Source of the DNA: Trueperaceae bacterium
GTDB taxonomy: Bacteria; Deinococcota; Deinococci; Deinococcales; Trueperaceae
NCBI GenBank assembly: GCA_035703635.1
Contig: DASSXV010000035.1
Coordinates: 1 to 37,104, forward strand
Direction: 5' to 3'
DNA length: 37,104 nt
Shown here: one piece after another, positions 1 to 37,104 of the stretch
How the letters are laid out: each line of letters opens with the position of its first letter
Numbering within the stretch: position 1 is the first letter of the stretch
Translations under genes and position numbers: made by a program
The notes under the pieces: model-generated
What the model saw: the letters and a program-made list of their open reading frames with translations, nothing else
Databases searched by the model: none
What the model was told of the DNA's origin: nothing

Positions 1-149
1 CCCTCCGCGCACCTTGATGGCCGTCAAGTTCCGGTGGAGTTCGCCCCATAGCGGCCCACTGCGAGGCGATTCGCCGGCGGTGGCCATTCGCACACAGCCC
101 AGGCGCTTCATAACGGGTAGAGTCTTGACTCAAACAGGGCAATGGAGCC

Positions 150-2180
150 TTGTCTGTTGGGGGAACGCTTACGCAGGCCGGGCGCGTCGTTGAGGAAGGC
201 GTGTTCGGAGTGGGGTTTGCAGATGTGATCGAACCGATCGGGGCCACGCTTGGGGCCATACAGCAGCGTTTAGCCAGTCACAAGCGGCTGGTCTACGGCA
301 TCATCCTCACGATGATCGCCGCAGACTCGCTCATAGCTGTAGCGGTCACTCACACTTCCTCGAATCCGCTGGCTAGTTACGCCATCGTTGGTATCAGCCA
401 ACTGGGCGCCATCCTCATCTGGACCGTCAAGAGCCTGGCGCGCTTCGTCGAGGTGGCGGGGTTCGTCGTCGGAAGCGTCGCCACCCTCGCGCTGCTCGCG
501 CTCGCGCTGCAGGGCGAACCCACCACCCACGCAGAGGCAATCCGCACCTACAGCAACTGGTTGACCCTCTTCTTCGTATGGGCGTACTTGGCGCTGGGCA
601 GCCGCCAGGCATTGGCTGCGTCCGCCTTGCTACTCGCGGCGGGCATCTTCATAGTGGGCTGGCACGTCACGCAGGCGACGCAGCCGGAGATGAGGACGAC
701 GGAGGCGGCGGCCGCTTTCGATCTAGTGCTGGTCGGCGTCGCGTACCTCCTGCTCCTCTACATGCTCACGTACTCGCTCGAGCGCCGCAGCGCCGCGCTG
801 GCAGCTGAGGAGACCGCCACCAAGATCCTTGCCCTCGACCCCCTGACGGGCATCGCGAACCGCGCCGCCTTCCACCGCCTCCACCAGGAGCTCGTGCGCG
901 GCGCCAACGTCAAGCCGTTCGCGTTGTTCATCGTCGACATCGACGATTTCAAGAGCATCAACGAGCGCTTCGGCACCACTGTAGGTGACGACATCTTGCG
1001 CGAGACGGCGCTGCGCATAAGTAACGCCGTCGGTGGCGATGCGCGTGTCGTGGCGCGGCTGGGGGCGGACGAGTTCGGCGTCGTCATAGATGGCGAGCTC
1101 GACGAGGTGCAGGCCGCCGCCACCGCCACCCTGTTGGAGCGCGTGTTCAGGCCGCCGTACGTGGCGGGCGGTGGGCGGCTACAGGTAACGTCGACCATCG
1201 GCATCAGCCGCTACCCGACGGATGCTGGCACGCAGGCCGATCAGATCACGCAAGCCGAGGCCGCCGTAGCTAGCGCCAAGCGCACGGGTGAGGGCCACCG
1301 CCTTGCCGTGGTCGACACCCGCGAAGCCGAGCGCCTCGCCCTCGCGCGCGACTTGCGTGAGGCCGTTGGCCGCGGCGAGCTCGAGCTGCACTATCAGCCC
1401 GTTGCCGCCGTGCGCGAGTTGGCTAGCGCGGGGGAGTCGGACGTGCGCGAAACGACCGTTGAGATCCGCAGCGTCGAGTCGCTACTGCGTTGGCGCCACC
1501 CGCGTCTTGGACTGTTGCCGCCAGGCGAGTTCATCCCGCTCGCCGAACGCACCGGGCTGATCGTGCCATTAGGCGAGTGGGTGTTGGAGGAGGCGTGCCG
1601 CCAGGCCCGCGCTTGGCAGGACGGTCCGGTCGGCCCACTCACGGTGAGCGTCAACGTTTCCCCTCACCAGTTCAGCCACCCTGGCCTCGTGCCTGCCATC
1701 GAGCGGGCGCTTGCGCGTTCCGGCCTCGCACCGCAGCGCCTGGTCGTTGAGATCACGGAGACGAGCGTCGGGCAGCCCGTCGTCGCCGAACGCATGGCGC
1801 GCATCAGGCGTCTCGGCGTGCGCGTCGCCATCGACGATTTCGGCGCGGGTTACTCGTCGCTCGGGCGCCTGCATAACCTCCCGATAGATTTCGTGAAGCT
1901 CGACAGGTCGTTCGTCGCGCAGCTCGACCATGGGCACGAACGCTCGAATTTGGTGGTGCAAGCGGCGGTGCAGTTGGCTCACGGCTTGGGCGCCAGGGTA
2001 GTGGCAGAGGGCATCGAGCGCCCCGAGCAGGCTGCTGCGGCAGCTGAGGCTGGCTGCGACTACCTGCAGGGTTACCTCATCGCCAAACCGATGCCGGGCC
2101 CGACCTTCAGTGACACTTGGCGGGCTGGCGACGCGCGCAGTTACCGCAGCGAGGTCCACGAGTTGACGGCCTTGCGCTGA
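150..2180 (+). CDS. Membrane-anchored GGDEF-EAL protein (c-di-GMP turnover; EAL looks intact, GGDEF variant GADEF)
   Basis: About 6 hydrophobic segments, then DPLTGIANR, DIDDFKSINERFG, RLGADEF; EAL domain with ESLLRW, EITE, DDFGAGYSS, KLDRSFV, EGIE, QGY. Start uncertain (TTG 150 or in-frame GTG 225). Confidence 0.9.
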   Translation: MSVGGTLTQAGRVVEEGVFGVGFADVIEPIGATLGAIQQRLASHKRLVYGIILTMIAADSLIAVAVTHTSSNPLASYAIVGISQLGAILIWTVKSLARFVEVAGFVVGSVATLALLALALQGEPTTHAEAIRTYSNWLTLFFVWAYLALGSRQALAASALLLAAGIFIVGWHVTQATQPEMRTTEAAAAFDLVLVGVAYLLLLYMLTYSLERRSAALAAEETATKILALDPLTGIANRAAFHRLHQELVRGANVKPFALFIVDIDDFKSINERFGTTVGDDILRETALRISNAVGGDARVVARLGADEFGVVIDGELDEVQAAATATLLERVFRPPYVAGGGRLQVTSTIGISRYPTDAGTQADQITQAEAAVASAKRTGEGHRLAVVDTREAERLALARDLREAVGRGELELHYQPVAAVRELASAGESDVRETTVEIRSVESLLRWRHPRLGLLPPGEFIPLAERTGLIVPLGEWVLEEACRQARAWQDGPVGPLTVSVNVSPHQFSHPGLVPAIERALARSGLAPQRLVVEITETSVGQPVVAERMARIRRLGVRVAIDDFGAGYSSLGRLHNLPIDFVKLDRSFVAQLDHGHERSNLVVQAAVQLAHGLGARVVAEGIERPEQAAAAAEAGCDYLQGYLIAKPMPGPTFSDTWRAGDARSYRSEVHELTALR

Positions 2181-2183
2181 GCG

Positions 2184-3233
2184 TCAGTCGCGGAAGGCGA
2201 CAACGGCGCTAACGGGCCGGTGGTCGGACGCCGCGCTCCACGGCTGCATCTTCACGGCCACGGTCGACAGCTCGCGCGAGTGGAAGACGTAATCGATCCG
2301 CAGCAACCAGGCAGGCAGCGCGAGGCGCCATGGCCCGCTAGCCCGTGGGCCGCCATGAAAGGTGCTGCCGAACCCGAAACCCGCCCGGCGCCACGTGTCC
2401 GTTAGTTGGCCAACGAGGGTGCGGTATGCGCCGCTGCGTTCGGTGGTGTTGAAGTCGCCGAGTGCGATCACGGGCACTTCCGAGCTGCTGACCAGCTCGA
2501 CGAGGGCGACGGCGACCGCCTCGCGCGAGGTAACGGCGCGCGTGATCTCCTCCGGCCAGATCTGCGGGAAGCGCGGCGTCGACAAGTTATGCACGTTGAC
2601 GATGAGCACGTCCCCGCGCGGGTGGTGGAGGAGGGTCGTTTGAGGGTTGCGGGTGGACGGGCCGCCAAGGTCGGCGCTGACGGCCTCGACAGGAAAGGCT
2701 GAGAAGAGCCCGAGGCTGCCCCAGTCGCCGCAGGCCGGGCACGGCGCGAGGTCGTAGTAGGGGTGCGTTGCTTCCAGGCGTTCGGCGAGCTCGAGCCCTA
2801 CATCACCATTGAGCTCCTGCAGCGCGACGACCTGTGCGCCGGATGCGAGGATGGCGCCGACAATGGCGTCCGGGTCGTTGTCGCCCGCCATGACGTTATA
2901 GGTCATCACCGTGATGGTGCTCTGCGCGTCGACTACGGCCGGCCCATCGGTCTTCGCAGGTAGTAGCGACCCAGCCCACAACATGGTGGCGATAGCCACC
3001 GGCACTAGGCCGACGGCCGCGAGCTGGCGCCGTTTCGTGAGCCACGCCACGAGCAGCGCCATGGGCACGGGCATGAACATTATCGGGGCAAGCGAGTTGC
3101 CTACGAACAGCCACCACCAGCGGTCTGCGAACGTCAGGTAGAGGAGGTACCAGGCGGTCGGGACGATGAACACTAGTGCCAACAGCGCCGTAAGGACTAC
3201 GGTGAGGGCGGTGGCGGCGGCGCGTCCAGGCAT
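2184..3233 (-). CDS. Endonuclease/exonuclease/phosphatase (EEP) family protein with N-terminal membrane segments
   Basis: Motifs MTYNV, ALQE, GDFN, RIDYVF, SDHRPV. ATG at 3233 lies 6 nt after a TAGGCT -10 hexamer (leaderless). Confidence 0.88.
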   Translation of the reverse strand: MPGRAAATALTVVLTALLALVFIVPTAWYLLYLTFADRWWWLFVGNSLAPIMFMPVPMALLVAWLTKRRQLAAVGLVPVAIATMLWAGSLLPAKTDGPAVVDAQSTITVMTYNVMAGDNDPDAIVGAILASGAQVVALQELNGDVGLELAERLEATHPYYDLAPCPACGDWGSLGLFSAFPVEAVSADLGGPSTRNPQTTLLHHPRGDVLIVNVHNLSTPRFPQIWPEEITRAVTSREAVAVALVELVSSSEVPVIALGDFNTTERSGAYRTLVGQLTDTWRRAGFGFGSTFHGGPRASGPWRLALPAWLLRIDYVFHSRELSTVAVKMQPWSAASDHRPVSAVVAFRD

Positions 3234-3306
3234 CGCCAAAGCCTAACGCGGGTCGGTGTAGCCGCGGTGTGGAGGCCCCGATCCGCCGGCCCACACCACC
3301 CGCTCC

Positions 3307-3335
3307 TTGTAATCGGAACGATTCCTAGTTAGGAT
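3307..3335 (+). promoter_or_regulatory. Sigma70-type promoter of the P-type ATPase with an operator-like palindrome in the spacer
   Basis: TTGTAA (3307-3312), 17 nt, TAGGAT (3330-3335), then GTG start 6 nt later. The spacer contains TCGGAACGATTCCTA (3313-3327). Confidence 0.65.
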
Positions 3336-3341
3336 GGATGC

Positions 3342-5369
<2,028 letters not shown>

Positions 5370-5387
5370 GTCGCAGCCACCCTGGCC

Positions 5388-6512
5388 TTAGGAAGCGCTG
5401 ATCGGCGCCTCGAACCCATCGCCCTCGTGGGCCACGAACGCCGCTATGAAGGTGTCGTACGAGGTTGACTTGTCGCTCTGCTGCCTGATGTCGCCCTCGG
5501 CGAACGCGGCTTGGAAGGTTCGCAGCACCTCGGGGTCGAAGTGCGTGCCGCTGCCTTCGTCCAGCAACTGCAGCGCTTCCTCGACGGGCATCGGCCGGCG
5601 GTAAGGCCTTTCGCTTGTGATCGCCTCGAACACGTCGGCCACCGCGATGATGCGGCCGAACAACGGGATCTCGCTGCCGACCAACCTCCGCGGGTAACCC
5701 GTGCCGTCCCACTTCTCGTGGTGAGAGTAGACGCCCGCGCCTATCTGCAAGAACGCGTCAGACACGGAAACCAAGATGTCGCGGCCGAGGCGGGCGTGGT
5801 GACGCATGACCGCGAACTCCTCGTCAGTCAACGGCCCTGGCTTGCGCAAGATGGCCTCAGGCACGCCGATCTTGCCCAGGTCGTGGAGCAGCCCGGACCA
5901 GTAGAGCTGGTTGAGGTCGTCCTCCGCCAAACCGAGCCTGCGTCCGATGGTGACGGCGTTCTCGGCGACGCGCTCGCAGTGGCCCGAAGTTCCTTCGTCG
6001 CGCTGCGCGACCATGCCTGCGAACAGCCGCAGGTTCCGCGAGTAGGTCTGCGACAGCGAGGCCTGCAGCCGCTCAGAGCGGGCCAACCGCACGCGCAGGA
6101 GCGATGCGGCCGCCCCGATGATCACGCCAGTGAACGCGAACAGCAGCAGCCGGAACAACCACGTCGCCGTCGGCTGCCGTAAGGCCTCAGCTGTGTCCAA
6201 CGCCGTGAACGGCCCGACGAGCAGGCCCGCAGTCACGCCAGCTACCAGGCCGCCGCCCGTGCCGTAAAGGAACGCGGACGCAGCGATCGTCACGTACATG
6301 AGGTGAAGGGCCGAGTGCTGCGTGCCACCCGTAGCCAGCACGAGCGCCGCGATCGCCAACTGCGTGGCGACGAGACCCGCCGTAAGCACCAACCTCCAGG
6401 CCGGGCGCGGCGACCACAACGTGTCCGCAAACCAACCGATCCGCCGGGCAACGGGCCCCTCTAACAGCCCCCCGGCTGCCGGTGACACCGGGATAGTCGG
6501 TGAAGTCCTCAT
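5388..6512 (-). CDS. HD-GYP domain protein with N-terminal membrane domain (probable cyclic dinucleotide phosphodiesterase)
   Basis: HCERV, LLHDLGKIG, HHEKWDGTGYP, ADVFEAITSERPY, HFDP; 4 hydrophobic segments at the N-terminus. Confidence 0.9.
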   Translation of the reverse strand: MRTSPTIPVSPAAGGLLEGPVARRIGWFADTLWSPRPAWRLVLTAGLVATQLAIAALVLATGGTQHSALHLMYVTIAASAFLYGTGGGLVAGVTAGLLVGPFTALDTAEALRQPTATWLFRLLLFAFTGVIIGAAASLLRVRLARSERLQASLSQTYSRNLRLFAGMVAQRDEGTSGHCERVAENAVTIGRRLGLAEDDLNQLYWSGLLHDLGKIGVPEAILRKPGPLTDEEFAVMRHHARLGRDILVSVSDAFLQIGAGVYSHHEKWDGTGYPRRLVGSEIPLFGRIIAVADVFEAITSERPYRRPMPVEEALQLLDEGSGTHFDPEVLRTFQAAFAEGDIRQQSDKSTSYDTFIAAFVAHEGDGFEAPISAS

Positions 6513-6712
6513 AGCCCTCCAACGACGGCGCGCGCGGTCTCAACCCCCTGAACGTGCGCGGCGCCTAGCTTGGATTGTCGGCCGTTGGCGGAGAAGTCGA
6601 AGCTAGGGTTCTCACATCGGTGGGGTTCTGCCTACTCCCCCTAGGCTGCAGCCAACTTCCCCGACACCTCGAAGGTCCCCCTCGCCTAGTCTCACTCCAG
6701 GAGGAGACCGGC

Positions 6713-7318
6713 GTGCACGAAGCGACCAAACAACCCGTTGCTAGCGGCATCCGCTCCTGTGGTCAGGCTCTTGTTAGGCGCTGGGCAGCGCCGCTTTCGC
6801 TCTGCATACTGCTTGCCGGCTCCGTAGTTGCCGCCCCCGCCTACCTCGGCGCCCGCGCCAGTCGGGCCTGGAACGCCACCCCGTTCAGCGTCTCGTCCGT
6901 GCCCGTCGTGCTGCAAGCGGCGCGTAACGACTGCGGACCCGCCGCTCTGGCCGCCCTCCTCATCTGGGCAGACCGGGCAACACCGTTGGCGACCATCACG
7001 TCTGCAGCACGCCTTGGGCCAGACGGCATCAGCCTGGGCGAGTTCGCTCGCGTTGCCGAGGCGTTCGGGCTGCCGGGCGCTTGGTACCACCTTGAGGCCG
7101 ATCGCTTAACGACGGTCGGAACTCCGTTCGTTGCTCACGTAACAGCCGCTACCGGCACGCCAGGCGCTTCGCAACTCGGCCACCTGGTCGTCGTGTGGGC
7201 TGCCGGCGGCGGCGCGGTGCTCCTCTCCGACCCGGCCGTCGGCGCCAGCGTCGTGCCGCTCGCCGAGTTCGCGCGCCGTTACACGGGTAGGGCGTACCTC
7301 TTGGGGACCGACTCATGA
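6713..7318 (+). CDS. Stand-alone C39-family cysteine peptidase with N-terminal signal/anchor
   Basis: Q-x4-DCGPAAL (catalytic Cys), GISLGEF, GHLVVV (His), DPAVG, EFARRYTG. Hydrophobic N-terminal stretch. AGGAGG RBS before GTG 6713. No ABC domains. Confidence 0.85.
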   Translation: MHEATKQPVASGIRSCGQALVRRWAAPLSLCILLAGSVVAAPAYLGARASRAWNATPFSVSSVPVVLQAARNDCGPAALAALLIWADRATPLATITSAARLGPDGISLGEFARVAEAFGLPGAWYHLEADRLTTVGTPFVAHVTAATGTPGASQLGHLVVVWAAGGGAVLLSDPAVGASVVPLAEFARRYTGRAYLLGTDS

Positions 7319-8814
7319 CCCGCTCCTTCACTGCGGGCCTGGTCAGCGCCACGCTGTTGGCCGTCGCTACGCGCCCTTGGGGCCTGGCGTTCCTTGCGTG
7401 GGTGGCGTTAGTGCCTGCCTTCCTAGCAATGTGCCTAGCCGCTTGGCGCAACCGCGGGGCGCTGATCGCGGGCACAACGGGCTTCATCGCCGCCATCGGC
7501 TTCACGTCCGTGGCGTACGAGGCCGTCCTCGGCCTCTCCCTAACGGCTTACGTTGCCGTGGTCCTCGGCGCCGCGGTGCCTTTCGGCTTGACGGCTGCCG
7601 CTGCTACTTGGGCCGTTAGGCGCCTCGGTTCTGGCAGCGCCTTGTTGGCCTACCCAGCGTTCTGGTGCGCGGCCGAGGTGTTCGTGCGCCAAGAGTGGCT
7701 GCTCGGCCGCTGGAGTTTGCAGCTCTCGGCCATCGGCTACACGCAGTCAGGCAGCGCCGCCGTGCACCTCGCGCGCTTCAGCTCCGTCACCGCCGTCAGC
7801 CTCGCCATCTTGGTGGTTAACGGCGCGCTGGCCACGTGGCTGCAAGGCTCGGGGCGTCATCGCGGCGCTTTCGGGCTGGCCGTCGTGGCGCTAGCCGTGT
7901 GGCTGGCGTGGCGCACCGCTCCGCCGCTACACACTGGCGGCACGCCTGACGCCCTCACGCGCGTTAGCGTGCTGCAGCCTGGCCTGCCAGCAGCGGCGCG
8001 CGGCGCGGCTCTGCACCACCCTGGAGTCGCTAGCGAGTTGCTGGCCCACTTGGCGGAGTTGAGCACGCCGGCCGGGGGAGAGAGGCAAGGACCCGCCACG
8101 CCGCTCGAGCCCGCACTCGAGATCTGGCCCGAGGCCGTATGGCCCGGCCGGTTGCGGCACGCAGGCACGCTGTCTGCGCCGGTTTCACCCCTCGTAGCAG
8201 GGCAACTGGCGAACCGTCCCCCGATTCTGCTTGGCGCCGCCAGCCATCACACTTTCACCGGCGCAGCTAGCAACGCGGCGTTCACCCTGACAGGCACGAC
8301 CCTCACGCATGTATTCGACAAGCGGCACCCAGTTCCCCTTGCTGAGGATGGCCTCGCAAGGTCCACCGGTCCGGTGGTCGTGAGCCTGGGCGGGGTACTA
8401 GTGGCGCCGCTCATCTGTTACGACGTTGCCTTCCCGGCCACGGTGCGCGCAGCTGCGCGCACCGGAGCGGAGTTGCTCGCCGTTCTCACGGACGACACTT
8501 TCGCCGCCGGAAGCGACGTTCCTCTTCAACACCTACGCGTGGCGCAGCTCCGCGCGGTCGAGAGCGGCATGTGGTTGGCCTTCGCCTCCAATGGCGGACC
8601 AAGTGCCCTCATCGACCCAGCCGGGCGGCTCGCGGTCCTCTCCGGGCTCGGAGAGACCGTGGTGCTGAGCGCCATGACGAGGCTAGGGACCGGCTCGACC
8701 CCGTACTTGACTTACGGGGACTGGGTCGGGGTGCTCGCCTGCCTGGCTAGTGCGGGCATGGCGGGCGTTGCGGGGCTAAAGGGGGGTGCAAGTCGGTTAC
8801 CGCAGCCAACCTGA
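7315..8814 (+). CDS. lnt: Apolipoprotein N-acyltransferase (Lnt)-family protein, divergent
   Basis: Multi-TM N-terminus plus nitrilase fold with E-K-C triad: IWPE, DKRHPVPLAE, ICYD. Also RAVESG and TPYLTYGDW. ATGA overlap with the C39 gene. Confidence 0.82.
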   Translation: MTRSFTAGLVSATLLAVATRPWGLAFLAWVALVPAFLAMCLAAWRNRGALIAGTTGFIAAIGFTSVAYEAVLGLSLTAYVAVVLGAAVPFGLTAAAATWAVRRLGSGSALLAYPAFWCAAEVFVRQEWLLGRWSLQLSAIGYTQSGSAAVHLARFSSVTAVSLAILVVNGALATWLQGSGRHRGAFGLAVVALAVWLAWRTAPPLHTGGTPDALTRVSVLQPGLPAAARGAALHHPGVASELLAHLAELSTPAGGERQGPATPLEPALEIWPEAVWPGRLRHAGTLSAPVSPLVAGQLANRPPILLGAASHHTFTGAASNAAFTLTGTTLTHVFDKRHPVPLAEDGLARSTGPVVVSLGGVLVAPLICYDVAFPATVRAAARTGAELLAVLTDDTFAAGSDVPLQHLRVAQLRAVESGMWLAFASNGGPSALIDPAGRLAVLSGLGETVVLSAMTRLGTGSTPYLTYGDWVGVLACLASAGMAGVAGLKGGASRLPQPT

Positions 8815-8842
8815 AGCCCCTCGCTACCCGATCGGAGTAACC

Positions 8843-9463
8843 ATGCTCGGAGTACCAGTGAAACGCCTCGCCCTATGGACCGTAAGCACCTTCTTGCTCA
8901 TGCTCCTCGCCAGCCCCGTCCAGTCGGCAACCGCAGCAGCCGACCTCGCGCCAGTCGGTGCACTCGAGCTCGTGAACGTCACGGCGGGCATCTGCCTCAA
9001 CTGCCCGCCAGAACAGCCGGCCGACCCCAAGCCGCCCAAGCCACCCAAGCTCACGGGCTACGTGTGGGAGCTCACCAGCTCCAAGCACTACGCCCCAACT
9101 CAGCTCAGTTACGCGCTCGCACGGGAATACGTCAACTCGTCCACCATGAACGTCAATTACACCTTCACCTACAGCGACGAGTGCACGCACGTCCTCACAA
9201 GCGGCGGCATCGGCATCTCCTCCTCCCTTAACCTCTCGGTCGGCACCGTGTACAAGTGCGCTGCACAGGACACCATGGAGATATCCGTTGCTCCCCGCAC
9301 ACGCGTGAAGCTCTACCGCGGCGCAATGCGCCAACTCGCCACCTACGTGGCCCACGAACTAGCCGTATACAGCGACGGATCGACCTCCCGCACCGGCCGT
9401 TCCGACAGCGGCACGACCGAAACCCGCTACTACCGCTACAACACCATTTCCAACCCACTCTAG
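8843..9463 (+). CDS. Secreted protein: signal peptide, double-glycine-like leader and Ser/Thr-rich beta domain (putative C39 substrate)
   Basis: GGAG RBS and ATG at 8843. Signal peptide MLGVPVKRLALWTVSTFLLMLLASPVQS, then LAPVGALELVNVTAG, ICLNC, a Pro/Lys linker and a beta-rich domain; 206 aa. Confidence 0.7.
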   Translation: MLGVPVKRLALWTVSTFLLMLLASPVQSATAAADLAPVGALELVNVTAGICLNCPPEQPADPKPPKPPKLTGYVWELTSSKHYAPTQLSYALAREYVNSSTMNVNYTFTYSDECTHVLTSGGIGISSSLNLSVGTVYKCAAQDTMEISVAPRTRVKLYRGAMRQLATYVAHELAVYSDGSTSRTGRSDSGTTETRYYRYNTISNPL

Positions 9464-9473
9464 GCACGACAAC

Positions 9474-9504
9474 GGTGGTGGGCCTAACCTAAAGGCCCAC
9501 CACC
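9474..9504 (+). other. Intergenic stem-loop (12-bp perfect stem, no U-tract)
   Basis: GGTGGTGGGCCT-aacctaa-AGGCCCACCACC, 10 nt after the 9463 stop. Confidence 0.7.
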
Positions 9505-9526
9505 CCCGATGCTCGGAAGGAGAGAC

Positions 9527-10417
9527 ATGCGCGAGCTCCCCAACGCCGCACACCGCCGTAGGCCAGTCCCGCGGACGCTCCTCAAGTGGGTGGCGGTCAG
9601 CGCCATTTGCGCCCTGACGACCACGGCACTTGCCGCCACGCCGCTGGTCGGCATTCACTACCAGGACCTCGAACCCGGCTCTACCGGCGAGATAACCATC
9701 GTCTTGCCGAACCCTGGGCTGGCGGACCCAACAGGCTTCGCGGCCACCTCCCACGACGCCTGCCTCAGCGTCGGCGACCTTTACAACACCCGCTTCGACA
9801 TCTGGCGCCTACCGGCAACCCTGTTAGGTGGGGAGGCGTGCCATGCCACCGTCACCGTCAGCGCACAGAGTAGTGCTGGCGAGTGGAGTGGCCTACTGTT
9901 CATCACGCTCAACCCCGTCACAGACGCCGCGCCCTTGGACCCCGACGCTGGGCTGACCCTCCGTTACGGCTCACGCACACCGTGGCTCGAAGTAACCGAA
10001 ACTCAGGCCCCGTACGCCTACGCGCAGCACGCGACCACCATCGCCGAGTTCACCTTCGAGAACGGCGCGGCGGCGCCCATCGCGATCATGAGCTTGAGCG
10101 TCGACCCCGACCGCCTAGCATCGTTGAGCCCCACGTTCTCACTTCATCAAGCGGGCGGCACGGTCGCTTACCAGCCCGTCTCGCCCGCTAGGTTCCCGCA
10201 GATTCGAGCCGCTCGAGGCGAGGGACTGGCTAGCCTTCAACCAGGCGGCACCGCGACCCTAGCCGTGGCCGTCGGAGCGGAGGCCGGACGGGGCAGCGAA
10301 CGCCTGGCAATCACGCTTGGCCTGCTACCGATCGTGCAGCTAGCCGGTGAGCACTACTACCTAACTGGAGCGGTGGCCACCTACTACTTCGAAGGCCAAG
10401 CGCATGGCACCCCTTGA
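9527..10417 (+). CDS. Hypothetical exported protein, beta-rich/Ig-like
   Basis: AAGGAG RBS before ATG 9527. Basic n-region (HRRRP), hydrophobic core and ALA cleavage motif. FENGAAAPIAI and LQPGGTATL are typical of Ig-like sandwiches. Confidence 0.6.
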   Translation: MRELPNAAHRRRPVPRTLLKWVAVSAICALTTTALAATPLVGIHYQDLEPGSTGEITIVLPNPGLADPTGFAATSHDACLSVGDLYNTRFDIWRLPATLLGGEACHATVTVSAQSSAGEWSGLLFITLNPVTDAAPLDPDAGLTLRYGSRTPWLEVTETQAPYAYAQHATTIAEFTFENGAAAPIAIMSLSVDPDRLASLSPTFSLHQAGGTVAYQPVSPARFPQIRAARGEGLASLQPGGTATLAVAVGAEAGRGSERLAITLGLLPIVQLAGEHYYLTGAVATYYFEGQAHGTP

Positions 10418-11861
10418 CGGGGCCCGGTGGGCGCTGCGCGCTTGCCTGCGCATGGGCGCCAGAGCTGGAACGCGCTTCACGCTCTGCACGCTCCTCGCTA
10501 TGGCCGCAGCACAAACCGGTTCTCCGGCTGCTGCGTCAACACCAGGCGCCGCGCTCAGCCCCTTCGGGACGTTGTTGGCGCTGTTCGACTCCGCCTACGC
10601 CCCGTCAGCCGCACTGAAAGCCGAGGCCGCCGCCCTGGCGGGTATGGCTCGAGACGCCTCGCTCGCCCAACTGCCCTCCTTCTCCGCCACCGAAAGGCTG
10701 GCGTGGCACGACTACGGCGCTCTCGGGATAAGCCTCGAACTCGCCGCCGAGCTACCCATCTACCGCTCACTTGCAGCGCCAACCGCTGCCATGCAGGCTC
10801 ACCGCGAGGCCACCCAGGCCTCCCGCGCAGCCGCGGCCGCGGCTGCCGCTCGCGCGCAATTCGTCCTGACGGTCCTGGCACTGGCGCTCACTCAGGAGCT
10901 CGAGCATGAAGCCACCGCGGCCACCGCCAGGTTCGCTGCGGAGGTCTGGCAGCCGCCAACCAACCTGGCCGACGCCCTGCACGTCGCCCCGTCAGAGCGC
11001 GAGCTGCTAGCGCTCTACCGCAGCGTCGTGAACCTCGCCGAGTTCGCAGCGGGCAACGCTGCCGAACTGCGCCGCGAACTAACGCGCACGCTCGGCACCT
11101 CCGTTACGGACTTGCCGCTACCGAAGTTCGCCGCAGCCATCGCGGCACTCGACATGGCGCCGCCCACGCTCGACTCCTGCCTCGCCACCGGACCCGAAGC
11201 TAGCGCAGCGCGCCAACGCTTCGAACAACGCCTGCTCGGGTTGACGCTCGAGCGCACGACCGAGCTAGAGGTGAACCTCTTCGGGCAAGTCGGCTACCAA
11301 GGAGGGTTCGGGGCCGGCGCGACCGGTGTGGCGCCTTCGGTAGCTGGACTTCAAGCACAACTTGGGGTCGCAGTGCGCCTGGCCATGCCGGATGGGTGGC
11401 CCGTGTCCGGCGAGGTCGGCGCTACGGCGCACCTCGGCGGCGCAGAGCAGACTCTCTCGCTGAGTTGGCCGCCGGTAAGGCGAAACGCGCACTCATTAGG
11501 TCACGCCGCGGCACTGGAAGACGCCAGCGGCGTGTTGGCGGCGGAGCTCGCGCAACTGACTTCCGAAGCAAGCACCCAGCTGCGCGCCTACGCGGACGCC
11601 ACAGCAGCCGTCGAAAACGCGGAGGCGCAGCTCTTGTGGCTCGCCTTTGACGTTCACCCAGACGCGCTCGACCTAGACTCCGCCAGAACTCTGGCCAGCC
11701 GTACGTTCGACAACCCAGTGCTCGAGCTCCACGCCGTGAGCTACCGCGCCGACGTCGCCTTCGCGCAGCTCACCCTTGCAACGCAGTTGGCTGACCTACA
11801 AGTCCTCTGCGGCGTCGGCGCGCTAGGCACGGTGCGCGCAGGCGAGGTCGCGCTGCCATGA
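10404..11861 (+). CDS. TolC/outer-membrane efflux-like protein (divergent)
   Basis: Signal-like N-terminus. Twice-repeated pattern of long Ala/Leu/Glu helices followed by amphipathic beta pairs (LPSFSATERL...GISLELAAELPIY; LEVNLFGQVGY...LQAQLGVAVRLAMP). True start may be 10452. Confidence 0.55.
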   Translation: MAPLDGARWALRACLRMGARAGTRFTLCTLLAMAAAQTGSPAAASTPGAALSPFGTLLALFDSAYAPSAALKAEAAALAGMARDASLAQLPSFSATERLAWHDYGALGISLELAAELPIYRSLAAPTAAMQAHREATQASRAAAAAAAARAQFVLTVLALALTQELEHEATAATARFAAEVWQPPTNLADALHVAPSERELLALYRSVVNLAEFAAGNAAELRRELTRTLGTSVTDLPLPKFAAAIAALDMAPPTLDSCLATGPEASAARQRFEQRLLGLTLERTTELEVNLFGQVGYQGGFGAGATGVAPSVAGLQAQLGVAVRLAMPDGWPVSGEVGATAHLGGAEQTLSLSWPPVRRNAHSLGHAAALEDASGVLAAELAQLTSEASTQLRAYADATAAVENAEAQLLWLAFDVHPDALDLDSARTLASRTFDNPVLELHAVSYRADVAFAQLTLATQLADLQVLCGVGALGTVRAGEVALP

Positions 11862-12931
11862 GGCGCCCTCAGGGCGCGCGGTTCGGTGAGTTCGCGCCCG
11901 CTTGCCGGGTCGTGGGTGGCGCTGCGCTCGCAATCGTCGTCGGCTTCGCGCTGCTTGCCTTCTCTGAGCTGTGGGTTGGCTCCGCCACGCTGCCGCGGTG
12001 GCTCCCGCCGCCGCCGTACTGGGTCGGCCGCACCCTGCATGGCCTGCCGTTCGCCAAGTCCGCCCCCTGGAAGTTAGTGCGCTACAAGCTAGTCGGAGTG
12101 TCTCTCCAGGCCACCGCGCTGCCCCCCTGGTCGGACGCGCACACGCCGGCACAAGCAGCGTTGAGCGCTGGCAGCTATCTCGGTTGGACCAGCGCTACCG
12201 GCGGAAGCCTCACGTTCTACGGTCACGCCTGCACGCCAGCTGACCCCGTGGCCGCCCTCACCCTGCGCGGGACCAGGGAGGACGTCGAGTTCACGGGCGC
12301 CGCCCTCATCACGGCTGACGCCGACCCTGACGTCGGCTACTCCCTACCGACTACCCGCCTCACGGGCCCGCTGCCGATTGGTGACCTGGGTTCAACGGCT
12401 CTCGCACGCTGCCGCTCGGGCGCCGAGGCGCTCCATCAACTTGGGGCCGTGCGGGTTGCCGAAGCGCCAGGCAACCCAGCCAACCTGCAAGTGCACCTCT
12501 CCACATGGCCCGCGGCGGGGGTGTACGCCGAGCTCGTCGTCGTGAACCCTGGCCCCGCCAGCCTAGTCGTCACAGGCGTCGAGTATGCCCCCGCCCAAGC
12601 CGCCACCGGCAGGGTGCGCGTGATGACTGGCCCCGCCGTCCAGCCGCCCGCGCTGAGCGGAACACCTAGCGCGGCACAAGTGAACGAGTTCCAGCGCGCC
12701 AAACGCGCGCTCGTAACTAGCGGCAACCTGCCCGTTGACAACGCTGACGCGCTCTCGATCGTGCTGCGATCATCCGAGGCCGCCTTGATCGTCATCGACC
12801 AGGGCTCGTTTCACCCGACGCGGCCACAACTGCCAGCATTCTTCTACCCAGTCGTCTCATATGAGAGCCCCAGCGGTGCCGGAGCCGCACTAGTATCCGA
12901 TCGGTTCGCTGTGGGCTGGACCTGGCAGTAG
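11858..12931 (+). CDS. Hypothetical membrane-anchored protein with a C-terminal Ig-like domain
   Basis: ATGA overlap with the upstream gene; one N-terminal TM helix; VVNPGPASLVVTGVEY motif. Confidence 0.6.
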   Translation: MRRPQGARFGEFAPACRVVGGAALAIVVGFALLAFSELWVGSATLPRWLPPPPYWVGRTLHGLPFAKSAPWKLVRYKLVGVSLQATALPPWSDAHTPAQAALSAGSYLGWTSATGGSLTFYGHACTPADPVAALTLRGTREDVEFTGAALITADADPDVGYSLPTTRLTGPLPIGDLGSTALARCRSGAEALHQLGAVRVAEAPGNPANLQVHLSTWPAAGVYAELVVVNPGPASLVVTGVEYAPAQAATGRVRVMTGPAVQPPALSGTPSAAQVNEFQRAKRALVTSGNLPVDNADALSIVLRSSEAALIVIDQGSFHPTRPQLPAFFYPVVSYESPSGAGAALVSDRFAVGWTWQ

Positions 12932-12993
12932 TCCCACGGCAGCGTCCCTCGGAACCGCCTGCAAGCCACGGCTCGGAAGCTGGGCGCGGGCTG

Positions 12994-13002
12994 TGCTACA
13001 CT
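12994..13002 (+). promoter_or_regulatory. Extended -10 promoter candidate for the rpsF operon
   Basis: TGcTACACT, about 185 nt upstream of the rpsF start. Confidence 0.5.
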
Positions 13003-13187
13003 CCTTATTTGCCGCGCGTTAGTCTGGCTAGTCCAACGATGCGTGGTGGCGAGCCGATGCTGGGGAAGGTGAGCGCAGGCCGGAGGTCGGCCTGGCGCGT
13101 CGTGTCGCTCCGAACGCAGCCGCGTGTGGAGAGCACAGCGCGCGTCTCTCACGAGACCGAGTGCCACCAGCCTGGAAGGAGGTGCAC

Positions 13188-13538
13188 ATGTCAAACACCA
13201 CCAAGTACGATCTCAACGTCATCCTTGACCCGAGCCTTAGCGAACAGCAGGTCCAGTCGGAGAAAGACGCCGTTGCGCTCCAAGTCGAGCGCGCGGGAGG
13301 TGAGATCCTCTCTGTCGACGAGTGGGGAATGCGCCGTCTGGCGTACCCGATCCGCAAAGGCAACGAGGGCTACTTTCTCATCTATCGCCTACACCTGAGC
13401 GGCGAAAGCCCCAAGACCATCGAAGCTGCGTTACGCCAACGCGATAACGTCATGCGAGTCCTGGTCGTCCGGGAACGCCCGGAGTGGAAGACGAAGAAAG
13501 AACCGAAGGTCGAAGGCAAGGCCGAGGCCGCTGCCTAA
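13188..13538 (+). CDS. rpsF: 30S ribosomal protein S6
   Basis: KYDLNVILDP, WGMRRLAYPIRKGNEGYF, NVMRVLVV; AAGGAGG RBS; first gene of rpsF-ssb-rpsR-rplI. Confidence 0.97.
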   Translation: MSNTTKYDLNVILDPSLSEQQVQSEKDAVALQVERAGGEILSVDEWGMRRLAYPIRKGNEGYFLIYRLHLSGESPKTIEAALRQRDNVMRVLVVRERPEWKTKKEPKVEGKAEAAA

Positions 13539-13576
13539 GCCAAGAATCTATTGACGAGCGGTTGGGGAGTCATCTC

Positions 13577-14407
13577 ATGGCACGTGGTTTGAACAACGTT
13601 TACCTTGTCGGCACGCTGGTTCAGAAACCAGATCTGCGCTACACCCCCGGTGGGTTAGCCATCTTGGAGATGAACTTGGCGGGCAATGACAACGTCATGG
13701 GAGATGACGACCAACCTCGCGAGTTGGCCTGGTACCACCGCGCAACGCTCTTCGGGGCGCAAGCGGAGATGATGGCCGACCAACTGCAAGAGGGCACCGC
13801 CGTGTTCGTCGAGGGACGCCTCAACTACCGCACCTGGGATGCCCAGGACGGCCAGAGGCGCTCAGCTCTCGACGTGAACGCGCAACGCGTTGACGTGGTC
13901 ACCCCGGGCGTACGCTCGGGCGAAGCCACCGTGATCGACGCGCGTGGCCAGCACCGGCTCAAGAACGCGCTCAATCAGGTGCTCATAGTAGGCAACCTGA
14001 CACGCGACGCCGAGATGCGCTCAACGCCCTCAGGGGCGTCCGTCACGCGCTTCGGAGTGGCGGTCAACGAGCGTTTTCGGGGCAAAGGCGGAGACGATCA
14101 GGAGCGCACTCACTTCGTGGACGTCACCGTGTGGCGCGAACTCGCGGAAGGTTGCGAGGCTCTTCGCAAAGGCGACGGTGTGTTCGTGATCGGCAGGCTC
14201 GTCAATGATTCTTGGACCGACAAGGAAGGTAACCGTCGGTTCACGACGCGGTTAGAAGGACAACGCGTCGAGTTCCTCTCTCGCGGTCCCGGCAGCGGTG
14301 GAGCCGGAACCCGTACGGAGCGCACCGTCGCTACCGGCGCCCAGGCGAGTTCGTCGAAGTTGGATATCGACGAAGAGTTTCCACCAGAAGAGGACCTACC
14401 CTTCTAG
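13577..14407 (+). CDS. ssb: Single-stranded DNA-binding protein, Deinococcus-Thermus two-OB-fold type
   Basis: MARGLNNVYLVG...PDLRYTPGG and a second OB fold LNQVLIVGNLTRDAEMRSTPSG; C-terminal EEDLPF. Confidence 0.97.
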   Translation: MARGLNNVYLVGTLVQKPDLRYTPGGLAILEMNLAGNDNVMGDDDQPRELAWYHRATLFGAQAEMMADQLQEGTAVFVEGRLNYRTWDAQDGQRRSALDVNAQRVDVVTPGVRSGEATVIDARGQHRLKNALNQVLIVGNLTRDAEMRSTPSGASVTRFGVAVNERFRGKGGDDQERTHFVDVTVWRELAEGCEALRKGDGVFVIGRLVNDSWTDKEGNRRFTTRLEGQRVEFLSRGPGSGGAGTRTERTVATGAQASSSKLDIDEEFPPEEDLPF

Positions 14408-14698
14408 ATGGCTAGAGAAGCAAGAGACAAGGGCGGCGATCGCGATCGCCGCCGTGGACGTGGAGGCGGCCGTCGCGGTCGTCGCCCACGCGTTTGCCCG
14501 TTCTGCGCGGGTGAATACGAGATCATGGATTACCACGACGGTCGGGTGCTTCGGCGCTTCATCTCCGATACCGCCAAGATCCTTCCCCGTCGTCGCACCG
14601 GTGTATGCGCCAGGCACCAGCGTCGGCTCGCCACCACGATCAAGCGTGCGCGCATGCTCGCGATCATCCCCATCACTGAGAAGCTGGTGCGGAAATGA
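14408..14698 (+). CDS. rpsR: 30S ribosomal protein S18 (zinc-ribbon form)
   Basis: CPFC...DYHDGRVLRRFISDTAKILPRRRTGVCARHQR...IKRAR. Confidence 0.96.
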   Translation: MAREARDKGGDRDRRRGRGGGRRGRRPRVCPFCAGEYEIMDYHDGRVLRRFISDTAKILPRRRTGVCARHQRRLATTIKRARMLAIIPITEKLVRK

Positions 14699-15147
14699 AC
14701 GTCATCCTGCTTGAGCCCGTCGAGAAGTTGGGCGAAGCAGGGGAAGTCGTCCGTGTAAAGGACGGCTACGCCCGTAACTTCCTCGTCCCGCGCGGCCTAG
14801 CGCTGCCAGCGACGAAGTCCAACCAGGCCGAACTTCAGGCGCGCCTCGCGCAACGCGCACGCCAGTTGGCGGAGCGCAAGTCCGACGCGGAGCGCCTCGC
14901 CAGCATGCTCGGTGACGCCCACGTTGAGATCCGCGTCAAGGCTGGCGAAGGCCGCATCTACGGCTCGGTCGGCAACCGCGATATCGCGGATGCCCTCAAG
15001 GCCGCCTACGACGTCGAGATCGATCGCCGCAAGGTGTTGCTCCTCGAGCCGATCAAGGTAACTGGCGAGTACGCGGTTCCGTACCGCCCGCACCCGGAAG
15101 TCACGATCGATCTCAAGGTGCTCGTCGTCTCCGACGAAGAAGCCTGA
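14695..15147 (+). CDS. rplI: 50S ribosomal protein L9
   Basis: MNVILLEPVEKLGEAGEVVRVKDGYARNFLVPRGLA; GRIYGSV. Confidence 0.97.
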   Translation: MNVILLEPVEKLGEAGEVVRVKDGYARNFLVPRGLALPATKSNQAELQARLAQRARQLAERKSDAERLASMLGDAHVEIRVKAGEGRIYGSVGNRDIADALKAAYDVEIDRRKVLLLEPIKVTGEYAVPYRPHPEVTIDLKVLVVSDEEA

Positions 15148-15185
15148 GTTTCGCCATTGATATGCGGCGCTTGCCGCTAGTCAAG

Positions 15186-15229
15186 AATCAGCCGCGGTCG
15201 AGTAACATCGACCGCGGCTGATTTTCTTT
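15186..15229. terminator. Intrinsic terminator, probably bidirectional, between convergent rplI and pyk
   Basis: AATCAGCCGCGGTCGA-gtaaca-TCGACCGCGGCTGATT (16-bp stem) followed by TTCTTT. Confidence 0.85.
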
Positions 15230-15268
15230 ATGTCGTCCTACGGCGCTGGTCGCCGCGTTTCGTTCAGT

Positions 15269-17991
<2,723 letters not shown>

Positions 17992-19083
17992 TTACGCAGT
18001 CCTGAGGGGTACTACCATCGCGAGGTAACTCGGGTCGCCAAGGTCAGTGATCACGCTGGGCGCCGAGTTGGTGCCTGAGAAGCTCAGGCGCACGTCGCCG
18101 TTCACGGGCGCAACCGCATCGACGAGGTACTTGCTGTTGTAAGCCAAACCGATCTCTGAGTCGGTGCCTTCCTGTATGACGGGGATGGCCTCCTGGCTTC
18201 GGCCGAAGCTCCCTTCGGCCGTGATCTGCAGTTCACCATCCTTGATGAACAGGTCTACGCGGTTGTTGGTGGTCTTGTCAGCCATGAGAGCCACGCGGGC
18301 GACGGCCTCCGCGAGGCGAGTCGATCCGAGAGTGATGCTGACGGGGAAGTTCTTGGGGATCACCCGCTCGTAGTCAGGGAAGGTTCCCTCCATGAGCTTG
18401 AGGTTTAGCGCGTAATTACCGTGCTGCACGCTAAGTTGGCCGGGCTCGAGGGCGAGCTTGACCTCGCCTTCGTCGAGCACTCTCAGTAGCTCTTCGACGC
18501 TGCGTGCCGGCACGATGATGTCGGCCTGAAGGCCAGAACTCTCTGCTATATCGAAGTAGGCCAGCCTGAAACCATCCGTTGCCACCGTGCGAGTGCGACC
18601 GTCGGCGAGTTCGAGCTTCACACCCCGGAAGACGGCCTGGAAATCAGCTACAGCCGCGGCATATTTGACGGCGGCCAGGCCACGCGCGAACCGTGGTGCG
18701 TCGAGCGCGCCAGAGAACTCGGTTGCGAAGTTGAGCATGGGAGCGGAGCCGGGCGCCATCAATTGCAGTTTCGTAGCGAAGCCGCCAGAGCGCAGTTGCA
18801 GTTCGTCTTCAGCGAACTCTAGTTCGACGTCGTCTGACGGTAGAGCCCTTACGACTTGGCTGAACACGTGGCCCAGGACGGCGTAACTACCGCGCCCAGG
18901 TGAGTCGGCCGCGAAGCGGGCACGGATGTCAACGTCCATGTTCGACCCACTGAGTTCCATGCCGTCCTCGCTGACATCGATGCGCAGCAAGCTCAACCCT
19001 GGGTTGCTTGAGCGGCTGGGAACGATCCGCTCAACGCGAGCGAGCGTTTCGGCAAGGCTCTTCTTTGGGACGAGCACCTTCAT
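17992..19083 (-). CDS. dnaN: DNA polymerase III beta sliding clamp
   Basis: VATDGFRLA, EGTFPDYERVIP, YNSKYLVDA, VVPLR; downstream of dnaA. Confidence 0.97.
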   Translation of the reverse strand: MKVLVPKKSLAETLARVERIVPSRSSNPGLSLLRIDVSEDGMELSGSNMDVDIRARFAADSPGRGSYAVLGHVFSQVVRALPSDDVELEFAEDELQLRSGGFATKLQLMAPGSAPMLNFATEFSGALDAPRFARGLAAVKYAAAVADFQAVFRGVKLELADGRTRTVATDGFRLAYFDIAESSGLQADIIVPARSVEELLRVLDEGEVKLALEPGQLSVQHGNYALNLKLMEGTFPDYERVIPKNFPVSITLGSTRLAEAVARVALMADKTTNNRVDLFIKDGELQITAEGSFGRSQEAIPVIQEGTDSEIGLAYNSKYLVDAVAPVNGDVRLSFSGTNSAPSVITDLGDPSYLAMVVPLRTA

Positions 19084-19370
19084 ACGACACTCCTGTGATT
19101 CATTCCGCTAAGCGCCAAAGTCGTCGTGGCTGATCAAGAGGGGCAATAGCGCCAGGCGTTGGGTCTCACGAGCGACCCGGGCTAGAGCATACATCGTGAG
19201 CTACGTAGCTGGCGCGGCGGGCCGTTTGCAGTTGTGTGGGCCAGCGCTTCGATTGGCTTGGTTGGCTGAGGTTAGCTCGTGGCGCGAGGGTTTCGCTTGG
19301 CTGCTAGGCTCAGGCCTAGGTGCTCTAGGTTGTGACTTAGGAATCTCTCAATTTTGAAGGGGAACACCCG

Positions 19371-19577
19371 TAATAGTAGGGGGTGTGGAAACTGTGGAAA
19401 GGTACCCTGTTTGAGTCTGGGCCGAGGTAATGGCTGTTGAGGGAAATGTGGATAACTAGCACCTCGTTGTGGATAAGTACGCTGGTCTTCCACTCTCGTC
19501 CACAGCGCGTCTAGCACACAGATAATCCACAACTGGATACACAGCTTGTAGACAGGTTATCCATAGAGTTGTCCACA
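19371..19577. other. oriC: Chromosomal replication origin oriC (DnaA boxes and DnaA-trios)
   Basis: Perfect TGTGGATAA at 19447 and 19468. Variants TGTGGAAAC 19384, TGTGGAAAG 19393, TCGTCCACA 19496, TAATCCACA 19523, GGATACACA 19535, TTATCCATA 19557, TTGTCCACA 19569. TAATAGTAG trios at 19371. Lies between dnaA and dnaN. Confidence 0.93.
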
Positions 19578-19607
19578 GGCACATTGTGTTCAGATATACG
19601 TTCGACT

Positions 19608-19630
19608 GCGGGCGGCCCACGGCCGCCCGC
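19608..19630 (-). other. GC-rich hairpin between the dnaA stop and the DnaA-box array
   Basis: GCGGGCGGCC-cac-GGCCGCCCGC, 10-bp stem; no clear U-tract. Confidence 0.55.
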
Positions 19631-19651
19631 GCTGCGAAGTAGGTCGACGAC

Positions 19652-20995
19652 TTATACGAGGGTTTCGCGGATGGAACGGACGGCTCTTGCCAGGTCGCTA
19701 TCGCTGTCGCTCGTGTTCTGGATCTTCTGGACGGCGTACATGACGGTGGAGTGATCGCGCCCCGAAAAGTAGCCGCCAATCTCGGGGTAGGAGTGGGTCG
19801 TCAACTCCCTTATCAGGAACATGGCTATCTGGCGCGGCACCACGAGTTCCTGTCGCCTGCCTTTGCCGCGGACATCGTCTGGCTTAACGCCGAAGTGATC
19901 AGCGGTTCGCTTGAGGATGTCGGGCATGGTCAGCGCTATCTCGCTTGGTGCGAAGACATCTGACAGGGCCTTGGCGACCGTCTGGCGGTTGAGCGGCGAC
20001 TGGTTCATCGAGGAGTAGACGATGGCTCTGACGAGCGCGCCTTCCAGCTCGCGGATGTTCGAGGTCACGTGCCTTGCGATGTAGTCGATGACCTCGGCAG
20101 GTACCTTCACACCCCGATACTCCGCGTTCATCGCCAGGATCGCTATGCGCGTCTCAAGCTCGGGTGCCTGGATGTCGGTTATCAGCCCCCACTCGAAGCG
20201 GCTACGCAGGCGCTTCTCTAGTGTCGGGATGTCCTTCGGGGGCCGGTCGGATGACACGATAAGCTGCTTGCCCGACTCGTAGAGCGCGTTGAAGGTGTGG
20301 AAGAACTCCTCCTGCGTGCGCTCCTTGCCCGCGATGAACTGGATGTCGTCGATCAGTAGCACGTCGATCGTGCGGTAGCGGTCCCTGAACTGCGTCATCC
20401 GGTCCTCGCGGATGGCCGTGATGAGGTCGTTCGTGAACGCCTCGGTGGTCACGTACTCCACTTGGAGGTTCGGTTGGCGTTCGAAAGCCGCGTGCCCGAC
20501 GGCGTGCATGAGGTGCGTCTTACCGAGCCCAGCTTCGCCGTAGAGGAAAAGAGGGTTGTATGCGCGGCCAGGGGCCTCGACCACGGCGCGCGCCGCGGCG
20601 TTGGCGAGGTTGTTGTTCGGACCGACGACGAAGTTGGCGAAGACGTACTTGGGGTTGAGCGTCGGCTTCCTGGCGATGGGCTTTTCGCTGTTCACCAGCT
20701 CTATAGGTGGCGCGCTGAACATGTCCCGCTGCTCGGTTACCTGCGTAGGCACGACCTGGAACGTCACCTTCGGTGAGTCCATGCCGAGCCCGCGCAGGGC
20801 TTCCTCGATGACTTCCGTGTAGTTTGTGCGTAGCCAATCGCGAGCGAAGCCGTGAGGTACGGCAAGGACGAACGCACCGTCGACGAAGCCGTGCGGCGTC
20901 ACCTGGGCGAACCAGGTGCGGAACTCTACCTCGGGGATCTGTGCGCGAACGAGCGCGATGACGTCGTCCCACATCCCCTCCAGCTTGGCCGCCAT
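19652..20995 (-). CDS. dnaA: Chromosomal replication initiator DnaA
   Basis: YNPLFLYGEAGLGKTHL, LLIDDIQF, QEEFFHTFN, RSRFEWGL, NIRELEGAL, GRDHSTVMYA; AAGGAG RBS. Confidence 0.99.
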   Translation of the reverse strand: MAAKLEGMWDDVIALVRAQIPEVEFRTWFAQVTPHGFVDGAFVLAVPHGFARDWLRTNYTEVIEEALRGLGMDSPKVTFQVVPTQVTEQRDMFSAPPIELVNSEKPIARKPTLNPKYVFANFVVGPNNNLANAAARAVVEAPGRAYNPLFLYGEAGLGKTHLMHAVGHAAFERQPNLQVEYVTTEAFTNDLITAIREDRMTQFRDRYRTIDVLLIDDIQFIAGKERTQEEFFHTFNALYESGKQLIVSSDRPPKDIPTLEKRLRSRFEWGLITDIQAPELETRIAILAMNAEYRGVKVPAEVIDYIARHVTSNIRELEGALVRAIVYSSMNQSPLNRQTVAKALSDVFAPSEIALTMPDILKRTADHFGVKPDDVRGKGRRQELVVPRQIAMFLIRELTTHSYPEIGGYFSGRDHSTVMYAVQKIQNTSDSDSDLARAVRSIRETLV

Positions 20996-21525
20996 CGCAC
21001 TACCTCTCCTTCGTCCTCTATCGCCTTAGCCGCAAGCGCGACTGCCTTCGGCGTCGACCCGCTGCTCCGCTGACCCCTAACTGCTCGCGCCAGCCAAGTC
21101 GCGGGACACCGATTCTGGCACCCACCGCCCGGTTGGGGCAAGCGCCTCGGAGGCGGTCGGTCAGGCGCGTGCGCAGACCCGCCCCAGCAGCTTCATCCAA
21201 GCCCAAGGGCCGTTAGTAGACTCCAAGTCCTGAGATCGTGGGGCGAAGCTACACCTCGAGGCGCGCCCGAGTGCTCGTGGGACACGTCGTTGATCGCGGT
21301 GCGCCGCAGGCCAGGGCAGTGTATCAGAGATGGCGGCGGCACCCGCCCCTGGCGACGGCAGAGCGCGCCACGGAACCGAGCGGCCGCCTTCATGGCCTTT
21401 TGGTGTTCGAGCCGTTGGCCTTACCGAGCGACGGCTCACCTGTCGCTATACTCTGGTGCGCTCATGGCCGCGGCCACTAGGGACTGGTAGGCCGTGGGAG
21501 GTGGGAACCCAGAACGGAGGGGCAG

Positions 21526-23352
21526 ATGAAGTTCGAGTTCGACGTTGTCGTCATCGGTGGCGGGCATGCAGGCATCGAGGCAGCGGTTGCCGCCGGCCGC
21601 CTGGGTTCACGTACCGCCATGGTCCTGCCGAACCCAGACAAGATCGGGGTCATGCCTTGTAACCCTGCCATCGGTGGGCCAGGCAAGTCGCAACTCGTGT
21701 ACGAGCTGCATGCGCTGGGTGGCGTTATGGGGCGGCTAGCCGACCAGACCGCCATCCATACCCGCACGTTGAACGCCTCGAAAGGCGCAGCCGTTCAGTC
21801 ATTGCGCGTGCAGAACGAACGTGACGGCTATGCTGCGGCAGCCAAGTCCTTGGTAGAGAACCAGCCTGGCGTCGAGATCGTGCGGGCGGAGGCGGCGGAG
21901 ATTCTCACTGAAAACGGCGTGGTAGTCGGCGTTTCCACGACCGACGGTCGCGTTCTGGCGTCACCCACGGTCGTGCTTTGCACGGGGACGTTCCTGGCCG
22001 GCGTCGTGTGGTACGGCACGCGGCAACGGCCGGCGGGGAGGCAGGGCGAGGCTCCAGCTCGGCACCTGTCCGCGTCGCTGCGCGCTACCGGGCACGACCT
22101 GATCCGCCTGAAAACTGGGACCCCGCCGCGCATCCGGGCTGATTCCGTGGACCTCAGCGTGCTTCAGGAAGTCCCATCGGACGACCCACCCCGCACTTTC
22201 AGTGGCGTGCCCGGGCCTCGCATGACGAGCACCCCTACCTGGCTTACCCGGACGACGTCGGCCACACATGCGCTCATTCATGAGCATCTGGGCGAGTCGG
22301 CCATGTACAGCGGCGAGATAGAGGGCACCGGGCCGCGTTACTGCCCATCTATCGAAGACAAGGTCGTGCGCTTTTCCGACAAGGACCAGCACCTCTTGTT
22401 CGTTGAACCGGACGGGCTAGACACGAGCGAGCTTTACCTGCAGGGACTGTCGAGCTCGATGCCGCCTCAGGTGCAGGACCTGATGATCAAGACGCTTCCA
22501 GGTTTTGAGCGAGCAGCGATTCACCGTTATGCCTACGCCGTCGAGTACGACGCGCTCGACCCTGCGCAGCTTGACGTGACTCTTATGTCCCGCAAGTTGC
22601 CAGGGCTCTTCTCCGCCGGCCAAATCAACGGTACTAGCGGGTATGAGGAGGCCGCAGCGCAAGGGCTCATAGCTGGCATCAACGCCGCTCGACACGCTGC
22701 CGGCATGAGCCGAGTTACGGTGCGCCGCGACCAGGGCTACCTTGGCGTCATGCTCGATGACCTAGTGCGCTGGGGCATCGAGGAGCCGTACCGCATGCTC
22801 ACCTCGCGGAACGAGTACCGGCTCCTGCACCGCCAAGACAACGCGAACGAGCGCCTGATGGGAGTCGGAAACGAGTGGGGCCTGGTCCCTGACGCCGCTC
22901 TGGCCCGGCACCAGGCCTCTGAAGAGCGCGTACAGCGCGAATTGCGGCGGCTGGGCAGCTCCCGCCATGGCGGCGACCTGGCCACGACCATGCTGTGTCG
23001 TCCAGGCGTCGAGTACGCTGCAGTGACCGACCTCGTGGGCAGCGCCGCCGACGACCTAACGCAAGATGAGGTTGAGCGGGTCGTAACGCTGGTGCGCTAC
23101 GCGGCTTACATCGAGCGCGCACGCAAGCAGCTTGATGGTAGGGCGGCATACGAGAAGGTGAGCCTCGAGGGAGTCGATCTCGAGCACGTCGCTAGCTTGT
23201 CGACGGAAGGACTCCAGGCGCTGCGCCGCGCAGCCCCGCTCACGCTCGGCGCCGCTCAGCGCGTGCGTGGTGTGCGAGACAGCGACGTGGCGGCGCTGCT
23301 GGTTCACCTTCGCGGTCGGCGTCAACCAGCCCACCACGCCTTGGTCGGATAG
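21526..23352 (+). CDS. mnmG: tRNA uridine 5-carboxymethylaminomethyl modification enzyme MnmG (GidA)
   Basis: VIGGGHAGIEAA, MPCNPAIGGPGK, RLKTGTPPR, GPRYCPSIEDK, AGQINGTSGYEEAAAQG, EPYRMLTSR. Confidence 0.98.
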   Translation: MKFEFDVVVIGGGHAGIEAAVAAGRLGSRTAMVLPNPDKIGVMPCNPAIGGPGKSQLVYELHALGGVMGRLADQTAIHTRTLNASKGAAVQSLRVQNERDGYAAAAKSLVENQPGVEIVRAEAAEILTENGVVVGVSTTDGRVLASPTVVLCTGTFLAGVVWYGTRQRPAGRQGEAPARHLSASLRATGHDLIRLKTGTPPRIRADSVDLSVLQEVPSDDPPRTFSGVPGPRMTSTPTWLTRTTSATHALIHEHLGESAMYSGEIEGTGPRYCPSIEDKVVRFSDKDQHLLFVEPDGLDTSELYLQGLSSSMPPQVQDLMIKTLPGFERAAIHRYAYAVEYDALDPAQLDVTLMSRKLPGLFSAGQINGTSGYEEAAAQGLIAGINAARHAAGMSRVTVRRDQGYLGVMLDDLVRWGIEEPYRMLTSRNEYRLLHRQDNANERLMGVGNEWGLVPDAALARHQASEERVQRELRRLGSSRHGGDLATTMLCRPGVEYAAVTDLVGSAADDLTQDEVERVVTLVRYAAYIERARKQLDGRAAYEKVSLEGVDLEHVASLSTEGLQALRRAAPLTLGAAQRVRGVRDSDVAALLVHLRGRRQPAHHALVG

Positions 23353-23358
23353 CGAGAA

Positions 23359-23374
23359 TGTTTCACGTGAAACA
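23359..23374. promoter_or_regulatory. parS: parS centromere-like site (ParB binding)
   Basis: TGTTTCACGTGAAACA, a perfect 16-bp consensus palindrome, near parAB and about 4 kb from oriC. Confidence 0.95.
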
Positions 23375-23509
23375 ATCGAGAGAAGCGCCGTTGGGGACGT
23401 CGTTAACTGCGGCTAGGGCGGTCGCGGATGTACCGTTTGGTGGCTCGTATCGCTGCGCCTTCCCGCATTCCGCGCAGCCGCCCTGCGCTGCCGCACGGCC
23501 GGTTCTGAC

Positions 23510-24169
23510 GTGAGTGAAGTAGCGGTTCCTGCCGCAGTCACCGAGCAGCTTGCTCGCTACCAGGCGCTGGTCGAGCGCTATCACGGCACCCTCGACCTGA
23601 TCTCACCGAGCGGGCTGGCAGAATTCGATCGCTACTTGGCCGAGGGCATGCGCTACGCGGCGCTCATCGAGCGTTTGGCTGGACAGAGGCCACACGTGGT
23701 CGACGTCGGTTCAGGTGTCGGCCTTCCCGGCGTGGTCATCGCTACCGCGCTACGGGAGGCCACCGTCTACTTGGTGGAGCGGCGTAGCAGGCGCGCGGCC
23801 TTCCTCGAGCTGGTCGTGGCACAACTCGGGCTGACGAACGCCCGCGTGGTGGTTGGCGACGTGCGCCACTTGAATGGAGTGAGTGCCGACGTCGTAACCG
23901 CCCAGGCCGTAGCAGGACTCGTCGACCTAGTTAAACTCACCGACTCCGTCAGGGCCCACCCTTGCTGGCTCGTGTCGCGGCGTGGAGACGGCTGGCGGGA
24001 TGGGCTGGCAGACGTGGCCAACGCACTCGGCCCAGCGGTAACCCCGACAGGGACGTCAGCCGAGAACACCTTGGCAATCGCCGATGTCGTGGAGGAGAGC
24101 CTCGAACCTCATGGTAGCCTCGTCGCTATCAAGCTCCCCGGAGGTTCTGCGTGCCGATCATCGGCGTGA
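23510..24169 (+). CDS. rsmG: 16S rRNA m7G527 methyltransferase RsmG (GidB)
   Basis: VDVGSGVGLPG SAM motif, LVERRSRRAAFL, VTAQAV; between mnmG and parA. Confidence 0.9.
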   Translation: MSEVAVPAAVTEQLARYQALVERYHGTLDLISPSGLAEFDRYLAEGMRYAALIERLAGQRPHVVDVGSGVGLPGVVIATALREATVYLVERRSRRAAFLELVVAQLGLTNARVVVGDVRHLNGVSADVVTAQAVAGLVDLVKLTDSVRAHPCWLVSRRGDGWRDGLADVANALGPAVTPTGTSAENTLAIADVVEESLEPHGSLVAIKLPGGSACRSSA

Positions 24170-24909
24170 TCAACCAGAAGGGCGGCGTCGGCAAGACCAC
24201 CACAGCGGTCAACTTGTCCGCGGCGTTAGCAGCCAAACGCCGCATTCTGCTAGCCGACCTCGACCCGCAAGCCAACGCCAGTAGCGGTGTGGGCGTAACC
24301 GCGCCGGAGCGCACCATCTACGACGTCGTCGCGGGCCGCGTCTCCGCGCGCCATGCGGTATGCAGCACGAGCACTCCGAACCTCGACCTACTGGCGTCTT
24401 CAGCCGACCTAGCTGGCGTGCAGGTCGAGGTCGACGCTGGCCGCGAGAACATGCGCCTGCTAGCTCGCGGGTTGACGGGCGTGAGGCCTAACTACGACTT
24501 CGTGATCGTTGACGCCCCACCTTCGATGGGCATCCTCACCCTTAACGCGCTCGCAGCCGCCGACCTACTGATCGTGCCGTTGCAGACGGAGTATTACGCC
24601 CTAGAGGGAATCGCCTCGATGATGGACACCATCGAACGCGTCCGTGGCTCGGTCAACCCCGACCTGCAGATCCTCGGGATTCTGCTTACGATGTTCGACG
24701 GCCGCACCAGGCTATCGAACGAGGTCGAGGAGAACGTACGCAAGCACTTCGGAGACCTCGTTTTCAGCACCATCATCCCGCGCACGGTGCGGCTCGCGGA
24801 GGCGCCGTCGTACGGTCAATCAGTGCTTGCCTACGCGCCAACGTCCCAAGGTGCAGTAGCTTACGAAGCGTTAGCCGAGGAGGTGATCCTACGTGTCAGC
24901 CAAGCCTAG
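24151..24909 (+). CDS. parA: Chromosome partitioning ATPase ParA/Soj
   Basis: NQKGGVGKTTT, DLDPQANAS, VDAPPS, QTEYYALEG, VRLAEAPSYG. Confidence 0.97.
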   Translation: MPIIGVINQKGGVGKTTTAVNLSAALAAKRRILLADLDPQANASSGVGVTAPERTIYDVVAGRVSARHAVCSTSTPNLDLLASSADLAGVQVEVDAGRENMRLLARGLTGVRPNYDFVIVDAPPSMGILTLNALAAADLLIVPLQTEYYALEGIASMMDTIERVRGSVNPDLQILGILLTMFDGRTRLSNEVEENVRKHFGDLVFSTIIPRTVRLAEAPSYGQSVLAYAPTSQGAVAYEALAEEVILRVSQA

Positions 24910-25714
24910 GGGTCTTGGGCGGGGCCTAGATGCCCTCCTCCCGAAAGTCGACAAGGGCGGCGTGCAGCAGCTGCAAATCGGCCAGCTCACCCCCTCGCCA
25001 TTTCAACCGCGGCAGAAGCTCGATGAGGCCGGCATCGCCGAGCTCGCCGACTCCATCGCTAGCAAGGGCGTCATCCAACCCATCGTGGCGCGGCCGGTTG
25101 CCGATGGCTACGAGATAGTGGCTGGCGAACGGCGCTTCAGGGCAGCTCAGCGTGCGGGCCTCAAGACCATCCCCGCTATCGTCAAGGAGCTCAACGACCA
25201 GGAAACGCTCGAGATCGCCATCGTCGAGAACCTCCAGCGTGAGGACCTCAACGCCATGGAGGAAGCACGGGCCTTCAAACTGCTCCTCGACTTCGGCATG
25301 AACCAGGAGCGCGTCGCAGAGGCCGTCGGCAAGAGCCGCAGCGCCATCGCCAACACCCTTAGGCTCCTTGCCCTCCCACAAGCGGCACAGGACGGCATCG
25401 AGTCCGGCTTGATCGCGGCCGGGCACGCTCGCGCCATCCTCGCTCAGCCAGAGGGGGACCGCGAGTGGGCGTTCAACGAGATCGTCCGCCTCGGCCTCAC
25501 GGTCCGCGACTCCGAGCGCCTCAAGCGCCCTAGCGCCAAGGCAGAGCGCCGTAAGGCCGCTGGCCGCTACGTCAAGTTGGAGGAGGACCTCAGCCGTTTC
25601 GCCGGTACGCGCGTGAAAGTGGCTGGCAGCGGCAAGAAGGGCCGAATAGAACTCCACTTCCATAACGAGGATGAACTTCAGAGACTCTTGGAACTGCTCG
25701 GTTACGAAGGCTAA
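24893..25714 (+). CDS. parB: Chromosome partitioning protein ParB/Spo0J
   Basis: GLGRGLDALL, QPR, IVAGERRFRAA, ENLQREDL, GKSRSAIANTLRLL, GHARA. Confidence 0.97.
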   Translation: MSAKPRGLGRGLDALLPKVDKGGVQQLQIGQLTPSPFQPRQKLDEAGIAELADSIASKGVIQPIVARPVADGYEIVAGERRFRAAQRAGLKTIPAIVKELNDQETLEIAIVENLQREDLNAMEEARAFKLLLDFGMNQERVAEAVGKSRSAIANTLRLLALPQAAQDGIESGLIAAGHARAILAQPEGDREWAFNEIVRLGLTVRDSERLKRPSAKAERRKAAGRYVKLEEDLSRFAGTRVKVAGSGKKGRIELHFHNEDELQRLLELLGYEG

Positions 25715-25908
25715 CGACCGTAAGGTAAGCCCCTAATAGCTGCGTACTCTGTCAGCCTGTCCCGACCTTTGTCCTACAGCGCACGGTGATACGATGCTGT
25801 CAAAGAGCCGACTGGCACGTGTTCCAGGCGGTTCTCACCACGGTGACGCACGCGGAGCCGTTGTCTTGAGGCAGCCGTACCGCGGTCGCACCGAACAGAG
25901 GTGACGTC

Positions 25909-26883
25909 ATGAAGCAACCCGTACGCGTCGCAGTCACTGGTGCCGCAGGCCAGATCGGCTACGCGCTGCTGTTCCGCATCGCATCCGGCGCCATGCTAGG
26001 CCCGGACCAGCCCGTGATCTTGCAGCTACTCGAGATCACACCGGCGCTCAAGGCGCTGAGCGGCGTGGTCATGGAACTAGACGACTGCGCGTTTCCGCTA
26101 CTGCACGGGGTAGTTGCCACCGACGACCCCGCCGTGGCGTTCAAGGACGCAGACTATGCGCTGCTCGTCGGCTCGCGGCCCCGCGGCCCAGGCATGGAGC
26201 GCAAGGACCTGCTCCAGGCCAACGGCGCCATCTTCACCGTGCAAGGCAAGGCCATCAACGACCATGCTTCGCGCAACGTGAAGGTCCTCGTCGTCGGCAA
26301 CCCGGCCAACACCAACTGCCTCATCGCCATGCGCAACGCGCCCGACCTCAAACCGGAACAGTTCAGCGCCATGACGCGCCTCGATCACAACCGCGCAAAG
26401 AGCCAACTCGCCGCCAAAGTCGGGGCCAAGGTGGCAGAGGTGCGCCAGATGACGATCTGGGGCAACCACTCCAACACGCAGGTGCCCGACGTTAGCCACG
26501 CAACCGTGTCGGGCCGCGCAGCTGCCGAGCTCGTCGAAGCCGCCTGGGTAAACGACGTCTTCGTGCCGACGGTGCAGAAGCGCGGCGCAGCCATCATCGA
26601 TGCCCGCGGCGCCTCGAGCGCGGCCTCGGCCGCCAACGCTGCCATCGACCACATGCACGACTGGGCGCTAGGTACTGCCGCCGACGACTGGGTGAGCATG
26701 GGCATTCCGAGCGGCGCATACGGCGTGGCGGAAGGCATCGTCTACTCCTACCCGGTGACGGTACAGGGCGGCAAGGTAACCGTGGTCGAGGGCCTGGCCG
26801 TCGGCGACGAGGTAAGGCGCCGCATGCAGGTGACCGAGGCCGAACTGCGCGAAGAGCGGGAGGCCGTCGAGGACCTCCTGTAA
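25909..26883 (+). CDS. mdh: Malate dehydrogenase (type 2, Thermus-like)
   Basis: [56 protein letters not shown]. Confidence 0.97.
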
Positions 26884-26975
26884 GCGGATACGTAGGTCGC
26901 AGTCCAACCGAGAACGACTGGCGCTGCGACCTGGTATTCTTGGACATGGAGGGCGGAGTTCTCCACGGCGATAAG

Positions 26976-27001
26976 TCGGAGTCATTCCGACATGCTATTA
27001 T
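26976..27001 (+). promoter_or_regulatory. Operator palindrome and extended -10 upstream of the Fur-family gene
   Basis: TCGGAGTCATTCCGA (26976-26990), followed by TGcTATTAT (26993-27001). Confidence 0.6.
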
Positions 27002-27050
27002 CGGGCCGCAGGGGAGCGCGAAGCACCCGCCGGAGAGGTCACTGAAAGTT

Positions 27051-27536
27051 ATGGCTCACAACCCTGAACGCGAACTTGGCAACGGCGGCGAGCACGCTCA
27101 CAAGAGCGATGCGCGCGACGTTCTCAAGGAGCGCGGACTCCGTTACAGCAGGCCGCGAGAGGTCATCCTCACGTTCCTCCTCGAAGAGGACCGCCACGTG
27201 AGTGCCGAGAGCCTCTATCTCGACCTCAAACACCGAGGTGAAGACCTCAGCCTCTCAACGGTTTACCTGAACCTCTCCGCCCTGGCCGAGGCCGGGCTGG
27301 TGAGGGAGTTCAGGGGGGCAACGGGCCAGTCGCTGTACGACAGCAACGTCAGCCCGCACTACCACGTGGTCTGCCCGACGACGGGCGAGGTGCAGGACGT
27401 GCCTGCGCCGCTGATCAACGGGGTGCCGCTCAGCCGCTTCCTCAAGGATTACGTCGAGGAGCAGACGGGTTGGGTCGTCGACGAGCCGCGTTTCAGCCTC
27501 ACCGGTAGGCCGCCGAGCGGCGGCGCGCAGGACTGA
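27051..27536 (+). CDS. Fur-family transcriptional regulator, PerR-like
   Basis: GLRYSRPREVIL, HVSAESLY, SLSTVYLNL, YDSNVSPHYHVVC...VQDV (PerR-type H/D ligands). ATG 27051 preferred over the longer ORF because it lies downstream of the promoter. Confidence 0.88.
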   Translation: MAHNPERELGNGGEHAHKSDARDVLKERGLRYSRPREVILTFLLEEDRHVSAESLYLDLKHRGEDLSLSTVYLNLSALAEAGLVREFRGATGQSLYDSNVSPHYHVVCPTTGEVQDVPAPLINGVPLSRFLKDYVEEQTGWVVDEPRFSLTGRPPSGGAQD

Positions 27537-27615
27537 GCGAGTCGCAGGCGCGAAACCAACGTAGTAACCTCTCCACAGACTGGCCAGTTCCAGCCGCGAT
27601 CAGCGAAGGGGTCAC

Positions 27616-28497
27616 GTGGAGACCAACGACGGCGCCCACCACGGCGAAGCGGTACTGATTCGAGAGCTGACGAGCCACGATGACCTGCTCGAGGTCGAGC
27701 AGATTCAACGTGAGGTCTGGGGCATGGACGATCTGGAGATCGTGCCAGCGGCCCAAGTTAGGGCCGTGCTGCACGCCGGCGGGCAGCTCGCGGGGGCGTT
27801 TCTCGGCGAGCGAATGGTCGGGTTCTCGTACGGCTTCCTGGCCCGGCCGCACGGGCGCGGCATGCACGGCCTCGGCCTGCACTCTCACATGGTGGCAGTC
27901 AGGCAAGAGGCGCGGGGTCGCGGGGTAGGACAGGCGCTCAAATGGGATCAACGCGCCTGGTGCCTCGAGCACGGCCTGCCTTGGCTCACATGGACATTCG
28001 ATCCGCTCCAAGCGCGCAACGCGAACCTCAACTTCAGGCACCTCGGCGCCATCGGTGCCGAGTACCTACCCAACTTCTACGGACCGATGGGCGGCTCTCT
28101 TGGAGGCGGCCAACAGACGGACAGGCTGCTGGCGCTGTGGCTACTGGACGAGCCGGAGGTCGCCAGCCTAGCCCAAGGGGCGGCCCCCGCCGAAGTCGAC
28201 GCCGGCGGGGCAGTGTGGGCGCTGCGAGCAGCGGGGACGGGCCCACTCGCGGAGCCTCTGCCGCAAGAACTGGACGGCGCCATGGTCGCTAGCGGCACGC
28301 CCTTCTTGGTGACGATGCCGAGCGACGTCACGCTCCTCCTCGCACGCGCACCGGAGCTAGCGACGAGGTGGAGGGCCGCGCTCGGGAGCGTCATGATCAC
28401 GCTCTTCGCGTCAGGCTATGCAGCGACGCGGGTGGTCGCTGGGGCCTATCTGCTAACCCGACTATCAGCGAATGACAAAGCCGAGTTGAGAAGATAG
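27616..28497 (+). CDS. GNAT-family acyltransferase (COG3375-like; related to amino-acid N-succinyltransferases)
   Basis: IQREVWG, LHSHMVAV, RGRGVGQALK, WTFDPLQARNANLN, NFYG, TDRL. Confidence 0.8.
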   Translation: METNDGAHHGEAVLIRELTSHDDLLEVEQIQREVWGMDDLEIVPAAQVRAVLHAGGQLAGAFLGERMVGFSYGFLARPHGRGMHGLGLHSHMVAVRQEARGRGVGQALKWDQRAWCLEHGLPWLTWTFDPLQARNANLNFRHLGAIGAEYLPNFYGPMGGSLGGGQQTDRLLALWLLDEPEVASLAQGAAPAEVDAGGAVWALRAAGTGPLAEPLPQELDGAMVASGTPFLVTMPSDVTLLLARAPELATRWRAALGSVMITLFASGYAATRVVAGAYLLTRLSANDKAELRR

Positions 28498-28507
28498 AAA
28501 ACCGCAC

Positions 28508-28536
28508 TTGACAAACTGATAACCTGGCCCTATCAT
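28508..28536 (+). promoter_or_regulatory. Near-consensus sigma70 promoter
   Basis: TTGACA, 17 nt, TATCAT; overlapped by the inverted repeat TGATA-N9-TATCA (28517-28535). Confidence 0.8.
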
Positions 28537-28555
28537 CTACTCAAGGAGGCCAGAC

Positions 28556-28780
28556 GTGAACTCGTACTTAGATCTACGCCGCGCCGAGCAACGCCCGATC
28601 GAACTCAGAGCAGAAGCAGCGAACGACCACCTGGCGCGCAGCGTGATGGTGCCAGTGACGGCGCGACTGGCCAGGCAACTACACGCACTGGCGGCACGGC
28701 TCGACCACATGCAGCGCCGCGGCACCGAAAGCGGCGTAGTGCTCGAAGAGTTGCGCCAAGCCGTCCCTTCCTTTCGCTGA
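28556..28780 (+). CDS. Small hypothetical protein (74 aa)
   Basis: AAGGAGG RBS 6 nt before GTG; directly behind the strong promoter. Confidence 0.65.
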   Translation: MNSYLDLRRAEQRPIELRAEAANDHLARSVMVPVTARLARQLHALAARLDHMQRRGTESGVVLEELRQAVPSFR

Positions 28781-28845
28781 CGGCAACGTTCGATCACGGC
28801 GGCCAGCCAGGCCGTGAACCAACACACCACCACTTAGGAGTAGAG

Positions 28846-29784
28846 ATGGATGAGCTAGAACGCGTAGCGCAGATGGTCGCCGACGGGCGCATAACTGCCG
28901 AGGAGGGCGACCGCCTGATAGCCGTCCTAAGGTCCGTGCAGGCCACGAGCGAAGAACTCGACGAGACGACGGCCCATCTAGAAGACGCCGTCCCAGCAGA
29001 GCCAGCGCCGCCACTCCCACCCCTCCCTGCGGCCCCGCCACGGGCGCCGCTCCCGCCCCTTGGTCCAACGGCCGCCGTGCCGGAAGCCGCGGCCCTTGGC
29101 AGCCCCCCAATGCAGGCGCGCACAAGCGGCAACGCCGCTGCAGACGACGATTTTGCCGCGCCTGGCACGAAGTGGGTACGAGTCGACTTGTTGGCAGGCA
29201 ACCTGACGGTAAACGTCGACCCCACGCTCACGGCGCCAGCAGGGCGCTCGGGGTCAAGCGACTTGAGCTTCGAAGCAACCTCGTACGGTTACCGCCTAGT
29301 TTCCTCCGGGCCACAGGGCATCTTCGGGGGCGTCCTAGGTAAGTTCCGCACCGGCGATTTCACGGTTAGCCTGCCTGTCGGCTTCGGCGTCGAGCTGGCC
29401 AAGACGGCCGGTGACATCGAGCTGCGAGGGGTTCCCTACCTGCGAGGCACGCTCTCGGCCGGCGACCTAGACGCTTTCGGGCTTAAAGGCGTCGACTTCA
29501 CGGCGTTGGCCGGGGACGTCTACGTCAGCCTCACCCTCACGGGGGGCCGGCACCGCGTCGACACCAAGGTGGGTGACATCGAAGCCGTCCTCCTCCCTGG
29601 GTCGAACGCCACCGTCAAGGCAGAGGTCTCAGTAGGGCAGATCTCTGCGGAAGCTCCGTTCAAGACGGAACGCAGAACGGTCGGCCAACGCACGGAAGGC
29701 GCCGTCGGCACGGGCACTGCCGCACTAGACTTGCGGGTGATGGCCGGCAGCATCGAGGTTAGGAGTGGAGTCGACGATGAGTGA
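28846..29784 (+). CDS. SHOCT-like N-terminus, Pro-rich linker and DUF4097/Toastrack-like beta-repeat domain (YvlB/LiaX-like)
   Basis: ERVAQMVADGRITAEEGDRLIAVL; repeated AGDI/AGDL/AGDV/VGDI/VGQI/AGSI strands. Confidence 0.75.
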   Translation: MDELERVAQMVADGRITAEEGDRLIAVLRSVQATSEELDETTAHLEDAVPAEPAPPLPPLPAAPPRAPLPPLGPTAAVPEAAALGSPPMQARTSGNAAADDDFAAPGTKWVRVDLLAGNLTVNVDPTLTAPAGRSGSSDLSFEATSYGYRLVSSGPQGIFGGVLGKFRTGDFTVSLPVGFGVELAKTAGDIELRGVPYLRGTLSAGDLDAFGLKGVDFTALAGDVYVSLTLTGGRHRVDTKVGDIEAVLLPGSNATVKAEVSVGQISAEAPFKTERRTVGQRTEGAVGTGTAALDLRVMAGSIEVRSGVDDE

Positions 29785-30202
29785 CTCCAACGCGGACTCA
29801 CGCAAGCGCATCCTAGACATGCTCGCGTCCGGGCGCATCTCCGTCGATGCCGCCACCGACCTCCTCAAGGCGGTCGGCAGCGCAACAGCCAAGTCGCACG
29901 AGGTGACGCCCCCCACCAAGCCGCGCGGCGGCATCCGCATGCTGCGCATCGTGGTCGACGCACCCGCCACCGGCGGGAGCTCGGGGGCCAAGGTCCGCGT
30001 CAACATCCCGCTGGCGTTGGCCAAGTACGCCGCCCGCTTCCTGCCGAGCGATGCGAGCGCCGAACTCTCCTCACAAGGCATAGACCTCGCTCAGCTCCTC
30101 AAGGACCTCGGGGACGAGGTGCCAGACGGTCGCCTCGTCGACATCGAGGCAGAGGACGACAAGGGCGGCGGCACGACGACCGTCGTCATCGAGGTCGTGT
30201 GA
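29777..30202 (+). CDS. SHOCT-like domain protein (DUF2089-associated)
   Basis: RKRILDMLASGRISVDAATDLLKAV, LRIVV, KVRVNIPLAL, GRLVDIE; overlaps the upstream stop. Confidence 0.75.
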   Translation: MSDSNADSRKRILDMLASGRISVDAATDLLKAVGSATAKSHEVTPPTKPRGGIRMLRIVVDAPATGGSSGAKVRVNIPLALAKYAARFLPSDASAELSSQGIDLAQLLKDLGDEVPDGRLVDIEAEDDKGGGTTTVVIEVV

Positions 30203-30300
30203 GCGACACGCGGCACTGCATGCCGCCGGAGTGCGGCGGCTCGAGCTCATCCCTAAGCGAGGCGGCCACGCCAGGGCGCTTGTGAAATGGAGTACTAGCA

Positions 30301-30687
30301 ATGAAGAAACTACCCATGCCAACCGCCTGCCCAGTGACCGGCGGTCCGCTCATGGTCACGCGGCTCGAGTGCGAGGACAGCGGAGTCGTGATCGAGGGGC
30401 GCTTCACCCCTAACGAGTTCGCGCTGCTGCCAAGCGATCACTTGGAGTTCCTCCGCATCTTCGTCAAGGTCCGCGGGAACCTCAAGGAAGTCGAGCGCAT
30501 CCTCGGGCTCAGCTACCCGACGGTGCGACTGCGTTTCGAGAAACTCCTCCTCTCCCTCGGTTACGAACTGGGACCAGACGTGTCGGAGGAACGCGCGAGC
30601 ATTCTCGACCAACTCGAGTCCGGTGCCATCGGAGCGGACGAGGCCTCCAAGCGCCTGCAGGCCCTCTCCAAGAAGAGTGCAACCTGA
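30301..30687 (+). CDS. DUF2089-family protein (Zn-ribbon remnant, HTH, SHOCT-like tail)
   Basis: CPVTGGPLMVTRLEC, IEGRF, RGNLKEVERILGLSYPTVR, ILDQLESGAIGADEA. Confidence 0.85.
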   Translation: MKKLPMPTACPVTGGPLMVTRLECEDSGVVIEGRFTPNEFALLPSDHLEFLRIFVKVRGNLKEVERILGLSYPTVRLRFEKLLLSLGYELGPDVSEERASILDQLESGAIGADEASKRLQALSKKSAT

Positions 30688-30729
30688 CGCTCAAGAAATG
30701 CGAGCGACCTCCGGTATACTGGCCCCCGC

Positions 30730-31917
30730 ATGCCGGATTATTACGCCGTACTAGAGGTAGAACGCTCAGCAGACGCCAAAACAATAAAGGCCGCCTACCG
30801 CAAGCTCGCCCTCGCCTTCCACCCGGACCGCAACCCGGGCGATAAGGCCGCCGAGGACAAGTTCAAGGTCATCAACGAGGCCTACGCCGTGCTCTCGGAC
30901 GAGTCGAAGCGCGCACGCTACGACCGCTATGGCAGCGTCGACGAGACCATGCCGATGGGCGGAGACATCTTCGACATCTTCGCTTCCGTGTTCGGCACGA
31001 ACGTCGCCCCCGGGCGCAGCAGAGCGCATGGTCAACAGGGCGAGGACCTCGAGGCCGAGCTGACCGTGACACTCGAGCAGGCGCGCGACGGGGCCACCGT
31101 CGACGTGAACATCGAGCGCCTACGCGCTTGCCACCACTGCCACGGCGAGCGCGCCGAGCCGGGCAGCAACGGCAAGGCCACCTGCCCCCGCTGCAGCGGC
31201 GCGGGCCAGGTACGTGTGCAAGCCCAATCCATCTTCGGCGCCGTCATCACGGCCCGCACGTGCCCCGACTGCCACGGCGAGGGCCAGATCATCACCACGC
31301 CGTGCAAGCTGTGCAACGGCCGCGGCCGCGAACGCAGCGAAGACAGCGTGGCGGTTACACTCCCCCGCGGCATCGACGGCGGTTACCGCCTGCGCGTGCC
31401 ACGCGAAGGGAACGCCGGCGTCGACGGTGGCCAGGCGGGCGACCTCTACCTCTACCTACAGATGGAAGCTCACCCGTTCCTCGAGCGAGCGGGGGACGAC
31501 CTGCACTACACGCTCGAGGTCGGCATGGCCCAAGCGGCGCTTGGCGCCACGTTCGAAGTGCCAACCCTCGGCGGCACCGAGCGCATCGACGTGCCGGCAG
31601 GCACGCAGCCCGGCGGCGAGTTCCGCCTGCGCGGCAAGGGCATGCCGCGCCTGAGACAAGTCGGCACGGGCGACCAGGTCGTCACGGTGAAGGTCATCAT
31701 CCCGAACAAGCTCTCGCCCGAGGCCCGCGAGCACCTCTCCGCGTACGCCGGTGAGGTGGGCGAAGACGTCGCCGAGAACGAGACCGTCGTCGAGAAGGTG
31801 CGTGAGTTCTTCAAGGGCAAGCAACGCGGGCGCGGTAAGGGTCGCGGGTCAAAAGGTGACCAGAAGGCCGAAGCGCGCGGCGAGGATAAGGGAGAAGACA
31901 GCTCCGTCCCCGCCTAG
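30730..31917 (+). CDS. dnaJ: Molecular chaperone DnaJ
   Basis: DYYAVL, HPDRN J-domain, four CxxCxGxG-type zinc motifs, GDLY, GTQPG, LRGKGMP. Confidence 0.96.
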
Positions 31918-32879
31918 GCCCCGCCCAAGAGTGCGGCTAACCACCTCCGCAGCTCAGGCATGGCCTCCTCGCCCGTCGTGAGGAGACGCAGTTCTGGCGT
32001 CTCCGCCCCGAACCAGGTGCGTTGACGCTTCGCGTAGCGCGTGGTGGCCGCCGCGACGGCCGCGCGCGCCTCGCGCTCGCTTATCTCGCCCCGCACGTGC
32101 GCCGCTACTTCCTTGTAACCGATCGCCTGCAGGGCAGTCGGTTGGTCAGGGTAGCGGCGCAGCAAACCGGCGACCTCCTCCACCAGCCCCGCGGCGAACA
32201 TCTCGTCGGTGCGGGCGAGGATGCGTGGGCGCAGCACGCTCATGTCAGGGTGTAAGTGCGCCGAGCGGTACCTGAATCGCGGCGGCCGAGGCGGGAACGC
32301 ACTCGGCGGTAGGCCAGTCGACCGTAGGACCTCGAGGCTGCGCACCACGCGGCGTGGGTTCATGGCTGCGCGGTCAGCGTCGAGGGGCGCGGCGGCGCGC
32401 AACTCGGCGTCTAGTTCAGCGATGCGCCCTGCCGCCACGTCCTCCCACATGCGCGCCTGCGCCTCGCGGTTCGCGGGCGGCACCGTCGGCAGGCCCTCAC
32501 GCAATGCGCGCATGTAGAAGCCCGTCCCGCCGGCAACGAGCGGCATGGCGCCGCGCGCGAGCACGTCGGCGATAGCGGCCTCGGCAAGCGCAACGTAGGT
32601 CGCGACCGAGAACGGCTCGGACGGGTCGACGACGTCGATCAGGTGGTGAGGTACCGCGGCGCGCTCCGCGGCCGTCGGTTTGGCGGTGCCGATGTCTAGC
32701 CCGCGGTAGACCTGCATGGCGTCGGCGGAGACGATCTCCACCCGGACGTCGCCCTTGAGTTCGCGCGCCAGCGCTAGCGCCGCCCCGCTCTTCCCCGACG
32801 CCGTCGGGCCTGCGAGCACGGGAGTCTGCCAGTTGGCCCCGGCCGCAGACAAGGCGTCACCTACGGTGAGAGGCGGCAT
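31914..32879 (-). CDS. miaA: tRNA dimethylallyltransferase
   Basis: [54 protein letters not shown]. Confidence 0.96.
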
Positions 32880-32926
32880 GGGCCAACGCTAACAGACGGC
32901 CTGCGCCCGGGTGCTAGACTCGCGCC

Positions 32927-33313
32927 ATGAACATCGAGAAGCACGGAACGGCTGGCGATATCCAGGAACTCCTGGCCGTTCGTGACCACATCGACGAGCT
33001 AGTGGCGCAATCGAACACGAACCAAGCCAGCCTGCCGCGAGCGGACTTCATAGACGCCGGTGACGCGTACCAACTCCACCTGGAAGTGCCGGGCATCGAC
33101 CAGGCCGACCTCGAAATCGCCGTCGAGGGTGACGACCTGCTCGTCGCTGGCCTGCGCGAGCCGCCCCTGTCAGGCGGGCGCATACTTTTCTCCGAGAGAA
33201 GCGTTGGTCCGTTCCAGCGCTCGTTCGCGCTGCCCAGCCCCGTCGATCGCGAGTTGGTTACCGCGCACCTCACTGCCGGAGTCCTGGTCGTCAAGCTCCC
33301 TAAACTGAAGTAG
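32927..33313 (+). CDS. Hsp20/alpha-crystallin small heat-shock protein
   Basis: EVPGIDQADLEI, ERSVGPFQRSFALP, AHLTAGVLVVKLPK; leaderless (TAGACT plus 6 nt). Confidence 0.9.
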   Translation: MNIEKHGTAGDIQELLAVRDHIDELVAQSNTNQASLPRADFIDAGDAYQLHLEVPGIDQADLEIAVEGDDLLVAGLREPPLSGGRILFSERSVGPFQRSFALPSPVDRELVTAHLTAGVLVVKLPKLK

Positions 33314-33319
33314 CCGGCG

Positions 33320-34174
33320 TCACTCTAGGTCCACGTTTATCTCGCCGCTGACGTTGCCGAACACGACCACGTCGTTGCTATCCAGGTAGTAAAGCAGGCG
33401 GTTGCCCGTGAGGACGTCCTCGCCCTTCACGCTGCGGGCGGGGTTACCGGTGAGAACGGCGGTGCCCGCCTCCTCGTCGATCTCCAGGCGGTCCCCTGTG
33501 GTGGTGCGATCGTCGTCCGTGACGATGACCGTGCCCGTCAACGTGGCGCGCTGGTCGCCGACGGCGAACTCCAGGGCGTCTGCGGTCGCCTGCAGAGGCG
33601 AGGCGCCAGCTTCCGCCGTGCGCTCGAGTGCGACGGGGCCGGTCATCTCACCAAGGTCCGTCTCGCGGTCGAGGAAGAAGCTCGTGCCGACCACCGTCGT
33701 CTTGCCCTGCACGAGCGTCACGGCGGGCGTGGGTGACGGCGTGCGCTCATCGATGCAACCTGGGCGAGAGAACGTGACGCTGTCGCCGCTCAACTCGAGG
33801 GTCTCCTCCCCCGCGTTCGCTTGCGCGGAGTCCGGGGTGGTGATGATCGCAAGTTGCGACGTGAGGATGGCGTCCTCGACGCGCGTTTCGACGTGCCCGG
33901 GTGTCGGCCCGTAGACGATGGTCGTACGGTCGCCGGGTGAGCAGTTGCTGTTGTTGCCGATGGTGCGGGCCCCATCGGCAGCGCGAGCGAGGTTCGTGAC
34001 GATCATCTCGGTGGTGTCACGCAAGATGGTGAAGGTCGTGTTCGTCTGCGCCAGCACCAAACCTGCCGCTGCCAGCGGCACGATCAGCGCAGCGCGCCAG
34101 AACCTCCGCCTGGGCGCCGGGGGCTGAGCAGCTCGGCGGCGGGTTGCTGGAGGGTCGCCGCGCCCTTGCCTCAC
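33320..34174 (-). CDS. LptA/OstA-family beta-jellyroll protein
   Basis: Signal/anchor, then ATLTGTVIV, TTGDRLEID, AVLTGNPARSVKGEDVLTGNRLLYYLD. Confidence 0.75.
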   Translation of the reverse strand: MRQGRGDPPATRRRAAQPPAPRRRFWRAALIVPLAAAGLVLAQTNTTFTILRDTTEMIVTNLARAADGARTIGNNSNCSPGDRTTIVYGPTPGHVETRVEDAILTSQLAIITTPDSAQANAGEETLELSGDSVTFSRPGCIDERTPSPTPAVTLVQGKTTVVGTSFFLDRETDLGEMTGPVALERTAEAGASPLQATADALEFAVGDQRATLTGTVIVTDDDRTTTGDRLEIDEEAGTAVLTGNPARSVKGEDVLTGNRLLYYLDSNDVVVFGNVSGEINVDLE

Positions 34175-35139
34175 TCCGAGGCGGCGCCCGTCAAGTCGAA
34201 CGCACTCGCGTCGTACGCGCTGGTGACCGAGGCGTCGATGGCCTCGAAGAAGTCGTACTCGACGTCCTGCTGAATTCGGTCGGTGACGAGGGTGGCGCCG
34301 GAGTCGCTGTCCACGGCGCGTGCGGGAGCCGCGGCGGTCCCGATCACTTCTGCGATGCCGGAGCTGTCATCGAAGAACACTTCCGTACCGCTGCTCGTGA
34401 TGGGGCCGTCGACCACGGTCACGTTGCCACGCGCGTAGAGAAGCTTCGCTCCCGTGAGCACGCGGATCTCGTCAGCGGTAATGACCGTGAGGCTGCCGTC
34501 GTCGTCTTGGCGGGTGATGCTTACCTGCCTGCCCTGGCTGGTAAGGACGGCGAGCTCGCGGTCCTCCTCGTAGATGAGCTGGTCGGCGGCCGCCGACTGG
34601 TGCCCGTTGACGAGCTCGACGCTGCCGGTGCTGGTGGAGCGGTCGGTGTCCACGTCGAACGCGACGGCGTCCGCTGCGATGCTCACATCGTCGCCATCCG
34701 CGCTGTCGGGCGCCACCACCACCGCGGCTCGCCCCGCCAGGACGCCAAGGCCGGTCGCTTCACTGTAGGTGAGGCCCGGGCCTTCGGCCGTGAGGCGCCC
34801 GCGTTCGACGCTGACGCCGCCCGTGAACGTAGCCACGCGCTCTCCGCCCTGAGTTATCGACGTGCCAGCCGGCGCGGTCAGCTCCGCGTGCTGCCCGAGG
34901 ATGGTGAGGGTTGAGACGGTTGCCTTGATTCCGAAGGCGTCCGGGTGGTCGTAGATGATGGGTCCGGCGCGCAGGTTGCCGCTCTGCGTGCCTCCCGAAC
35001 CGTCGATGGTGATGATGCGGCGCGCACCGGCTTCGGCTTGCGCTTGGGCCAGGGCCGGGGCCGCGGACCACAAGAGCACTATCAACAATAGGAGCAGCTG
35101 GCACGGCGCGCCGCACTTGGCGCGGAGGCGGTTGATCAC
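34171..35139 (-). CDS. LptA/OstA-family beta-jellyroll protein (extended)
   Basis: Signal peptide (APALAQA), ATFTGGVSVERGRLTAEG, AADQLIY, LYARGNVTVVDG. Confidence 0.72.
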   Translation of the reverse strand: MINRLRAKCGAPCQLLLLLIVLLWSAAPALAQAQAEAGARRIITIDGSGGTQSGNLRAGPIIYDHPDAFGIKATVSTLTILGQHAELTAPAGTSITQGGERVATFTGGVSVERGRLTAEGPGLTYSEATGLGVLAGRAAVVVAPDSADGDDVSIAADAVAFDVDTDRSTSTGSVELVNGHQSAAADQLIYEEDRELAVLTSQGRQVSITRQDDDGSLTVITADEIRVLTGAKLLYARGNVTVVDGPITSSGTEVFFDDSSGIAEVIGTAAAPARAVDSDSGATLVTDRIQQDVEYDFFEAIDASVTSAYDASAFDLTGAASE

Positions 35140-35702
35140 GGGTTCCTCCCAGGCGAGTCGACGACGAACTGGGCGTACCCGACGGTACCGGGACCCCCCG
35201 CCTCGAACTCGGTGAAATCGAAAGAGATGCGCATGTCCTCGAAGACGCTATCACCGAGGTCTGGCCCAGACATGACGGCGCGCGGCACCTCGAAGCGGCC
35301 AGCACGCTGGTCGATGAGCACCAGCCGCGAGCCTTTGCTGCTCATGTCGAGGTCGAGGTCGTCCTCGACGAGATGGGCGTGCATGTGCTCGCCGCGTAGG
35401 TTGTCAGCGCGGTCGATGGTCACGCTCTCGGCGGTGAGGGTGAAGTCCGTTACGCCAGCCACCGTGCGGCGACCGTCGTCAACTCGAGCGAGCGTGGTCT
35501 CCTGGCGGTCAGGGTAGTACTCCGCGGTAGGCGCCACGAAGTACCAAACGGCCTTCGGGTCCGACTGTGGATAGAGCGTGAGGTGCACCGAGTCGAGCTC
35601 GATGGCGGCGGACGGGACTGCGGTCTGGCGACCCGGAATGAGGGCCGCGATGACCAACAGCGCCACCACCGCCGCGAAAGCTATGACCGCCCAGCGAACC
35701 AT
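35136..35702 (-). CDS. LptC-like membrane-anchored protein
   Basis: Single N-terminal TM helix, WYFVAPTAEYYPD, beta-rich; first gene of an overlapping three-gene unit with two LptA-like genes. Confidence 0.55.
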   Translation of the reverse strand: MVRWAVIAFAAVVALLVIAALIPGRQTAVPSAAIELDSVHLTLYPQSDPKAVWYFVAPTAEYYPDRQETTLARVDDGRRTVAGVTDFTLTAESVTIDRADNLRGEHMHAHLVEDDLDLDMSSKGSRLVLIDQRAGRFEVPRAVMSGPDLGDSVFEDMRISFDFTEFEAGGPGTVGYAQFVVDSPGRNP

Positions 35703-35829
35703 GAGGCGAATCTACCAGCGCTAGGGGCTGAGAAACGTGACTAGGGCGGTAATAGAACCCTCACGCAGCGCGGCAGGGACCGCTAGAACGCCGCCCCTGC
35801 AGTGCGCGTGCGCGCCTTCAAACCAAGCT

Positions 35830-36306
35830 TCAGTCGAACGAGACCGAGACCACCCTATAAACGGCTGCTCCGCGCGGCATCTGCACCGTCACGGAATCGC
35901 CGACGCGCCTGCCAACCAGGCTCTGGCCGAGGGGCGATTCGTCACTTACGCGGCCCTCGAGGATGTCGGCCTCGTGCGTGCCTACCAGGTGGAACACCAC
36001 GTCCTCACCGTCGTTGGCCTTCAGGGTGAGGGAAGCGCCTAGCCTTGCTACGGCTTCCGCGCCAGCCTCGTACTCCACGACGACAGCGCGGTGGACCAAC
36101 TCCTCGAGGTCGGAGATGCGCGCCTCGTTGGCGCTCTGCAGCAGGCGCGCCTCGTCATAAGCGGCGCTCTCTCGCAGGTCGCCGTCCGCCAGAGCGGCGC
36201 CCATGTAATCGGCGAGCTCCTGGCGTTTCTCGTCTTTCAGGTAACGAAGCTCTTCTTTCAGCTTCTCGAGACCGCGAGCGGTCATCTGGATCGGTTCCTT
36301 CGCCAC
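35830..36306 (-). CDS. greA: Transcription elongation factor GreA
   Basis: MTARGLEKLKEEL, GDLRESAAYDEAR, VGTHEAD, SDESPLGQSLVG; GAGGAG RBS before GTG at 36306. Confidence 0.93.
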   Translation of the reverse strand: MAKEPIQMTARGLEKLKEELRYLKDEKRQELADYMGAALADGDLRESAAYDEARLLQSANEARISDLEELVHRAVVVEYEAGAEAVARLGASLTLKANDGEDVVFHLVGTHEADILEGRVSDESPLGQSLVGRRVGDSVTVQMPRGAAVYRVVSVSFD

Positions 36307-36555
36307 GTTGCTCCTCTTCACAACCCGAATACTGCGGGCCTGAACGCTGCCCGACTCTGGCTTGACGAACGGGCGAGGCGCAAGGAGAACTCCGCGCCGG
36401 TCGCCGAGGGGCAACGTCCGGGGAGGATTATACGGCTATAAGCTTTCGGGTCTAGGGGCGGCGCGACGGGCGGCCAGCGCCGCCCGCACTCGGCGTCTTG
36501 TACAATCGAACGCGCGCATGAGCGCAGCCGCGCTTGCGCCGCCAGCGTTACGTCA

Positions 36556-36631
36556 GGGCCCTTAGCTCAGCGGTTAGAGCAGTCGACTCATAATCGATTG
36601 GTCACTGGTTCAAATCCAGTAGGGCCCACCA
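36556..36631 (+). tRNA. tRNA-Ile2 (CAU anticodon, lysidine-modified type)
   Basis: 76-nt cloverleaf GGGCCCT...AGGGCCC-ACCA; anticodon CAT at 36589-36591. Paired 1:72 and no three G:C pairs in the anticodon stem exclude the initiator. Closely resembles E. coli ileX as I recall it. TACAAT -10 at 36501. Confidence 0.9.
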
Positions 36632-36742
36632 CGTTCTAGACGACGTCGTTCCGATCACGCTGCACTCTTCTATAGTCACAAGAGCGCACGGTTGCGGCGA
36701 TCGCGAGAAGCACTGGTCATCACGCGATCGCGAGGTAGGGGC

Positions 36743-36850
36743 ATGATGCTCGACTTCATCGCCGATAACTGGTGGGTCTTCCTGGTCAGAGGTCCGCTAG
36801 CGGCGACCCGTGAAGCTGGCCCATACGGTTCGATGAGCGATGAGAGCTAG
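36743..36850 (+). pseudogene. Probable remnant of an HdeD/DUF308-family membrane protein gene
   Basis: GAGG RBS; MMLDFIADNWWVFLVRG resembles the HdeD N-terminal WWxxLxRG motif, then the ORF stops at 35 aa. Confidence 0.4.
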
Positions 36851-36859
36851 GCTCAGAGC

Positions 36860-37104
36860 ATGGCTGACCAACGTAGCGCCCCAACGCGGCAACGACCCCG
36901 AGGCCCGTCCCAAGGCGGATCGAGCGACCCGAACATGCCCGGTGGACCCGGCTTGGGGTCCTCGAGCGGTCAACCGCGGGGCTGCGGCACGTGGCTACTG
37001 CTCATGGTGGGCCTGTTCGTAGCCAACTACCTGATCGTCTCGCTCTTCTTCCCCGCCGGCCGCGGTCCCGTCGAGGTTCCTTACAACCTCTTCCGTGAGC
37101 AGGT
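36860..37104 (+). CDS. N-terminus of an FtsH-like protease (truncated by the window end)
   Basis: Open frame MADQRSAP...WLLLMVGLFVANYLIVSLFF...VEVPYNLFREQV (TM1 plus FtsH extracellular PYxxF motif). Leaderless (TAGGCT plus 6 nt). Not in the ORF track. Confidence 0.7.
   Translation, partial: MADQRSAPTRQRPRGPSQGGSSDPNMPGGPGLGSSSGQPRGCGTWLLLMVGLFVANYLIVSLFFPAGRGPVEVPYNLFREQ

What the first reader, a model, noticed from the sequence alone, without database searches (positions are those of the whole stretch)
7315..8814. Lnt paralog with an intact triad in a cluster lacking a canonical lipobox substrate
Seen: the E-K-C triad is retained but flanking motifs have drifted (KRHPVPLAE vs KxxLVPFGE, ICYD vs ICYE, TDDTFA vs NDAWF), and the gene is translationally coupled to the C39 gene. 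I find no clean [LVI][ASTVI][GAS]C lipobox ending a signal peptide in the cluster. Inference: it may N-acylate the C39-generated N-terminus, a route to lipidated proteins independent of Lgt and LspA.
Basis: partly seen in the sequence, partly recalled or inferred. Interest (0 to 1): 0.7.

Follow-up and report, generated by a model that had tools for sequence, protein, structure and literature searches.

The report
Lid-less Lnt paired with C39 protease
A second, divergent copy of the lipoprotein acyltransferase Lnt sits in a conserved gene cluster with a membrane-anchored C39 protease and a secreted aerolysin-like protein that carries a double-glycine leader; it is predicted to fatty-acylate that protein after the protease cuts it, which would be a new route to lipidated proteins.

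Summary
ORF 7315-8814 is an Lnt-family protein with the E273-K336-C368 triad and the drifted motifs quoted. It overlaps the upstream C39 gene by ATGA, and no cluster protein has a lipobox. The genome also has a canonical lnt, lgt and lspA, so this gene ("LntP") is a paralog. In a tree of 50 Lnt-family rows (one long-branch row left out), LntP-type genes split from housekeeping Lnt with 100% support. They lack the roughly 25-residue helix plus lid loop that closes the E. coli Lnt active site.

In 201 genomes of the order, 36 carry LntP, and 35 of those have a stand-alone C39(-like) gene directly upstream. All 22 genomes with the cargo family carry LntP; none of the 165 without LntP has it.

The cargo (8843-9463) has a signal peptide, an ELxx[VI]x[AG]G double-glycine motif whose E and final G are invariant across 21 aligned sequences, a linker, and a domain modelled as an aerolysin-type pore-former fold. 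A TolC-like gene follows.

Best reading (inferred): Sec export, C39 cleavage after [AG]G, then acylation of the new N-terminus by a lid-less Lnt. The acylation itself is untested. I found no description of this pairing in print.

The parts
6713..7318 (+). Stand-alone, N-terminally membrane-anchored C39 cysteine peptidase, 201 aa from GTG 6713 (the longest ORF starts at TTG 6575). It has a basic N-terminus, one TM segment (residues 28-46) and then the C39 domain.
   Evidence: PF03412, 61.3 bits. GGAGGAG lies upstream of GTG 6713, and orthologs start at the equivalent place behind AAGGAGG. Gln/Cys(NDCGPA)/His(GHLVVV)/Asp(DP) are present in 9 of 11 aligned homologs, the window's included.
7315..8814 (+). 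LntP: an Lnt-family paralog with a polytopic membrane domain plus a periplasmic CN-hydrolase domain. It keeps the catalytic residues but lacks the helix alpha5-6 and lid-loop segment.
   Evidence: It forms a separate clade from housekeeping Lnt (100* SH-aLRT).
8131..8133 (+). Codon of E273, the catalytic Glu in WPE.
   Evidence: Invariant in alignment A3; string confirmed.
8320..8346 (+). Codons of K336-E344 (KRHPVPLAE): the catalytic Lys and the 'fourth catalytic residue' Glu. Directly after this segment, housekeeping Lnts carry about 25 further residues that LntP lacks.
   Evidence: Alignment A3. The roles of E. coli K335, E343, loop-5, alpha5-6 and the lid loop come from PMC5500890 passages.
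8416..8418 (+). Codon of C368, the catalytic Cys in ICYD.
   Evidence: Invariant in A3.
8843..9463 (+). Cargo, 206 aa from ATG 8843 (the start consistent with orthologs may be GTG 8861). It comprises a signal peptide, a double-glycine-type leader, a CxxC, a Pro/acidic linker and an aerolysin-like beta domain (residues ~67-206).
   Evidence: AF2 model: mean pLDDT 82; the 10-residue blocks from residue 71 on average 90-97. Foldseek gave 23 PDB hits at E<=1e-3; every one of those shown is an aerolysin/ETX-MTX2-type pore former or lectin-PFT. VIA-align Z 8.3.
8966..8989 (+). Codons of ELVNVTAG (cargo residues 42-49): the predicted C39 recognition and cleavage motif, with cleavage predicted after G49.
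   Evidence: E42 and G49 are invariant, and L43 and A48 nearly so, in 21 cargo homologs. The motif was located at 8966.
9509..10417 (+). Secreted beta-rich protein (302 aa), probably two beta-sandwich domains. Its role is unknown (immunity- or chaperone-like by position).
   Evidence: No Pfam or NCBIfam hit. Atlas gives only weak Ig-like leads below 0.9. AF2 pLDDT 63, with no Foldseek hit at E<=1e-3. Orthologs were found in 3 of the 8 related g1/g6 loci searched by tblastn (L020, L021, L026).
10404..11861 (+). TolC / outer-membrane-factor-like protein (485 aa).
   Evidence: The nearest Atlas feature clusters score 0.97-0.98 and are 'outer membrane efflux protein' / TP096X_N / OEP. The ortholog in the sister family reaches Pfam OEP at 22.9 bits against a cut-off of 22. 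The window protein itself has no Pfam hit.
11858..12931 (+). Membrane-anchored protein (357 aa), unknown family, seen only in this genus's version of the cluster.
   Evidence: One TM segment at residues 18-36. No family or PDB match. Orthologs occur in 6 related loci.

Best explanation
The gene at 7315-8814 is a distinct, lid-less branch of the Lnt acyltransferase family that is almost always encoded next to a stand-alone membrane-anchored C39 peptidase; together they are predicted to mature the neighbouring secreted aerolysin-like protein. Shown here: the paralogy, the retained catalytic residues, the loss of the lid segment, the near-obligate C39-LntP gene pair, its co-occurrence with a cargo family that carries a conserved double-glycine-type motif behind a signal peptide, and the cargo's modelled aerolysin-type fold. 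Inferred: (1) the cargo is exported by Sec. (2) The C39 domain, facing the periplasm, likely cuts after the [AG]G of ELxx[VI]x[AG]G, removing the signal peptide and leader and exposing a new alpha-amine ([ILVAGTF]-C-x-x-C in this family, poly-Gly in the sister family). (3) LntP would load an acyl chain from a membrane phospholipid onto C368, as Lnt does. Because its active site is not closed by a lid, it would pass that chain to the new N-terminus of a non-lipidated, periplasmic protein. (4) The acylated pore-former module has a flexible linker but no receptor-binding domain, so it would use the lipid as its membrane anchor. The TolC-like protein and accessory proteins (an Ig-like protein here, a Skp/OmpH-like one in the sister family) would handle export, and possibly self-protection. 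The polymorphic cargo domains behind one shared leader suggest a bacteriocin-like competition role.
For: Paralogy:
- The genome has a canonical lnt (269.5 bits), lgt (186 bits) and lspA (128.4 bits) elsewhere.
- All 41 related genomes searched have a housekeeping lnt.

Separate clade:
- 17 versus 34 rows are split with 100* support.
- With the long-branch row L066 left out, the split is 16 versus 34, again 100*.

Catalytic residues and lid:
- E273, K336, E344 and C368 are invariant.
- The paralog clade lacks about 25 residues directly after VPxxE. In E. coli Lnt this stretch is helix alpha5-6 plus the amphipathic lid loop, which makes the cavity accessible only from the membrane. F357A/F358A is inactive (PMC5500890 passages).
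- The position of E. coli F416, essential there, is an invariant Ala in LntP.

Gene pairing, in one sample of 201 genomes of the order:
- LntP-type genes occur in 36 genomes.
- 35 of those 36 have a stand-alone C39(-like) gene immediately upstream. At gene level this is 38 of 40 LntP genes.
- 37 of the 38 stand-alone C39 matches at E<=2e-29 lie next to an LntP gene.
- The own genome has no other C39 match at E<=1e-8.

Cargo:
- It is found in 22 of 201 genomes. All 22 are LntP-positive, and 0 of the 165 LntP-negative genomes has it.
- In 20 of the 22 it lies on the same contig within 5 kb of LntP.
- The leader motif is present in 9 of 9 orthologs, and E42 and G49 are invariant in 21 sequences.
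- Of 10 LntP-positive loci examined (nine from genomes without a cargo hit, plus G129 with only a marginal hit at E 6.8e-6), 7 have a gene downstream of LntP with [ED/Q][LV]xx[VIF]x[AG]G followed by (x)CxxC.
- In the sister family, different mature domains share one leader.
- The C39 catalytic Gln/Cys/His/Asp are intact.
- The cargo layout of leader, flexible linker and globular domain resembles a lipoprotein tether.

Fold: Foldseek top hit E 5.7e-6, 23 hits at E<=1e-3; VIA-align Z 8.3 over 132 residues.

Operon: gene overlaps of ATGA at 7315 and at 11858, a 14-bp overlap at 10404, and no terminator-like site on the + strand.
Against: - No experiment or mass-spectrometry data exist. Cleavage, acylation and the acylated atom are all inferred.
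- Classical double-glycine leaders are cleaved by cytoplasmic C39 domains of ABC exporters, not behind a Sec signal peptide. The periplasmic topology of this C39 rests only on hydropathy and the positive-inside rule.
- The residue after the predicted cut is not conserved (I/L/V/A/G/T/F, Cys, or Gly runs). In this family the conserved element is the CxxC, which might itself be the target.
- Two LntP copies sit beside C39-like proteins that lack the catalytic Cys and His. A third (G022:C33) and G200 have no C39 match at all. Cleavage by the partner therefore cannot be universal.
- 3 of the 10 extra loci showed no leader-bearing gene downstream.
- The aerolysin assignment rests on a predicted model. 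There is no Pfam match, and the Z of about 8 is in a range the tool calls common.
- RNA-library contigs cover the cluster only at word depth of about 0-10, against 287-456 for rpsF next door in run X17. That depth could be residual DNA.
Confidence: 0.42

Rival explanations
1. LntP does acylate the cargo, but not at the alpha-amine. It would instead modify a Cys thiol of the conserved CxxC just after the cleavage site (an S-acyl group, possibly followed by an S-to-N shift where Cys is N-terminal) or a Lys side chain, as toxin-activating acyltransferases do for RTX toxins.
For: (x)CxxC directly follows the [AG]G in the Trueperaceae-type cargos. In two lineages Cys is itself the first residue after GG (G023; G045). 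The residue at +1 is otherwise variable. Lnt chemistry proceeds through a thioester on the enzyme (PMC5500890 passages).
Against: Sister-family cargos have Gly runs after the motif, and their Cys pair lies 20-30 residues further on. Every characterised Lnt reaction transfers to an alpha-amine (recalled, plus the PMC5500890 abstract). The two Cys may simply form a disulfide.
Confidence: 0.15
2. LntP works in the same system but not on the cargo protein. It could remodel envelope lipids (for example, hydrolyse or transfer acyl chains to make lyso-lipids or N-acyl lipids that protect the producer or help release the pore former). Alternatively, it could act mainly as a membrane scaffold or receptor for the C39(-like) protein.
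For: Some LntP copies pair with catalytically dead C39-like proteins, or sit next to pseudopilin-type genes instead of a recognisable cargo. That suggests a role not tied to cleavage. Loss of the lid could also turn the enzyme toward hydrolysis. The variable gene after the cargo is only guessed to be an immunity gene.
Against: All four catalytic residues are invariant across the clade, which argues against a pure scaffold. The strict co-occurrence and adjacency with a leader-bearing cargo is most simply explained by the cargo being the substrate.
Confidence: 0.2
3. LntP is just a redundant or specialised housekeeping Lnt that N-acylates ordinary Lgt/LspA-processed lipoproteins, and its position next to the C39 gene has no mechanistic meaning.
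For: It passes the NCBIfam lnt equivalog cut-off (135.6 against 132.9 bits) and would be annotated as apolipoprotein N-acyltransferase, as one database member already is. Second Lnt copies are known in actinobacteria (search listing and abstract of PMC3850990).
Against: It forms a separate clade with 100* support. It has lost the lid segment and the essential F416 position. 38 of 40 genes are paired with C39(-like) genes. It is absent from the 165 genomes that lack the system, all of which still need lipoprotein maturation. No lipobox protein is present in this cluster.
Confidence: 0.05

Closest known systems
Apolipoprotein N-acyltransferase Lnt (E. coli / P. aeruginosa; PDB 5n6h, 5n6m, 5xhq)
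   Same: Same architecture: LNT_N membrane domain plus a periplasmic CN-hydrolase domain. The Glu-Lys-Cys triad and the extra Glu of loop-5 are retained, as is the Tyr after the catalytic Cys.
   Different: It is a separate clade from the genome's own housekeeping Lnt. It lacks helix alpha5-6 and the lid loop, and has an 11-residue shorter loop in the membrane domain. NDAWF becomes D(D/S)xFA, with Ala at the F416 position, and E389 becomes Asp. It is paired with a C39 gene and a cargo without a lipobox.
C39 peptidase domains of bacteriocin ABC exporters (PCATs: ComA, LagD, NHLP-type) and their double-glycine leaders
   Same: Pfam PF03412 with Gln/Cys/His/Asp. The best NCBIfam resemblance is to the peptidase domain of NHLM_micro_ABC1. 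The cargo motif ELxx[VI]x[AG]G resembles the recalled consensus LSxxELxxIxGG.
   Different: It is stand-alone (about 200 aa) with one TM anchor, and no ABC transporter is in the cluster or fused to it. The leader sits behind a Sec-type signal peptide, so cleavage would take place outside the cytoplasm. The ABC-fused C39 domains found in other families of the order are not next to LntP.
FapD, the stand-alone C39 peptidase of the Fap functional-amyloid operon
   Same: A small C39 protein that is not fused to a transporter and is encoded with secreted cargo and an outer-membrane component (recalled). There is a weak NCBIfam hit to C39_FapD (E 0.034, 13.4 bits against a cut-off of 330).
   Different: It is far below the family cut-off, so it is not a FapD ortholog. 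There are no Fap amyloid genes, and the Fap system has no Lnt-like partner (recalled).
RTX toxin activation and export (HlyC acyltransferase, HlyA, HlyB with its inactive C39-like domain, HlyD, TolC)
   Same: Functional analogy only: a pore-forming protein, a dedicated acyltransferase, a C39(-like) domain and a TolC-type outer-membrane protein are encoded together (components recalled; cluster parts).
   Different: The protein families are unrelated (Lnt-type against TAAT-type acyltransferase; aerolysin-like against RTX). Here the predicted route is Sec export and periplasmic processing, rather than cytoplasmic Lys acylation and one-step type 1 secretion.
Aerolysin / ETX-MTX2 beta-pore-forming proteins (Dln1 4znq, Bombina aerolysin-like protein 6lhz, epsilon toxin 1uyj, parasporin-2 2ztb)
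   Same: The predicted fold of cargo residues ~67-206 matches their pore-forming module. A Ser/Thr/Gly-rich stretch with alternating hydrophobic residues (115-138) between invariant C114 and C139 looks like a pre-stem loop. Activation by proteolysis is typical of the family (recalled).
   Different: No sequence-family match. It is only about 140 residues, with no receptor-binding domain. It has an N-terminal leader with a double-glycine motif and is encoded with an Lnt-like gene.
RiPP-lipoprotein hybrids (DAG-RiPPs) that co-opt Lgt/LspA/Lnt
   Same: A specialised secreted product is lipidated by Lnt-family chemistry (bioRxiv 10.1101/2025.10.31.685832, passages read).
   Different: Those precursors carry a canonical lipobox and use the housekeeping pathway. 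Here there is no lipobox, and the cluster has a dedicated, divergent Lnt plus a C39 peptidase.

Membership tests
Lnt (apolipoprotein N-acyltransferase; TIGR00546, PF20154 + PF00795) | Polytopic N-terminal membrane domain followed by a CN-hydrolase domain and a C-terminal TM helix | tested here: met
   PF20154 at residues 11-171 and PF00795 at 322-456. Hydrophobic segments, including 470-488, match the pattern of the housekeeping copy.
Lnt (apolipoprotein N-acyltransferase; TIGR00546, PF20154 + PF00795) | Catalytic Glu-Lys-Cys triad plus the loop-5 Glu (E. coli E267, K335, C387, E343) | tested here: met
   E273, K336, C368 and E344 are invariant in 19 aligned sequences. Roles are taken from PMC5500890.
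Lnt (apolipoprotein N-acyltransferase; TIGR00546, PF20154 + PF00795) | Curated equivalog score cut-off | tested here: met
   135.6 against 132.9 bits, and 143.9 in the genome search. This is marginal; the housekeeping copy scores 269.5.
Lnt (apolipoprotein N-acyltransferase; TIGR00546, PF20154 + PF00795) | Helix alpha5-6 and the amphipathic lid loop (E. coli ~348-370), which close the cavity so that substrates enter from the membrane; F357/F358 are essential | tested here: not met
   About 25 residues are missing directly after VPLAED in all 12 LntP-clade sequences and present in all 7 housekeeping sequences aligned. Function is taken from PMC5500890 passages.
Lnt (apolipoprotein N-acyltransferase; TIGR00546, PF20154 + PF00795) | NDAWF motif with the essential F416 | tested here: not met
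   The motif is TDDTFAA. The F416 position is an Ala that is invariant in the clade.
Lnt (apolipoprotein N-acyltransferase; TIGR00546, PF20154 + PF00795) | Orthology with housekeeping Lnt | tested here: not met
   It falls in a separate clade with 100* SH-aLRT support. A housekeeping copy is present in 41 of 41 genomes.
Lnt (apolipoprotein N-acyltransferase; TIGR00546, PF20154 + PF00795) | N-acylation of S-diacylglyceryl-Cys apolipoproteins | not testable with these tools
   This needs complementation or an enzyme assay.
Peptidase C39 (PF03412) | Pfam score over the cut-off and catalytic Gln, Cys, His, Asp | tested here: met
   61.3 against 22 bits. Q/C/H/D are present in 9 of 11 partners, the window's included; 2 of 11 are degenerate.
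Peptidase C39 (PF03412) | N-terminal domain of an ABC exporter (PCAT) | tested here: not met
   It is a stand-alone protein of about 200 aa with one TM segment. The NCBIfam PCAT models are matched only over their peptidase part and far below their cut-offs.
Peptidase C39 (PF03412) | Substrate with a double-glycine-type leader | tested here: met
   ELxx[VI]x[AG]G is present in the adjacent cargo: 9 of 9 orthologs, with E42 and G49 invariant in 21 sequences. Actual cleavage was not tested.
Aerolysin / ETX-MTX2 beta-pore-forming proteins (cargo) | Elongated beta fold of the pore-forming module | tested here: met
   This rests on a predicted model (mean pLDDT 82; 10-residue blocks from residue 71 on average 90-97). 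Foldseek E 5.7e-6, with 23 hits at E<=1e-3; every one of those shown is from this fold class. VIA-align Z 8.3, 132 residues aligned, rmsd 4.2.
Aerolysin / ETX-MTX2 beta-pore-forming proteins (cargo) | Sequence-family membership (Pfam aerolysin or ETX_MTX2) | tested here: not met
   No Pfam hit at E<=1. None of the 19 database homologs has a Pfam domain.
Aerolysin / ETX-MTX2 beta-pore-forming proteins (cargo) | Amphipathic pre-stem loop and pore formation | tested here: inconclusive
   The stretch THVLTSGGIGISSSLNLSVGTVYK between invariant C114 and C139 alternates hydrophobic and small polar residues. Pore formation was not tested.
TolC / outer membrane factor (OEP, PF02321), for the 10404 gene | Pfam OEP match | tested here: inconclusive
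   The window protein has no hit. The sister-family ortholog scores 22.9 against a cut-off of 22. Atlas feature similarity to OEP/TP096X clusters is 0.97-0.98. A profile search of the PDB found nothing relevant.

The most novel reading that the evidence does not exclude
A third kind of bacterial protein lipidation: Sec export, removal of a double-glycine leader by a periplasmic C39 protease, then N-acylation of an ordinary (non-diacylglyceryl, non-Cys) N-terminus by a lid-less Lnt. The system arms a minimal aerolysin-type pore former with a fatty-acid anchor in place of a receptor-binding domain. The leader is a portable tag that can send different toxin domains through the same machinery.
Probability: 0.33. 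Interest if true: 0.85.

Novelty: new variant of a known kind. Interest (0 to 1): 0.7.

Why it matters
All known Lnt enzymes finish the Lgt-LspA lipoprotein pathway and need a diacylglyceryl-Cys acceptor that arrives through the membrane. This branch has lost the lid that enforces that route. It is also genetically tied to a protease that creates a fresh N-terminus on a lipobox-free protein. If it acylates that N-terminus, it would extend what Lnt chemistry can do and define a lipidation route independent of Lgt and LspA.

It would also give a compact, leader-directed way to lipidate proteins, and it would show how a very small aerolysin-type module can find membranes. Annotation pipelines would label these genes as plain 'apolipoprotein N-acyltransferase', as one database member already is, so the system is currently invisible in genome annotation.

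Tried and rejected
- **Complex prediction (LntP plus C39, alignments A4 and A5).** It was never run. The queue was full, and the calls between them were not sent on. No statement about binding is made.
- **The search for related loci on genome contigs.** Genomes outside this order were therefore not scanned for the gene pair.
- **Wide protein search with the LntP profile.** It found 32 clade members at E<=5.7e-113, then a drop to ordinary Lnts. The seven examined (P0053-P0059) all keep an insert after the VP.GE motif. None of the 71 hits carries PF03412, so no C39-Lnt fusion was seen. Only the 7999 candidates sharing most words were scored.
- **Profile searches of the PDB with the three downstream proteins.** Nothing relevant was found.
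- **The 9509 protein.** The AF2 model is poor (pLDDT 63) and has no Foldseek hit at E<=1e-3. Atlas gave only weak Ig-like leads.
- **Relaxed leader regex over the own genome.** It gave 33 hits, mostly membrane proteins, so it does not discriminate. The strict regex with Cys gave the cargo plus one unrelated hit inside a 1009-aa frame.
- **Cargo search of the order.** It missed the G023 cargo that one search had found, so those counts are lower bounds.
- **RNA-library contigs of four runs from two studies.** They cover 17-28 of 30 bins of 5300-13600 at low depth. Single contigs bridge the LntP/cargo, cargo/9509, 9509/10404 and 10404/11858 junctions. Contigs cannot show strand or a single transcript, and DNA carry-over is possible, so I do not count this as evidence of expression.
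- **Literature searches** ('apolipoprotein N-acyltransferase'+C39; Lnt+double-glycine+lipoprotein; aerolysin+'C39 peptidase'; Lnt paralog terms; Trueperaceae terms; 'peptidase C39'/Lnt/'N-terminal acylation' terms). None returned a description of a C39-Lnt pair. Supplements were not searched.
- **The search of earlier findings.** It returned nothing.
- **Lipobox reading of TAG-I-C.** Rejected: the -1 position is not G/A/S, and the motif lies about 20 residues past the hydrophobic core.


Full report
**What is at the coordinates.** ORF 7315-8814 (+) encodes a 499-aa protein with an Lnt N-terminal membrane domain (PF20154, residues 11-171) and a carbon-nitrogen hydrolase domain (PF00795, residues 322-456). 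It just passes the NCBIfam lnt equivalog model, at 135.6 bits against a cut-off of 132.9. Its best solved relatives are the P. aeruginosa and E. coli Lnt structures, matched over the C-terminal half only. The upstream ORF is a Peptidase_C39 protein (61.3 bits), and its stop overlaps the LntP start as ATGA at 7315-7318. None of the six proteins of the cluster contains a lipobox by a strict or a loose pattern.

**It is a paralog, and a distinct one.** The same genome has a far better lnt on contig C56 (269.5 bits, against 143.9 for the window gene), with the canonical motifs WPEGAV, YDKRFLVPFGER, VCYES and TNDAWFG. It also has lgt (186 bits) and lspA (128.4 bits), so the ordinary lipoprotein pathway is complete without the window gene. 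All 41 related genomes searched have a housekeeping-type lnt.

A maximum-likelihood tree of 51 Lnt-family sequences from these genomes splits 17 rows from 34 housekeeping rows with 100% SH-aLRT support. The 17 are 14 genes next to a C39 gene, two further extra copies and one long-branch row. Without the long-branch row the split is 16 against 34, again at 100%. I call the window's branch LntP.

**What changed in LntP.** I aligned 12 LntP and 7 housekeeping sequences. The catalytic Glu, Lys and Cys (E273, K336, C368) and the loop-5 Glu (E344) are invariant. All LntP sequences lack about 25 residues directly after VPxxE, and about 11 residues in an early membrane-domain loop. NDAWF is replaced by D(D/S)xFA, with an invariant Ala where E. 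coli has F416.

According to the E. coli structure paper (PMC5500890, passages read), the segment after loop-5 is helix alpha5-6 plus an amphipathic lid loop. [quoted passage not shown] F357A/F358A is inactive and F416 is essential. LntP therefore keeps the chemistry but has lost the element that restricts acceptors to membrane-embedded lipoproteins. That the cavity is consequently open to the periplasm is my inference.

**The partner protease.** From its likely start (GTG 6713, behind GGAGGAG; orthologs start at the same place) the C39 protein is 201 aa. It has a basic N-terminus, one hydrophobic segment and then the peptidase domain. By the positive-inside rule the domain should face the periplasm. 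Gln, Cys (NDCGPA), His (GHLVVV) and Asp (DP) are present in 9 of 11 aligned partners. Two extra copies, in G012 and G040, have Gly and Arg in place of Cys and His, so they are degenerate C39-like proteins. It is not fused to an ABC transporter. The own genome has no other C39 match at E<=1e-8.

**The cargo.** The next gene (8843-9463) encodes four parts in order:
- a hydrophobic signal peptide;
- the motif ELVNVTAG;
- ICLNC followed by a Pro/acidic linker;
- a beta-rich domain of about 140 residues.

All nine orthologs from related genomes have L..ELxx[VI]T[AG]G followed by xCxxC. In an alignment of 21 family members, E42 and G49 are invariant and L43 and A48 nearly so, while the flanking signal-peptide end and the linker vary. 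This is the pattern of a double-glycine leader (consensus recalled), but placed behind a Sec-type signal.

The family is small: 19 database proteins, none with a Pfam domain or an informative name. An AlphaFold2 model built from the alignment has mean pLDDT 82, and the 10-residue blocks from residue 71 on average 90-97. Foldseek against the PDB gives 23 hits at E<=1e-3. Every one of those shown is an aerolysin/ETX-MTX2-type pore former or a related lectin-PFT (top hit Dln1, E 5.7e-6). VIA-align gives Z 8.3 (132 residues, rmsd 4.2) to the Dln1 aerolysin module and Z 8.1 to the 152-residue Bombina aerolysin-like protein, covering model residues 67-206. The tool warns that Z near 8 can be common, so the uniformity of the hit list is the stronger argument. 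A Ser/Thr/Gly-rich stretch with alternating hydrophobic residues, between invariant C114 and C139, looks like a pre-stem loop. The cargo has no receptor-binding domain.

**The rest of the operon.** The genes are packed tightly. C39 and LntP overlap by ATGA, there is a 28-bp gap before the cargo, and the later junctions overlap at 10404 and 11858. No terminator-like site lies on the + strand.
- The 9509 product is a secreted, beta-rich protein of unknown family.
- The 10404 product resembles TolC-type outer-membrane factors by Atlas features (0.97-0.98). Its ortholog in the sister family reaches the Pfam OEP cut-off (22.9 against 22 bits).
- The 11858 product is a membrane-anchored protein found only in this genus's version of the cluster.
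- In the sister family the order is cargo, small variable protein, TolC-like, Skp/OmpH-like (40.7 bits), C39, LntP.

**Comparative genomics.** Within the genus the whole cluster sits between a P-type ATPase gene and rpsF. One protein-cluster member is named as coming from a Trueperaceae bacterium. The two-OB-fold SSB at 13484-14407 fits Deinococcota (the association is recalled).

I searched one sample of 201 genomes of the order three times.

| Element searched | Threshold | All genomes | Window's family | Sister family | Other three families |
|---|---|---|---|---|---|
| LntP-type gene | E<=1e-60 with the clade profile (no housekeeping Lnt reaches this) | 36 of 201 | 28 of 53 | 7 of 19 | 0 of 128 |
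| Cargo family | E<=1e-3 | 22 of 201 | 16 of 53 | 5 of 19 | 0 of 128 |
| C39 (any type) | E<=1e-8 | 54 of 201 | 28 of 53 | 10 of 19 | 15 of 128 |

The totals include the window's own genome; the family columns do not.

- Thirty-five of the 36 LntP-positive genomes have a stand-alone C39(-like) gene immediately upstream of LntP. At gene level this is 38 of 40 genes; the exceptions are G022:C33 and G200.
- Thirty-seven of the 38 stand-alone C39 matches at E<=2e-29 lie next to an LntP gene. The weaker C39 matches lie mostly in frames of about 700 aa, the length of ABC exporters, and are located elsewhere.
- All 22 cargo-positive genomes are LntP-positive, and none of the 165 LntP-negative genomes has the cargo.
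- In 20 of the 22 the cargo lies within 5 kb of LntP on the same contig. The other two are fragmented assemblies.
- These genomes are related, so the counts describe a conserved module rather than independent events.

**The leader is the constant element.** I examined ten further LntP-positive loci: nine from genomes without a cargo hit, plus G129, which has only a marginal hit (E 6.8e-6). Seven have a gene just downstream of LntP with [ED/Q][LV]xx[VIF]x[AG]G followed by (x)CxxC. Examples are ELTAVHGG-TCGSSC, DLATVTGG-TCTTC and DVQATFAGG-CGAGC. Three showed none.

In G023 the cargo (ELVTVLGG-CWSDC), a 278-aa protein and the TolC-like gene lie on a different contig from C39-LntP. In the sister family, several proteins share one signal-plus-leader (…ELKSEFGAGGGG…) but have different Cys-rich mature domains. 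Each is followed by a different small protein, one of them a lipobox lipoprotein. That layout recalls polymorphic toxin and immunity pairs, but this is an analogy, not a test.

**Mechanism.**
- Shown: the gene pair, its tie to a leader-bearing cargo, the intact catalytic residues in both enzymes, the missing lid, and the cargo's predicted fold.
- Inferred: Sec export; C39 cleavage after [AG]G at the outer face of the inner membrane; acyl transfer by LntP from a phospholipid, through C368, to the new alpha-amine; use of the acyl chain as the membrane anchor of a receptor-less pore-former module; and export or handling by the TolC-like and accessory proteins.
- I put about 0.42 on this chain as a whole. 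The functional coupling of the three genes is much more secure than the identity of the acylated atom.

**Rivals.**
- Acylation at the conserved CxxC or at a Lys (0.15).
- A lipid-directed or scaffold role within the same system (0.2). The degenerate C39-like partners, and one copy that is followed by pseudopilin-type genes, point this way.
- An ordinary second Lnt (0.05). The clade split, the lid loss and the pairing all argue against this.

**Known systems and novelty.** LntP works like Lnt in chemistry but fails three Lnt membership features: the lid, the F416 motif and orthology. The C39 protein is a true C39 peptidase but not a PCAT domain. Its nearest stand-alone analogue, FapD, is matched only at 13.4 bits against a cut-off of 330. 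The combination of an acyltransferase, a C39(-like) domain, a TolC-type protein and a pore former is a functional echo of RTX toxin systems, built from unrelated parts (recalled). RiPP-lipoprotein hybrids use the housekeeping pathway and a lipobox. Seven full-text searches found no description of a C39-Lnt pairing, and supplements were not searched. I rate it a new variant of a known kind, with a realistic chance of being a new lipidation route.

**Limits.**
- No complex prediction could be run.
- No scan outside this order was possible for the gene pair.
- Topology and signal peptides rest on hydropathy alone.
- RNA-library contigs cover the cluster only thinly, which does not establish expression.

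Noticed in passing
window 5388-6512 (-): An HD-GYP (HD_5) domain gene lies between the P-type ATPase gene and the C39 gene only in this genome. In the five related loci with the same ATPase neighbour (L020, L021, L022, L026, L027) the ATPase gene is followed directly by C39.
   Followed up: partly
L028 (G012:C7) 11356-13364; L034 (G040:C72) 8103-10015: Extra LntP copies are paired with C39-like proteins that have lost the catalytic Cys and His (Gly and Arg instead). This suggests the C39 fold can serve LntP as a non-catalytic partner.
   Followed up: partly
L033 (G022:C33) 3745-9215 (-): A further LntP copy with no detectable C39 neighbour is followed by three genes. Two of their N-termini look like prepilin-type cleavage/methylation signals (…MTLLELIIVMAIL…, …GLTLVEMLVALAIL…).
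   Followed up: no
L074 6469-7934 (G028); L075 2031-3454 (G080): Sister-family genomes carry alternative cargos with the same signal-plus-leader but different Cys-rich mature domains. Each is followed by a different small protein, one with a canonical LITSC lipobox. This is a polymorphic toxin/immunity-like layout.
   Followed up: partly
window 13484-14407 (+): An SSB with two OB-fold domains (PF00436, two stretches, plus SSB_1), the form I recall as typical of Deinococcus-Thermus. rpsF and rplI flank it.
   Followed up: no
G195:C55, G125:C3 (LntP); G032:C52, G099:C298, G080:C581, G071:C268 (C39): The genome searches report one in-frame TGA inside the open frames of two LntP matches and four C39 matches. 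Whether these are upstream read-through of the frame, sequencing errors or broken genes was not examined.
   Followed up: no
window 13056-13600: In RNA-library contigs, rpsF is covered at word depth 287-456 (X17) and about 61 (X20). The cluster next to it lies at about 0-10, so the system, if transcribed at all in those sludge samples, is at low level.
   Followed up: partly
G023, versus 83: The same cargo profile found a match in G023 (E 1.6e-7) when five genomes were searched by handle, but none in the 201-genome search. The first-look filter of the genome search is therefore not fully reproducible, and negative counts are lower bounds.
   Followed up: no

Follow-up and report, generated by a model that had tools for sequence, protein, structure and literature searches.

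The locus raises the question of why an exported protein should carry a double-glycine-type leader behind a Sec signal peptide, and of what becomes of this protein in an operon that also encodes a cysteine peptidase and an N-acyltransferase-like protein. The window, by which we mean the whole stretch of Trueperaceae DNA that was analysed (37,104 nucleotides), carries all of the genes concerned on its forward strand. They encode a standalone C39 cysteine peptidase (6713..7318), a paralog of apolipoprotein N-acyltransferase (Lnt; 7315..8814) that overlaps the C39 stop, the precursor of the exported protein (here termed the cargo; 8843..9463), and three accessory proteins, o4 (9527..10417), o5 (10404..11861) and o6 (11858..12931). 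What sets the locus apart is that a dedicated Lnt paralog stands between the genes for C39 and cargo, and that the cargo is predicted to adopt an aerolysin fold; neither point was part of the original observation. Between 6400 and 13200 the forward strand showed neither a sigma-70-like promoter nor a U-tailed terminator. RNA contigs (four runs from two studies) cover the operon in part, at a depth of 0-9 that cannot rank the genes and may include DNA carry-over.

The cargo precursor consists, in order, of a signal peptide, the double-glycine-type leader, an xCxxC motif, a Pro-rich low-complexity linker and the predicted aerolysin-fold domain. It is 206 aa long if translated from ATG 8843 and 201 aa long from GTG 8858, the position at which most homologs start. 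In L002, the closest homolog (94% identical), the corresponding codon is GTC, so GTG 8858 cannot be taken as the certain start and ATG 8843 is the favoured, or at least a plausible, one. Alignment numbering runs from 8858, and G44 in that numbering is Gly49 counted from ATG 8843. A Sec signal peptide ahead of the leader, as originally proposed, is predicted from a Lys/Arg n-region, a hydrophobic stretch and a modelled helix over residues 2-17; together with a short spacer it is predicted to occupy 8843..8941. The hydrophobic core ends 19-56 residues before Gly at position -1 in 61 of the 63 aligned cargo sequences, and the two exceptions probably had their N-terminus cut short at extraction.

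The leader itself extends from position -12 to -1 (8954..8989), and its letters stand in the register originally claimed. Behind a Leu at 8945 come Val-12 (8954), Glu-8 (8966), Leu-7 (8969), Val-4 (8978), Ala-2 (8984) and Gly-1 (8987). Then follow Ile (8990), Cys (8993) and the second Cys (9002) of the predicted mature N-terminus, Ile-Cys-Leu-Asn-Cys (8990..9004). The strict motif occurs 46 times in the 1.04 million residues of the 2919 likely coding frames of this genome. Thus, a single sequence is modest evidence, and it is conservation that makes the case. Only the cargo, among those 46 occurrences, follows an evident signal peptide (by eye).

Conservation was assessed in the 63 aligned cargo sequences, from which three were dropped as >90% identical. 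The motif proved to be real, and is kept across the 60 non-redundant homologs that remain, 43 of which have it in full strict form. Position -12 is Leu, Ile or Val in 59/60, -8 is Glu or Asp in 50/60, -7 is Leu in 51/60 (and hydrophobic in 53/60), and -4 is Val, Ile or Leu in 58/60. Gly occupies -1 in every homolog. Cys is found at +1 in six homologs and at +2 in the other 54, and the second Cys of xCxxC is invariant. Information content is 2.8 bits at -12, 2.8 at -8, 3.5 at -7, 3.2 at -4, 2.8 at -3, 3.3 at -2, 4.3 at -1, 3.6 at +2 and 3.2 at +5, with most flanking positions at 1.0-1.8 bits and a folded-domain mean of 1.9 bits. The invariant Gly-1 next to a free +1 is the pattern of a cleavage site.

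The related peptidase LahT150 is described as depending on hydrophobic residues at -4, -7 and -12 of a short helical segment and as tolerating loss of Glu-8 (PMC6363468). The cargo has Val, Leu and Val at -12, -7 and -4, and its AlphaFold2 model places a helix across -10 to -4. Canonical double-glycine sites are given as GG, GA or GS (PMC10885120, PMC6363468). Gly-Gly is present in 33 of the 60 homologs, and the remaining 27, including the window cargo, have Ala-Gly, whose Ala-2 falls genuinely outside the canonical set.

A C39 peptidase is indeed encoded two genes upstream of the cargo. It is a standalone domain (PF03412, 61.3 bits against a cut-off of 22) of 201 aa from a likely GTG start; the longest frame begins at 6575, so that the open frame to 7318 spans about 201-247 aa. 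The catalytic Gln (6914), Cys (6932), His (7181) and Asp (7229) are invariant in all 36 aligned cargo-associated C39s and align with those of LahT147 (6mpz), the best solved match to the C39 profile (E 6e-18). Hydropathy indicates one N-terminal hydrophobic segment (residues 28-46) after basic residues, and a similar segment was seen by eye in all homologs shown. The enzyme is predicted to be membrane-anchored and to face outward. Only the C39 domain was matched, with no fused ABC transmembrane or ATPase domains, which excludes a PCAT/AMS transporter. Membership of the named standalone families was also rejected: the score was 15.6 bits for FapD (NF058616, cut-off 330), 11.7 bits for FilB (cut-off 475) and 12.5 bits for the PA2778 family (cut-off 150). 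A plasmid search with C39 returned nine weak matches, six labelled as ABC-transporter peptidases and three unannotated.

The Lnt paralog matches TIGR00546 (135.6 bits against a cut-off of 132.9) as well as Pfam LNT_N and CN_hydrolase. Its Glu (8131), Lys (8320), second Glu (8344) and Cys (8416) are invariant in 36/36 sequences, and by these residues it appears to be catalytically intact. The genome holds another, housekeeping Lnt on a different contig (C56). A quick tree of 53 rows, rooted at the midpoint without an outgroup, groups the C39-linked Lnts, 46 in all, in a single clade (SH-aLRT 100), separate from the C56 copy and from six sequences of genus g14. Orthology with the housekeeping enzyme was rejected on the basis of this separation. 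The paralog lies directly behind C39 in the loci examined. At E up to 1e-62 it was detected in 58 of the 127 other genomes of the family, in 7/19 genomes of family f5 and in 1/125 of family f2. A scan of all GTDB species with a single Lnt protein returned ten loci, eight strong and two weak, the latter from other phyla.

Some C39-Lnt pairs have lost the catalytic Cys from C39 (L105, L111 and others), and these also have other neighbours. Thus, the pairing does not require proteolysis. In two further loci (L159, L160) an Lnt of the same clade has no C39 match nearby. Lnt acts on diacylglyceryl-Cys. In 36 of the 60 cargo homologs +1 is a bulky Ile, Val, Leu or Phe, which is not a known Lnt substrate.

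The mature part of the cargo is predicted to be a beta domain of aerolysin type (9047..9460; residues 64-201 counted from 8858). No Pfam family was matched by the cargo, and none of 41 members matched the aerolysin/ETX families (Aerolysin, ETX_MTX2) at E up to 1. Profiles built from the alignments of cargo, o5 and o6 retrieved no significant match among PDB sequences (parasporin-2 appeared at E 1.5 with the first cargo profile and not with the second). The fold assignment derives from the AlphaFold2 model (mean pLDDT 89.3, pTM 0.64), in which residues 64-201 form a long beta domain. The Foldseek matches listed are aerolysin-family structures throughout, the best being 3kog (E 4e-6). VIA-align ranks 6lhz first (Z 8.2, rmsd 4.1, 120 residues aligned), then 5zu4 (7.8), 2ztb (7.5) and 3kog (7.4); its top 15 rows are all of aerolysin-type fold (Z 8.2 to 5.0), the scores being middling and the ranking uniform. 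The Atlas lead for this fold is 0.89. An aerolysin fold is described as a multi-strand core across two subdomains plus an insertion loop (PMC3110756), and the predicted model has these parts. The mature cargo is therefore best regarded as a predicted minimal aerolysin fold.

A covarying Cys pair (9182 and 9257) flanks the insertion loop; both residues are present in 34/60 homologs and both absent in 26/60. The 24-residue loop between them is partly helical in the model. Residues 113, 124, 126 and 128 of the insertion segment are hydrophobic in 100, 97, 60 and 98% of the 60 homologs, and residues 125, 127 and 129 in 0%, an alternation that is clear over 124-129 and weaker over 110-121. A helix is also reported in the insertion loop of 3kog, which is a lipobox lipoprotein (PMC4387736), and a lipid-anchored aerolysin-like protein of Bacteroides uniformis has been noted (PMC3110756). 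Thus, lipid-anchored aerolysin folds exist via the ordinary route, and the C39-Lnt-cargo locus may reach one by another.

Mean distances among homologs are 0.73 for the mature domain, 0.58 for C39 and 0.59 for Lnt, so the mature domain diverges faster. Pairwise distances across 35 genomes correlate at 0.61 for leader and C39, 0.51 for leader and Lnt, and 0.45 for the leader and its own domain; we treat these values as descriptive only and set aside a reading in terms of co-evolution.

Directly after the cargo stop is a 12-bp GC-rich stem-loop that lacks a U tract (9474..9504, -29.9 kcal/mol). The corresponding hairpin beats an in-gene control in 39/39 loci tested (one further locus was too short) and has z < -2 against mononucleotide shuffles in 32/39. 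Among 400 gene ends sampled in the genome, 3.5% are as strong. The hairpin is likely mRNA-stabilising or attenuating. Its strength, conservation and position at the stop fit a cargo transcript in excess over those of the downstream genes.

Of the accessory proteins, o4 has a predicted signal peptide and is probably Ig-like (Atlas leads of 0.86-0.89 only). It is a weak paralog of o6 (hhalign E 7e-4, probability 26.5), and distant loci have a single gene of the o4/o6 type. The o5 protein is weakly similar to outer-membrane factors (OMF; TolC/OEP). The window copy has no Pfam match and no TolC match in NCBIfam; two of 35 family members match PF02321 (best E 2e-7), one of them in locus L043 at 31.2 bits against a cut-off of 22. 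The o6 protein has an N-terminal hydrophobic helix, a beta-rich region and, in its AlphaFold2 model (pLDDT 83.2), a predicted generic Ig-like domain of PapD/ASH/FixG type at the end. For residues 206-357, VIA-align gives Z 8.5-6.5 with no family outstanding, and Foldseek gives generic Ig matches; the structural matches include pilus chaperones among many unrelated proteins. One genome (G016) has no o4-o6 genes beside its cargo, which shows that the accessory genes are not obligatory, and three loci (L080, L083, L087) have no o5 match. Thus, the core consists of C39, Lnt and cargo.

The cargo is present in 17/17 other genomes of the genus. Among the 128 genomes of the family (window genome included), 57 have the cargo (E <1e-20; weaker matches in G296 and G300 set aside), 52 have C39 (E <1e-45; weaker matches in G032, G345, G349 and G351 set aside), 48 have both and 67 have neither. 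These genomes are kin and not independent, so the counts reflect few evolutionary events. Each cargo-bearing genome has a single cargo match in a conserved position, and the family shows no expansion of paralogs. In 43 of the 57 cargo-bearing genomes the distance from C39 to cargo is at most 3.2 kb. Where the two are unlinked (G023, G029, G031, G313), C39 is still directly before the Lnt paralog, behind a LuxR-type gene. One genome (G338) has the order C39-Lnt-o6-o5 and no cargo match.

Nine genomes have the cargo only. In three of these (G010, G306, G330) a contig ends in or beside the Lnt gene, and in the other six C39 was not detected. Five of the six are all of the available genomes of genus g14 (62-92% complete), which encode a leader with Gly-Gly and in which C39 was found neither by profile nor with PF03412 or PF13529; four of the five also lack an Lnt of the C39-linked clade. 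The sixth (G312, 95% complete) has the cargo and neither C39 nor a C39-linked Lnt. The g14 leaders keep Gly-Gly and position -4, and Glu-8 is lost in 5/5, which fits early decay after one loss event. Persistence of the leader in g14 is the strongest result against strict dependence on C39.

Two sets of more distant homologs bear on the role of the leader and of the conserved Cys. In genera g19 and g43 the cargo homologs (hhalign 94.8%, E 5e-8) are leaderless and pass from signal peptide straight to mature domain, and PF03412 was detected in 0/5 of the genomes concerned. In these homologs, too, an x-Cys follows the SPase I-type site, suggesting a structural role for the Cys. In family f5 the gene order is cargo, accessory gene, o5, an OmpH-like gene, C39 and Lnt. 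The four f5 cargos are homologous to the window family (hhalign 97%, E 1e-10), with an almost invariant leader and mature parts that are 27-47% identical. Their predicted mature start is poly-Gly with no nearby Cys; the register is ambiguous at -2/-1, and poly-Gly results either way. This speaks against the conserved Cys as the site of lipidation, and suggests that any acyl group would be on the free amine and not at a lipobox.

The best explanation of the whole, to which we assign a probability of roughly 55%, is that the operon constitutes a dedicated maturation line. The cargo precursor would be exported by Sec and its signal peptide removed by SPase I. The outward-facing, membrane-anchored C39 would then recognize the leader and cut after Gly-1 outside the cytoplasm. 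The original prediction that this leader is the substrate of this C39 gains from the conservation by position, the synteny, the intact and anchored peptidase, and the leaderless homologs in genomes that lack C39. Against it, the leader is kept in six reasonably assembled genomes with no detectable C39. Taken together, cleavage by C39 is very probable. The Lnt paralog would N-acylate the terminus thus exposed, a step that we regard as somewhat better supported than not, and a lipid-anchored protein would result with no part played by Lgt or signal peptidase II. The Ig-like accessory proteins and the OMF-like protein may carry or assemble the cargo at the cell surface, and the cargo may oligomerise there as an envelope structure of the producer (pore, lattice or fibre), not as a freely released toxin. 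Surface assembly has about an even chance of being correct; the single match per genome, the conserved position and the conserved 3' hairpin fit an abundant envelope component.

In its most general form, the proposal is of a second route to lipid anchoring. A double-glycine leader and an extracytoplasmic C39 would stand in for lipobox and signal peptidase II. A dedicated Lnt would then acylate the exposed residue (Ile, Val, Gly, Cys or others) with no prior diacylglycerol, the minimal aerolysin-fold cargo being a surface assembly of the cell's own. This formulation is tentative, and we place it a little short of even odds.

It is possible, if doubtful, that C39 cuts the leader while Lnt acts elsewhere, on an accessory protein, a lipoprotein or a Cys side chain. 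The cargo would then be an unacylated secreted pore-former whose pro-sequence is the leader and whose targets might, for instance, be rival bacteria. The aerolysin-type fold with its amphipathic insertion segment would suit such a protein, as would the faster divergence of the mature domain relative to C39 or Lnt, and Lnt paralogs of the clade do occur with no C39 match or with other neighbours. However, the cargo is a single match at a constant locus in each genome and has not expanded into paralogs, no candidate small immunity gene was seen in the operon and there is no receptor-binding domain. Furthermore, C39 and Lnt remain paired when they are away from the cargo, and by eye the window operon offers no lipobox-type substrate to Lnt.

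We consider it unlikely that the leader serves as a tag for binding or targeting, left uncut by C39 or functional without being cut, and is read either by a C39 fold that recruits the cargo for Lnt or by an accessory protein (OMF-like or Ig-like). The persistence of the leader in g14 and G312 without C39 would be explained in this way, as would the non-canonical Ala at -2 and the pairing of C39 domains that lack the catalytic Cys with the same Lnt clade; C39-like domains are, moreover, described as tethers in type I secretion (PMC6363468). Against this, the catalytic tetrad is invariant in all 36 aligned cargo-associated C39s, the invariant Gly-1 with a free +1 has the form of a cleavage site, and the loss of Glu-8 throughout g14 fits decay of a leader after its peptidase was lost.

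That the cargo is a conventional lipoprotein with an unusually long signal, modified by Lgt on the conserved Cys, cut by signal peptidase II and finished by the Lnt paralog, is very improbable: Cys is present at +1 or +2 in 60/60 homologs (straight after Gly-Gly in six), Lnt is encoded next door and lipobox-bearing aerolysin-like proteins are described in Bacteroides (PMC3110756, PMC4387736), but the window cargo has no lipobox (Ile precedes a Cys that is >25 residues past the hydrophobic core), the residue before Cys is Ile, Val, Leu or Phe in 36/60, unlike a lipobox, the core ends far ahead of Gly-1 in nearly all sequences, f5 cargos have no Cys there, the leaderless homologs suggest a structural Cys, and C39 is left unexplained.

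If the Lnt paralog does acylate a terminus cut by C39, then bacterial lipidation needs no lipobox, Lgt or Lsp, and proteins lipidated in this way would escape lipoprotein predictors. In addition, the locus pairs a periplasmic C39 with a candidate substrate that is clearly marked; the target of FapD is described as unclear. Finally, the prediction adds to the aerolysin folds a single-copy gene in conserved synteny from a non-pathogenic lineage, and one may ask what role the fold has in the producer cell.

One of the closest known systems is the Fap amyloid system of Pseudomonas, as described in PMC5557850. FapD is a standalone, exported C39 that is catalytically required, and its operon encodes Sec-exported cargo with GG/GA motifs and a dedicated outer-membrane protein. 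A 2026 preprint presents FapD as a protease involved in precursor processing (10.64898/2026.10.01.755530). Unlike Fap, the window cargo has a predicted aerolysin fold and not Asn/Gln-rich amyloid repeats, none of which were found in the cargo sequence or alignment. The outer-membrane candidate is OMF-like and not a FapF-like barrel, and the fapA-F operon as described contains no acyltransferase (PMC5557850). The Acinetobacter Fil system (FilB) and the PA2778 family also have a standalone C39, and the FilB model names a putative pilus system, but the window C39 falls far below both cut-offs.

LahT147, ComA and PCAT1 (PMC6363468, PMC10885120) share with the locus the hydrophobic -12/-7/-4 helix, the small residues at -2/-1 and the Gln/Cys/His/Asp set. 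Unlike PCAT/AMS proteins, the window C39 has no ABC transporter fused to it or next to it and has a predicted outward orientation; its candidate substrate carries the leader behind a signal peptide and has a mature part that is a folded protein of 157 residues. The Lnt paralog resembles housekeeping Lnt in its membrane domain, nitrilase fold and intact Glu-Lys-Cys, and the proposed acylation of a newly exposed N-terminal amine outside the cytoplasm resembles the Lgt-Lsp-Lnt pathway. It differs from that pathway in that the proposed substrate has no lipobox and a variable +1, and in that this Lnt clade is tied to C39. DAG-RiPPs likewise combine RiPP logic with lipidation, but are described as using an ordinary lipobox and housekeeping enzymes (10.1101/2025.10.31.685832).

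As in the aerolysin family (6lhz, Dln1, parasporin-2, epsilon toxin), the cargo model has a long twisted beta core and an insertion segment between early and late strands; Bacteroides BVU_4064 (3kog) and BF1687 (3g3l) also have a helix in the insertion segment and a lipid anchor. The cargo differs in being a single minimal domain without a lectin or receptor part, at 6-14% identity, and in its xCxxC, low-complexity linker, Cys pair at the loop base (34/60) and double-glycine leader in place of a lipobox. In searches of the open-access literature nothing was found that describes a C39-Lnt pair, the cargo family, a Trueperaceae aerolysin-like protein or an Lnt acting without Cys. Succession of a Sec signal peptide by a double-glycine leader, which was originally presented as unusual, is less so than was claimed, since periplasmic FapD with FapE as its proposed substrate has already been published (PMC5557850). 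What appears to be new is the pairing of C39 with Lnt beside a cargo of predicted aerolysin fold.

The genes rpsF-ssb-rpsR-rplI begin just past the end of the window operon, and dnaN-dnaA and gidA lie about 7 kb from it (neighbourhood at window positions 13161-15147 and 17992-23352). This chromosomal setting is kept in most members of the genus. The ssb gene in the window is of the tandem-domain form. At the start of the cargo gene (8830-8860), two near-identical motifs, each comprising a ribosome-binding site and a start codon, occur 15 nt apart (ATG at 8843 and GTG at 8858). The doubled motif may have arisen by a small duplication, through which the gene gained five N-terminal codons in this lineage.

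Upstream of the operon are a GGDEF-EAL gene and an HD-GYP-like gene (150-2180 and 5388-6512), and in eight relatives (loci L033-L040) an EAL gene is directly beside the C39 gene. These neighbours give a weak hint of a c-di-GMP-linked surface function for the operon. Among genomes in which the C39-Lnt pair lies apart from the cargo gene, all four examined have a LuxR-type regulator gene before the pair (L142:8190-8732, L143:8028-8726, L144:4441-5028 and L145:7491-8168).

A C39-like protein without the catalytic Cys is encoded with a related Lnt paralog at eight loci (L105:5324-9351, L110, L111:5356-9337, L107, L162, L163, L165 and L166), the loss of this residue having been seen directly in L105, L111, L163 and L166. 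Nearby are genes for an Ig-domain lipoprotein (L105, L110, L111 and L162) and for a secreted protein whose N-terminal segment is conserved (L105, L111 and L162). Possibly, these loci represent a second cargo system with a non-cutting C39.

Genera g19 and g43 have a version of the cluster without the leader (L108:3290-4809, L109:5267-8214 and L117:1-1559), which comprises a tandem pair of cargo-like genes with plain signal peptides and an accessory gene, and which adjoins haem biosynthesis genes. One gene at L109 is weakly similar to o5, the weakly TolC/OEP-like accessory gene of the window (E 0.0014). No match to the peptidase C39 domain (PF03412) was found in the g19 and g43 genomes carrying these clusters.

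Other C39 genes, of about 200 aa, stand alone in families f2 and f4 (L112, L113, L114 and L115), with no match nearby to Lnt, cargo or o5. A lone, weakly cargo-like Cys-rich gene occurs in genome G215 of family f4 (L116:5903-6412, minus strand), at a locus without a C39 or Lnt match.

In genome G349, a C39 and Lnt pair with an intact-looking C39 (L104:4619-7785, minus strand) is followed by a gene for a small lipoprotein and one for an acidic, secreted protein. Upstream of an Lnt paralog in genome G036 (L159:6563-10154, plus strand) is the gene for a similar lipoprotein. Genome G178 of family f2 has a Lnt paralog (L160:11589-13172, minus strand) with no C39 match nearby. The secreted protein encoded three genes upstream is a candidate leaderless substrate; directly after its signal peptide are a CxxC motif and a Pro/Ser-rich linker, which resemble the predicted mature N-terminus of the window cargo.
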